DNA of 64,000 bases, from assembly GCA_951406725.2 (NCBI GenBank), contig OX597828.1, forward strand, positions 48,112,001 to 48,176,000, read 5' to 3'. The notes below the pieces were generated by a model. It was not told the DNA's origin and did not search any database. It saw nothing but the letters and a program-made list of their open reading frames with translations. The DNA comes from Octopus vulgaris. Its lineage: Eukaryota. Made by a program: the position numbers and the translations under genes. Below, one piece after another: positions 1 to 64,000 of the stretch (within the stretch, counting starts at the first letter, position 1; every line of letters starts with the position of its first letter).

Positions 1-650
1 TATATATATAAAACCATTCGACTTTAGGTATACTGTGTCTGGAAAATAAGACGGGATGGTCATGGCCGGAATGTGTTTGGTCCTAAGTTTACTTAATCAG
101 GTTTGGACTAGGGCTAAGCACCACTTTCCATACCACCATATCATACCAAAAAGTACTGCACTGCATCATACCATGAGGAAGCCTTTTTTTTAGCTACTTA
201 ACCTGCTAGAAAAGGCAGCCCAATCCCACTTTAACTCCATCCTACCATCTCAAAAAAGTCACAAAGTCACAACATGGACAACAGTTTTGGATATGCAGCT
301 GCCACAATCATCAACATTATCAGTCTAGTTCCCATGCTGCGATGTATTGCATGGGTTCTCTCAGTGTGAGTTAGTTCTTATAAGGCATTACATTCTTCAA
401 TGGGAGATTGAGGGACCACATCTTATTTATACATCTTATTTTGAGCATGGTTGTTTAAGGCAAGCTGCCCTTCCTAGCACTAACTACTTTACAGAATGTA
501 CTGAGTGCATTTACATTATGGCACCATCATTAGGGACATTGTCCACTCCTTGACAGAACAAGACTAAAGGAAGGCCCCCTTCACTGTTCACTTCCCTTCA
601 TATGCCAACCATTTTACAGAATGTATATACATGACATAAGTGTAAGAGGT

Positions 651-1003
651 ATGTGAAAGTGCATGGCTCAGTGGTTAGAGCACTGGGCTCGCAATCATGA
701 GATAGTGAGTTCAATTTCTGGATTGGGTTGTGTGTTGAGTTCTTCAGCAAGACACTTTATTTCACGTTGCTCCAGTTCACTCAGCTGTAGAAATGTGTTG
801 CGACATCACTGGTGCCAAGCTGCATCGGCCATTGCCTTTCCCTAGGACAATATTACAACCCTGGTGGCATGGACAGCGGAGGCTGGTATGCATGGGTGAC
901 TGCTGGTCTTCCATAAAAAACATTGCCTGAATTTGTGTCCCAGAGGGTAACTTTCTAGGTACAACCCCATGGTCATTCATGACCAAAGGAGGTCTTTACT
1001 CTT
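651..1003 (+). mobile_element. tRNA-derived SINE (diverged)
   Basis: A-box TGGCTCAGTGG, B-box-like GAGTTCAATT. Head and body resemble 10762-10870 and 42222-42490. Confidence 0.6.
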
Positions 1004-1469
1004 TATGCATTGTATGAAAATAAAATGGGCTACTTGTGGCTGGAACACAAAATAAAAATAGCAAAAACACACAAGTGTTCAGGTACATTTCCCCTCGGAT
1101 TCACTGAAGTAGTCATGTGTTTCTTTGCTGCGAGCAGCACAAGTACAACACTGGGGAAAGGCCTAGAATAGTAAATAATAGGATCAAAGTATCTGTGTAC
1201 TCTCTTACTTCATGTAATAGCGTGTGTGTGTGTGTGTGTGTGTGTTCATAACTGGAGCTGGACCACATCTGAAAGAGTGGAGAGAGGAAAAGGATGGGGA
1301 GGAGTGAAGGAGAACAACAATAACGGTGGCTGTGTGGCTAAGAAATTTGCTTCCCAACCACATGGTTCTAGTTTTAGATCCAAAGCGTGTGACAGCTTGG
1401 GCAAGTGTCTTCTATAGCCTTGGATCAACAAAAGCCTTGTGAGTGAATCTGCTAGACAGAAACTGAAGC

Positions 1470-1698
1470 TGGTGAGCTGGCAGAAACGTTAGCATGCCAG
1501 GCGAAATGCTTAGCGGTATTTCATCTGCCGCTATGTTCTGAGTTCAAATTCCGCCGAGGTCGACTTTGCTTTTCATCCTTTCGGGATCGATAAATTAAGT
1601 ACCAGTCACACACTGGGGTCGATGTAATCGACTTAATCCGTTTGTGTGTCCTTGTTTGTCCCCTCTATGTTTAGCCCCTTGTAGGCAATAAAGAAATA
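1470..1698 (+). mobile_element. Meta-domain SINE, young copy, inserted into an older SINE with a 12-bp TSD
   Basis: Contains GTCGACTTTGCTTTTCATCCTTTCGGGATCGATAAATTAAGTACCAG (Meta-domain-like core). Flanked by AGAAACTGAAGC at 1458-1469 and 1699-1710. Host SINE spans about 1326-1915. Confidence 0.85.
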
Positions 1699-2258
1699 AG
1701 AAACTGAAGCCGGTTGTGTGTGTGCATGTATCACCTAACACCATTTGACATTTGTTGGTTTGTTTACATCCTCGAAACTAAGTTGTTTGCAAAAGGTTTA
1801 AAGAAACAAGCAAAAAAAAAAAGAAGAGTATTGAGGTCAATTTGTTTGACTAAACCCTTCAAAGTAGTGCCCCAGCATGGCCACAATCCAACTGACTGAA
1901 ATGAAGTCAAGATAAAAACAAAAGATATGACTGTCCAGATCTTATTTATTGGTGATAACTTACTGTAATTTAATCACTGTCAGTTGGTGTAAAAGAACAC
2001 TTTGTTTAAAGTAGGTTACGGTGAAGATTGATAAATGTAAAGGATCAACAGATGGTGGAGAGTAGAGTTTGAATAAGGGAAGTGGAGAGGAAGGGGAAAA
2101 ACACAGAAGACATAGAGGGTGACAGCAGGGGGGAAAGAAATAAGATAAACACAAAAGCATCATCATCATCATTTAACATTCATTTTTCCATACTTGTATG
2201 GGTCAGACAGAATTAACTACATTAATCAAGTACAGATTAACAAACAGCTTCATATATA

Positions 2259-2748
2259 TCAGGTCATCCCATAAGTTCTGTCCGATTTTACCTTTTTTAA
2301 AATTAAACTAATTAAATATTATTTTATAGAATAATATAATTAAAATTTCTTTGATTAAAACCCTTTCTAACATGGAAGTATCCAAAGAGCATTTAAAGAA
2401 TATAATTTATGAGTACAAAAAAGGAAACTCTGCAGCTGAAGTGACTCGAAACATACACTCAGTTTATGGGAAAGAATGCTTGAATGAAAGAACTTGCAGA
2501 AGATGGCTTGTAAAATTCAGAAGTGGAGATTTCAGCCTTGAAGATGGAGATCGAACAAGACGTCCAGTTGAGTTTGATAAGCTCCTTGAGGCATTACTTG
2601 AAGAAAATGCTACATTACCAGTTGAAGAATTGGCAATAAAACTTAGTTCAAACCATACAACTGTTCATTGTCATCTTCAACAACTTGGAAAGGTTCCTAA
2701 ACTTGGAAAATGGGTGCCTCATGAATTGTCCGAAAGCAATCGCAAATT
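2259..2748 (+). mobile_element. mariner (Tc1/mariner) transposon 5' remnant: left TIR plus truncated transposase N-terminus
   Basis: TA followed by TIR-like TCAGGTCATCCCATAAGTTCTGTCCGATTT. ATG 2372 gives MEVSKEHLKNIIYEYKKGNSAAEVTRNIHSVYG...RRWLVKFRSGDFSLED...WVPHEL (HTH domains and WVPHEL motif). The catalytic domain is absent. Confidence 0.92.
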
Positions 2749-3060
2749 TCCTGGTAATACAATATTTCCCCATGACCAGACATGTTTTTATAAAAGACTG
2801 AACATAAAGGAAATCGCTTGCATGAAGGTGACACTCATTTACAACCATCATGTAATGTCAACGGAAGGAGAGGTTAATACATGTACACACACACATACAA
2901 GTTTCTTTTGGTTTCTATCAACCAAATCCAGTCACTTAGGTTTTGGCAGGCTCAGGGTTATAATAGAAGACACTTGCACAAGGTGCCACAGTCAGACTGA
3001 ACTAGAAACCATATGGTTGGTAAGCAAACTTCTTACCACACAACCACACTTACACACATG

Positions 3061-3106
<46 letters not shown>

Positions 3107-4558
3107 TATACAAATATGCAAGTCAATATTAAAATTAGTAAAGTGTTGAAAAGATTTCAGTCGTTATCAATTGTTTGAGAAAATATGTAGAAGTACTGAA
3201 AAGATATGACGGTTGGAGAGCAGTAGAAAATATTGCTTTAGATGTTATGCAGTAAATATGATACAATGAAAAACAAAAGAATGTAAAAGTGTGGATTGAG
3301 AGTTAAAGAAGGAGAGTGAGTGGTTGAGAATGTTAATCTGCTAAATTTGGTTCAGGTGTAGATCTACAACACTTCAGTGGGTACTTACTGAAGTGGTGGC
3401 TTTTCACAAAGAGTTCTGATCTTGACTTTAGATATTTAGATAATTCACAAAATTATTGACGCTATCTAATATGAGTGACTTTTCAGCTCAAATAAATTAC
3501 AAGTTTAAATCTGATCTCATGAAAGAGATGACAAAGGACTGCGACAAGTGATGAGAAGCTGTGCTGGAGGAGGCTTGTCCAACCCATGAAAGCATGGCAA
3601 AACAGACACTAAATGATACTGATGATGATGATGATGATATATAATACTGTGCATGCTTTATCTAAGTAAGAATGAATGATATTTATGTGTACAAGGGTAA
3701 ATGTTTAGCCAGGCACATATACTAGTATGTGTGCGTGTATGCATATATATATACATGTATTTAATAATGTATATGTATATGTGTGTAATGCATGCATGTA
3801 TATGTATGTGGGCATGAATGTGTGTATCTATATATATGGATGTGTGCATATGTGTGTCTATGTATGTGTCTACGTGTATGTGGAGTATATGTGTCTATGT
3901 ATATGTGTGCCTATGAATATGTATATACGTGTCTAGGCATGTATATGTGTCTATATAACCATGTATGTATGTATGCAGGTGGTGACTATGCTATGAATAT
4001 GTGTACACACTAGTTCAATGCAAACCATGATTATGTGAAATTTTATCTGCTACCCCCATATCTCACCCAACTGACCACACCTCCAGCAGTCATAGACCTA
4101 CCCACCCATCCATCCCTCCATCTTCCCGCCCACTCACCAGATATTACCACAGAGACACAGGCAAACAGACAGACACACACACACACACACAGAGAAAGAG
4201 AGAGTGGGGTGGGATGGTGCAAAAAAAAGGGAAGAGGGGGGGCGAGATAATGGAAACTAGACAATAATAGAGATGGTGTCAAAATCAAATATACAATCTT
4301 GTCTTCCAGTTAATCCTCTTATCCTACCCCCCACCCCACCATCTCCAACTCCATCACCACCTCTACAAAGTGTTAATGAAATGCAGAGGTATAATGAAGT
4401 ATGGTTGTATTTAGTGTGTGTGTGTGTTTACATACACATACATGTGCAAGCTACATACACCACACAGACTCACATTCATAAACAAACTACCATGCATCTG
4501 TGATAAAACCAGCATGGGCTGGAGAGAGGGAGATAGAAAGAGGAAGAGAGAGGGGAAG

Positions 4559-4589
<31 letters not shown>

Positions 4590-5240
4590 CACACAAACAC
4601 ACACACTGAGGAAGAAATGTGCACATAGCATGCATAGTGTGTGAGGGAGTGAATGACTTTGTAGTATACCCAGTTGTATGTCAGACACACACACACACAC
4701 ACACACAATTATTCGGAGTATCTGATTAGAAATGTCCCATTCAGCTTCCTCATTGCCCACATACAACATCAACATCCAAGGCCTACAGGGCCACCAATGA
4801 GCTGTGCCTTCTCCTAAACTTACCTGCAACCACTACTATAACAGTCTCTTCTCTACATTCTCACTAATTAATCCCACCACCTCCCTCCTTCACTTCCTCT
4901 CCACACAATACAACTACCTTTCTTTTACCTTCTTCCCTCCCATACTACATCTACCATTGAAGTTTTACAATCATGTCCTATACATTGAACACCCAGCCTA
5001 ATTCTGATACAGAACTATTCTCTCTCTCCCCCTGCAGTACCCCACATACTCTAGTTAATTTATTTAAAAAAAAACCCAAAAAACAGTAAGAGTAAAAAAA
5101 AAAATTGTTAGAATTCTAGGTGAAATGCTTTGTGGCATTTAGTTACGGCTTTTAATTTATTGTTTTCATCCCTCAGGGGTTTGGGAAATCTACTAATATT
5201 TTCCCCTCAAAATTGCTGGTATTCTTTTATTCTTTTTTTT

Positions 5241-5438
5241 TCTTTTATTTGTTTCAGTCATTTGACTGCGGCCATGCTGGAGCACTGCCTTTAGTCGAGC
5301 AAATTGACCCCGGGACTTATTCTTTGTAAGCCCAGTACTTATTCTATCGGTATCTTTTGCCAAACCGCTAAGTGACGGGGACATAAACACACCAGCATCG
5401 GTTGTCAAGCAATGCTAGGGGGACAAACACACACACAT

Positions 5439-5495
<57 letters not shown>

Positions 5496-5657
5496 ACAGG
5501 CTTCTTTCAGTTTCCATCTACCAAATCCACTCACAAGGCATTGGTCGGCCCGGGGCTATAGCAGAAGACACTTGCCCAAGATGCCACGCAGTGGGACTGA
5601 ACCCGGAACCATGTGGTTGGTTAGCAAGCTACTTACCACACAGCCACTCCTGCGCCT
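5241..5657 (-). mobile_element. young tRNA-derived SINE with internal (TA)n/(TG)n (family A)
   Basis: Reverse complement of GGCGCAGGAGTGGCTGTGTGG...GGTTCAGTCCC...GACTGAAACAAATAAAAG. Near-identical to the other family A copies. Confidence 0.9.
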
Positions 5658-5707
5658 GTTATCTTAATTATTATTATTATTATTATTATTATTATCGCCA
5701 TCATCAT

Positions 5708-6163
5708 TCAGGTGGTGAGCTGGCAGAGTTGTCAGCATGCTGGACGAAATGCTTAGCGATATTTCGCCCATCGCTATGTTCTGAGTTCAAATTCTGCTGA
5801 TATTGACTTTGCTTTCCATCCTTTCGGGGTTGATAAATTAAGTACCAGTGAAACACTGGCATCGATGTAATTAACTAGTTCCCTCCCCACAAATTTCAGG
5901 CCTTGGACCTATAGTAGAAAGGATTATTATTATCGTCATCATCAAAGGTGATGAGTTGGCGGAATTGTTAGCAAGCTGTGCAAAATGCTTAGTGGCATTT
6001 AGTTCATCTTCACATTCTGAGTTCAAATTCCAACGAGGGCTACTTTACTTTTCATCCTTTCTGGGATTAATAAAATGAGTCTCAGTTGAGTACTGGGGTT
6101 GATGTAATCGACTTAACCCCTCCCCTGAGGTTGCTGGACCTGTGCCAATATTTGAAAGCACTA

Positions 6164-6194
<31 letters not shown>

Positions 6195-6195
6195 C
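5708..6195 (+). mobile_element. two head-to-tail Meta-domain SINEs
   Basis: Repeated GGTGAGCTGGCAG...TTCTGAGTTCAAATT...TTTCATCCTTT...AGTACCAG units separated by (ATT)n/(ATC)n. Confidence 0.8.
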
Positions 6196-7762
6196 ATTTC
6201 TAAAATTGGCACAAGCCACAAATATTGGGTTGAGCAGATATAATTGATATGTTGGACCTCAGTACATAACTGGTACTTATTCTATTGCTTTTTCTCTGTC
6301 TACTTGGAGAATTAATAATACAAATATTTCGACTACTAATAACAATAGGTGCAAAAATGACCACATGGTCAAGAAGTTTACTCCTCAAGCATGTGACTTT
6401 GGGTTCAGTCCCATTGCATGACGCCTTAGGCAAGTGTTTTCTACTAGAATCTTAGCCTGACCAAAGCCTTGAGAGTGAATTTGGTGGATGGAAACTGAAG
6501 GAAGACCATCATGAGATACATACATATGCGTTTGTTTTTCTGCTTTTTGTCTTGACATCGTGCAATAGTTGTAAACGAGTGTCTGTCAGGAAAGCAATAT
6601 CAATTGCATCCAATCTTCCATGGAAACATGCCAAATTGGGATGCGGGTAGGAATAATACCTTGCTTCGAAACAAAAGATGGATGACAAAAGGAAGGGCAT
6701 CCAGCTGTAGATAAAACACCTCAACGAATTCTGTCTAACCCATGCAAGCATGGAAAAGTGGATGTTAAAACAATAATGACGATGATATTTCTGCTTTAGG
6801 CACAAGGCCATCAATTTTAACAGGAGGGTGAGTAGTCAATACAAATGACCCCAGTGCTTTACTGGCATTTAATTTTATGGACATCAAAGAGATGAAAGAC
6901 TAAGTTGACCTTGGTAGGTCAACAAATATCACAAATCATTTTTCTCATGTTGTATCAATTCTACCCAGCTAACTTCCTCCTCCTCCTAATAATAATAATC
7001 GTTTCTTTTGAATGTACAAGGAGTGAAATTTTTGGGGAAGGGGTCTAGTCGGTTGCATCGACCCCAGTGTTTCACTGGTACTTAATTTATCGACCCTGAG
7101 AAGATGAAAGGCAAAGTCAACCTTGGCAGAATTTGAACTTAGAACATAAAGCTGGACAAAATTCAGCAAAGCATTTTGTCGAACAGGTTAATGATTCTAC
7201 CAGCTCACCACCTTAATAATAATCAAATAATTATTGTTCCTAATGTCATGCACATTGCTTTCCCTCCTGACTAAAAATTTACAAATAAAAAAAACAAAAA
7301 AAAATTAAATTCACAAACCCAAATCATTGGTGGGGCTGGGAGGGGTAGTTGATTAAATGAACTCCCAATACTTGATTGGTTCTTCTTCGTTATTTTATTG
7401 ACCCATGCCCACCAAGGATGAATAGCAAAACTGACCTCTGAGATTTGAACTTGGGAGGCAATAACAATAAGGATGTTCTTAGTTCAAATCTTGCAGCAGC
7501 CTACTTCACCTTTCACTCTTCCAAGAGTCAATAAGATCAAGTACCACTGGTCAAGTACCAAGTCAAAACAAACGGATTAACCCTTCTCTTCAAATTGCCA
7601 GTGTTAGAATTTCATTTTGACTAGTATTACATGACAGAGCCAGCTGAGCATCCTACAAAATGATACTGCACTTTGCTACATTTTCTTTTAGTTCAGAGTT
7701 CAAATCATGCTGGGGTTGATTTTTTGACTTCCACTCTTCCAGATCTGATAAAATAAATACCT

Positions 7763-7994
7763 ATTTCTTTGTTGCCCACAAGGGGCTAAACATAGAGGGG
7801 GCAAACAAAGACAGACATAGGTATTAAGTCGATTACATCAACCCCAGTGCGTAACTGGTACTTAATTTATCGACCCCGAAAGGATGAAAGGCAAAGTCGA
7901 CTTCAGCGGAATTTGAACTCACAACGTTGCGCCAGACGAAATACCGCTAAGCATTTCGCCTGGCACGCTAACGTTTCTGCCAGCTCGCTGCCTT
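7763..7994 (-). mobile_element. young Meta-domain SINE with 17-bp TSD, nested in an older Meta-SINE
   Basis: TSD TGATAAAATAAATACCT at 7746-7762 and 7995-8011. Confidence 0.88.
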
Positions 7995-8157
7995 TGATAA
8001 AATAAATACCTGTCATACACTGGGGTTGATTAAAGAGCTACAGGTCTGCAAACATACACATGCATGTCCACAGTGCTTAGTGCGCATATAGTGGTCAATG
8101 TATGTGTATAGTGGTTGGTATATGTGTTCATATGTGTATGTATGTGTGGTTGTGCAG

Positions 8158-8193
<36 letters not shown>

Positions 8194-8852
8194 TGGTTAA
8201 TGGTGTGCATTGCTGTCAGTGCAGACATTTGATCAAAGACAGTCCAGCTAAGACCACTCCCTCTTTTTTTTCGGGATATGTCTAGTATCAAATTATCCAA
8301 TGTGTCCTTTCCTTACTTAAGCTGGTCACGTGATTTGAAGGGCATTTACTCTCTGTTTCTAGCAGCTCAAAGCTCTCCCTTTAGCTTGTAAAGTGTTGTG
8401 AAGTAGTTTGTGCTTTAAATAGGTGTGTGTGTGTGTAAGAAAGATGGAGGTGATGATGATGATGATGAGTATAATAAGAACATAAACAAAAACCTCCACC
8501 TTGTTTTCCATCCTTGATTGAAAAGTAGCAAAGGTCAGGGGTGAGATGTAGAAAGAGGAGTGGGAGGAGGAGAAGGAGCAAATGGATAGGTAGGGAGAGT
8601 TAAGTGTATTAAAAGGGACAAGAAGCAACAAGTCTGGTCGGAGATGGGACTAGATGTACAAGTGGTAGTGGCAGTAGTGAAAGTAGTGACGGTGGTAGCA
8701 TAGGTGAGGATGGTGGTGGTGGTGGTGTTGATGGCATAGCAAAGAACGGATAGTTGAAGAGGAGGAGGAGGTGGTTGTTGTTGGCGATGACGGTGGTGCA
8801 GTTGACAGAAAGCATCGATTCTAATGCAACAACATGTAAGCCAGTTGCTTGC

Positions 8853-8894
<42 letters not shown>

Positions 8895-9159
8895 TGGAGG
8901 AAGAGACTGGAAGAGACAGAGAGGGAAAGGAAAGGAATGAATGGGTATTGTGTGACACAATCAGGTTGTGGACTGAGACAAGCTAATCAAAGGATATTAT
9001 GAAGACGGTGAAGAGAAGAAAGGTAAGGCAATGCCGGAATAGCCTCAGGTTGTCGGCCATCTTCCAAAATAAGCCTAAGTCAGAGTGATCCGGACAGCCG
9101 AAGTCAGTGTGATCTGGCAATCCATTCAACCAATCTCTGCCAAACTTAGCCACCCAGCT

Positions 9160-9445
9160 AGCTTGATCAATCCATCAATCCATCCATCCATCCATCTATC
9201 CATCCAGCCAACCAACCAATCAACCAACCAGCTAAACAAGCCAGCCAACCAGTCACAATTACTCCAGCCTGCCAATCCAATCTGGTGTAATCCAGCCAGT
9301 GTGATCCAGCCAGCAATAACCAGTGTGTGATCCAGCTAGGCAAGCCAACCAGCCAATCTCCAACCCAAACGGAGCAATCCATCTAATCCTATCCAACCAG
9401 TACCACCACTATCGACCACCACCACCACCACCACCACCACCACCT
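9160..9445. repeat. (CCAT)/(CCAA)/(CCAG) degenerate tetranucleotide repeats and (CCA)n
   Basis: Seen directly. Confidence 0.8.
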
Positions 9446-10094
9446 CTTTCTCTAATAGCCAAGAATATATGTTTTGGTCTGTTTCCTTCACGACTTACAT
9501 AACGTTGAATCTAAGCCAAACAACTATGCAGGCCAAGCTCTGCTGCTGCTGCTGTTGTTGTTACTGCCACTGTTGCTGCTGCTGCAGTTTGCAAGGCTGG
9601 CTGCAGAGTTAGTTGTTGCACTGGTGCAATTAAAAAGGTGGTGGTGGGGGAGGGAAGAAAGCAAAAAAAAAAAAAGAAAAAAAAGAAGCGTAAGTAAAAA
9701 CAAAAAGAAAAGAAAGAGAAAAACAGAAACTGAAAGTATTCCACAGTCAAATCGAAATGAAAGCTTTCAACGACAAAACTGATAGATAAAAATATTATGG
9801 TGTGAGAAGACTAAACTAATGCATCGAAAACATAATAATAATAATAATGATGATAATAATAAGCGTCTGTTATTGATTTGGTCGTTAAAGTTGAAAGAGA
9901 GATTTGTACACTGAGTCACTGACAGCAAAATTACTTTTCTAACCCAGCATGCATTAAATATAAGCTTGACTTAGCACAGCTGTGGTAGTTAAATGAGTAG
10001 GGGGTAGGGTTGTTGCTGTAGTTGTTGTCTAGGCCCAGACTGATGTTTAGCTCAAATGCATTCCTGCCATGACCATATCACATAATATATATAT

Positions 10095-10488
10095 TCTTTT
10101 ATTTGTTTCAGTCATTTGATTGCGGCCATGCTGGAGCACCGCCTTTAGTCGAGCAAATCGACCCCGGGACTTATTCTTTGTAAGCCCAGTACTTATTCTT
10201 TCGTTCTCTTTTGCCGAACCGCTAAGTGACGGGGACGTAAACACACCAGCATCGGTTGTCAAGCAATGCTAGGGGGACAAACACAGACATACACACACAC
10301 ACACACACACAAAAATATATATATATATACATATATACGACAGGCTTCTTTCAGTTTCCGTCTACCAAATCCACTCACAAGGCATTGGTTGGCCCGGGGC
10401 TATAGCAGAAGACACTTGCCCACGATGCCACGCAGCGGAACCATGTGGTTGGTTAGCAAGCTACTTACCACACAGCCACTCCTGCGCC
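10095..10488 (-). mobile_element. family A SINE
   Basis: Near-identical to 5241-5657 and 23627-24072, with a small deletion in the B-box region. Confidence 0.9.
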
Positions 10489-11379
10489 TATATATATATA
10501 GGACAAACATCTATTTCCTTCTAACCTTTTTTCTTCTTTTTTAAACATGGTGTGATTTGACGGAGACTTGGTAGCGCTTTCTAGCAGATTGAGTGACCAC
10601 ATAACAGCTTTTTCCTTAGCTTGAGTGAATGAGTTTGTACAGGTGCGGTCGTTAAAAAGAAGATAGCCCACGATTATGGTAAATACTGGCTACAGTGGCA
10701 GTCATAGATCTCTTACAGATGTGGAAGCTATAGGCTTCAGCCACACCTGTATTATGTAGAGTGTGAAGGTGCATGGATTAGTGGTTAGGGTGTTGCACTG
10801 CATTCACAATTGCTGGATCATGGGTTCAAATTCCAGACCAGGCAGCACATTGTGTTCTTGAACAAAAAAACACTTCCTTTCATATTGCTTTGTGGGTGGG
10901 AGAGTGGCAGAATCGTTGACATGTTGGCAGGAATGCTTTATGGTATATCTTTCAGCTCTTTATATTTGAGTTCAAATCCCACCTGCCTGGAGAAGGCAAC
11001 AGGAAACCACTCCAGTTTTAATCCTAAGTCTTGTCATGGCAGCTGAAGTCCCAGTAATCTATTTAGTGGTGGCATAGGAAGGGTACCGGCCTTCCCGGGT
11101 CATTTAGAGAGTACAGAAGAAGGCTTACATGCACAGGACCTATTCAAGGGCAGACCACCACTAGAAGAGATTATGTAGAGTAACCACAGCTGTGATATTC
11201 ACAGTATATCTATAACTGTACATGGCCACGTATGTACTATTACCATAGCTAAGATACAGTATTACAAAGGCTATTTTAGTTGAAAGCCATCATCTCATTG
11301 TTACTGGTGATGCATGAAGGGCAGGTTTTTATGGACAGATCTGTCAGGGATCACACAAGTTTAACATTTTAGCATTTAA

Positions 11380-11599
11380 CCCTTTAGCATTCAAACCGGC
11401 CATATCTGGTCAAAATATTTAACCTGTTTTATATTGAAACTGACCAGATCTCGCCTCTCACCTCAGCCCTACCATGTCATTCTAAAACTAAAAAATCACG
11501 CCACCGAAATCTCTAAACTACAAGATAATGCATGATTAATTCAAACCATTTTAAATAAACAAACATCACATTTGACAGAATAATCTGAACACTAAAGGA
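11380..11599. mobile_element. piggyBac-like MITE (inner copy)
   Basis: TTAA|CCCTTTAGCATTC...GAACACTAAAGGA|TTAA; TTAA duplicated at 11376-11379 and 11600-11603. Confidence 0.85.
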
Positions 11600-11610
11600 T
11601 TAAACCAGCC

Positions 11611-11910
11611 TACCCTCTGTTGGTTCGAGGAGCACAACTGTTCAACTCCATTCCGGTACATGTCAGAAATCTATCAGGATGCAGTGTGGAATCATTCAAA
11701 TTGCAACTGGATAGATACTTAAGCACCATTAGAGATGAACCCCATCTCCCAGGATATACACAACGAGCACAAACTGACTCAAACTCGCTCCTACACATGT
11801 CAAATTTAAGCAGAGAATACAACCTGGCAACCACACCAGACTCTGAGGGTGGAGTCTTCGACTTGGCCTGAGCATGGACTCAAACCCAAATGAAATGAAA
11901 TGAAATGAAA
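11611..11910 (+). mobile_element. 5'-truncated CR1/Jockey-group LINE 3' end with (GAAAT)n tail
   Basis: Open frame VRGAQLFNSIPVHVRNLSGCSVESFKLQLDRYLSTIRDEP resembles the LINE ORF2 C-terminus (WN/FN-xLP...FKxxLDxFL). Short 3' UTR and a pentanucleotide tail follow. Confidence 0.8.
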
Positions 11911-12199
11911 TATCTGATTGAAATATTCTATTTGTTTTTAATGTTCAAAATGACCAGATCTGGCCTATCACACCTACCCTATAGTGTCATTCTAAAAACA
12001 GACAAACACATCATCAAAATCTTGAAGCTACAATATAATGCACGACTAATTCAAAACAATGTGAATGAATAAGCATTACATTTGACAGAGAAATCTGAAT
12101 GCAAAAGGATTAAAGCCAAAAATCTATCATTATTGCAAGGTTACTACGACTGGGTAATTAACCAGAGATTTTATGTACTTGGAAGTCAGGTCTGTACAA

Positions 12200-13560
12200 A
12201 GCCCTAAACACCTTAATTGGACTTTCAGTGATATGGAGAAGCATAGACTTTGCCCTTGGAATTACCAAGCTATAAGACCACTAACTTGTCCCAGATGATG
12301 TGTACCTCCATAACCTCCTCATATTTTACTAGTAAAGTGCCAATCACTTCTTTTCAAAATGTTGACTTGTGTATGCAGACAAGGGTCTCCAGTATCTCAG
12401 TTTCAATGGGATACCCCTAAAAGTCTCAAGGTAGCTTTAAGAGACCAAGTGCATTATGTGAAACAGTTCCAGGAAAAAGCCATTTATTTTAATCGCCAAA
12501 CAGATACTGCAATGTATTGTAGGAATCCAGCCTCTGGACTGAAACAGTGTGTGCTTCTGATAGTGTTGGTAACTGCTCTCTGAGCAAGCATTATGCCACT
12601 ATAAATTAATCACTGCTTCAATGTAATCAGATGTATTCCTATGTTATGATGCATGAGGTGTAGATTTTTGTAGCTAGATTTGCCAGGAATCATGCAAGCT
12701 TGCAGTTACTCAAATCATTGTAAAGTTGGGTGACAAGCGTGGGAGCAGGCTTCTATTCCAGAGTATAAGATTTCTTCTGGATGGGTTTTTTTTTTCTTTC
12801 TCCCATGGGGGTTAAGTTGACCAGTACTTTGAGTAAAATTAATTAGGGGACAATGCAGAAGTCATCATAAATGAATGAGAATATTGTTTGCTGATGTATA
12901 TCAATAAAAGAAATAGATATTGAAAGAAACCTGATAAACCAATACATCATGTGATATATATTGTATGCAACTTATACAGACATGACACTCTTGTAACTGT
13001 AGCCATCTGAAATGCTTCCTATTCTCTTGAAAGTGATTGGATGGTATGACTGACAGGGAGTTATTTCAGCTTCTGAGACCAAGGATGAGGCGATCTCCTC
13101 TGCTATTACCAGGCCGAAGCTGCTGTTGGAACAGCATCCTCTGGGGCTTGCTGCAGTCTCTTTCTCTCAGGGAAGAAAGCTCTTAAGTTGCTCTAAATGT
13201 CATCAGTGTAAAAGCTGAGCTTTTGTTTCTTCATCCCCAACAGAATTGCTCTATGGTCTTTGGGGGTCATTAAGAGTCATATATTTAGACAGACCCCCAT
13301 CTGAGTACTTGGTGTTTTTGGTCACACTGGTGCTTACCACCAGCTTATACTGTGCCACAACAAAAGTTTCAATGAGTAAAGTATCAACAGCATTGACAAC
13401 ACCCTTTACAGTATCTACTGTGTAGCCATAAGTAATGTGGTGTTAGCTTCTGGAGCTTAACACACTGGCTTAGCCAGTTTCTTCTTGATTACAGCACATA
13501 TCTTTCTCGCCTAGCAGAAAATGTGCTATTTCACATTTCTGTCAGGGCTACCTACATCAT
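12200..13560 (-). mobile_element. highly degenerate L1/Tx1-like LINE reverse transcriptase remnant (boundaries approximate)
   Basis: Minus strand about 12640-12715 translates LQACMIPGKSSYKNLHLMHHNIG, similar to the Tx1/L1 QTCxIPGRSIxDNLHL motif. The surrounding sequence has many stops. Confidence 0.4.
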
Positions 13561-13569
13561 CCTTTCTAC

Positions 13570-13880
13570 AGGAAGCACAAGGCCTCAAATTTTGGCGGAG
13601 GGGGTCTAGTTGGTTACATCGACCCCAGTGTTTCACCGGTACTTAATTTATTGACCCCGAAAGGATGAAAGGCAAAGTCAACCTTGGCGGCATTTGAACT
13701 CAGAACGTGAAGACAGACGAAATACCACTAAGCATTTCGCCCGGCATGCTAATGACTACCAACTTGCCATCTTAATAATAATAATAATAATAATGGCTTC
13801 AAATTTTGCCACAAGGGCAGCAATTTTTGGGGAGGGGATGAATTGATTGCATCAACACCAATGTTCAACTGGTACTTAGG
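13570..13880 (-). mobile_element. Meta-domain SINEs (one near-complete, one partial)
   Basis: GACCCCGAAAGGATGAAAGGCAAAGTCAACC...TTTGAACTCAGAAC core and (AAT)n junction. Confidence 0.8.
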
Positions 13881-16332
13881 GGCATAAGAGGCATAAGAAA
13901 AATCCTTGTGGGTTTTTTTTTCTTTGAGAAGTTATTTTCTTTTAATTTTTACTCACTGTTCAATAAGGGACTGATGTATGACTGCACCTTCCCATGTCAC
14001 AAAGCTCCATCAGATATTTTATATCTTAAGCTCATCTACATAATGAAGCTTCAGCAAAAAAAGGAGGAAACCTACAAATGTTTTTTTTTTTTCCCTCCCT
14101 GTTTCTTAGTTCAAACTTTCCATTTATTTCTTCCCCCCGACAAAACGTGTGTTACATCAGAGTTGTTGTCAGTATTGCTGCTATTTCTATTTGAGTCAGC
14201 TAGATTGTTCAAAATTATTATTTGTCTCCAATGAAATAAACGTATTCTGTTGAGGAATGCAATTTTTTTCTTTTCATTTCCCTGTAAACTCTCTAGGGGC
14301 ATTTTGAAATGCTGGAGCTATTTTGCTGATTTACAAAACAAAAACATTTTCCATTGCAAATTAAAATTTCTTTTTTTTTGTTTTGAACACCAAACAGGGA
14401 AGAATTAACACAAGTAATTAAATTTTTATTTCTCTATTTAGAATTTTGACATAAAAAAAGTAGTCTTTTTAACATAGTTTCATCTGGTAAAAATCCACAA
14501 ATATGCGAGTGCCAGATGAAATATCTTAAAAACATCTTAATGATGGTTTCAAATATAGGAACAAGACCAGCAGTTTTAAAGAGAGGTATTAGTTGATGCT
14601 ATCAAACCCAGTATTTAACTGGTGCTTTATCACCAGCACCCCTAACCCTTCCAAAGGATAAAAGGCAAAGATTATTTCAGAACGTAAAGTTACCAAAAAA
14701 AAAAAATAAATAAAAAAAATAAAAAACATGGCATTTTGTCCACTGTTGAAACAATCCTGCAATTATTATTTTTTTTGTCATTTACCGCATTTCGAGTAAT
14801 TACAAATCACATTTTATTAACATATTTTTACAAGAAGGAAAGAAAGAAAAAAACATTAATTGTATAAAAGATCAAATTATTGAGACCCCACCCATAACCT
14901 TGCCAAAGAAACAAAAGAAAAAAGTAAACTGTTTTTAGTTCAGGCATAAAAAACAGCAGTTTTGATTGAGGGCAGGCAGAGTTGATCCTCACACTTGACT
15001 GTTAATTTATAGACCCTGGACATAGGAAAGACAAAGCTGATCTCAGCAAGATTTGAACTTGGAACAAGAAGGCCCAAAAGACTCTTAATACAGGCAGTCT
15101 CAGATGAGTTGTGTACAATGCTGAGTGCTGAGAGAATTGTCAAGACCCAGTTCTTTATATTGTGCCCCCCCCCCCCCATCCTCCCACACTTTGTGCATCC
15201 AATTGGTTAAGGAGTCAATTAGAATATTAAATGTAGCAGCCACTATACAACTCTAGAAATAGGTGTAGACTGTGAAGAATTAGTTACTGTTTAAATAAGT
15301 TATAGGAGTTATTCATTATTGACAACAACTGTAGATATGAACATGTAGCTTGTGAAACAGGGGTTTACTATGTCAACAGGGTTACACCTATAATCATTTA
15401 TATATATATATGCGTGCGTGTATACGAAGTGTAGTAATGATGAATATATACATATGTTTACAGCTGTATTGATAAATGTATACATACACACACAGAGACA
15501 TTATCATTATCATTTAACATCCATGTTCCATGCTGCCATGATGCAGTACCAGGCAGTGGCTCTCATGGCTTCTGATCTTAACTGATTGGAAGTGTTATCA
15601 TGCACATGTTTTGTATTGGCATAAAAGATGGGTTACAGCAAATATTCAGCTTGCTATCACAGATTGTTTGTCAGTTGCTTGACCTTAACCTGTTGAGCGT
15701 GTCTCTTAGTGGCTGACGATATGTGCATCTCTGATCATGAGCAGGAGTAGTGGGGGAGCATCATAGCCATGTGTTGAGAGAAATTCTTTGGGGTTTGAAT
15801 AATTCACTTCTGGAAACAAAGGTGTTTCATTTGTCGTCCTTGAACAAAGCTTATTCAAGGACTTTTTGAGCAAGCTTGGCTAACTGACCTGAAGAAAATT
15901 CTAACTGGACCCCACCTGCAAGGTCATGCACTGTTTATTTTGATATGAAATCAACATGCTGTGCATCCTTATCAGCTGGGTAGTCATAATGGGTATATTA
16001 AGCTTCGTATATTTGTAATTCAGTGTCATTTTGATGGCATGCACTACTCTCTAATTCATAATAATTCTTTCTATATTAGGTGCAAGACCTGAAATTTTGG
16101 GGGAAGGAGGCTAATGGACCACATTAACCCCAGTGCTTCACTGGTACATATTTTATCAATCCTGAAAGGATGAAAGGCAAAGTCAACCTCAGCAGTTTTT
16201 AAACTAACAATGTAAAGCCGAACGAGATGCTGCTAAGTATTTTATCTAAATGATGATGATGGTAACAATTCTGCCAGCTTGTTGCCTTGATTATAATAAT
16301 AATAATAATAACAATAATAATAATACAGAAAA

Positions 16333-16717
16333 TATGGAAGTACTCCGTCGGTTACGACGATGAGAGTTCCGGTTGATCCAAATCAACAGAACAGCCTGCT
16401 CGTGAAATTAACATGTAAGTGGCTGAGCACTCCACAGACACGTGCACCCTTAATGTAGTTCTCGGGGATATTCAGCGTGACACAGAGAGTGACAAGGCCG
16501 GCCCCTTGAAATACAGGTACAACAGAAACAGGAAGTAAGAGTGAGAGAAAGTTGTGGTGAAAGAGTACAGCAGGGATCACCACCATCCCCTGCCGGAGCC
16601 TCGTGGAGCTTTTAGGTGTTTTCGCTCAATAAACTCTCACAACGCCTGGTCTGGGAATCGAAACCGCGATCCTATGATCACGAGTCCGCTGCCCTAACCA
16701 CTGGGCCATTGCACCTC
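16333..16717 (-). mobile_element. tRNA-derived SINE, family C, near full length
   Basis: Minus strand A-box TGGCCCAGTGG, B-box-like GTTTCGATTCC. Head shared with 19311-19467; 3' part shared with about 36570-36675, 42370-42490 and 56305-56510. Confidence 0.8.
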
Positions 16718-17399
16718 ACAGAAAATAGCACTACTAGGCACCACACACATCCTACATAAAGCACTTTGAATACAGTGAAAATAAGAGCGTCACAACAAAC
16801 CACAGCACATGCCCATGGCACATACCCATGGCACATAGAGCTGTGCTCAGTAGTACAGTGAAAGCACATGATAAAAATAAGAATACGGAATAATAATAAT
16901 AATAATTAATAATAATAATGATGAAGAAAATTACTGCAATAACTCAGCATAAAAATAGAAAAGAGGCGGAGACAAATAAATAAGAAACTAGACAAAAACA
17001 AAAAAAACAGAGGACACTTCAAATTTAAAAACAAAAATGAATAAATTAAAACGCGAAGCAGAAATAGAAACGAGATAAATCAATAACTGATTAAAAATAT
17101 AATCCTTGCTTAAGTCTAATTAATATGCTTAATATTCATATATTCCTTAAGGCAGTCAGCTGGCGCAATCGTTAGCACGCTGGATAAAATGCTAAATAGC
17201 ATTTTGTCTGTCCTTACATTCCGAGTTCAAATTCTGCCAAGTCTGACTTTACCTTTCATCTTTTCAGATTCGATAAAATAAGTACCAGCTGAACACTAGG
17301 GGTCGATGTAATCAACTTAGCCCCTCCCCCAAACTTGCTGGCCAAAATTTGAATCCTATATTCATATATATTCCATGTTACCTACTGTTATATTCTAGC

Positions 17400-17573
17400 C
17401 AAGTGGTTCTCAACTGCAGCTCTCAGGGCCATATGTGGCCCTTAATGGGGTTCTCTCGATAAACATAAGTTTTTCTTTAGTTGACTAGTACTTTACGTTC
17501 TTTTGGTGTGACCCCCTAAAAAATTCCAGGTTTTGGATCTGGTCTGGATATTAAAATGGTTGAGATCTGCTTG
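17400..17573. mobile_element. hAT-like MITE
   Basis: Imperfect TIRs CAAGTGGTTCTCAAC / GTTGAGATCTGCTTG. Confidence 0.5.
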
Positions 17574-17612
17574 GCTAGCCAGTCTAAGAAGAGACCAGCT
17601 TTTCTCTCTCAC

Positions 17613-17653
<41 letters not shown>

Positions 17654-19310
17654 GACAGACAGAGTAAGACATGTGATAAGATATTATAGTGTTAACTGAG
17701 GCTCAACCAATCTCTGACCGGCAGCAATTTAACAAATAGCCATTTGAAGACAGACACCCTTTTTTAGTATGTATAGTTGGGTAAGTGGGAGACATACAGT
17801 ATCAGCCCTTCTCAGATAGGAGACGAAGTGGGGGTTAGGATTAAAAAAAAAAAACAAGAGGGGAAAAAGGAGTTTTATTGATGAATTAATTAATGAAGAA
17901 AAACGATAGCTGGAATGGTAATAAGAACAGGAACTGGAGGTAGGGATTAATATTAGCTAATAAGAAGGCAGCAAACTGGGAGAATTGTTAGCATGCCAGA
18001 TAAAATCCTTAGCAGTATTTCATCTATTTTTACATTCTGAGTTCAAATACCACTGAGATTGACTTTGCTTTTCATCCTCTTAGGGTCGATAAAACAAGTG
18101 TCAATTGAGCACTGGGGTCAATGTAATCGATTTAGCTCTCCCTTGAAATTGCTGGCTTTGTGCCAAAATTTAAAACCAATATTAGCAAATAGGAGAAAAA
18201 AAAATTCTTTATGCTGTTGTTATTTAAGCCTAAGCTGGCTATGCTTAAGCAGCAGACCTGTAATCAAAGGTATTTAAATGCTGATCGTCACATCAGGATT
18301 TTTTTTTTTTTTTAGAATAGGCACAGGTGTGACTGTGTGGTAAGAAGCTTATTTTCCAATCACATGGTTTTGGGTTCAGTCCCACTGCGTGGCACCTTGG
18401 GCAAGTGTCTTCTACTGTAGCCTTGGGCTGACCAAAGTCTTGTGAGTGGATTTGAAAGAAGCCCATCATATACATGTATATATATCTATGCGTGTGAGTA
18501 TCTTTGTCAATTAGTAGTGGGGATACACAAACACCGATACAACCAGTGTTAGTGTGTTTACATCCCTGTAACTTAGCAGTTCAGCAAAAGAGACTGATGA
18601 AATAAGTAGCAGGCTTAACAAAAGACAAGTCCTGGTGTTGATTTTTTTCATATAAAACCCTTCAAGGTGGTGTCCCAACATGGATGTAGTCAAATAACTG
18701 AAAATAATAAAAGATAGTGTAACAGGCATCAAACCATTCAGGGGTCAGTTACTTGTAGTCTCCATCATTGGTCCCTCAACCATTTTCGAACCAAAGAATG
18801 GTTTCATGCAAGACCATTTTTCTTTGGACTGGGAGATCATGCACAAAACAAAACTCAAAGTGCAAATATACAATTTAATTTTTACATATATAATACATAT
18901 ATGTAAGGCACGGGTGTGGCTGTGTGGTAAGAAGTTTACTCCCCAACCATATTTTTCTGGGTACAGTCCCATTGTGTGGCCCCTTGGGCAAATGTCATCT
19001 ACCATAGCCATGGGCTGACCAAAACCATGAGGGTGGACTTGGTAGATAGAAACTGAAAGAAGCCTATCATGTGTGTGTGTGTGTGTGTGTCTCTTTGTGT
19101 CTGTGTTTGTCTCTCACCATTGCTTGACAACCAGTGTTGGTGTGCTTACATCCCCGTAACTTAGTAGTTTGGCAAAAAGAGATAGATAAAATAAGTGTCA
19201 GGCTTAGAAATACATATGTGTACTGGGTCAATTTGTGCAACTAAAATTTCTTAAGGAATGCCCCAATATGGCTGAAACAAGTAAAAACAAAATAAAAATA
19301 TATAATGCAA

Positions 19311-19467
19311 TGGCCTAGTGGTTAGGGCAGCGGACTCGCGGTCGCAGGATCGCGGTTTCGATTCTCAGACCGGGCGTTGTGTGTGTTTATTGAGCGAAAA
19401 CACCTAAAAGCTCTACGAGGCTCCGGCAGGGGGTGGTGGTGATCCCTGCTGTACTCTTTCACCACAA
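19311..19467 (+). mobile_element. family C SINE head fragment
   Basis: TGGCCTAGTGGTTAGGGCAGCGGACTCG...GTTTCGATTCTCAG, matching the head of 16333-16717. Confidence 0.8.
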
Positions 19468-19592
19468 TGGCGGTGCCCCAGCATGGCCACAGCTCAAGAG
19501 CTGAAACTGGAAAAACAAACATACAAATGCAAAAACAGCCTGTGACGTTCAATTAAAAATAGAAATAAAATTTTAAAATGTATTCTTTCTGC

Positions 19593-19645
19593 ACAACCTG
19601 GTACCACATGATCCACAACCTGGTACCACATGATCCACAACCTGG
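19593..19645. repeat. 22-bp tandem duplication (about 2.4 copies)
   Basis: ACAACCTGGTACCACATGATCC x2 + ACAACCTGG. Confidence 0.9.
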
Positions 19646-20826
19646 AGGTAGGGTACTTCTGTGACTCCAGCACAAAGCTGAGCATTATCTTTAGAAGTTC
19701 ATAGAAGTTTATTGTAGCAGTAATAAAGCGAGATATTGCAGTAGCAACTCAGGCACATGGTGCAGTACTAATACAGTGTTTTTATAGTAATTACTGCAGT
19801 TAAAACATGTTGCAGCAGAGATACAGTAAAATGCAAGAGAAATGCAGCAATGTAGGAGGGGTACAGTAAATGCACAGCAGGGGGTACAGTCGTCGTGCAG
19901 TAGTAATGCAGTGGTCATACAGGAAATAATATATTAGAAAAACATTTTAGCAGCCTAACCTAAAATATGTTAACATAAAAATGAAGTCTTGCAGAAAAAA
20001 AAATTGAAAGGAAAACAAAATAAATAAAAGACAAACACTAGTAGATTTATTTTCAGTTTTCTTTTTCTCTGTATTTCTATAATGTATCATTTTAATGAAC
20101 AACCATATTGTTTGGCTCTATGTTCTCCAAAGAACTAATCTTTGGTTCATTGCTTTTCAGATGGTAGAACGACAATAGAGTATCATGTCTGTATAAGTTG
20201 CGTATAATAAATACCACACCACTACATATTATTTTATCGGTTTTTCACTCAATATCTACGTCTTTCACTGACATACACCAAGAAAGGACATACACACTCA
20301 TGTATTTATACCTAGTTTCTATCTAGTTTCCTTGTTTAATTTTACTCATATTACAACTGGTCAACTCAACCTTGTGATTGGTGACAATTGTTCAAAAGTA
20401 CCGTGTAGCAAGATTGAACATGTCATCACATGATTAGCGAAGTAAATAATTTCTAAACGAAACGGCCATGCCTGCCGATTCTTCACAACCCCCTCTCAAG
20501 TATTTCTGAATGAGAGGTCAATAGAAATGACTTGAGAGAGAATGACAAATTATATAATTAAGAACAGTTATTGAATAAAGTAAAGATCCATTTCTGCTAA
20601 AGTCCAATCGCCTAACGAGGATCAATATAACATCCCCTCTACAGCTTGTGCTCTCATAATATTAGAAGCCATTGTAACTAATCGAGCATGCGCGTACACA
20701 CACACACATGCAGATAAATAGGTAAATAAATGGATAGGTATAAATGTATACATAGAGAGATATTCATAAATGACTCATGCATTTTATGATCACGACTGTG
20801 ATCACACCCTGCTGTTATCATCATCA

Positions 20827-20859
<33 letters not shown>

Positions 20860-20861
<2 letters not shown>

Positions 20862-21890
20862 AAGGTAGTGGGTTGGCCATGCTTTTAATGTTGCAGCAAT
20901 AACCTTGCAGTATTTATTCTACTAGTTCTTGACATTCTGAGTTCAAAACCTGCTGAGGTCAACGTTATCCTTAATCCCTTTGGGGGCTGATAAACTTAGG
21001 AAACAATTGGCAACAAACTGGTAGAATCTCACAAAATGCTGAGTGGGATTTCCTTCAGCTCTTTACATTCTGAGTCCAAATGCCACTGAGGCCAAACCTT
21101 GCCTTTCTTCTTTTAGGGGGTCAATAAAATAAGCACCAGTTGAGCACTAGGGTCAATATAATTGCCTAACCTTGCTCCTCCAAAATTTCAGGTCTTGTGC
21201 CCATAACAGAAAAGATTATTATTAATAAGGCAGCAATCTGGTAGAAATGCTACTACACTGGACAAACTGCTTAGTAGTATTGCTTCTGGCTTTTACATTC
21301 TGAGTTCGAATTCTGCTAAAGTCAACTGTGCTGTTCATCCGTTTGGGATCAAGAAAATAAGTACTAATTGAGTACTGAGGTCAATGTATTCAATATATAA
21401 ATTGAAATTATTATTATTATTATTATTATTAAGGCAGTGAGCTGGCAGAATCATTAGCATGCTAGGCAAAAGGCTACAAAGCATTTCATCTGGCTTCACA
21501 TTCCGAGTTCAAATTCTGCCAAAGTTAACTTTGTCTTTCATCCTTTTGGAGTAGTTAAAATAAGTACCAGTCAAGTACTGGGGTCAATGCAATCAACTTG
21601 CCTCCTTCCTGAACTTGCTGGTTTGCGCCAAAATTATTATTATTATTAAGGTGGCAAGCTGGCAGAATTGTTAGCATACTAGGCGAAATGCTTAAGTGCT
21701 TAGTGGTACTTCATCAGCCGCTACGCTGTGAGTCCAAATTCTGCTGGGATTGTCGTTGCCTTTCATCCTTTCGGGGTCGATTAAATAAGTACCAGTTACG
21801 CACTGGAGTTGATGTAATCGACTCAATCTCTTTGTTCGTCCTTGTTTGTCCCCTCTATGTTTAGCCCCTTGAGGGCAATAAAAAAATAAA
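20860..21890 (+). mobile_element. head-to-tail array of about 5 Meta-domain SINEs
   Basis: Recurring CATTCTGAGTTCAAA...TTTCATCCTTT...AAGTACCAG units joined by (ATT)n. Confidence 0.8.
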
Positions 21891-23167
21891 TATTAGAAGT
21901 CACTGTAACTAATTGCGCACGTGTGCACACACACACACACACACACACAGATAAATAGGTAAATAAATGGATAGGTATAAATGTATACATAGAGAGATGT
22001 GCATAAATGACTCATGCGTTTTATGATCACGACTGTGATCACACCCTGCTTTTATTATCATCATCATTATTATTATTATAAAGGTAGTGGGTTGGCCATG
22101 TTTTTAATGTTGCAGCAATAACCTTGCAGTATTTATTCTACTAGTTCTTTACATTCTGAGTTCAAAACCTGCTGAGGTCAACATTATCCTTAAACCCTTT
22201 GGAGCTGATAAACTTCATCCTTTCGGGGTCGATTAAACAGGTACCAGTTATGCACTGGGATTGATGTAATCAACTTAATCCCTTCTACAAATTTGAGGCC
22301 TTGTGCTTCCTGTAGAAATTATTATTATTATTATTATTATTATGATTATCCAGTGAGTAGGATAATTGCAGATGAAATAGTGGCTGACATATTCTTATTG
22401 TCAAATGTTCACACAACACAGAAAATATCCTGAGTGCTTAAGATGCTTGAGGGTCGATTCTGCTTTGTAGCAATTGGGGCATGTGGCTTCTACCACAGTT
22501 TCAATGCCTTGTGAGTAGAATTTGGTAGACAGAAAGTGCACAGAATCCCATTGTAGGGGTGTGTGTGTGCATTTTGCCTATGATTGTTGTTGAGAAAACA
22601 AAACAAGCTGGTGCTTTCAAATAAAAATATTGTGTGAAATATTTGTCTTACTTGAGTTGTATAAACAATCAACAATCCTCCATCTCCCATGCCAAAAGAA
22701 ACAAAGTAAACTACTAATTAGCTAATTAGCTTATTGGATATCTGTTGTTAACAACACTATTGTTTACCTATTTCCATATAAAATAAACAAACCATTATTA
22801 ATAGGTACAGGTGTGACTGGGTGGTGTGAAATTTGCTTCTTGACCATACAGGGAGGGGGTCTAGTCAATTATATTGACCTCAATGCCCATCTGGTACTTA
22901 TTTTATTGACCACTAAAGGAATGAAAGGCAAAGTCACCCTCAGTGGGATTTGAACTCAGAACATATAGCTGAAAGAAATGCTACTAAGCATTTTGTCCAA
23001 CATGGTAACAATTCTTCCAGAAGGCCAGCAAATTTTTTAGCAGAAAGGTAAATTGATTATATTCAACACCAGTATTTAATTGTTACTTATTTAATCAACT
23101 CTGAATTTGAACCCAGAACGTAGTGGCAGATGAAATACTGCAAAGCATTCTGTTAGCTTGCCACCTT

Positions 23168-23218
<51 letters not shown>

Positions 23219-23220
23219 TA

Positions 23221-23799
23221 ACAACGAGCACTCAGAGAGTGCAAACCTCCATCAAGGCAACACCAACATTCTCTCAATGATTAGTCAGAGGTGATTTTTA
23301 AAATGAGAATATCTGAAATAAACTCGACTGCTCTCACAAAAGAGAATACTAAAAATGAACCTGACCACTCTCAAAAATTAAGCAAAATAAAAAAAAAAAA
23401 AAAGGGGGAAATAATCCAGAATCCTTGTCATGTACCTGGTCAATAGTAGTCATGAAATGTGAAGGTTGCTGTAAAAAATTTAGTAACAGTAATAAATAGT
23501 TTATCCTTATCTAATACAAATCAAAGTTAGTAAATTCACCATTCAAAATAATTACAGCCTAAAAGAGACAACCGAGAAAGACTTGAAAGTTAAAGTAAGA
23601 TTGTAATCACGTAAAGTAAATATATAGGCGCAGGAGTGGCTGTGTGGTAAGTAGCTTGCTAACCAACCACATGGTTCCGGGTTCAGTCCCACTGCGTGGC
23701 ATCTTGGGCAAGTGTCTTCTGCTATAGCCCTGGGCCGACCAATGCCTTGTGAGTGGATTTGGTAGACGGAAACTGAAAGAAGCCTGTCGTATATATATG

Positions 23800-23863
<64 letters not shown>

Positions 23864-24264
23864 TGTGTGTGTTTGTGTGTCTGTGTTTGTCCCCCTAGCA
23901 TTGCTTGACAACCGATGCTGGTGTGTTTACGTCCCCGTCACTTAGCGGTTCGGCAAAAGAGTCCGATAGAATAAGTACTGGACTTACAAAGAATAAGTCC
24001 AGGGGTCGATTTGCTCGACTAAAGGCGGTGCTCCAGCATGGCCGCAGTCAAATGACTGAAACAAGTAAAAGAAAAATAACAAATAATCCAGAATCCTTGT
24101 CCGGTAGTGGATCAATCCCAAAGTCTAATCAGTTCATGCCAGCCACAAGGCTAAACATCCTTGAAAGTTTCATCCGGATCCATCCAGCAGTTCTTGAGAT
24201 ATCTTGTCCATGGACAAACAAACACCTGAAAACAATACCTCCACCTTTGCTAAGGCAGAGGTAA
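23221..24264 (+). mobile_element. Helentron/HINE (DINE-1-like) non-autonomous element interrupted by a family A SINE
   Basis: Begins ACAACGAGCACTCAGAGAGTGCAAACCTCCATCAAGG and ends in the hairpin TACCTCCACCTTTGCTAAGGCAGAGGTAA, whose arm is complementary to the 5' subterminal ACCTCC..AAGG. Confidence 0.55.
23627..24072 (+). mobile_element. family A SINE, young full-length copy
   Basis: A-box TGGCTGTGTGG, B-box GGTTCAGTCCC, internal (TA)n(TG)n, tail GACTGAAACAAGTAAAAG. Confidence 0.92.
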
Positions 24265-24757
24265 TAATCCTTTCAACTATAGGCACAAGTCTTGGAATTT
24301 TAAGGGAAGGAGCCTAGTCAATCACACTGACCCCATTGCTTGACTAGTACTTTATTAACTCTGAAAGGATGAAAAGCAAAGTTGACTTTGGCAGAATTTG
24401 AACTCAGAATGGGAAGATGAATGAAATGCCACCAAGTCTTTTGTTTGGTGGGCTAATGAATAATAATCCTTTCTACTATAGGCACAAGACCTGAAATTTT
24501 GATGAGTGGGGGAGGGGGTCTAGTTGATTACATTGACCTCCAGTGCTTGAATGGTACTTATTTTTATTGACCCTGAAAGGATAAAAAGCAAAGTTGACCT
24601 CAGTGGAATTTGAACTCAGATTGTAAAGATAGGTGAAATCCTGCTAAGCATTTTACCTCGTGTGCCAACAATTCTGCCAGCTTGCTGCGATAATAATAAT
24701 GATAATAATCCTTTCTACTATAGACACAAGGCCTGAAACTTTAGTGAGAGGACTAGT

Positions 24758-24760
<3 letters not shown>
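24265..24760 (-). mobile_element. head-to-tail Meta-domain SINE array
   Basis: Repeated AATAATCCTTTCTACTATAGGCACAAG...GAAAGGATGAAAAGCAAAGTTGAC units. Confidence 0.8.
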
Positions 24761-24791
<31 letters not shown>

Positions 24792-25591
24792 AATAATAAT
24801 AATGGTTTCTGGTTTAGGTACAAGGCCAACAAGGAGGGGGAATGATGATGATGGTCTGTAATATAGTCTCAGAGAGACAGATTTTAGGAGAAAGAAGTGT
24901 TGATTGATTCATCCATAAATAGTATTTGGTTGGTTCTTATTACATCAACTCGTAAAAGATGAAAGGCAAAGTTCAGCCTGATGGCATTTGAGTTTGGAAG
25001 GAAAATGGATGGAACTAATTACGAAAAGACCACTGCAGATTCCATCATTTTCTGATGTGTAACAACAGTAATTTCTACTATAGACGCATGGTCACTGTAC
25101 AGAAGTATAACAAGAGGATGTAGGGCTTAGTGAATTCAATCAACATTAGTATACAAGTGGTACTTATTGGTCCCAGACAAGCAAAAGGTAAAACCAATAC
25201 TTGAAGGGATTAGAACAGAATGCAAAAATGCAAAGGGACATTGTACAATTTACTTAAATAGCACAAAGAATTTTGTGTAACACTAATAATTCTAGCAATC
25301 TATCACCCTTATAACAACAACAAAAGCAACAACAGTCCATATTGATAAATGCCATAAATATTCTTCCCCGCAACCAGCATGCTCGGAAACCTAATTGTGG
25401 TTCGAAGTAGTAGCCTCCAACCATTCCTTCCTGCTTCCACCATGGCCAACCGTTCAATACAGCAAGCAGGCTTTTCCTCAGTATTGATTGAGAGCCAATA
25501 TCAATAATAAATAAATAAAACAAAAATGAAAAAAAAAAAAAAAAAATAGCCTGCTTCCGAATGACTCAGCACCATCAAGTCAAAAGAGACA

Positions 25592-25628
<37 letters not shown>

Positions 25629-26358
25629 GACCATCAACGATATCAATGGAAACCCCTTTATATGTATCAGGTAATACAAAGAATATAACTAATTAGAAGC
25701 TGCAATATCGAAATAGGCTCCAACTGTATACAGTGGCCTTTTCATCCCTCATCTCTCCTATGCTCTTTATCAGCAACAAGCTTCCATCTCCAAATATGTC
25801 ATAAGGTTTTGTTGGTTGCAGCAGTTCAAACAGAGAAAAGCAATCAAAGGAAGTTGTCCGAGTTTGGAGGAGGAAAAAAAAAAGAAAAGAAAAAGGGAAC
25901 CCTTCAACAAAAAAAAAAAAAAGTCTCTTACCTGAGCTGCTTGCAATCCAACTCTACACTCAACCCCTAACCCCTAAAAGCATTCATTTATTCATTATTC
26001 CCCAGACCCGCTCCCTTGTTCCTGTTCCCTATTTTATATTGATTTTCCTCCCACGCTAACATTGAGAAAGGATTTTGCTTTTTTTTTTTGTTTTCCGGCT
26101 TTCTCTTTATTTTTTGTGTGTTTTTGAAAAATTGTTTTTACCAGTTAACCACTCAAACAGGGCAACGTTCTTCCAAGTGGTGAAACAAAGTTAGAACCAT
26201 GCCAAAGGAACATATTGCAATGACTGTTAAAAAGAGACTGAACTCTGCAATCCATCTACTTACTCATGCAGTCCCTTAAACACATCCCTATTGCACAGAG
26301 TAAATAAGACAATAAGGGAAGAAAATATCTAGAAAGATATAGAAGCTTTTATAGGAAA

Positions 26359-26783
26359 CTAGCATTAAAGACCCGTCGTTGCCGGGTCATAGTGCTAGTG
26401 CATGTATATATGTGTACATATTACATGTACATCTATATATATACATCTACACATAAAATGCAAAATACAAAGTTATATCTTGATATCGCTAGTGATAATA
26501 ATACTCAAAATATATAACAGACTGGAATTGTTAGCTCTTCTTTTTTCTCTACATTGTATACTTTATAGACAATAGTCTTTTCTTTAATTTAATTTTTTAT
26601 TATCCATCTGGACTATTCCATTTCTGCACGCTAATTTTATTTCTAATTTATTCCCATTCATGTGAAACCACTTACTCAAGTCTATGTTAGTACATCTTCC
26701 AAAAATTACCATATTTTAACATGTATAAAGAACCCTTTTTTTGTCAAAAATTAGGTTAAAAAAATATGGGAATTTATAATAGA
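26359..26783 (-). mobile_element. non-autonomous Helitron-like element
   Basis: Minus strand: A|TCTATTATAAA...GACCCGGCAACGACGGGTC (hairpin) TTTAATG CTAG|T, i.e. TC start, subterminal hairpin, CTAG end and AT target site. Confidence 0.6.
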
Positions 26784-27127
26784 TAGTATTATAATCCCTT
26801 ACAAAACCATTTTTTCCAAATTTTAAGACTCCCAAATAAGGGGATCCTTATACATGTTAAAATATGGTAACATAATAACGACAAAGTTATTTCACTAAAG
26901 TTTTCCTTATTTTCAAAATTAAATGACACAAAGGCAGTGCATTTCAAGAGAAATAGTGTAACAAATGGATTAAGGTAAATTTGTCTGTTATTTCTAACAG
27001 GTTGAGGACTGCACAGAAGCTTCTTCACAAGCACATGAGACAAGAAATGAATGATGGACTACAAAAGTATTTGGAAAATTATAAGTGAATCACTTTTCAA
27101 AAAATACAGAAATCACAAGATATTTAC

Positions 27128-28599
27128 CTGATGGGGTGGTCGCCACAAGCCTTTGGTCTTTCCATCATTGAAACCCATTTTTCATCGTAGCTAAAGAGAG
27201 CCAAGTCGAGGTAGGGACTACTGCTGAACGACTGAGCACTGATTGGTAGTTGAGCCAGAAGACGTTTCACAGCTTCTGTGTGTCCACCAAACTTAGCATT
27301 GATTATAGTCTGTTTGAACCGATGTTGCATCTGTCGAGCATAGATGTTACTTGACGCTGAGCACGTGAACTGCATATCACTGTGCAGCATGGCATTGCGA
27401 AAGACATCACAGAAATTTTCAAAAAGTTCTAGGAGGTTTTCAGAAGTATTCTCATAGACGGCTAAAACTTCAGTAGTGATCATGTTATAGACAACAAAAA
27501 AGGATGGTTGTGAATTGGGGTCTGAGACACGCAAAGTGACCACCTCTTCACTTGCATATTTAATGAGTAGATGTTCGCTATCAATTAATTGCATCTTCCA
27601 CATTCGTAAACTTTTAAACTGATCAAAATATTGATAAAACTTACGCAATTCATATATAGAGTCCATACGTTTGGCACGTTCATAGAGGAAAACTAGAAGA
27701 CGGTGCTTGAGGGAGTTGATGGTGGTTTCCGTCATGGGCCGGATTTGGTGCACCTGAGTTTTTGAATCTAAACCTAGATGAAGTATACTTTCATCATCGT
27801 CGAAACAAAACCGACCTATACTACGGACATCAACAAAATGACCATCTTTAGTAATCTGGAAGATATGAATGGTTTGGTGTTGGACAGAGAGTACAGCAAG
27901 GGTATTCTTATACAAATAGAGTCCTTGGTTGTGCGAGAGGAAAATTTTATCACATTTAAATTGGCGAGTATCACACAAAAGACCAGTCTCCAGTTCCACA
28001 ATGTGTAAGCAATAGTCCTCGAGTGGACAACGAGGATTCGGTGGCACAGATTCATTGTTTCTGTAGACATCGAAAAAAAATGGGTAAGGGTCTTCTGGAA
28101 CAAAAATTGCTGAACCGACTATTACATACTTACCATCGTCAGTAAACAGGCTACACTCTCGGTTTAAATGTTCTCCATTAGTAGCCACTACAGTTACTTG
28201 TTTTTGCGTGAAGAAACGTTCAAAGAGTTTGCTATGAAGATAATGTAACCGATTGTCATAAACTGACGGAGTGTGGTCACCATTGAAATGCCTCAAAAGG
28301 TCAGCAGCAGCTGCTGGACCATTGAATTCATAAATTTCTAGAGATGTCTGTGTGGCAGAGAAAGCAATGAAATAATGACCATCAGGAGAGAATTTTCTCA
28401 GAAAACATGGGGGTTTTTCCACATTGACAATGGTGAAATTGGGGAAGACATTGGTGTAGAACATACGAGACTGATTGAACTGGACTCCTGGACGACCAAA
28501 GTTAATCTGCCGGTCAAAGACACGGTGTACGATGCTTTGGTTGGGTATCTTCCTTGGCTTGATTTCATCTGCATCATTGTCCCTGGGTGTGTCAAACAT
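27128..28599 (-). CDS. DET1: DET1 homolog (de-etiolated 1; COP1/DDB1-CUL4 E3 ligase adaptor), first coding exon, about aa 1-491; C-terminal exon not found in window
   Basis: 491-aa ORF with DET1 signature segments ([68 protein letters not shown]-type segment here [45 protein letters not shown]). Ends at phase-2 donor ATCAG|GTAAAT (27128/27127); the ORF's TAA lies inside the donor. Confidence 0.96.
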
Positions 28600-28728
28600 A
28601 GTGCTAACACTGAGAGAATCACCTTCAGATTACAGGGAGTCTATACAAACAAACTGTCTTTAAACTGAATACCATTGTTACGGGTTGAAGCTCACAACAT
28701 CACACTTCAGTTCATTTCAATTGAAGTT
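28600..28728 (-). other. DET1: DET1 5' UTR portion of the exon, preceded by a splice acceptor
   Basis: Minus strand reads ctaattttgtgtattttatttgttgcag|aacttc: branch-like CTAAT, T-rich tract, AG at 28730-28729. ATG at 28599. Confidence 0.7.
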
Positions 28729-28788
28729 CTGCAACAAATAAAATACACAAAATTAGTCAAGCAGATAAAATATCAGAACAATATATAT

Positions 28789-28843
<55 letters not shown>

Positions 28844-29038
28844 CACACACACCTGTTTCCATGTTTTTACAGAACGTTGAATAACACTGCTTGAATGACA
28901 GTAATACTCATTTACAGGTGCCATGAAATGTGAAGACAAGGAGACATGAACACAAATATGATGAGCTTCTTCCAATTTTCATCTATCTAATACACTTACA
29001 GGGCTTTGGCCAGCCTGGGGTTATAATAGAAGACACTT

Positions 29039-29143
29039 TATTTACATTTGACGGATATATGTGCTCATCTTGTTTGTCGCCAGCCTTCATCAGGTGTCCT
29101 GGGAGAATTTTGAACCTGGGTTCTCATTCCTAATATTTTCCAA

Positions 29144-29175
<32 letters not shown>

Positions 29176-29177
29176 TG
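29039..29177. mobile_element. short retro-insertion (probable Penelope-like fragment) with 12-bp TSD inside an old family A SINE
   Basis: TAGAAGACACTT at 29027-29038 and 29178-29189; (ATT)n end; minus strand carries CACCTGATGAAGGCTGG. Confidence 0.6.
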
Positions 29178-30894
29178 TAGAAGACACTTGCCTAAAATGC
29201 CATACAGTGGGACTGAACTCAAAATTGCATGGCCGGGAAGCAAACTTCTTAATGACACAGCTGAGAGAGGGTACTTGCCCTTGGTGATCAGAATAATCTT
29301 GGAGCAGTAGAGTTCTTTAATTGGTACTATGTGGCTGTTGCTTAAATTGTTAATTTCTATTTCATGTAAACCTTCTTTGCTCTGTATTGTATTGCCCTCT
29401 GTGTTTTGTGTCCTTGAGCTAATAAAGATTATTTTTATTTTCTAGCTCTTTATGTTCTGAGTTTAAATCTTAGAGGTCAACTTTGCCTTTCAACCCTTCA
29501 GGTCAATAAAATAAAATACCCGTCAAGTACTGGAGTTGATGGTATCAACTTATTCCCCCTCCCCTCAAAACTACTGGTAAATATACTACGCAGCATTTCT
29601 TCTGGATCTTTATATTCCGAGTTCAAATTCTGCTGGGGGCTACTTTGTCTTTCGTCTTTCCAGGTTTGATAAGATAAAGTACCAGTCAAACACTGGTGTC
29701 AGTGTAAACCCCTCCCAATAAAAAATTGCTGTCCTTGTGCCAAAAGTGGAAACAACTATTATTGTACTTATTTAGGGTAGTAGATTGGTAGAATTCATAG
29801 AGAAAGAAAATTTCTTTGCAGCATTTGGTTATGCCTCACTACATTCTGAGTTCAAATCATGTTGAGGTAAACATCATCTTTCAGGGGTCTATAAAATACA
29901 GCACTAGTTAATTAATCAACTGTTTCCTCCACCATACATGCACACACACAAACAAATTTGAGGATTTGTGTCAATGATAGAAATCATTAATATTGCTGAG
30001 TAGCCAAAACACAACAGCTGTACATATATTACTGCAACATCTGCACATGTCTGCTATTTAGACAATGCACATTACCTTTTCCATCTGTGGCCAATTCTAT
30101 TTGTGTTAGTATCTAAAGTTTCATGCCAATCTCAAAAGCTTCAAAATCACATGGTGGACTAGCAATCCACATCTAAACCACAAATGCAACCACTGTGCAC
30201 AATTATTCAGACCAGACCATAATATGCACAGTTTATCTGCACAGTTATTGGAACTACCATATATTCAGAACTTAATTAATTAGAGACATCGTTATATATT
30301 AAAGGTCTTGTATTCAGTAGATAGTTTTAATGTTAATTATTATGTTTGGCAGAAGTCATCATCAACATCATAGGAAACAGTGCGAATCTCACCAATAAAC
30401 TAATTTATAATGAGAAAATTTCCCCTAAAGATGACAGCTTTCTACCCACCCACTTCTGCTTAAAAGGATAAAGAAATGCAAAAATAAATAAATGAATATT
30501 AAATAAATAAAAATTAAGATAAATAAATGAATAAATAAGTCACAAGGTTTCTAATTCAGCCAGAAGTATTATGTTCTGTTCTCAAACTGGGAATATATTA
30601 AGAGCTTTTGCTCTGCACCCCATGCAACAGCTGCCACTTCACAATTGAATAAGGAGTGAGAGTAGGAAAGAGAAAATAGGTCAGCAGTGTCTTGTAAATG
30701 TTAAGCAAATTTCAAACTGCCCAAACAACAACAACAACAACAACAACAGAACACACCTTTACATGATAATGAAGAGAGAAAGAGTGCAGACAACTGAATA
30801 TTTAACACCAGTCACGGTTCAAGAGTTTTGACAATCGCAATAGAAATGTGTGTGTGTGTGTGTGTGTGTGTGCACACTGTACAAAAATCACCAG

Positions 30895-31120
30895 TTCATA
30901 GCTGCTTTTCCATGCTTGCATGAATTGGATGGGTCTTTTCCAACACAGTAACTGACCATTTGACAAAGCCAACCTCTTGAGATCAACTTTTAACATCTCT
31001 TCTAATGTCTCTTTTGGTCTTCCTCCACCACAAGTGCTTTCCAACTGGATTATTTGGCATGTCTTAACCCAACAATTATCCTTCCTTTGCAGCCTATATC
31101 TATGCCAGCTCAATCCACTC
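30895..31120 (-). mobile_element. RTE-clade LINE 3' end remnant
   Basis: Translates SWHRYRLQRKDNCWVKTCQIIQLESTCGGGRPKETLEEMLKVDL, similar to the RTE WxGHVxRM...GRGRPRKTW C-terminus, followed by the CATGCAAGCATGGAAAAG tail. Confidence 0.7.
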
Positions 31121-31730
31121 TCTTAAACATGACGGCTCACCCCCTTCTATAATCAGTCTTTTTCTTGCCTCTTTTGTGCTCTACTGTTAATACAAACTAA
31201 CATCACATTACTTATGGGATATCTTTACTTCATATCTTTTCCAATTTTCACAGGCATGGCTGTGTGATAAGAAGTTTACATCCTGACGACATGATTCCAG
31301 GTTCAGTCCCACTGCATGGTACCTTGGGCAAGTGCCCTCTACCATATACTCAGGTCAACCACAGCCTTGAGAGTGGATCTGGTAGATGGAAACTGAAAGA
31401 AGCTTGTTGTATGTGTGTGATTGTCCCCTATCACTACTTGATAACTGGTGTTGGTGTGTTTACACCTCCATAACTTAGCAGTGTGGCAAAGAAACTGATA
31501 GAATAATTTTCAGGGTTTAGAAAAAAACAAAAAACAAGAGTACTGAGGTTGATTAGTTTGACTAAAATTCTTCAAGGTGGTGCCTCAGTATGGCTGCAGT
31601 CTGATAACTGAAGCAAGTAAAAGAATGGAAGAAATATTCTTTGTATTCGATGCCCATATTTCAACTTCATGCAACATTGTACTTAATACCCAAGCATCAG
31701 ACACTGTATGTGTGTGTGTGTGTGTGTGTA

Positions 31731-31765
<35 letters not shown>

Positions 31766-32566
31766 ATGTGTGTGTATGCATGCACATACATAATGAACCA
31801 TATACTCTACAACAGGTATTGAGTACTCCTTCGTGCATTCATGAATGAATGAACAAAGGAGTACTCAATACATGTTGTGTTCTATTGAGCTTTGTAACTT
31901 AACAGTTCAACAAACAGAAGCTGATAATATACATGACAGACTGAAATACTAGAGTTACTATGAACATCTAGACTCTGGAAGGCAGTACTCCAGTCTGGCC
32001 ACAACTCTTAATGATTGAAACCATTAAAAGAAGAGCACACACACACACACAATCATTTTTTAATATACACAAGTGAATAACATATATATATATATATATG
32101 AGTGGGTGTCTTTTCTTTCTCGCTTTTATTGCCCATCCTTATTCATTTTCTGTTTAACTGGTGAGCTTCTATCTCAGCCAAGTTATAATGCAGTATCACA
32201 GTACCACCAAACCACTGTCAGGATATGAAAATATATGTTTTTATTTAGGTGGCAGGTATTTTGGGTGGGGCAAAATCTGCTGGATTGCTAGGCAAGAGTC
32301 ATGAAAATGTATATAAATTTATTCACACACAACTAGCAACACATTTTCCCACTCAATGAATATGCATACATACATACAAACATGACTACATGTAACCATA
32401 CAAACATGACTATATACATACATGTAGCTTGTAACAATACATAAACATAACCAACCACATGGTTAATGTAAAGTTAGTCGTAGAAAATGCTAAGGTCTGT
32501 CCTCCTAAGTACAAAGTGAAAGTGTATCATCCAGTGCAGACCGCATTTTTCTGATAATGTCTTTAA

Positions 32567-32787
32567 CCCTTTAGCATTTAAACCGGTCATATCCGACCAA
32601 AAGTATTCTGCTTGTTTTATGTTCAAACTGGCCAGATCTGGTCTCTCACACCAACCCTACAATATCGTTTTAAAAATTAACAGCTACCTCATCAAAATCT
32701 CATAGCTACAAGATAATGCATGATTAGTTCAAAGCAATGTGGATAAAAAAGCATTAATTTTAGCAGAATAATGTGAACACTAAAGGG
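32567..32787. mobile_element. piggyBac-like MITE, intact 221-bp copy
   Basis: TTAA|CCCTTTAGCATT...AACACTAAAGGG|TTAA. Confidence 0.88.
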
Positions 32788-33469
32788 TTAAGTAGGGCTG
32801 TGTGGTTTTAAGAAGTCTTTTTGTAACCATGGTGTTTTGGTGTTGATCACACTGAGCGACACCATGGGCAATTATCTCCTACCACAGGTGGAAATGGTAT
32901 AGAAGTCTGCCTAAAGAGCTGATCCTATTCTTGGCTGGTAGATATAATTTGTCTCCTCGTTTAACGTTACCACCTGGCCCATGGTTGCCATCAGCAGATT
33001 TCATTCTGTTGTGGGCATTTGGGCCAGGTCTCGGGTCTGAGAATAGCTTCTTTCATTCCTCCCAACAATTTTGGAGGCCATGAAAATGTCATGGACACTC
33101 ACACATGCACCACCATCATTTAACATTCGTTTGAGCTGGCAAGATAGAGAGCTGCACAATGCTCCAATTGTCTGTTTTGGCATGGTTTCTACAGCTGAAT
33201 GCCCTGCTTAATGCCAACCACTTTACAGGTTGTACTGGGTGCTTTTTATGTGGCACCTGCACAGAAAAAAAGTTGAGGTGCTAGGTATGAGCAATACTGT
33301 CAGTGTCTATCATAGCCTCTTGTAGTTAAGAGTGGTGTCACTGTCTGACTGGGTAACGAGTGCATTTTGGGAGTGGATCCATTCACTTGAGTCATGTCTA
33401 TCACATTTTCACAAAGAAATTTCTTTTTTCCTCCCACCTAACTGATTCAGTCATCCACAAATAACTACT

Positions 33470-34650
33470 TTTAATATTGGTATAAAGCCAAAAATTTTTA
33501 TGAGAGGGGAGGAGTTAAGTTGAATAAATTAACTTCAGTATTTGACTGGTATCTTATTTTATCAACCCTCCCAAAAGACAAAATGCAGAATAGATACTGG
33601 TGGGATTTGAACTCAGAATGTAATGTGCTTGAACAAATGCCTCAAAGCATTTTGTCTGATGCTCGAATGATTCTGTCACCTTGTCATCTTAACAAAACAA
33701 AGTCAAGAGAAATTGTCACCAAGCATTTTTTTTTGGCATGCTAACAATTCTGCCAGCTCACTGCAATAAAAATAACAATAATAATAATAATAATAATAAT
33801 AATAATCCTTTCTACTAAAGCCACAACACCTGAAATTTGGGGGAGCTGGATAGTCAATTACATCGACCCCAGTGTCTCACTGGTACTTAATTTATTGACC
33901 CCCAAAAGAATGAAGGACAAAGTCGACCTCAGTGGAATTTGAATCAGAAAGTATAAACAGACAAAAATGTTAATAAGTATTTTGCCCAGCATGCTAACGA
34001 TTCTGCCAGCTCAGTCGTTTTTACTGAAAGCACGAAGCCTGAAATTTGGTGGGGAGGGAAAGTTGGATACATCGATTCCAGGACTCAACTGGTACTTATT
34101 TTATCAACCCCGAAAGTAGGAAAAGCAAAGCCGACCCTGGCGGAATTTAAATTCAGAACATGAAAACAGATGAAATGCTGCCAAGCATTTTGCCCAGCAT
34201 ACTAACAATTCTTGCTGCCCTTTTTATTTTTTAACAGCAAGTCCTGAAACTTTTGAGGGAAAAGGTAAGTCAGTTATGTTGGCCCCAGTACTTAACTAGG
34301 TAATTAATTTATTGACCCTGAAAAGATGAAAGGCAAAGTGGACCTCAGTGGAATTTGAACTCAGAACGTAAAGATGGATGATGAGCTGCTGAGGATTTTG
34401 TCCAGTGTATTAACAATTCTGCTAGCTCACTGCCATGATGATGATGATGATAATGATAACAAGTTTCAAATTTTGGCACAAGGCCTGCAACTTTAGGGGA
34501 AGGGATAAGTGGATTAAAATGACCCCAGTACTCAGCTAGTACTTATTTATTCAACTCTAAAAAGATGAAAGACAATGTTGACCTTGATGGAATTTGAACT
34601 CAGAACCTCTAGCTGATGACATGCCACTAAGCTGTTTTTTCTGGTGCCTT
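33470..34650 (-). mobile_element. head-to-tail array of about 5 Meta-domain SINEs
   Basis: Repeated cores separated by (AAT)n/(GAT)n. Confidence 0.8.
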
Positions 34651-35285
34651 AACAACAACAATAACTATAATGGTAACATACTTGAAAAATCTTTAAGATA
34701 TTGAACTTACCAGATATAATTACTTCTATAAGAATAAACTAAGTAAAAAGACCAAAAAAAAACCAACAAAAAGTTTAGAACAACAACAAACTTCTTCCTT
34801 GATATCATGGCTTCCTAATGACAGGAAACTAAGAAGCACTAGCACCTCAACAACAATAGCAACATCATTCTAGGGGAAAATTTGTTAAACTAATTAAATA
34901 TTGCACTGTTTCTATCAGAGGATGTGAGGAAATCATTGGCAGAGTGGAGCCCAAGAAATTAATATAGATTGCTATCTTCAATCAATAGCATAAAAATAAA
35001 TGCTTGTATATACATACATGTATATATATATATATTTTTTTTTGCTAGTTTATTTTGTCTCTTTGTCTTCTCTCCTGGTGTTATATGAACATTTAATGTG
35101 GTTTTAGAGTCAGGTTTTGGCTGCTATTTCCAGCGTGGTGGTATCTCTTAGATACCCTAAATTACAATTTTAATAATAATTATTACCGTTGAAGGATTTT
35201 ATTCCCATGCTGGCCACCTGATAAGATCGGTATTTAAATAACGATCTTATCCTTATTTATTTATATATATATATATATATACACA

Positions 35286-35496
35286 CCGGAGTAAACACAT
35301 AAATGTGAAACAAGGTGGAAAAAAGAGTACTCAAATACCAGTGGTAGAGTAATATGCTTCATTTAAAGCAAACCTGTTACTCTGAGTTTCCCGTTGCTGT
35401 TCATCGGACAGTTTTTGCTAGCAAAAACTGTCCGATGAACGGCAACGGGAAACTCAGAGTAACAGGTTTGTTGAATTTTCTGCTGCTTTAAATAAA

Positions 35497-35497
<1 letters not shown>
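35286..35497. mobile_element. Penelope-like inverted-repeat remnant containing a 102-bp palindrome (35369-35470)
   Basis: Palindrome centred on GCTAGC with 1 mismatch; embedded in (TA)n; carries hammerhead-like motifs. Confidence 0.65.
35428..35465 (+). ncRNA. minimal type I hammerhead-ribozyme-like motif (a mirror copy lies on the minus strand at 35374-35411)
   Basis: CTGT-CCGATGA-ACG GCAA CGG-GAAA-CTC A GAG-TA^ACAG: stem I CUGU/ACAG, core CCGAUGA (U4C), GCAA-capped stem II, GAAA, self-complementary stem III, GUA cleavage triplet. Confidence 0.65.
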
Positions 35498-35539
<42 letters not shown>

Positions 35540-35609
35540 TATGTAGATATTTGAATACATACAAATATAAATTCAGATATGCACTGATATATATGTGTGT
35601 GTGTGTATA

Positions 35610-35676
<67 letters not shown>

Positions 35677-35716
35677 CGGCGATTATAATTAATTTTATTG
35701 TATATCATCTATCTTT

Positions 35717-35770
<54 letters not shown>

Positions 35771-36675
35771 ATATACAGAGAGAGAGAGAGCGCAGAACAC
35801 AGTGTGTGTGTATATATATACATAAATACATACACTTGTGTGCGTACACACACACACAAATGTAAGCACAGTGTCTCCGATGGCCCAATTAGATAATATT
35901 TGGAATTCATAAGCATTAAATTCTTTTCTTCGCCTTGTCAATACAATCTAGACTACTACACAGCAATACAGTGTAAGGGCAAAGTCTGCAGTAAAGTTTC
36001 ACACACAGTGGGCACGATCCAGCTGGCTGTTACTGGACCCATATGAGGAGAGAGAGAGAGAGAGAAAGGAAGGAAGAGAGTAGGGAGATGACATAGTACA
36101 GCTAAGGAAACACCACTGTAATCCATTAACTTCAATATTGGGAGGAAGCCCTGTTCCAACCTACACATCGATATAGTGTATGACCATAAGTTGCCAAAGA
36201 TCCATAAACATCACAGTACTAGACATTGTGTCGGTCTCCCTCATTCATGAAAACTATGAGCACAACTTCCAGAACAAATCAACGAAAAAAAAAAAAAGTT
36301 TAATACAATGTGTTTGGCTGGAAGAGAATTTTACCAAGCAGTTGTTTGAAAGTAATGAATTAGTTGAGGACACAATTTATTTTATTTATATGCTGGGATG
36401 AAGGGGGGGGGGGGGGCTTTACTTCAGAAAGAATTTTGGAAAGATTCAAAGAATAAAATCAGCAACAGGAAATTACTTATTGACAAATGAAATCAACTGT
36501 AATTTCAGAATCTATTGTGAACTGTCCTGTTAGTCTTGTTGCCACAATGTCGAATCCCCGAAACTGCCACTCCATTGGTTATGATGAGACGAGGATTCCA
36601 ACTGATTTGATTAACGGAACAGCTTGCTCATGAAATTAACGTGCAAGTGTCTGAGCACTCCACAGACATGCATAC

Positions 36676-36901
36676 CTATTTCTTTATTACCCACAAGGGG
36701 CTAAACACAGAGGGGACAAACAAGGACAGACATAGGTATTAAGTCGATTACATCGACCCCAGTGCGTAACTGGTACTTTATTTATCGACCCCGAAAGGAT
36801 GAAAGGCAAAGTCAACCTTGGCGGAATTTGAACTCAGAATGTAGCGGCAGACGAAATACGGCTAAGCATTTCGCCCGGCGTGCTAACGATTCTGCCAGCT
36901 C
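36676..36901 (-). mobile_element. young Meta-domain SINE nested in an older SINE
   Basis: Near-identical to 7763-7994 and 1470-1698; interrupts a family-C-like 3' region. Confidence 0.85.
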
Positions 36902-37779
36902 TTAGATTCAGTATGGTACAGAATGTGACAAGACTGGCCCTTTTGAAACACAGACACCACTTGCTTTTGCCAGCTGTGTAGGCTGGAGTAATGTGAAATA
37001 AGTGTCTTGCTCAAGGACTCAGCATGCTGCAAAGGTATTGAACTCACAGTTTTAGTCTTGAGTGGAATACCCTAACCACTTAGCCATGAGCCATCATAAC
37101 TCTTGAAAAGTGTGCTTTAGAAAGACCAAATTAAGTTTGAAATAAAATATAGAGTCCTGTACAAAGAACTGATTGAACCCTTTTACTGTGTGTGATTATC
37201 TAATTAATTTTGTTCAGTTGCTGCTAAATTAACAATAAAAGCAGTAAATTGGAGTAGGTAGCGCTAGATAACTTAATTATTTGTTTAAGTTAGTGTTATT
37301 GGATTTAATACATTGATCATTGCTAAACGAGCCTCAACAGCTAATCCAAAATGCATTGGAGTACCATCAGTAGTAATTGTGTTATTTTCATAGGAATTCG
37401 CTGAAAATAAAGGATCACTAAGGGGAAATTTCATTACCAAATAGTAGAAGGGTTTGTAACAAGGCATACAATTTAAGGCCTGTTTAAGGTTGCCACGAGC
37501 CTACTATTAGGTGGACTTGAAACTGATGACAATAGCCTCTTCATATTGATTTAAATCGCTTTCTTGCAGTGTGTACACTGTTCAAAATAGTTTGACAGCT
37601 AAAAATAATGACATCATAAAATCTATCCTGGTGTCTCTTTCCTAACTCAAATATTAACAAGCTATACATCAATCGACAGCCCATGTTTGGAGCTTCCAAA
37701 TGTGTCATGTAACATTTTTATCAGTGGTCAGTACTGATCAGTAGATGCAAAAGAACAATAAAGTATACATTTTCTTTCA

Positions 37780-38561
37780 AGGTAAAAACCTCTCAGAAAA
37801 CATAATGAAATTGAATGGGAAATCATTTGTCAGGTCATTTTCACCCCAAGACGAGTGCAAGAAGAAAGAATTATTCTATCGAGTACAAGAAAGGAATCCC
37901 GGAGGAATCACTGGGCAAGAATCTTGCTGTTTTCTGCAAAGAAAAGAATTTGGATATCCAAATGGTCAAAAAATAGTGAGTAGACTACGTTAAACTCAGT
38001 CAACAAGTGGACAAGGGAAAATGCAAAGAAACGCAATTATGGATCAGGCAAGAGATCGTAACTTGGGTGACGAATTCATGGAACAAAATCACAGACAGCT
38101 ATGTTGCCAATGCACTACAAGCAGGCTATATGGACAAGAGCTTCTCATTCAATGAGACCTCTATTGCTCAACATGAGAGACTGGGGATGAAAGTTCTGCA
38201 GGAATTGGAGTCACATGAAAACTCTGCAGGAATTTTAGAATCCAGTGATTTGCAGAACAATGACATAATTGTTTCTGAATAAATTGTTGTTAATGAGTTT
38301 CTGTGCAAAAGAACACGTAAGTCATCAAGTAAATGTAGATTGTTTTCCATAGTTTCTGTTTAATAAATTTCTCGTAATAAATCGTCAAGTAGATCATTTT
38401 TCATAATTTCTGTATATTTAGTAATTTTGTAATTTTCTATTTCATAATGTTGTTTTTAGTACACGAGAAAAAAAATGAACTCCCCTGAAAATAAGCTCTA
38501 ATACGACATTTTGGAGTGGAAAATCAATATAAGCCTGGTCTTACTTTTGAGGAAAAAATGG
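37780..38561 (+). mobile_element. pogo/Tigger-like (DDE_1) transposon remnant with right TIR
   Basis: IRQEIVTWVTNSWNKITDSYVANALQAGY resembles the DDE_1/CENP-B-like C-terminal helix. The end reads ATAAGCCTGGTCTTACTTTTGAGGAAAAAATGG|TA (pogo-type TIR plus TA). Confidence 0.6.
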
Positions 38562-39602
38562 TATCTACAAATGAGAGTTAGAAATGTTAACAAAACTATA
38601 AGGACCAGTAGGAAGTGACCCTCATCCCCCACCCCCACAAGAAGCTAAAATGTGCTGGAAGCACTAGGAGAGTGTTGTTGGGAAACCATACGAAAATGGG
38701 ACATATGAGTGAAAGGTAGTCCTTTTGAGCCATCTTAGTGGGCAATAACTAATACTTGTCCAACCCATGCCAGTATAGAAAGCAGAAATCAAAGGATGAA
38801 AATGATAGAAGTGCAGATAAAATAAGTATTATGTTACAATCCACGAAGGCAGTGCGTATTTACGGCCTTTCTGTATCATACATGTAAAAGGTCTTCATTT
38901 TGAACCATATCAAAATCTGAAGAATCTTCATTCTTGGCTACCTTGTTACCATCTCTACAGCCGAAGGACCCTCATTCTCTCTTCTCGTGTTTCTCCATAA
39001 TCACAGTTTTACACCAAGGGCCCCCGTCTCCTCACATTTACAAGAGCACTATTTCTGCCACAGTCAACAGAGGGCCAGATGGTGAAAGCGCCATAAATGA
39101 AATACCTTTCGAGTTGGGTGTGTTGTATAGGGGGTGGGTGGGTGGAGAGTAAGTGGGAGAGTGGGGGATGATGTTTGAACAATTAATAGCAGTATGTCTG
39201 TGGTTCCATGTGCGTAAATCTGCATACATAGGTGAGTATAATCGTGCATGTTTGCATGTGTATACAGGGTGTGTGTGTGTGTGTGTGTGTACGTAGTCTC
39301 TGGTTGCAAAACAAAAGTGAAGAGGCGTAGAGGGGAACAATGGTTGATTTTAAAAATTAGAAATGGTACAGTGGTATTGGAAAGACATCCATATCCTCCT
39401 CATCAGTTAACAACAATAACTCCTGCTAACTCCCAGCATAACGGCTACAGACATGGCAGTAGGAGAGGAAGGGGAAGAAAGGAGCAAAGGGGGAGGAAAG
39501 AGGAGAGGAGAGAAAGGAGGGAGGAGAGCAAAGAGGGCAGGTGGGAAATACTGCTGGAGGATACAAGGAACAATGGAACAAGAGAGTGAATGTGTGTATG
39601 TG

Positions 39603-39719
<117 letters not shown>

Positions 39720-40494
39720 AACAACTAATAAAGACAAGTTCAAATACAATTTTAGAACAATTAGAAAAGGTAGTATTTTGAATGACTAAAGAATCTGCCT
39801 ATAAGTCTGTATCCAAAGCTGTTATCTGGATGCAGGTGAAGCCCATGATCAAAGGCATTCCAGCCATGACCATGCAATCTTTTTTTTTTTTTAAGGGATC
39901 CTTTAAGACAATAGAGCCTGGTTTCTGGGAGATTTAGGTTGGGCAACCGTGCAGAGGCCAACCTACTTCAGAAATTGGTGTTTGCGTTTTTCAGCTGCTG
40001 TTTAACCTTGGATAGCTCAGACCAAACAGATCTATTGTGAAGACATTACAGGCACGCCCAACCAGTCTATTTTGTTTTCCAGATACAGTGTATCTAAGGT
40101 CACATTATACAATGCATCTTGTTATTTTTTAAAGATTTTAAGATGTGATTCAAGGAAGACCAGATTGTTATTTCTAGCAGGTCAAGTGTTGTTGTTGCAA
40201 TGTTAATGGTAGTGAGGAAGTGGTGTAGGGTATTGTGGTGGGAAGGATATAGTGATGGTAGTGGTACTCTTTTATCTTACTTGTTTCAGTTATTACTTTG
40301 AGGCCATGCTGGGGCACTGCCTTGAGGAGTTTTTAGTTGAATGAATTGACCCCAATACTTATTTGTTTCTTTTGAAGTTTGACACATTCAGTCTCTTTTG
40401 CCGAACCGCTAAGTTACAGGGACTTACATTAACACCAGTTGTCAAGCAGTGGTGGAGGACAAAGACACAAGGATACACACACACACACACACAT

Positions 40495-40690
40495 TTTGGT
40501 CACATGGTACGGATGGACGACAAGTTGCATAAAAGAAGTGCCGATCACTTAAAGTGGAGGGAAGTTGTGGAAGTAGGAAACCCAGGAAGATATGGGACGA
40601 AATATTGAAGGCCAATCTCAAAATACTGAACCTTATTAAGGAGAAGACAGAGGACCAAGATATGTGGTGCATTGCTGTACTGAAAAAGAG
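40495..40690 (+). mobile_element. RTE-clade LINE 3' remnant
   Basis: FGHMVRMDDK... followed by a frameshifted GRGRPRKTW-like segment. Confidence 0.65.
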
Positions 40691-43419
40691 TAGCCAACCC
40701 CAACAGAAATGAGTTTCTAAAACCAAGGTGCCATGTAAAAAACACCCAGTACATTCTGTAGAGTGGTTAGTGTTAGGATGGGCATCCAGCTGTAGAAACC
40801 AAGCCAAAATAGACCATGAAACCTGTGTGACCCTTGGCTTTGCCAGTTTCTTTGCAAGCCCTCCAAACCCATGCCAACATGGAAAACAGAGGTTAAATGA
40901 TGATATGATGATGATGATATATATTGGGCTTGTTTCAGTTTCCATCTGCCAAATCCACTCACAAGGCTTTGATCAACTTAAGAGTATAGTAGAAAACACT
41001 TGCTCAATGTGCCATGCAGTTGGACTGAACCTGGAACCAAGTGGTTGAGAAGTAAACTTCTTACCACACAGCCACGTTTGCACTTCTGTTGCATGTTAGA
41101 GCTGTTTGTTAGCAGTGATAGTGCGCAGTTGGTGCTGATGATTGTTGTAGTGTTTGTTGTATGGGAGGGTGTTGTGTTGTGGTCATGTTGTGGTTTGATA
41201 GCTGATGGTATGTTATGGTGGTAGTGTTGTACGATGGTGGTAATGTTGCGTAGTACAGTTGGTATTGTGGTGGTGCGGTGCTAGTTGAATAGGACAAATG
41301 GAATGGAGGGGGGAAAGGACGGAAGGAATGGGAGGGGACAGAGGGAGTGGGAAAGGGATAGAGGGAGGGGGAGGGGAAAGAGGGAGGGTGAGTGAAGCAG
41401 GGGTGGGGTAAGGAGGAAATTACAATGATGTGGATGGTAAGCAGGCGAAAGCTACGAAACAAATGCGCAATGTATGTGCATGCCGTGTGTGTATGGAGGG
41501 GTGTTGGTCGGTAAAGAGAGGCTGTTGAGGCATGGAACGGTGTAGAAATAAAAAGATACAGGAGCAGGGTGAAAGCGATGGAGGTGGCGAGGGAGCTGGC
41601 AAGCCGGTTGACTACAGACAGAAATATGAGAGAAATAAAACAAACATTATTTCACACACACGAGCACGCACACTCAAATACAAACATTGCGTGTATGCAC
41701 ACACACACACACGCATGTGCAAGCATGCATACACTTACACTAACCGGAGTCCACCCTTCATCCACCCGACTCCATTTACGGCTTTTAGTTTTCTCAAATT
41801 TGCTTGTTAGTGTAAAGAGAGAGAGAGGGGGGGGTCTGCTGAAAAGAGAAACCCCCATCACCCATGCTATGCCCTCTCCCTGCCCCCAACGTTATCAATG
41901 GTCCCTTTTTACTCCCTCAGTCACGTGTGTTCCTATGCTACTCCAATATTACAGCAGCACATCTGACAACAGTGTTTGGACAACACTGTAAAGAAGCCTC
42001 TACAAGATGAATAAGCATGCTAGAAATAGCACCATAATTACCCACAAATAATACTAGTCTTAAAAAAAAAAAAAGAGAAAAAAAAAGCAAAGGACACATT
42101 GGTTAATGTATTCCTAGAGACATTATGCCAGATAAAAAAGAAAAAAAAGAAAAAGAGGGGAAGACCTGAACTTAAATAACAATCTATCTGGATTCTGAGT
42201 CTTCCTTTGCACATACGTACGGTGAAGGTGCATGACTTAAAAGTTAGGGTGTGCAGCTCATAGTCGTAAAGTCATGAGTTCGATTCCTGGTGGCACATCG
42301 TGTCCTTGAGCAAGACTTTATTTCATGTTGTTCCAGTTACCTCAGCTGGCAGTAATGAGTTTGTACCTGTAATTCAAAGAGCCAGCCTTGTCACATTCCG
42401 TGTCATGCTGGATCCGCTTGAGACCCACATTAAGGGTACACGTGTCTGTGAAGTGCTCAGCCACTTGCACGTTAATTTCATGAGCAAGCTGGCACCCTTG
42501 TTGTTGTTGCTGATGGAGTCCCAGCTTCTTATTTTTTTTGTCCATTCACATATACATCCAACCAACCAACCAACCAACCAACCAGCCAACCAACTGACCG
42601 ACCTACCCCCATTTCATGCATAATGACTCTTTCAGTCAGCCATCCATAAGCCAGTCCTCCAGATCCAAACTTCTTAACAACTACTTTTATTGAGGTCTGC
42701 TCAGCCACATAATCAAGCAGACCGGCAAACAAAGATATTCTAGTTAGGACCATCCCAACATTTTCCTACGTGCAGGACCCAGGACCACAGTATCTAATGT
42801 GTCCTCTCCTTCAAAGATGACACTGTGTGATTTGAAGGAGATTTAGCTGCTATTCTCGCAAGTTAAGCAACAACACAGAAGCTTCCTCATTGGCTTCTTT
42901 TATTGTGATGTGGTCCTTTCTTTTCCATATTCCCTGCACCCAACAAACTCTGAATCCTGTCTCTCTTTCTCTTACACTGACATTCCGGCTTTGACCGTTC
43001 TGTAATTTTTCCAGACATAGTGTTTACATTATCCTTCCTTTTCTTAACCTGTATGATGTGATTTGAGATAAGATTTGACTACAATTTTAGCATGACCTCA
43101 GAAACTCCTTATCAGGTTTTTGTTATGAAAAAGAGGACTAAAGATTAGCAAGGGTAGATGTAGGACCAGCTGATTAGGCACAAGAGAAAGTTGGCCCTCA
43201 TTATGAGGCTAACATGAGATATGTTACACAGGCCCATGAAATCTTTGTTTTGGAGGAGAAGGAGGAAAAGGAGAAAGCAGAGGAGGAAAAGAAGGTAGAG
43301 AAAGAGGAGGAGGTAGAAACATGCACTAGGAAACTTTTGGACTGATTATAATATTATAATTGCATTTTATCATAGCACACAAAGCCTCAAATTTGGTGGT
43401 GGTGATGGTGGTGGCAAAT

Positions 43420-43807
43420 ACTCTTTTACTCTTTTACTTGTTTCAGTCATTTGACTGCGGCCATGCTGGAGCACCGCCTTTAGTCGAGCAAATCGACTCC
43501 AGGACTTATTCTATCGGTCTCTTTTGCCGAACCACTAAGTGACGGGGACGTAAACACACCAGCATCGGTTGTCAAGCAATGCTAGGGGGACAAACACAGA
43601 CACACAAACATATACACACACACTTATATATATATACATATATACGACAGGCTTCTTTCAGTTTCCGCCTACCAAATCCACTCACAAGGCATTGGTTGGC
43701 CCGGGGCTATAGCAGAAGACACTTGCCCAAGATGCCATGCAGTGGGACTGAACCCGGAACCATGTGGTTGGTTAGCAAGCTACTTACCACACAGCCACTC
43801 CTGCGCC
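43420..43807 (-). mobile_element. family A SINE
   Basis: Near-identical to the other young copies; about 21-bp internal deletion between two ACTTATTCT repeats. Confidence 0.9.
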
Positions 43808-44043
43808 TATATAGTTTGTTATACTGATATCTCGTACTTCACTGGTCTCTCCAGGATTTGTAAATGATAACTAAATACGACTTTAATCATTATAAACAAG
43901 GAATACGGTTTGTAAACTTCAAGTTGAAATTAGATAAAGAGTTGAAAAAAATTAACAAACATTAATTAATTATCTACTGATTAGTTTAAATTAGAGTTCA
44001 GTTTCTTTTTCCGTTTTTTCCTGAAGGAATTTTAAGAGAACAT

Positions 44044-44412
44044 TAAAAGCACCATCCGTTCGTGGCCGTTTGCCAGCCTCGCCTGGTCCCCGTGCCGGTG
44101 GCACATAAAAGCACCATCCGTTCGTGGCCGTTTGCCAGCCTCGCCTGGTCCCCGTGCCGGTGGCACATAAAAGCACCATCCGTTCGTGGCCGTTTGCCAG
44201 CTCCGTCTGGCTCCTGTGCGGGTGGCACGTAAAAAGCACCCACTACACTCGCGGAGTGGTTGGCGTTAGGAAGGGCATCCAGCTGTAGACACACTGCCAG
44301 ATCAGACTGGGCCTGGTGCAGCCTTCTGGCTTCACAGACCCCAGTTGAACCGTCCAACCCATGCTAGCATGGAAAGCGGACGCTAAATGATGATGATGAT
44401 GATGATGATGAT
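44044..44412 (+). mobile_element. young RTE-associated SINE/LINE end with a 62-bp internal tandem repeat and (GAT)n tail
   Basis: TAAAAGCACC starts at 44044, 44106, 44168 and 44230, then GGCGTTAGGAAGGGCATCCAGCTGTAG...CCAACCCATGCTAGCATGGAAAGCGGACGCTAAA(TGA)n. Confidence 0.8.
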
Positions 44413-44765
44413 TTGCTAGCTGGCTAATACCATTTTCATTTGTAATATTGCTCCTAGAGGTTGAGGAACCAAACCACCAAATGTCATAACCTTTAAAAGA
44501 CCGATTGACCTATCCCTCAAGGATTCCTGGCTTTACAATCTTAACTGAAGTGTGCCGGTGCCGGTTAGAAACATACATTCTTAATCTCTGCCATTTTCTT
44601 GCATTTTTGAAAACCTAACAAGAGTTGTGTATGTTTTGAGAGTAATATTGTTATTTATTTAACCTCATTTTTGTATACCAGCTGGGCTAATCTAACAATT
44701 TATATTGCTATGTAGTGTGCTAATTGAAAAATTATTCACTATTAAAGAAGAAAGGGGGAGGACTG

Positions 44766-44814
<49 letters not shown>

Positions 44815-45887
44815 AGACAGAGAAAGAGAGAGAGAAGACAGAGAGAGAGAGAGAGAATTCCCTCCAAAATTTAAACCTTATCAAATAACGCAACTTTTGT
44901 TGATGCTATTCAAGAAAATATTTCAAACAGATGTTGTGGGTCACATTGAAGGTTTAAAAAAAAGAAATATTAAAAATGAGAGAGAGAGAGAGAGAGAGTG
45001 AGAAAAAATGAAAAATGGCAAAACAAGAAAATGGTAAAAAGAGGTGAACTACTCTGAAAGGGGAATATTTATATATATACTGAACAATGTTGGATATAGA
45101 CATATTCCTGAATCAAGCTTTGAAACGTTATAGAAGGATTTGGTAGGAATTTAAATATTTAATTTTAAATCCATGCAGCTATTTTGATGAAATGATTGAG
45201 AGCAATTCACATCTTCAAACCAACAAAGATGGGACATGTTAAAACGAAAAAAGAAACGAAAAAACACCATTTGTGAGAGATTAAAACAACAACAACAAAT
45301 AAGTAATATTTTAAGGTTTAGTGAAATGAGGCAAGGCAGCACCCATGGTCTTGTACTTTGTTCTTATTTTTATGGAGACTCCAAGACTAGTGTGAGAAAG
45401 AATGTTGATATTCTCATCAAAGAGACCATGTTCAAATTACTCAAGGTGTTGGCTTTGAGCTGGTGGGCAGGGCTGAACCTGGGGCAACATTTAATCTAAG
45501 TAAATGACTAGAAAGATCTTTTTTTTTATAAGGGGTGTTGTCATTTACTTGCAGTTGCAGTCATTTCAATAAGGGTAGAGGAGGAGGGGATGGAAAGAAA
45601 AGGGGTGCAGGAGGCAAAGACTGCGCAAAGGAAGAGATGCAGGGGAGAGGGTGTGAGAGGTCAACGGTATGAGAGAGAGAGAGGAGGGGGGATGAAGGAT
45701 ATGCAAGAAGGGTGTAGGGGACAAGCAGTTCGGAGGGGATGAGGGTTGGTGGGGACAAAGTATGTGCAAGGGAAGAGGGGTGTAGGGGTTAGGAAAGGAG
45801 AAAGAAGCATGTGAAGACGAGGATGAGGGTAATGAAAAATCTCTAAATATTGCAGAGGTTGAGAAAAATAAATTTATCCAATACATA

Positions 45888-46310
45888 GGCACAGGAGTGG
45901 CTGTGTGGTAAGTAGCTTGCTAACCAACCACATGGTTCCGGGTTCAGTCCCACTGCGTGGCATCTTGGGCAAGTGTCTTCTGCTATAGCCCCGGGCTGAC
46001 GAATGCCTTGTGAGTGGATTTGGTAGACGGAAACTGAAAGAAGCCTGTCGTATATATGTATATATATATATATATATATAAGTGTGTGTGTATATGTTTG
46101 TGTGTTTGTCTCCCTAGCATTGCTTGACAACCGATGCTGGTGTGTTTACGTCCCCGTCACTTAGCGGTTCGGCAAAAGAGACCGATATAATAAGTACTGG
46201 GCTTACAAAGAATAAGTCCCGGGGTCGATTTGCTCGACTAAAGGCGGTGCTCCAGCATGACCGCAGTCAAATGACTGAAACAAGTAAAAGAGTAAAAAGA
46301 GTAAAAGAGT
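45888..46310 (+). mobile_element. family A SINE
   Basis: Full length, with (GAGTAAAA)n tail. Confidence 0.92.
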
Positions 46311-47235
46311 ATACAAAATTTTATCAAATAAACTAAAATATTTAAGAACTGCTATTCCCTCGCCTCCAACAATTAAACTCTAAACAACACAAACAGTTAT
46401 GAATACCAATAACTGCACAGTTGTTGTTGATGGTATTTAGCCACAGGTCAGTCCTCAACAAAGCAAACAGACCTATGATTACACGTGTTCCAGCCAGGAC
46501 CATCTTGTCTCTTTACCAGTAGGATATATCTAAAGCTGTGTCCTTCCATTTTCAAGGTATCAATTGAGGGAGATTTGCCTTCTATATCTAGCAGGCTGAA
46601 CAATCACATAGAAGCATCTTCATTGATTCAAGAAGTTTCTTCTTTGGCCCACCAGAATCAATCTACTTCCTTGTGCATGAGAGAGAGAGAGAGGAGGAGG
46701 TGGTGGTGGTAGTAGTAGAGTTCACCAAGGATGACTGATCTGTGAAATTCAAATCTTGCACCAATCTGCCAACAGCCGAGAAACCCAACCTCAGTAATGG
46801 TAATTATTAATCCATTTTTGCAGGCATCACTTCTTTTAACACCTAAGTTACCAATGTTTCTACGAGAGGCTTCGTTAGGAACACTGGTAGGTTCTGAGTT
46901 CTACCAGCTGTTGAGATGCTTGTTCTAACAGATGATGTAACCATCTTTTGGTGTTCTCTGCTGTTCATATGCAACAGACAGAGGGGGCTGCTTACATCCA
47001 AAACTTGTTATATTACACACATTCGATGGCGTATGTATGATGTAAGATGTACATTTGTTTATACACATTATTTATTTTACTATAATGTACATCATTCAGG
47101 TCTTGATTACCATCATCATTAGTCACATAACCAACAAGAGAGCCTGTACATGATTGCTGTTGGATTGCTAGAAAGTCCATCCAAATAACACACACACACA
47201 CACACACATGTCTACACCTATATCATCATTTTAAT

Positions 47236-47433
47236 CTCTTTTACTTGTTTCAGTCATTTGACTGCGGCCATGCTGGAGCACCGCCTTTAGTCGAGCAAAT
47301 CGACCCCGGGACTTATTCTTTGTAAGCCCAGTACTTATTCTATCGGTCTCTTTTGCCGAACCGCTAAGTGACGGGGACGTAAACACACCAGCATCGGTTG
47401 TCAAGCAATGCTAGGGGGACAAACACACACAAA

Positions 47434-47467
<34 letters not shown>

Positions 47468-47632
47468 TATGACAGGCTTCTTTCAGTTTCCGTCTACCAA
47501 ATCCACTCACAAGGCATTGGTCGGCCCGGGGCTATAGCAGAAGACACTTGCCCAAGATGCCACGCAGTGGGACTGAACCCAGAACCATGTGGTTGGTTAG
47601 CAAGCTACTTACCACACAGCCACTCCTACGCC
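47236..47632 (-). mobile_element. family A SINE
   Basis: Full length; possible TAAT TSD; inserted into an older repeat. Confidence 0.92.
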
Positions 47633-48775
47633 TAATGTTTATTTTTCCATGCTTTCATGGGTCAGATGGAATTTGCTAATGCAGATTTATTGCAGCTGTA
47701 TAACTTTCCCTTCTTGTTTTTCCAATCATGGGAATATTTTGTCCGTGGGAACACTGGATACATGGGGCACTGTTTGCATGATAGTAAATCATTTATGACT
47801 ATTTTGTAATGTCAAGTAGTGACACAGATGCAGGTAATGTGCTTTTTTTCCTCTCCAGTTTCTGCCTACTAAATCCACACACAAGGCTTTGGTTAGCCTA
47901 AGGTCTAAGAGATTAGTCCAAAGTGCCATGGTGTTGGAATGAACCCAAAACATGACTTGAAAGCAAAATTATTAATCACACATTTATACATACATCACAG
48001 GGTCTCCTTAAGTCAGAGCTGACCATGGGTAGTACCTTTGCTGTTTTCAGCTCAGCTGGAACAGTGTCTTCAGTGGCTCAACAGATCTATACATGAGTTA
48101 CAGTGTCTGTTACATAGAGCACATGTGACAGAGACTGTATGTATGTATCTGACACAGATGCATATAAACATAAAATCACTCACCTCAATACTACTCCCTA
48201 CTTAGTTTCAGGGTCTTATGTTGCTAGTAATTTGGTGATCTCAATGACATCCCATAATAAACACTCAGTACGCTCTGTGGAAACCATGCCAAAGCAGATA
48301 ATATGGCTTGGTATGATCCTCTGGCTTGCCATCTCCCATCAAACCATCCCACCTATGCTAGTATGGAAAAGGGACAGCGAATAATGACGATGGTGATGAT
48401 GGTGGTGGTGGTGGTGGTGTGTGTGTTTGTTGTAACACAAAATATGCAAACACAAACAAGTGATTATTAATATTCTACCCAATTAAAGGCAATTGTCTGA
48501 AACAATTTTATGATCCAGTGAAATATTTTCCGCAATTTTGCAAACATGCATGCCATTAAGATTGCTCTTGTAATTGTTGTTGCCATAGTAGTTTAACTCC
48601 ACAGTTCAGCTCTAATGGTACAAATTTCTCCTCAAATATATTTTAGATGTGACTATCCTTTCTTCCTAGTTCAGTCATGCTGTATTTAGGACTATGTTGT
48701 CTAATGTGCCCTTCCTTTATGATAGAAGCATCTGACTTGGTTACTATTTCTAGCAGATTGAATATCTATATAGAA

Positions 48776-49001
48776 CAGTGGTACTCAGCTAGGGTCCATA
48801 TACGATTTTGTTCCTAAAATTTATGAGCAATAAATTAGTCCTGCTTCTACAATATGCAAAATATTAAAATTTTTTATACAATTCCTTATAATAATTATAA
48901 AAATACAGTAAGGTTTTTTAAACATCAAATGGTTATGAGTGTCCACCTGAGTAAAATAGGAATCAAAGGGATTCACAGGTGAAAAGGGGTTGAGAACCAC
49001 T
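48776..49001. mobile_element. hAT-like MITE
   Basis: TIRs CAGTGGTACTCAGC / GTTGAGAACCACT. Confidence 0.55.
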
Positions 49002-49532
49002 AATATAAAGGTTTGACGATATCAAGATGTTATTGGATGGTAGAATTATTCATTCATAGAATAAAATGTCTTGCAGCTCTTTACTTTCTTAGTTTAAATC
49101 TGACCAAAGTCACCTTTGCCATTCCACCCCCTGAGGTTAGTAAATACAGTACCAGTCAAATACTGGGGTTAATACAATTGACTATACAAGCAATTCTTCC
49201 TCAAAATGTGGTTCTGTGCCAATATTGGTTTCAAATTTTGGCATAAGGCCAACAATTTCGGGGGATGGGGTAAGTCAATTACATTAATTCCAGTGCTTAA
49301 CTGGTATTTATTTTACTGACCCTGAAAAGATGAAAGCTAAAACTGACCTCGGCGGAAATTGAACTCAGAGCATAAAGATGGATGAAATGCCACAAGGCAT
49401 TTTGCCTGGCTTGGTAACAATTCTGCGATCTTACTGCCTTAGCTTTGTACCAATATTGAAAATCAATATTTAATTGACCACACTTCCTGGTCTTATGCCA
49501 AAATCAGAAACCACTATTACTACATTTATTAA

Positions 49533-49708
49533 CAATTCAGCATTTAAACTGGCTGTATCTGGCCTTTCACACTTATCCTACAACATTACTCTCAAAATAA
49601 ACAATCACATCATTGAAATATCAAAGCTACAAGATAATGTATGGCTAATTTTTATCAATGTGAATACATAAGCATCACATCTGGCAGAGAAATCCGAATG
49701 CTAAAGGG
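49533..49708. mobile_element. piggyBac-like MITE with internal deletion
   Basis: TTAA flanks; right end GAATGCTAAAGGG|TTAA. Confidence 0.75.
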
Positions 49709-50049
49709 TTAAACACTTTCACATTGGTGAAGACTGGGTTACTAAATTTGCCTACCTTGGAAACTGTATATCGTTTTAAATGGTTAAGGTCTCAACAGAG
49801 GTGGGAAAGAGCGGTACAAACAAAGTGTGCTTCAATCAATGTAATAAATATTGTAAGTGAGGACTAGAAAACCAATTTTTAGCTATTACATACGATTGTG
49901 CAATCCAACATTTATTTCCTACACAGAGCCAAAGTGAGTGCCAACTGGTTTCAGGCTTCCACCTTAGCACCCAGGTATTCTATCAAATTCTTGCATCATC
50001 TTGATCCACCTCCACACATTCTTTTAGAGAGAGGACTAGAGGAGTAGAA

Positions 50050-50505
50050 AATGGGGAAGGGAAAGAGAGGAGAGAGAAGACAGGAAGGAGGGAGAGAGGA
50101 CAGAAGGAGAGAGAAGATAGAGGAAGAGAGAGAGAGAAGACAGAGAAAGAGAGAGAGAAGACAGAGGAAGAGAGAGAGAAGACAGAGGGGGAGAGAGAAG
50201 GCAGAGGAAGAGAGAGAGAAGGCAGAGGAAGAGAGAGAGAAGACAGAGGAAGAGAGAGAGAAGACAGAGGAAGAGAGAGAGAAAAGACAGAGGAAGAGAG
50301 AGAGAAGGAAGAGAAAGAGAAGACAGAGGAAGAGATAGAGAGAAGACAGAGGAAGAGAGAGAGAGAAGACAGAGAGGGAGAGAGAGAAGAGAGGGAGAGA
50401 GAGAAGAGAGAGAGAGAAGAGAGGGAGAGAGAGAAGAGAGAGAGAAGAGAGAGAGAAGAGAGAGAAGGAGAGAGAGAGAGAAGACAGAAGGGGAGAGAGA
50501 AAGAG
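50050..50505. repeat. polypurine minisatellite (units like GAAGACAGAGGAAGAGAGAGA)
   Basis: About 450 bp, almost entirely purines on the + strand. Confidence 0.95.
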
Positions 50506-50849
50506 GTGGTAAAGTGGCAGGGGAAAATAGTATTTCACTCAGAGAATTAACATGGAATGTAAGTCCAATATAATTGGACTGTGGTTGGTTGTTGTTGCTT
50601 AGCCCCAACCCAACAACGACCATCCCATCTTTTTTTTATTCTAATACTAAAGTGCTCAATGAATCACCTTCCTTCCTTCATTTATTTATTTATTTATCTT
50701 CAGATAGAGGCAAGGAGAGATATGATCAAGCAGTTGGGTAGCAAATGTGATGAAGATTTTATATAGGGCTCTGGTTATATAGGACTCTACATTTTGTGGA
50801 ACTGTTGTTGCTGCTATTTCTGCTGCTGGCCATTCCTGCCATGGTAAAA

Positions 50850-51245
50850 GGTAATGAGCTGGCAGAAACGTTAGCAGGCTGGGAAAAATGCTTTGCGGTA
50901 TTTCGTCTGCCGCTGCGTTCTGAGTTCAAATTCCGCCGAGGTCGACTTTGCCTTTCATCCTTTCGGGGTTGATAAATTAAGTACCAGTTACGCTCTGGGG
51001 TCGATGTAATCGACTTAATCCGTTTGTCTGTCCATGTTTGTCCTCTCTGTGTTTAGCCCCTTGTGGGTAGTAAAGAAATAGGTATTTCATCAGTCTTTAC
51101 ATTCTGAGTTCAAATTCTGCCATGGTCAACTTTGCCTTTCATTCTTTTGGGGATCAATAAATTAAGTACCAGTTGCGTACTGGAGTCGATCTAATTGACT
51201 GTCCCCCTCCCCCCAAATTCCGGGCCTTGTGCCTAGAGTAGAAAA
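50850..51245 (+). mobile_element. Meta-domain SINE dimer
   Basis: Young unit followed directly by a second 5'-truncated unit starting GGTATTTCATC. Confidence 0.85.
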
Positions 51246-54200
51246 GTAGAGGGGCACTTAAGGACCATGGAATGATCAAGAGAAATTTCCATACTCACAC
51301 ACAAACACACACACGTATATTAAATGTGTGTGTGTGCATGTGTATGTGTGTGTGTATATATAAATATATATACATACATACACTGTGTGTGTGTGTGTGT
51401 GTGTGTTTATATATATATATATATGATAGATAAATGTGTGTGTGTGCATGTAGCTATATTGATTAGAAAAGAAATCCTTCCAGGAATCCTTTTAGCCACA
51501 GCAATCAGTGTAAAATGTTTAACATACCAAAATTCTTTTTAACATTTGGCCAGCTTCCTCAACAAGCATTCTCACTGATGGGAAAGAGGGATGGCGGAGT
51601 GGTTATTTTGATGGTGGTGGTGGCGGTGCGAGATGGCACTGGCAGTGTAGTGTTCTGAAAGCAGTTAGTAAAAATCAACAATCTCCATCAAAGAATGCCA
51701 AAAACTCCCCAGAGTGACAACATTCAGCTATTTTAGTAGTTGCTTTTTTTTTCTACCTATTGTTTCTCCAAATCAACCCTCGACACCTGCTGTTTGCATC
51801 TATTATTAAAACAGACTGCATATATCTTAAAAAGGCAACACACACATATACATATGCATGCACGCATATACACACACAGCAAGAGAGAGAGAGAGAGGGA
51901 GGGATACAGGTGGGGCAGTAATTTACAGTCATAGCCAATCTAAATACAGATTAAGAACCATTGCTTCAGTGATTTTGGCACTGCAGCAGAGTTTTCAAGC
52001 TCTAAGAATGACTCTAAGTATAATATAATGGGCTGTGTCTTACAGAGCCCCGTTTTGGCTTTGCTATTTTTAATTTGCCATGCATCATTGCAAAACCTCA
52101 CAGGAATATCAGCTAATCAGATGGGATATCTATCAAACAACTCACCGTTTTAGATTGCCCACAAATTGACAAACCATTCACTATTAGCAGTCTATTTGTC
52201 TGTGTGTCTGACTTAGAAATGTAACTGTGAAACCCTTTTTTTCACGGTGTGCAAGGTGGAAGCAAGAGTGAGAGAAGTGGCCCTTTGTCAAAGGATATAC
52301 CATATTATCTTGCATACAAACTGAATTTCCGGACCAAAATTTACAACTAAAAAGAAAAAAAGAAAAAGGAAAAAAAGGTAGGTCAGCTTAAACACCAAGG
52401 TAACTTTGGAGGGCCAAAAATTCCATGTGAAAATGTTTGAATTTTTGGTGTGGTTGTGTGTAGGAAGTTTGCTTCTCAACCATGTGGTCCTGAGTCAGTC
52501 CCACTGCATGGTACCTTGGGCAAGTGTCTGCTACTATAACCTCGGGCTGACCAAAGTTCTGTGAGTGGATCTGGCAGACAGAAATAGAAGCAGGTCGTGC
52601 GTATGCGTACATCTGTCTGTCACCCACCATTGCTTGAGAACTGGTGTTGGTGTGTTTACATCCTTATAACTTAGTTTTCTTTTTCAAACCTGATACTTAG
52701 TCTAGTCTTTTGCTGAACTGTTAAGTACTGGGACTGGTTCATTTGACTAAAAATTCAAGGCACTCAGCATAAACAAAAAAAAAAGAAAAAAAAGAAAAAA
52801 ATAGTTAAATCTTTCTCAGTATTCGAATCTCTCAACCATCTCTAAAATGAGAACAAAATATGTCTGAGGACCTCAATCATACAATCTATGGGGAAATACA
52901 ATATAGCTGGTATGACTTAGTTTTACTCACTCCATCCCTCCTGGAGGAATTTGGACTACAAAATGCAATTAAATTCCATAAGCCATTTAATATGGCATTC
53001 AACATTTCTCCTGCTGATCCAATGCATTTATCAGATCATTAATGCTTATTCCTTTGCCAAAACTAAACAACCTAAATTCTTTTGAAACTTGTTATTTGAA
53101 AAAAAAAAAAAACATTTTGAAGTTCTTCTGTACTAAGCAATAAAAAAAATATGAATAAATAAAAAAGTTGAACAAAATAAAGCTTTCATCAAAACCCTTA
53201 GCATTTGGCAAGGGGCCTGAAATTTGGGGGAGGGGGATAATTGATTGCATTGACCCTAGTGTTTAACTGATACTTGCTTTATCGACCCTGAAATGATGAA
53301 AGGCAAAGTTGACCTTGGCGGAATTTGAACTCAGAACACAAAGACAGACGAAATGCCACTAAGCATTTTGCCTGGTGTGCTAATGATTCTGCCAGCTCGC
53401 CAATAATAATGGTAATTATAATTGCTGTTGTTGTCATTGACAGGAATGCTTTTAGCAGAGTGTTATCTTAAGGGGTTTCCTGTTTCACTTCTCCTTAGGT
53501 ACCCATCACCTGTAGACAATTTTCTTCCCTGCCTGTTGTGAGTTTTTTTTTTTTTTTTTTTGCCAGACATTAAGTATCAATCAGATTCTCCTGATTGATT
53601 TCTGTGTCCTTTCCATTAAATATACTGACCAAAGACACTGTTAATGTATGGTACATGTTGTGAGAAATGATTACAGCACATGGGGAACGGAAAGGGAATA
53701 CTGGAACGGTCCCAACAAGGATAAGGGAATTGTGTCAGTGTGATTGATGTACGGTCAAAGGTAAACTGGTCTGAGAACATAAGAGAAATGAGGTTATTTG
53801 GAAAGCAATCACAATTATGTCAATTTAGTAAATACTAATTTCTTTAGCTGGTCTGTATGTGTGTGTGTGTGGGTGGGTGGAACTGTAAATCAGGACTTGT
53901 CTTGAACATTTTAGTGATAGAGCAGACAACAACGATAATGGTAGCAACAGAAAAGCAAGACATAACAGAATAATTGTATTCAGGCAAAGAAATCAATTTC
54001 TCAGCAACCTTAAATCTCTGGCATGACAGACGAATAGCATAATCGCTATTTAAACTATACATGTACAAAAATGTGTGTGTGTGTGTGTGTATGTCTGGGT
54101 CTATATACACATGTGTTTGTGTGTACTCTACACAAGTAACACACACGTGTGCAAATACAAACATATACACATAAATAAACACAAATTATGTGCGTGTGGA

Positions 54201-54285
54201 ACACTCATACAAATATATACGTAATTATTTTTCGATTGTAATTATGCATACACACATATGTATATATGCAACTTAATGTAAATTA

Positions 54286-54335
<50 letters not shown>

Positions 54336-54517
54336 TCAACAGACAGAATGTCGGCTAATTTAGATAAGTAGTCTAGCAATAGAATGAAGACTGCCATATC
54401 AACTGGTATTATTTATTGCATATTATATAGTCACAAAGTGATATATATAATCTCTACAACAGTGTGAAGACTGTCTTATCACCAGGTGTCAACTTGTGTG
54501 CGTGCATGTGAATGTAA

Positions 54518-54554
<37 letters not shown>

Positions 54555-54557
54555 TGC

Positions 54558-54606
<49 letters not shown>

Positions 54607-54921
54607 TGTATACATACATGCATACATATACATATATGCATGCATACATTTACTCGAAATATGGAGTAGATTAACAGCCAACAATTGATGAAGGGTCGTT
54701 CTTTATGTTACTTGTCTTGTTTTTCATTTGTTTCACTCGTTCTTTGCAAAAAATGTTTATCTTCATATTTCATGTTGTTTTTCGTATTTCGGATTTCACA
54801 GTTTCATATTTCATGTTGTTTACATTTTGTGACATCTTGTACCCATATATGAATATTTCAATATGTGACCTCGTGAGTACCGCTGCTGATTTTTTTCCCT
54901 CTGTCTTCCCTTCTTGGGATC

Positions 54922-54954
54922 TTTCCGACGAAGAGCTCCGCTCGAAACGTTAAA
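54922..54954 (+). ncRNA. minimal hammerhead-ribozyme-like motif inside a probable Penelope-like remnant (about 54860-55068)
   Basis: TTT-CCGACGA-A-GAGC TCC GCTC-GAAA-CGTT^AAA: core CCGACGA, 4-bp stem II, palindromic ACGT stem III, 3-bp stem I. Confidence 0.5.
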
Positions 54955-55062
54955 CCCTCCTTCTTCCCTTCTTTCCTGAGCGTCCAATAATACTTTATCT
55001 GTTCCACGTCCTCGCGTTGCTGTGTTTTTTTGTGTTTTTTTTGTGTTTTCTTGTTTGGATTA

Positions 55063-55098
<36 letters not shown>

Positions 55099-55853
55099 CA
55101 TATATAGGTCGGTATGTACTTATATATATTTTATTTATATTATTATATGATTGAACAGCACACATCCATTTACTAGTAAGTATATACATACATACATATA
55201 TGTATACAAACAAACATACATGCACACATACACATGCATATATACACATGCATATATACGTATGTGTATATACACATGCGTATATACACATGTATATACA
55301 CATGCATATATACACATGCGCATTTACACATACGTATATATACATACATATACATCTCAGTCCTTTGTCATCTCATCTTTCAAGGTTCATCATTCTGAGG
55401 TTGTCCTTCAGTATTTTGTCCCATGGTTTCTTACATTTTCCTTTTCCATGAGTTCCATCCACTTTGAATGAACGGCACTTCTTTATGGAGCTGGCAGCAT
55501 CCTTTTTTATGGAGCTAATGCAAATACTCATCACTATCGTCAAACAATGCAAACTTGGTCATCCAGATGACCAAGACTTTCAGATACATACTATCATACC
55601 ATTCAGCAAGGTGAAGCACCATAAGGACAAGTGCCAAGTAAAGTAAAAAGAAAAAGAAAGGAGGAGAGCAACATCAGAGGGTGAGTGAAAAATATAATCT
55701 GAACTTCAAACTTGCAAGGAGTTACAAAGGACAGGGAGAGAAACAAAGAGAAGACATCAAGAAAGAAAAAGTAAGTGGTGATGACTCAATGGGCCATGCA
55801 GGAGCTAAGTCATGTGTTGAAGTTTCTGAATTACATTATCATCATTGTTGTCA

Positions 55854-56250
55854 GGCGCAGGAGTGGCTGTGTAGTAAGTAGCTTGCTTACCAACCACATA
55901 GTTCAGGGTTCAATCCCACTGCGTGGCACCTTGGGCAAGTGTCTTCTACTATAGCCTCGGGCCAACCAAAGCCTTGTGAGTGGATTTGGTAGACGGAAAC
56001 TGAAAGAAGCCTGTCGTATATATGTATGTATATGTATATGTTGTGTATCTGTGTTTGTCCGTCCCCCCCCAACATCACTTGACAACTGATGCTGGTGTGT
56101 TTAGGTCCCCGTAACTTAGCAGTTCGGCAGAAGAGATCGATAGAATAAGTACTAGGCTTACAAAGAATAAGTCCTGGGGTCGATTTGATTCAACTAAAGG
56201 CGGTGCTCCAGTATGGCTACAGTCAAATGACTGAAACAAGTAAAAGAGTA
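55854..56250 (+). mobile_element. family A SINE (different subfamily)
   Basis: Full length, with diagnostic differences (GGCACCTTGG, CTACTATAGCCTCGGG, GTAACTTAGC). Confidence 0.88.
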
Positions 56251-56570
56251 ATATTATTAATATTATTGAGGGTACTGGCATTTTGTTGGTTATGATGAAA
56301 AGGGGTCCAGATGATCCGATCAATGGAACAGTCTGCTTGTGAAACTAACATGTAAGTGGCTGAGTGCTCCTCAGACATGCATATCTTTAACATAGTTCTC
56401 AGGAAGATTCAGCATGACACACAGTATGACGTCGTCGGCCCTTTGAGTTACAGGTACAACTTACTTTTGCCAGGTGAGTGAACTGGAGCAACCTGAAATA
56501 AAGTGTGTGACTCAATGACACAACATTGAACTCATGTCAACTTGTGTGCGTGCATGTGAATGTGTATACA

Positions 56571-56624
<54 letters not shown>

Positions 56625-56627
56625 TGC

Positions 56628-56674
<47 letters not shown>

Positions 56675-56677
56675 TGC

Positions 56678-56722
<45 letters not shown>

Positions 56723-57199
56723 TGTATACATACATATACATATATACATACATATACATATATGCATGTTGTGTATCTGTGTTTGTCCCCACCAACATCG
56801 CTTGACAACCGATGCTGGTGTGTTTAGGTCCCCGTAACTTAGTGGTTCGGCAGAAGACATCGATAGAATAAGTACTAGGCTTACAAAGAATAAGTCCTGG
56901 GGTCGATTTGATTCGACTAAAGGCAAGCCAAATACCCTAATCACTAAGCCACACACACCTTCGCTTATATAAAGCCAAAAGAGTTCATAGCCATATGAAA
57001 GCTGACAGAGTTTGACTACTGTCATTAGAACATTCTCCATCAACACAAGCCATCTCTTTGTGAAATTGCTATGAATGCAGACCAGCACCAGTTTTGTTGG
57101 ATTTGGGGGTATTTTAACTTAATTTACAGCAATTCTAATAAGCTTATTATTAGTTCACCTGCTGTTATTGAAATTGATCAAGGATATCCCATGAAAGAA

Positions 57200-57470
57200 A
57201 ATGGGGCATGGTGCGTCCAGTTGTGGTCAATCAGTCTGATGCATGCTGGGAAAGCTCTTGTTGCAAACCAGGCACTAGTTGTCAGTTGAGACAGAAAGCA
57301 AGGAGTTGGCTCTGGATTTGCATAGTTCTGGAGTTTTTTTGTGCCCCTGCAATCCTGTTCTATTTATAGGAGGTGGCATCTCTGTTGGTGCAGCTTTGCC
57401 AGGTAGGACAGTCTTCTCCTCACGTTTCCCAGGTTTTGGAGTTGATCTCAAAATTCTTCAGTGCAGCTTA
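57200..57470 (-). mobile_element. RTE-clade LINE ORF C-terminal remnant
   Basis: With stops and frameshifts: KNFEINSKTWET*GEDCPTWQSCTNRDATSYK*NRIAGAQK..CKSRANSLL..CLVCNKSF..CIRLIDHNWTH, similar to the RTE C-terminus with a C2H2-like motif. Confidence 0.65.
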
Positions 57471-58489
57471 CTAAGTAGATCAATGTACGCACAGTAGACA
57501 ATCCACTACTGGAAGCTAGAATTCCCTCAGAAATTTAGGTCAGTAGTTCAATACCACGATGCTTCTGTCAGTCATTTGAAACAGGTATTTTTATATTAAC
57601 AAAAAAAAAAAAAAATTATATACTTGTATTTTTCTACAATCATCCAGAATGGAACCAAGGTGAATATCACCGAGATCATCCACTTAACATAGATGACACA
57701 CCTAGCAGGTGCGGTTGAAGCATGGAAACTTTTGCAGATGAAAGCAAACGGGGAAATATTTAAAAGTCTTCAACAGAACTCAGTTCTCTACTTAACTGCA
57801 GTGAATCTCAGTTCAAAGCCATGTTGTCTTCAACGTCAATAGCAACAACCAGATAACAATAAATAACTATCAGCTAGGTGCATAGCTGATTGTATTACAG
57901 AGTGTGTGTGTATGTGTGTGTGTGTGTGTGTGTGTGAGGGTTGTGTATATGCAATGATTGCTATCTGCATTATCTGTAAACAATGTCTGAAATAACCATG
58001 TGTGAGAAAGTCACTTATATTCACGCATATTTTGAATGTCTATACATATATGAATACACACATACACACAGGTCATTGAATAAGTATGTGTGCGCATGTG
58101 TATCAGTGTGATGTGTGTGTGTGTGTGTGTGCATACATAATGTGAACGAGACACTTGCATGTGTTTCTCATGTTTGCTATTATATGCCAACATATATACA
58201 TTCGCAATGAAAATAATTGTATGTATGAGGCTTATATCTATCTATCTATCTATCTATCTCTATCTATATCTCTATATATATGCACTGATTGCAACTGATA
58301 TGATCTGTGAAAAAGTCATCTGTATCATTGTTTATTTTACTTATGTCTGTGCAAATTATTCATGTGTGTATACAGGTTGTTGCATAAGTGTGTATGCATG
58401 ATGTGTGTGCATACACTGAGTGAGTGATGTGTGTTTGTTGTGTTGTTTGTTACATATGCCAGCATATATACATCTACAGTGTACTGAAT

Positions 58490-58527
<38 letters not shown>

Positions 58528-58942
58528 CGCGCACGTGTGTATCTATGTAACCCAAACAAATAACAGGGTTTTCTCTTATAAAACATGCAAGACTACTTCA
58601 ATGTACACAACAGGTAAACAGAGGACACATTTTCATGGAAGTGGAAATAGCTGCAGAGGTAGGCACAAGCGTACACATTACCATGATAACAAGCAATGTC
58701 ATATGATGAGTGCAGAGTAAACATCGATCTTAGTTCCCACTCCACTGTATCTATCTACCACTGTGTTGTTGCTAGACTGTTTACTCAAGCACACAAACCC
58801 AGAGCTGAGAAAGGTCACCCATTTAAAAGATCTCCGTTGTAGTGACAAGATGGCTCAGTGACTAAAATGCTGGACTGGCTGCTCGTAGTCTCAGCGTTCA
58901 AATTCACTGCTGGCATTTCAATTGTGTCTGTTTCTGAGCCAA

Positions 58943-59390
58943 ATCCTTTAATATCCAAACCGGCCACATCAAGCCCAAATATTCTATATGTCTTGTGGTC
59001 AAACTGACCAGATCAGGCTTTCACAACTATCCTACAATGTCTTTCTAAAAGTAAATATTCACATCACTGAAATTGTGCAGACTCAAGATAATGCATGATT
59101 AATTCAAAACAATGAGAATAAGCATTATATTTGAGAGAATAATCTGAATGCTAAAGGGTTAAACCTTTTGATAATAACCAGCTAAAGACTGGCTCTGGTT
59201 CAATGGCACAAACTTCCTGTTTCAAAGTGATCTAAATTAAAGATCTTCCATCAAAGTTCCATGCTAATTTATGCTTCAAACACCAGCTTAATAACGACAA
59301 AGCTATTTCACTAAATGCTTCGTTATTTGCTAAATTAACTGAGGCAAAAAGCAACATATTTCAACAGAAATACGGTAACTAAAGCATTAA
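58943..59390. mobile_element. two adjacent TTAA-flanked MITEs from different families sharing a TTAA at 59159-59162
   Basis: The first ends GAATGCTAAAGGG|TTAA. The second ends GGTAACTAAAGCA|TTAA and matches a partial copy at about 26870-26972. Confidence 0.65.
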
Positions 59391-60984
59391 TCAACACTAC
59401 TTCCCCAGCTAACCTTATCACGGAGAACAGGTGTACAAGTCATTGTTTTAATGTCCACTTTTCTGTGCTGGCATGGGTTAGAAGGAATGTGTTGAGGTAG
59501 ATTTTCTATGGGCAGATGCCCTTCCTGTCACCAACTCCCACCAGTTTCCAAGCAAAGTAATATTTCCAGTTAACCAGACGTTTTAGAGGGAAGACTAGAA
59601 ATGAATAACATAGATATTATGATGGTGGTGCTCACTTAAAACCACCACATAATGTCAAAACAAGGGTACAAGTACATACATGCACACACAAACTGTAAGA
59701 CATGCATCTTATAGTTTCTGTCAACCAGATTCACTCACAAGGCTTTGGTCAGCCAGAGGCTATAGCAGAAGACATTTGTCCAAGGTGCTGCCCAGTGGAC
59801 TGAACTTGAAACTACATGGTTGAGAAGCAAGATTCTTAATCACACAGCTATGCCTGCACCTGGGAAATATTATCATTGACAGACCAGAATCTGATCCATA
59901 TGTGTGAGTGCGTGCATGCATGCATGTGTGTAAGAATGAAAACTAGAATTTCAAAATTATTCATAATAGCAATTTTGTTTATCTATGAAAAATCACTGTC
60001 AATGTGTGAAATGTTAAGTTTTTGTGCCAACAATGGCCATGAAAAAAGCCAAAATTGTAACAATGAAATTCTTGTGAGAGAAAAAGAATGATCTGTTGTT
60101 GATTTCTGAAATGTTGACTGAAAGCAACCAAATATCTTTTGGACAAGACAAAAAAAAAAAAAAAAGTGGTGTTGAAATACCAAAACAAAGATATGAATAA
60201 GATAATTTGGTAAAATTTCTGACTTGGGAGGGTAGGATTAGTTAAGTAATGAGGGTCGTAGTAGGAAGCGTATCTGGTTACTGAAACGCTATCTCAACAA
60301 ATTCTGTTCAACTCAAAGGGGACATTAAAATGAAGATGACGATGATGATGAGCTAAGTTTGGTTCTTAGATTAATTCCTGTTTCTCAGACATTCAACTAT
60401 GGTCGAACACATCACAATGTCTGGAAATCCAGCCGGGGTTACATTCACCCAAGTATATTACTGCTACTTATTTTATTGCGTCACCATAGAGATGATGAAA
60501 GGCAAAGCTCAACCTTGACGACATTTAAAATACAAAATTTCCAGAACTATAAATACTGCTAGACAATTAAATCAAGGCCTTGTGCCTGTTGTTCCATTAC
60601 CCTTGACACAGGGTCTTTGGTAACGAAGATAATAAAGGTAATGATATGCATGCGTGTGTGTGTGCATGTGTGAGTGAGGTAATGAGGATAAAAACAATAA
60701 ACGTTATTTTCATGGATATAATAAAGGTTCTGTTGTAATTGATATTATGGAATAGAGCACTCCCATATGTCCAAGAGTGTATATATATATACAGTGGGGC
60801 ATGCAGGGACAGGTAATATATAAGGTAAGAATAGAAAAGCAAAGGTTATATTTATGAGTGTGTGTGAGTGTTTATGTATACGCAGACACACACATACATT
60901 CTAAATATATGTACACATACACACAAGCAACCACACTGGAACTGTATTATTGATGGCAGATGTGGCTCAACTGACAGATTGACA

Positions 60985-61263
60985 AATGTGTGTGTGTGTA
61001 TATATATGTGTGTGTATACGTGTGTGCGTGTATACATGTGTGTGTGTGTATGTGTGTTTGTATATGTGTGTGTGTATATGTATGTGTGTGTATATGTATG
61101 TGTGTGTGTGTATATACATATGTGTGTGTGTGTGTGTGTATAAGCTTTATGCATATAGACTGCAACCCATGTAAGCATGGAAAACTGGATGTTAAAATGA
61201 CATGATGAGATCTATATATGTATATTATATATGCATGTGTATGTATCTCTCTCTGTATAGATC

Positions 61264-61297
<34 letters not shown>

Positions 61298-61342
61298 AAC
61301 ACACACACGTGTGTGTATATAAATAGATATACATGCACACAC

Positions 61343-61383
<41 letters not shown>

Positions 61384-61397
61384 CACACGTGTGTGTG

Positions 61398-61440
<43 letters not shown>

Positions 61441-61454
61441 CACACGTGTGTGTG

Positions 61455-61499
<45 letters not shown>

Positions 61500-61590
61500 C
61501 ACATGTGCATGTGTTTATATATATATATATATGTAGAGAGAGAGAGAGAGATATAGATATATACATATATTTATACACACACACACAAAG
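60985..61590. repeat. compound (TG)n/(TA)n/(CA)n microsatellite with repeated CACACGTGTG palindromic units
   Basis: Seen directly. Confidence 0.9.
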
Positions 61591-62224
61591 TACACTTATA
61601 GATGAGGGGAATGCATCAATACTATTTACAAAAATTGTCAGTCAGTTGGTGACCATAGGGATTTAAGATAGGTGGCCATGCACGCATGTACACACACACA
61701 CACACTCTCTCTCTCTCTCTCTCTCCCTCCCCCATTTCATTTATTGAACAACTCATCATTGATGAGGATCCCAACCTCTGAATACTGGCATATTGACTAT
61801 AAAAAGTGATGCAATGGCAGTGAAAGTGATGGTGGCGGTGGTGGTGGCGGGTTTTGGTGGATGAATGGGGGAGAAGAAGAGAGTAAAGGAAGATGAGAGG
61901 AAAGAAAAAGGAAAATAAAGTGTGTGTGTGTGTGTGTGGGGGGGAATGAAGAGAGAAAGGAAAGGAAAACAAGAAAGCAAAACAACAAAATAGATGTTGT
62001 TGTTGTTTTTGTCGTTGTTGTTGCTATATAGGGAAAGAATGAGAGCAACTGGTAGAGACTTCCTGAGCTGCTGGTTCAGAATGGAGAGAACTGTGACTTG
62101 AGAACAAGCACAGACAGGTTTTAGCCATGAAATCAATACTGACCTAAACATACACAAGAACCAGTTGGAAAGGGCCTAATTTATGTAGACCAGTTGCTTT
62201 TTTAAACACACACACACACACACA

Positions 62225-62291
62225 TAGATAGTTAGATAGAAAGATAGAAAGATAGATACAGATAGGCAGACAGGGAGAGAGAGAGAGCGAA

Positions 62292-62374
<83 letters not shown>

Positions 62375-62685
62375 GAGGCAAACAGAGAGAGGCAGAGAGA
62401 GAGAGACACACACACAGAAAGATAGACAGAGAGAGGCAGACAGTGAGAGAGAGAGAGAGAGGCAGACAGAGAGAGTGAGAGAGAGGCAGACAGACATGAG
62501 ACAGACAGGCATGGAGACAGATAGACATAGAGACAGACAGACATGGAGACAGAGAGACATGGAGACAGACAGACATGGAGACAGACAGACATGGAGACAG
62601 ACAGACATGGAGATAGACAGGCAGACATGGAGACAGACAGACATGGAGATAGACAGGCAGCCATGGAAGTAGACAGGCAGACACA
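62225..62685. repeat. (GA)n plus ~16-20-bp AGACAGACATGGAGAC minisatellite
   Basis: Seen directly. Confidence 0.9.
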
Positions 62686-64000
62686 TACACACAATTGTGT
62701 TCTCAATGTTCACACATGGTTTAGAAAATATACAAGAGAGAAAATGAATGAAACTGCTAGTTTATATACACTGAAATATATATGTTGCATTCAACATACA
62801 ATTTGTTTTTTTCTCTTGCTTGTGCACAACCTATGCCAGCATGGAAAGCAGATGATGATGAGTACACACACACATAGAGAATAGTATGAAACTCTATATC
62901 AGGATCTGTAACCTAAAGAGATCTCAAAGATAGATAACAACAGCAGCAGCAGCAGCACCAACAAGTTTTATCACTCCCCAAACATTCACAATATGTATTC
63001 TTTTTTAATCACTTTGACAGAGGAGGCAAACAGACAATACCCATACCCTTTGCTTTTTTTTTTTTTATATTGTAGTTTAAAGCCTCATAGATTGCTTGGG
63101 GAAGGAGATGAAGTTCTCCTCATATGGGAGACTTGGCCTTGAATGCTTGCCAAAGAGGGTAGTGCAGCAAAGGCAACCAACAGTAAGACAGAGTAAAACC
63201 AGGCCATAGATTAAGTCACAATACCCTGATTAAGAAACAAAATGAAAACCAAACACCATTTGACACATTTGAAGCTAGAGGGGAAGAAGGGAGAGGGTAA
63301 AAATAGATAAATACTTAAACATAATTCTGTAAAGATAGATGGGGACCTAAACATAATTCTGAAAATAATTAACATCCCCACTTTACATACATACATACAT
63401 AAATTTTTATATATACATAAATGAGGGGATAGTTATAATTCAGGTTATCACTGTCAGCACTTCATGTAGGTACAAGGTTTATTTCTTAAGTTGGTGGTGT
63501 TTCAACTCACGATGTCTGAAGATGTGAATGAATGATTATTTTATTGCACATGTTACATATATATTGTGTATGTATGGTATGGAATAAAATGTGTTTGTTT
63601 ACTGAAATGCTCATAACATGAATTTGAGTTTCTCCTTTCCTCATTTAAATTATATATAAGATTGTTTTAACAACCACTTTTCTATGATTATATGCATCAA
63701 ACAGAATTTGATGAAGCAGATGTTCTACAGTTGGATGACTTTCCCTTTGCCAACACTCACTTGTTTCTAAGCAAAGTGATATACTTCCACAGATGGACAA
63801 CTCTTCTCTGAACCAAAACCTTATAGTTTGGAGGCAAACTTCTTAACCACACATCCACACTCCCAGTTCTGCCCCACATTCACTCCTGCTTACCTTGAAC
63901 CTTGAGGGGTCCTGACAGACATGTCATCACCATTATTTTTAATCTCTTCCCTGCTCCTCCCTCTCTCTCTCTCCCCACTAAAATGTGAGAAGCCTTGTAG

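What the first reader, a model, noticed from the sequence alone, without database searches (positions are those of the whole stretch)
35369..35470. 102-bp palindrome encoding a minimal hammerhead-like ribozyme on both strands
Seen: a near-perfect palindrome (1 mismatch, centre GCTAGC) whose right arm reads CUGU-CCGAUGA-ACG(GCAA)CGG-GAAA-CUC-A-GAG-UA^ACAG. All hammerhead elements are in the right order, with a U4C core change, an A.G opposition at the base of stem II, and a self-complementary stem III with a 1-nt loop. Established: Penelope-like retroelements carry such minimal hammerheads, which can cleave as dimers, and often form inverted terminal repeats. Inference: a transcript from either strand contains one ribozyme plus its antisense, so the long hairpin would lock it off unless unwound or A-to-I edited. 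It probably lies in the upstream intron of DET1, so it is a candidate conditional self-cleavage switch or dsRNA source.
Basis: partly seen in the sequence, partly recalled or inferred. Interest (0 to 1): 0.8.

Follow-up and report, generated by a model that had tools for sequence, protein, structure and literature searches.

The report
Head-to-head stub of a Penelope-like retrotransposon
The palindrome is the centre of a 212-bp insertion made of two ends of a Penelope-like retrotransposon joined head to head in a TA repeat, one of about 200 identical junctions in this genome; each arm carries the element's hammerhead-like motif, which is predicted not to fold here, so it is likely an ordinary transposon remnant and not a switch for DET1.

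Summary
The palindrome and the hammerhead parse are real, but they belong to a transposon. 35286-35497 is two 5'-truncated ends (pLTR plus 5' leader) of a Hydra-clade Penelope-like element (PLE), joined at CTAG inside (TA)n. The same junction occurs at 57 loci (C4 version) and 146 loci (U4 version). Full-length copies with a 727-aa RT/GIY-YIG ORF carry the motif in their pLTRs. It matches published Hydra-clade hammerheads (stem I, stem III and cut site as in coral Hydra-2_Amil). U4C is a subfamily trait (over 1,600 exact copies), not local decay; the youngest subfamily has canonical U4. In this copy the ribozyme is predicted to be inert: single arms misfold, the hairpin buries both, and the arm on DET1's strand has lost a stem II pair. 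Copies decay about evenly across core, stems and flank. The family gives a mechanistic lead. All 22 of 22 head-to-head insertions have one long and one short 3' end. 34 of 79 arms stop 35-49 nt upstream of the cut, at an initiator-like CCATTCT, and 0 of 100 start at the cut. The stubs are likely two run-off cDNAs, one per nicked strand, joined by microhomology. Verdict: new member of a known kind, modest interest.

The parts
35286..35497 (.). Whole insertion: two head-to-head, 5'-truncated ends of a Hydra-clade Penelope-like element (C4/G11.1 subfamily), 212 bp
   Evidence: Aligned with 29 other genomic copies sharing both ends; 212 nt against 229 nt in a near-intact copy; matches pLTR and leader of full-length copies
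35286..35419 (-). Left ('long') arm: hammerhead-like motif, 3' flank with a 16-nt deletion (35369/35370), and the 71-nt tail
35286..35356 (-). 71-nt tail, present on one arm only; in full-length copies it is the leader between the pLTR hammerhead and the ORF
   Evidence: short end +84, long end +155 from the putative +1
35374..35411 (-). Hammerhead-like motif on DET1's strand; U4C, stem II broken by the change at 35398; predicted cut between 35378 and 35377
   Evidence: P(stem I) 0.002 alone
35418..35421 (.). Self-complementary CTAG at which the two arms are joined; lies 3-6 nt downstream of the A of the element's initiator-like CCATTCT
   Evidence: the initiator consensus is recalled
35420..35497 (+). 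Right ('short') arm, ending at AATAAAG; one T lost at 35466
35428..35465 (+). Hammerhead-like motif (type I, minimal): U4C, A.G at 10.1/11.1, 2-bp stem II with GCAA loop, palindromic stem III; predicted cut between 35461 and 35462
   Evidence: homologous to rows of File S2 of PMC8557442; P(stem I) 0.005 alone
35262..35285 (.). Left (TA)n target tract ending in CACA
   Evidence: (TA)n flanks on nearly all aligned copies
35498..35535 (.). Right (TA)n target tract
27126..28729 (-). Context only: large DET1 exon (acceptor at 28729/28730), 6.6 kb from the insertion
   Evidence: Pfam Det1 E 1.5e-161; one contig in each of 4 runs spans it

Best explanation
The palindrome is the junction of two 5'-truncated ends of a Hydra-clade Penelope-like retrotransposon inserted head to head in a (TA)n tract, likely made in one insertion event and likely inert as a ribozyme. 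Shown: family membership, copy numbers, (TA)n targets, one long and one short 3' end per insertion, matching variants on both arms, and a pile-up of 5' ends 35-49 nt upstream of the hammerhead cut site. Inferred: the element's protein nicks both strands of (TA)n and starts reverse transcription at two internal sites of its RNA (+84 and +155), one per strand. When the template is the 5' end of a transcript that begins at the pLTR initiator, both cDNAs run off after about 80-155 nt and are joined through the self-complementary CTAG. The hammerhead is part of the pLTR carried along. Predicted: a read-through RNA, probably DET1 pre-mRNA, forms a roughly 50-bp duplex that cannot self-cleave and may be an ADAR substrate until the intron is degraded.
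For: Full-length copies: L031 has the C4 motif at both ends around a decayed ORF. All 20 loci fetched hold long ORFs, with the U4 motif in their pLTRs. The natural 727-aa ORF has RWK, DKT, YRDD, CxCX5C, a GIY-YIG-like VY...YTG, CxxC and CxH, the Hydra-clade marks in PMC8557442 section 11. Counts: 786 exact C4/G11.1 arms, 869 older C4 arms, 3,422 U4/A11.1 arms; 57 and 146 exact junctions. Both arms of a locus share variants: 73 against a shuffle mean of 15.5, 0 of 5,000 shuffles reaching it, in 59 of 84 loci with both arms intact. 22 of 22 head-to-head pairs among the first 79 hits have one long and one short end. 34 of those 79 arms end at -35 to -49, one ends between -50 and -77, 13 end further up and 31 run past the fetched edge. 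Genome-wide, only 1,516 equal-length patterns reach -52, against 3,422 that start at -34. Other palindromic 4-mers at -56 to -65 attract no junctions. PMC11167929 (parts 1-2 of 4 read) shows in vitro that a PLE protein cuts and extends both strands, starts RT at two internal sites that define the tail, and inserts without hammerhead cleavage. Folding.
Against: No transcription start was mapped. The initiator reading of CCATTCT rests on a recalled consensus, and the edge also coincides with the 5' foot of extended helix I (-43). Arm-to-arm gene conversion could also make arms share variants. Some short copies may be copied from earlier short copies. PMC3846280 (passages) prefers self-priming on an antisense template for such junctions. 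In the BLAST-biased set of 45 C4 loci, core sites differ between arms somewhat less than flank sites (1.5% against 2.7%, 6 against 37 events). Pfam gave no family for the 727-aa ORF; the Atlas gave unnamed clusters first, then GIY-YIG and RVT_1 clusters at 0.96-0.97. Cleavage was not assayed, and the PAc hammerhead needs its protein to cut, so folding predictions are not final.
Confidence: 0.85

Rival explanations
1. The palindrome is a co-opted conditional self-cleavage switch in DET1 pre-mRNA, released by unwinding or A-to-I editing.
For: Probably intronic in DET1. The motif is homologous to real PLE hammerheads. A U4C viroid variant keeps some in vivo function, and 2-bp stems II occur in nature (PMC3088659). 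Octopus has very high hyper-editing (PMC5625713 passages).
Against: The arm on DET1's strand has a broken stem II and misfolds even alone. Stem III needs a second sense copy, and the window holds no other family copy. About 200 identical junctions exist, and 25 of 84 examined have one arm decayed or deleted. Single minimal PLE hammerheads did not cleave in vitro (PMC4209133).
Confidence: 0.03
2. The palindrome is a non-autonomous mini-element (MITE-like or SINE-like) that arose once and spreads as a unit.
For: Identical ends and centre at many loci. An internal promoter could let short copies be transcribed (PMC2377424 passages).
Against: Every subfamily haplotype appears on both arms. Junctions vary from -35 to -49 and grade into spacers of up to 5 kb. 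No terminal inverted repeat spans both ends: the tail is on one side only.
Confidence: 0.07
3. The second arm is made by fold-back self-priming of a single cDNA or antisense RNA at CTAG, not by joining two cDNAs.
For: CTAG is self-complementary and the modal junction. Both arms share variants. Self-priming was proposed for PLE junction palindromes (PMC3846280).
Against: Either arm can reach further 5' (L012, L014, L024, L154 against L022, L027, L028). In L031 the tail is on the short inverted copy while the other copy is full length, which one fold-back cannot give. Many junctions have no palindrome.
Confidence: 0.15

Closest known systems
Hydra-clade Penelope-like elements (Craig et al. 2021, PMC8557442), e.g. 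Hydra-2_Amil, Hydra-1_Obim, Penelope-13_HM
   Same: C-terminal EN with CxCX5C linker, RWK, DKT; (TA)n targets; inverted 5'-truncated copy; one-sided tail; hammerhead with CTGT/ACAG stem I, ACTC-N-GAGT stem III and A at the cut, as in Hydra-2_Amil; mismatch at the base of stem II, as in many HM rows
   Different: A different family from Hydra-1_Obim (other hammerhead sequence); unit 3,355 nt against generally under 3 kb; tail 71 nt against 30-40; C4 in the older subfamilies, whereas all 26 Hydra rows of File S2 begin CTGA; stem II of only 2-3 bp
Minimal PLE hammerheads (Cervera and De la Pena 2014, PMC4209133)
   Same: Type I topology, short stem I, palindromic stem III that needs a dimer; pairs on opposite strands already noted (about 100-700 bp apart)
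   Different: Stem II is shorter than the 7-8 bp described, G10.1-C11.1 is absent, the core has U4C, and the arms abut directly
PAc (Poseidon, Anolis; Frangieh et al. 2024, PMC11167929)
   Same: Two internal RT start sites bounding a tail; AT-rich targets; no ends found at the hammerhead cut site
   Different: Other clade; there the start sites lie inside the ORF, here in the leader before the first ATG (+222); pairing of one site per strand and run-off stubs are not reported in the parts read
Non-LTR retrozymes (bioRxiv 10.64898/2026.07.22.740005)
   Same: Non-coding, hammerhead-bearing derivatives of PLE pLTRs
   Different: Retrozymes are head-to-tail tandems; this is a head-to-head pair in which each ribozyme is covered by its antisense

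Membership tests
Penelope-like element (EN+) | Single ORF with RT and C-terminal GIY-YIG endonuclease in full-length copies | tested here: met
   727-aa ORFs; YRDD at 360, VY...YTG at 598; Atlas neighbours carry GIY-YIG and RVT_1; Pfam itself gave no hit
Penelope-like element (EN+) | pLTR or tandem structure, inverted 5'-truncated copy, one-sided tail | tested here: met
   L081, L084, L097, L031; 22 of 22 pairs with one tail
Hydra clade | RWK, DKT, CxCX5C linker, CxxC and CxH around the EN E and N residues | tested here: met
   against section 11 of PMC8557442
Hydra clade | Insertion into (TA)n | tested here: met
Hydra clade | Phylogenetic placement of the RT | not tested
   No tree built; motifs compared by eye with the supplement's alignment
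Hammerhead ribozyme (type I, minimal) | Order of stems I-III, GAAA, NUH cut site | tested here: met
   rows of File S2; across subfamilies N7 and the N of the GNRA loop vary while the stem II pairs stay
Hammerhead ribozyme (type I, minimal) | Core CUGANGA | tested here: not met
   CCGAUGA in both arms; met in the young subfamily
Hammerhead ribozyme (type I, minimal) | Paired 10.1-11.1 and a stable stem II | tested here: not met
   A.G plus 2 bp on the right arm, 1 bp on the left; P(stem II) 0.001 or less; A-U plus 2 bp in older haplotypes
Hammerhead ribozyme (type I, minimal) | Rfam model match | tested here: not met
   No hammerhead among 57 matches at E<=10 in 33000-38000
Hammerhead ribozyme (type I, minimal) | Self-cleavage | not testable with these tools
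   Indirect only: 0 of the first 100 young copies begin at the cut
Non-LTR retrozyme | Head-to-tail tandem units, each with a hammerhead | tested here: not met
   Head-to-head pair; no other copy in the window
MITE | Terminal inverted repeats at both ends, spread as one unit | tested here: not met
   Tail on one end only; variable junctions; shared arm haplotypes

The most novel reading that the evidence does not exclude
These stubs are a fossil readout of the unsolved PLE insertion mechanism: a dimeric RT/endonuclease primes one cDNA on each nicked strand from two fixed internal RNA sites, and 'strong-stop'-like run-off products ending at the pLTR transcription start are fused head to head. 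This seeds the genome with hundreds of self-contained dsRNA hairpins. In the same family, several successive master lineages spread with a U4C, misfolding hammerhead before a canonical-core lineage took over. That would be a natural test of whether PLE ribozyme cleavage matters in vivo.
Probability: 0.5. Interest if true: 0.5.

Novelty: new member of a known kind. Interest (0 to 1): 0.3.

Why it matters
For this locus, little: it is one of about 200 identical junctions and shows no sign of a host role. For the family, three things are useful. Intact 727-aa copies make it a candidate active Hydra-clade element for biochemistry. The strict one-long-one-short rule and the sharp 5' edge bear on how PLE inverted structures form, which PMC8557442 names as open. 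The C4 and U4 subfamilies offer a natural comparison for the open question of what PLE hammerheads do. If transcribed, such stubs would be ready ADAR substrates in an animal group known for heavy editing; that was not tested.

Tried and rejected
Rfam scan: no hammerhead hit; mir-745, mir-981, mir-2032 and mir-2237 scores lie far below their gathering thresholds and reflect a generic hairpin. Assembly artefact: rejected. U4C as local decay: rejected. U4 in the older haplotypes (52 hits) is about what CpG decay gives (869 C4 hits, 5 of the first 100 with the mirror G-to-A change). Pile-up of 5' ends at the cut site: not found. One search gave 12 hits, about half small deletions with upstream sequence intact, but it is blind to joins ending in TA. 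Searches gave 4,625 against 4,266; the 7 discordant hits among the first 100 were all point changes or internal deletions. Naiad clade: rejected, since the endonuclease is C-terminal. RNA: no holder is on record as RNA. Depth over 35280-35703 comes from contigs of other copies, which carry the T and the 16 nt that this copy lacks, so it says nothing about this locus. No A-to-G row lay in the palindrome, but contigs drop variants. The upstream DET1 exon was not located. Bacterial promoter and terminator scan: irrelevant here. In one search the loop position was mis-indexed and L001 mis-projected; both were corrected. Pfam found nothing for six L031 ORF pieces or the intact ORF. Earlier findings: three look-ups returned nothing. 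Literature searches showed no report of this family, of U4C in a PLE hammerhead or of run-off stubs; Repbase, Dfam and subscription journals were not searched, and bioRxiv supplements were not seen.

Full report
Observation. The palindrome is real: 52-nt arms, 98% complementary, overlapping at GCTAGC, -95.4 kcal/mol, z = -16.4. The hammerhead parse of the right arm is correct as written, with the predicted cut between 35461 and 35462. Rfam finds no hammerhead there. The host genome is 2.8 Gb in 227 contigs.

It is part of a dispersed repeat. A search with 35330-35495 gave 843 candidates (40 scored). Thirty aligned copies share the ends CCGG and AATAAAG, and nearly all sit in (TA)n. The window's copy spans 35286-35497. 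Against a near-intact copy it has lost 16 nt in the left arm and one T in the right, which is why the palindrome looks only 102 bp long. The exact 38-nt arm occurs 786 times and the exact 28-nt junction at 57 loci.

The parent element. One inverted pair 3.6 kb apart (L031) encloses a decayed ORF. Searching with one of its pieces returned 150 scored matches of 4,435 candidates, many in open frames of 727 aa. All 20 loci fetched from these hold long ORFs with the hammerhead motif in pLTRs, in tandem and inverted arrays. The natural ORF of L092 has RWK, DKT, YRDD, CNCKNESSC, VY...YTG, CRLC and CRH. These are the marks of the Hydra clade in PMC8557442 (passages, section 11 and parts of the supplement read). 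Pfam gave no hit; Atlas neighbours carry GIY-YIG and RVT_1. File S2 of that paper lists Hydra-2_Amil with ctgt, ctgatga, actc-g-gagt, a, acag, the same stem I, stem III and cut site. Many Hydra rows have a U.U mismatch at the base of stem II. Hydra-1_Obim has a different hammerhead, so this is another family. Inverted truncated copies, one-sided tails and (TA)n targets are described there as typical, and palindromes at inverted junctions in PMC3846280 (passages).

The hammerhead across subfamilies. The intact subfamily reads CTGATGA with A at 11.1 (3,422 exact arms) and forms the same CTAG junction at 146 loci. Older haplotypes read CCGA(C/T)GA, loop G(C/G)AA, T or C at 11.1 (869). U4 versions of those number 52, about the rate of the mirror CpG change (5 of the first 100). 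So U4C was carried by several master lineages and is not decay of this copy. Arm-to-arm difference is 3.4% in the window's class (25 loci) and 0.8% in the U4 class (12 loci), so U4 is the younger. All 26 Hydra rows of File S2 have U4; whether the young lineage reverted or retained it is not resolved. Variation falls on N7, the N of the GNRA loop and 11.1, which fits a maintained structure in master copies, but the flanks are about as conserved.

Is this copy a working ribozyme? Probably not. Alone, the right arm has P(stem I) 0.005 and the left 0.002, against 0.79 for a young arm; in the whole element it is about 1e-46 on both strands. An intact C4/G11.1 arm scores 0.14 and a C4/U11.1 arm 0.95: C4 with G11.1 opens a competing helix. 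DET1 lies on the minus strand (Pfam Det1). Contigs from four runs span 27126-28729 and carry 223-294 more nt at the 5' side that were not among the pieces shown within 26800-39500 (tables cut, RNA status guessed), so the insertion is probably in the 5' intron. That transcript would carry the left arm, with one stem II pair left, after its own antisense. Stem III needs a second sense copy, and the window has none. Single minimal PLE hammerheads did not cleave in vitro and dimers did so weakly (PMC4209133, parts 1-2 of 4). U4C lowers activity considerably, though a viroid tolerates it (PMC3088659, passages and section 8). Of 84 parsed palindromic loci (85 examined), 25 have one arm under 85% intact. 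In the 14 junction-picked loci with both arms, differences are 4.0% in the core, 4.3% in stems, 4.1% in the flank and 18.6% at CpG. In all 45 C4 loci, a set biased by BLAST ranking, they are 1.5%, 2.2% and 2.7%, a slight core deficit that I cannot exclude.

How the palindrome forms. (1) The two arms of a locus share variants: 73 against 15.5 in shuffles, 0 of 5,000 reaching it; C4 loci alone 24 against 4.9 (59 loci). (2) The first 79 hits, taken without regard to their ends, contain 22 head-to-head pairs with spacers from 8 nt to 5.4 kb; all 22 have one long (tailed) and one short end. Among 85 palindromic loci, 47 were long-short, 8 had one end unclassified, 30 had an arm not recognised, and none was long-long or short-short; 30 of these loci were picked with a long-short query. 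(3) Of the 79 arms, 34 end 35-49 nt upstream of the cut, one between 50 and 77, 13 further up, and 31 pass the fetched edge. Genome-wide, 1,516 patterns of equal length reach -52. The edge is the A of CCATTCT (-47), which fits a recalled initiator consensus; Drosophila Penelope has an internal TATA-less promoter in its pLTR (PMC2377424, passages). Palindromic 4-mers at -56 to -65 draw no junctions, so CTAG alone does not explain the edge. (4) None of the first 100 young copies begins at the cut. PMC11167929 (parts 1-2 of 4) shows that a PLE protein cuts and extends both strands, starts at two internal sites that bound the tail, and needs no hammerhead cleavage. The simplest reading is two cDNAs, one per nicked strand, from +84 and +155. 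When the template is the transcript's own 5' end they run off at +1 and are joined at CTAG. Steps 1-4 are shown; the start site, the priming order and the joining are inferred. Fold-back and mini-element models are weaker but not fully excluded.

Verdict. Identity as a Hydra-clade PLE stub is secure. Ribozyme activity at this locus is unlikely, and a host switch has about 3% odds. The novelty is a new family member with a U4C lineage and a clean mechanistic signature. My searches showed no report of these points, but Repbase, Dfam, subscription journals and bioRxiv supplements were not seen. bioRxiv 10.64898/2026.07.22.740005 (part 1 of 5 and passages) and PMC5625713 (passages) were used for context only.

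Noticed in passing
G000, loci L081-L100 (e.g. L092:1248-3431): Many intact 727-aa Hydra-clade ORFs with near-identical pLTRs, in tandem and inverted arrays: the family looks recently or currently active.
   Followed up: partly
window 27126-28729 (-): DET1 has one 1.6-kb exon holding the start codon and most of the coding sequence; its upstream exon (223-294 nt) was not among the pieces shown within 26800-39500.
   Followed up: partly
window 33550-34610 and 36670-36903: At least six diverged copies of a roughly 210-bp SINE-like repeat, several spaced 208-209 nt apart; 36552-36975 has by far the highest contig depth in all four runs.
   Followed up: no
L092:1074-1110 and family pLTRs: The hammerhead core and stem II lie at about +18 to +34 from the putative start, where downstream core-promoter elements sit (recalled). 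A promoter role could help explain why the motif is conserved and C4 tolerated.
   Followed up: no
family 3' ends: Both fixed 3' ends are followed in the element by TA-like letters (CATAT after AATAAAG, TCTA after ACTCCGG), suggesting microhomology with the (TA)n target; 8 of about 120 short ends keep CATAT. The short end follows an AATAAA.
   Followed up: partly
L006 / L101, G000:C1:4678502-4679405: A C4-type and a U4-type palindrome lie about 760 bp apart, suggesting repeated targeting of the same TA-rich spot.
   Followed up: no
window 2330-3178 (+): ORF resembling a mariner/Tc1 transposase N-terminal part (recalled resemblance).
   Followed up: no
L031 3' part and L081-L100: About 1 kb between the ORF stop and the pLTR is much more variable among copies (65-77% identity) than the pLTR and the ORF, and rich in simple repeats.
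   Followed up: no
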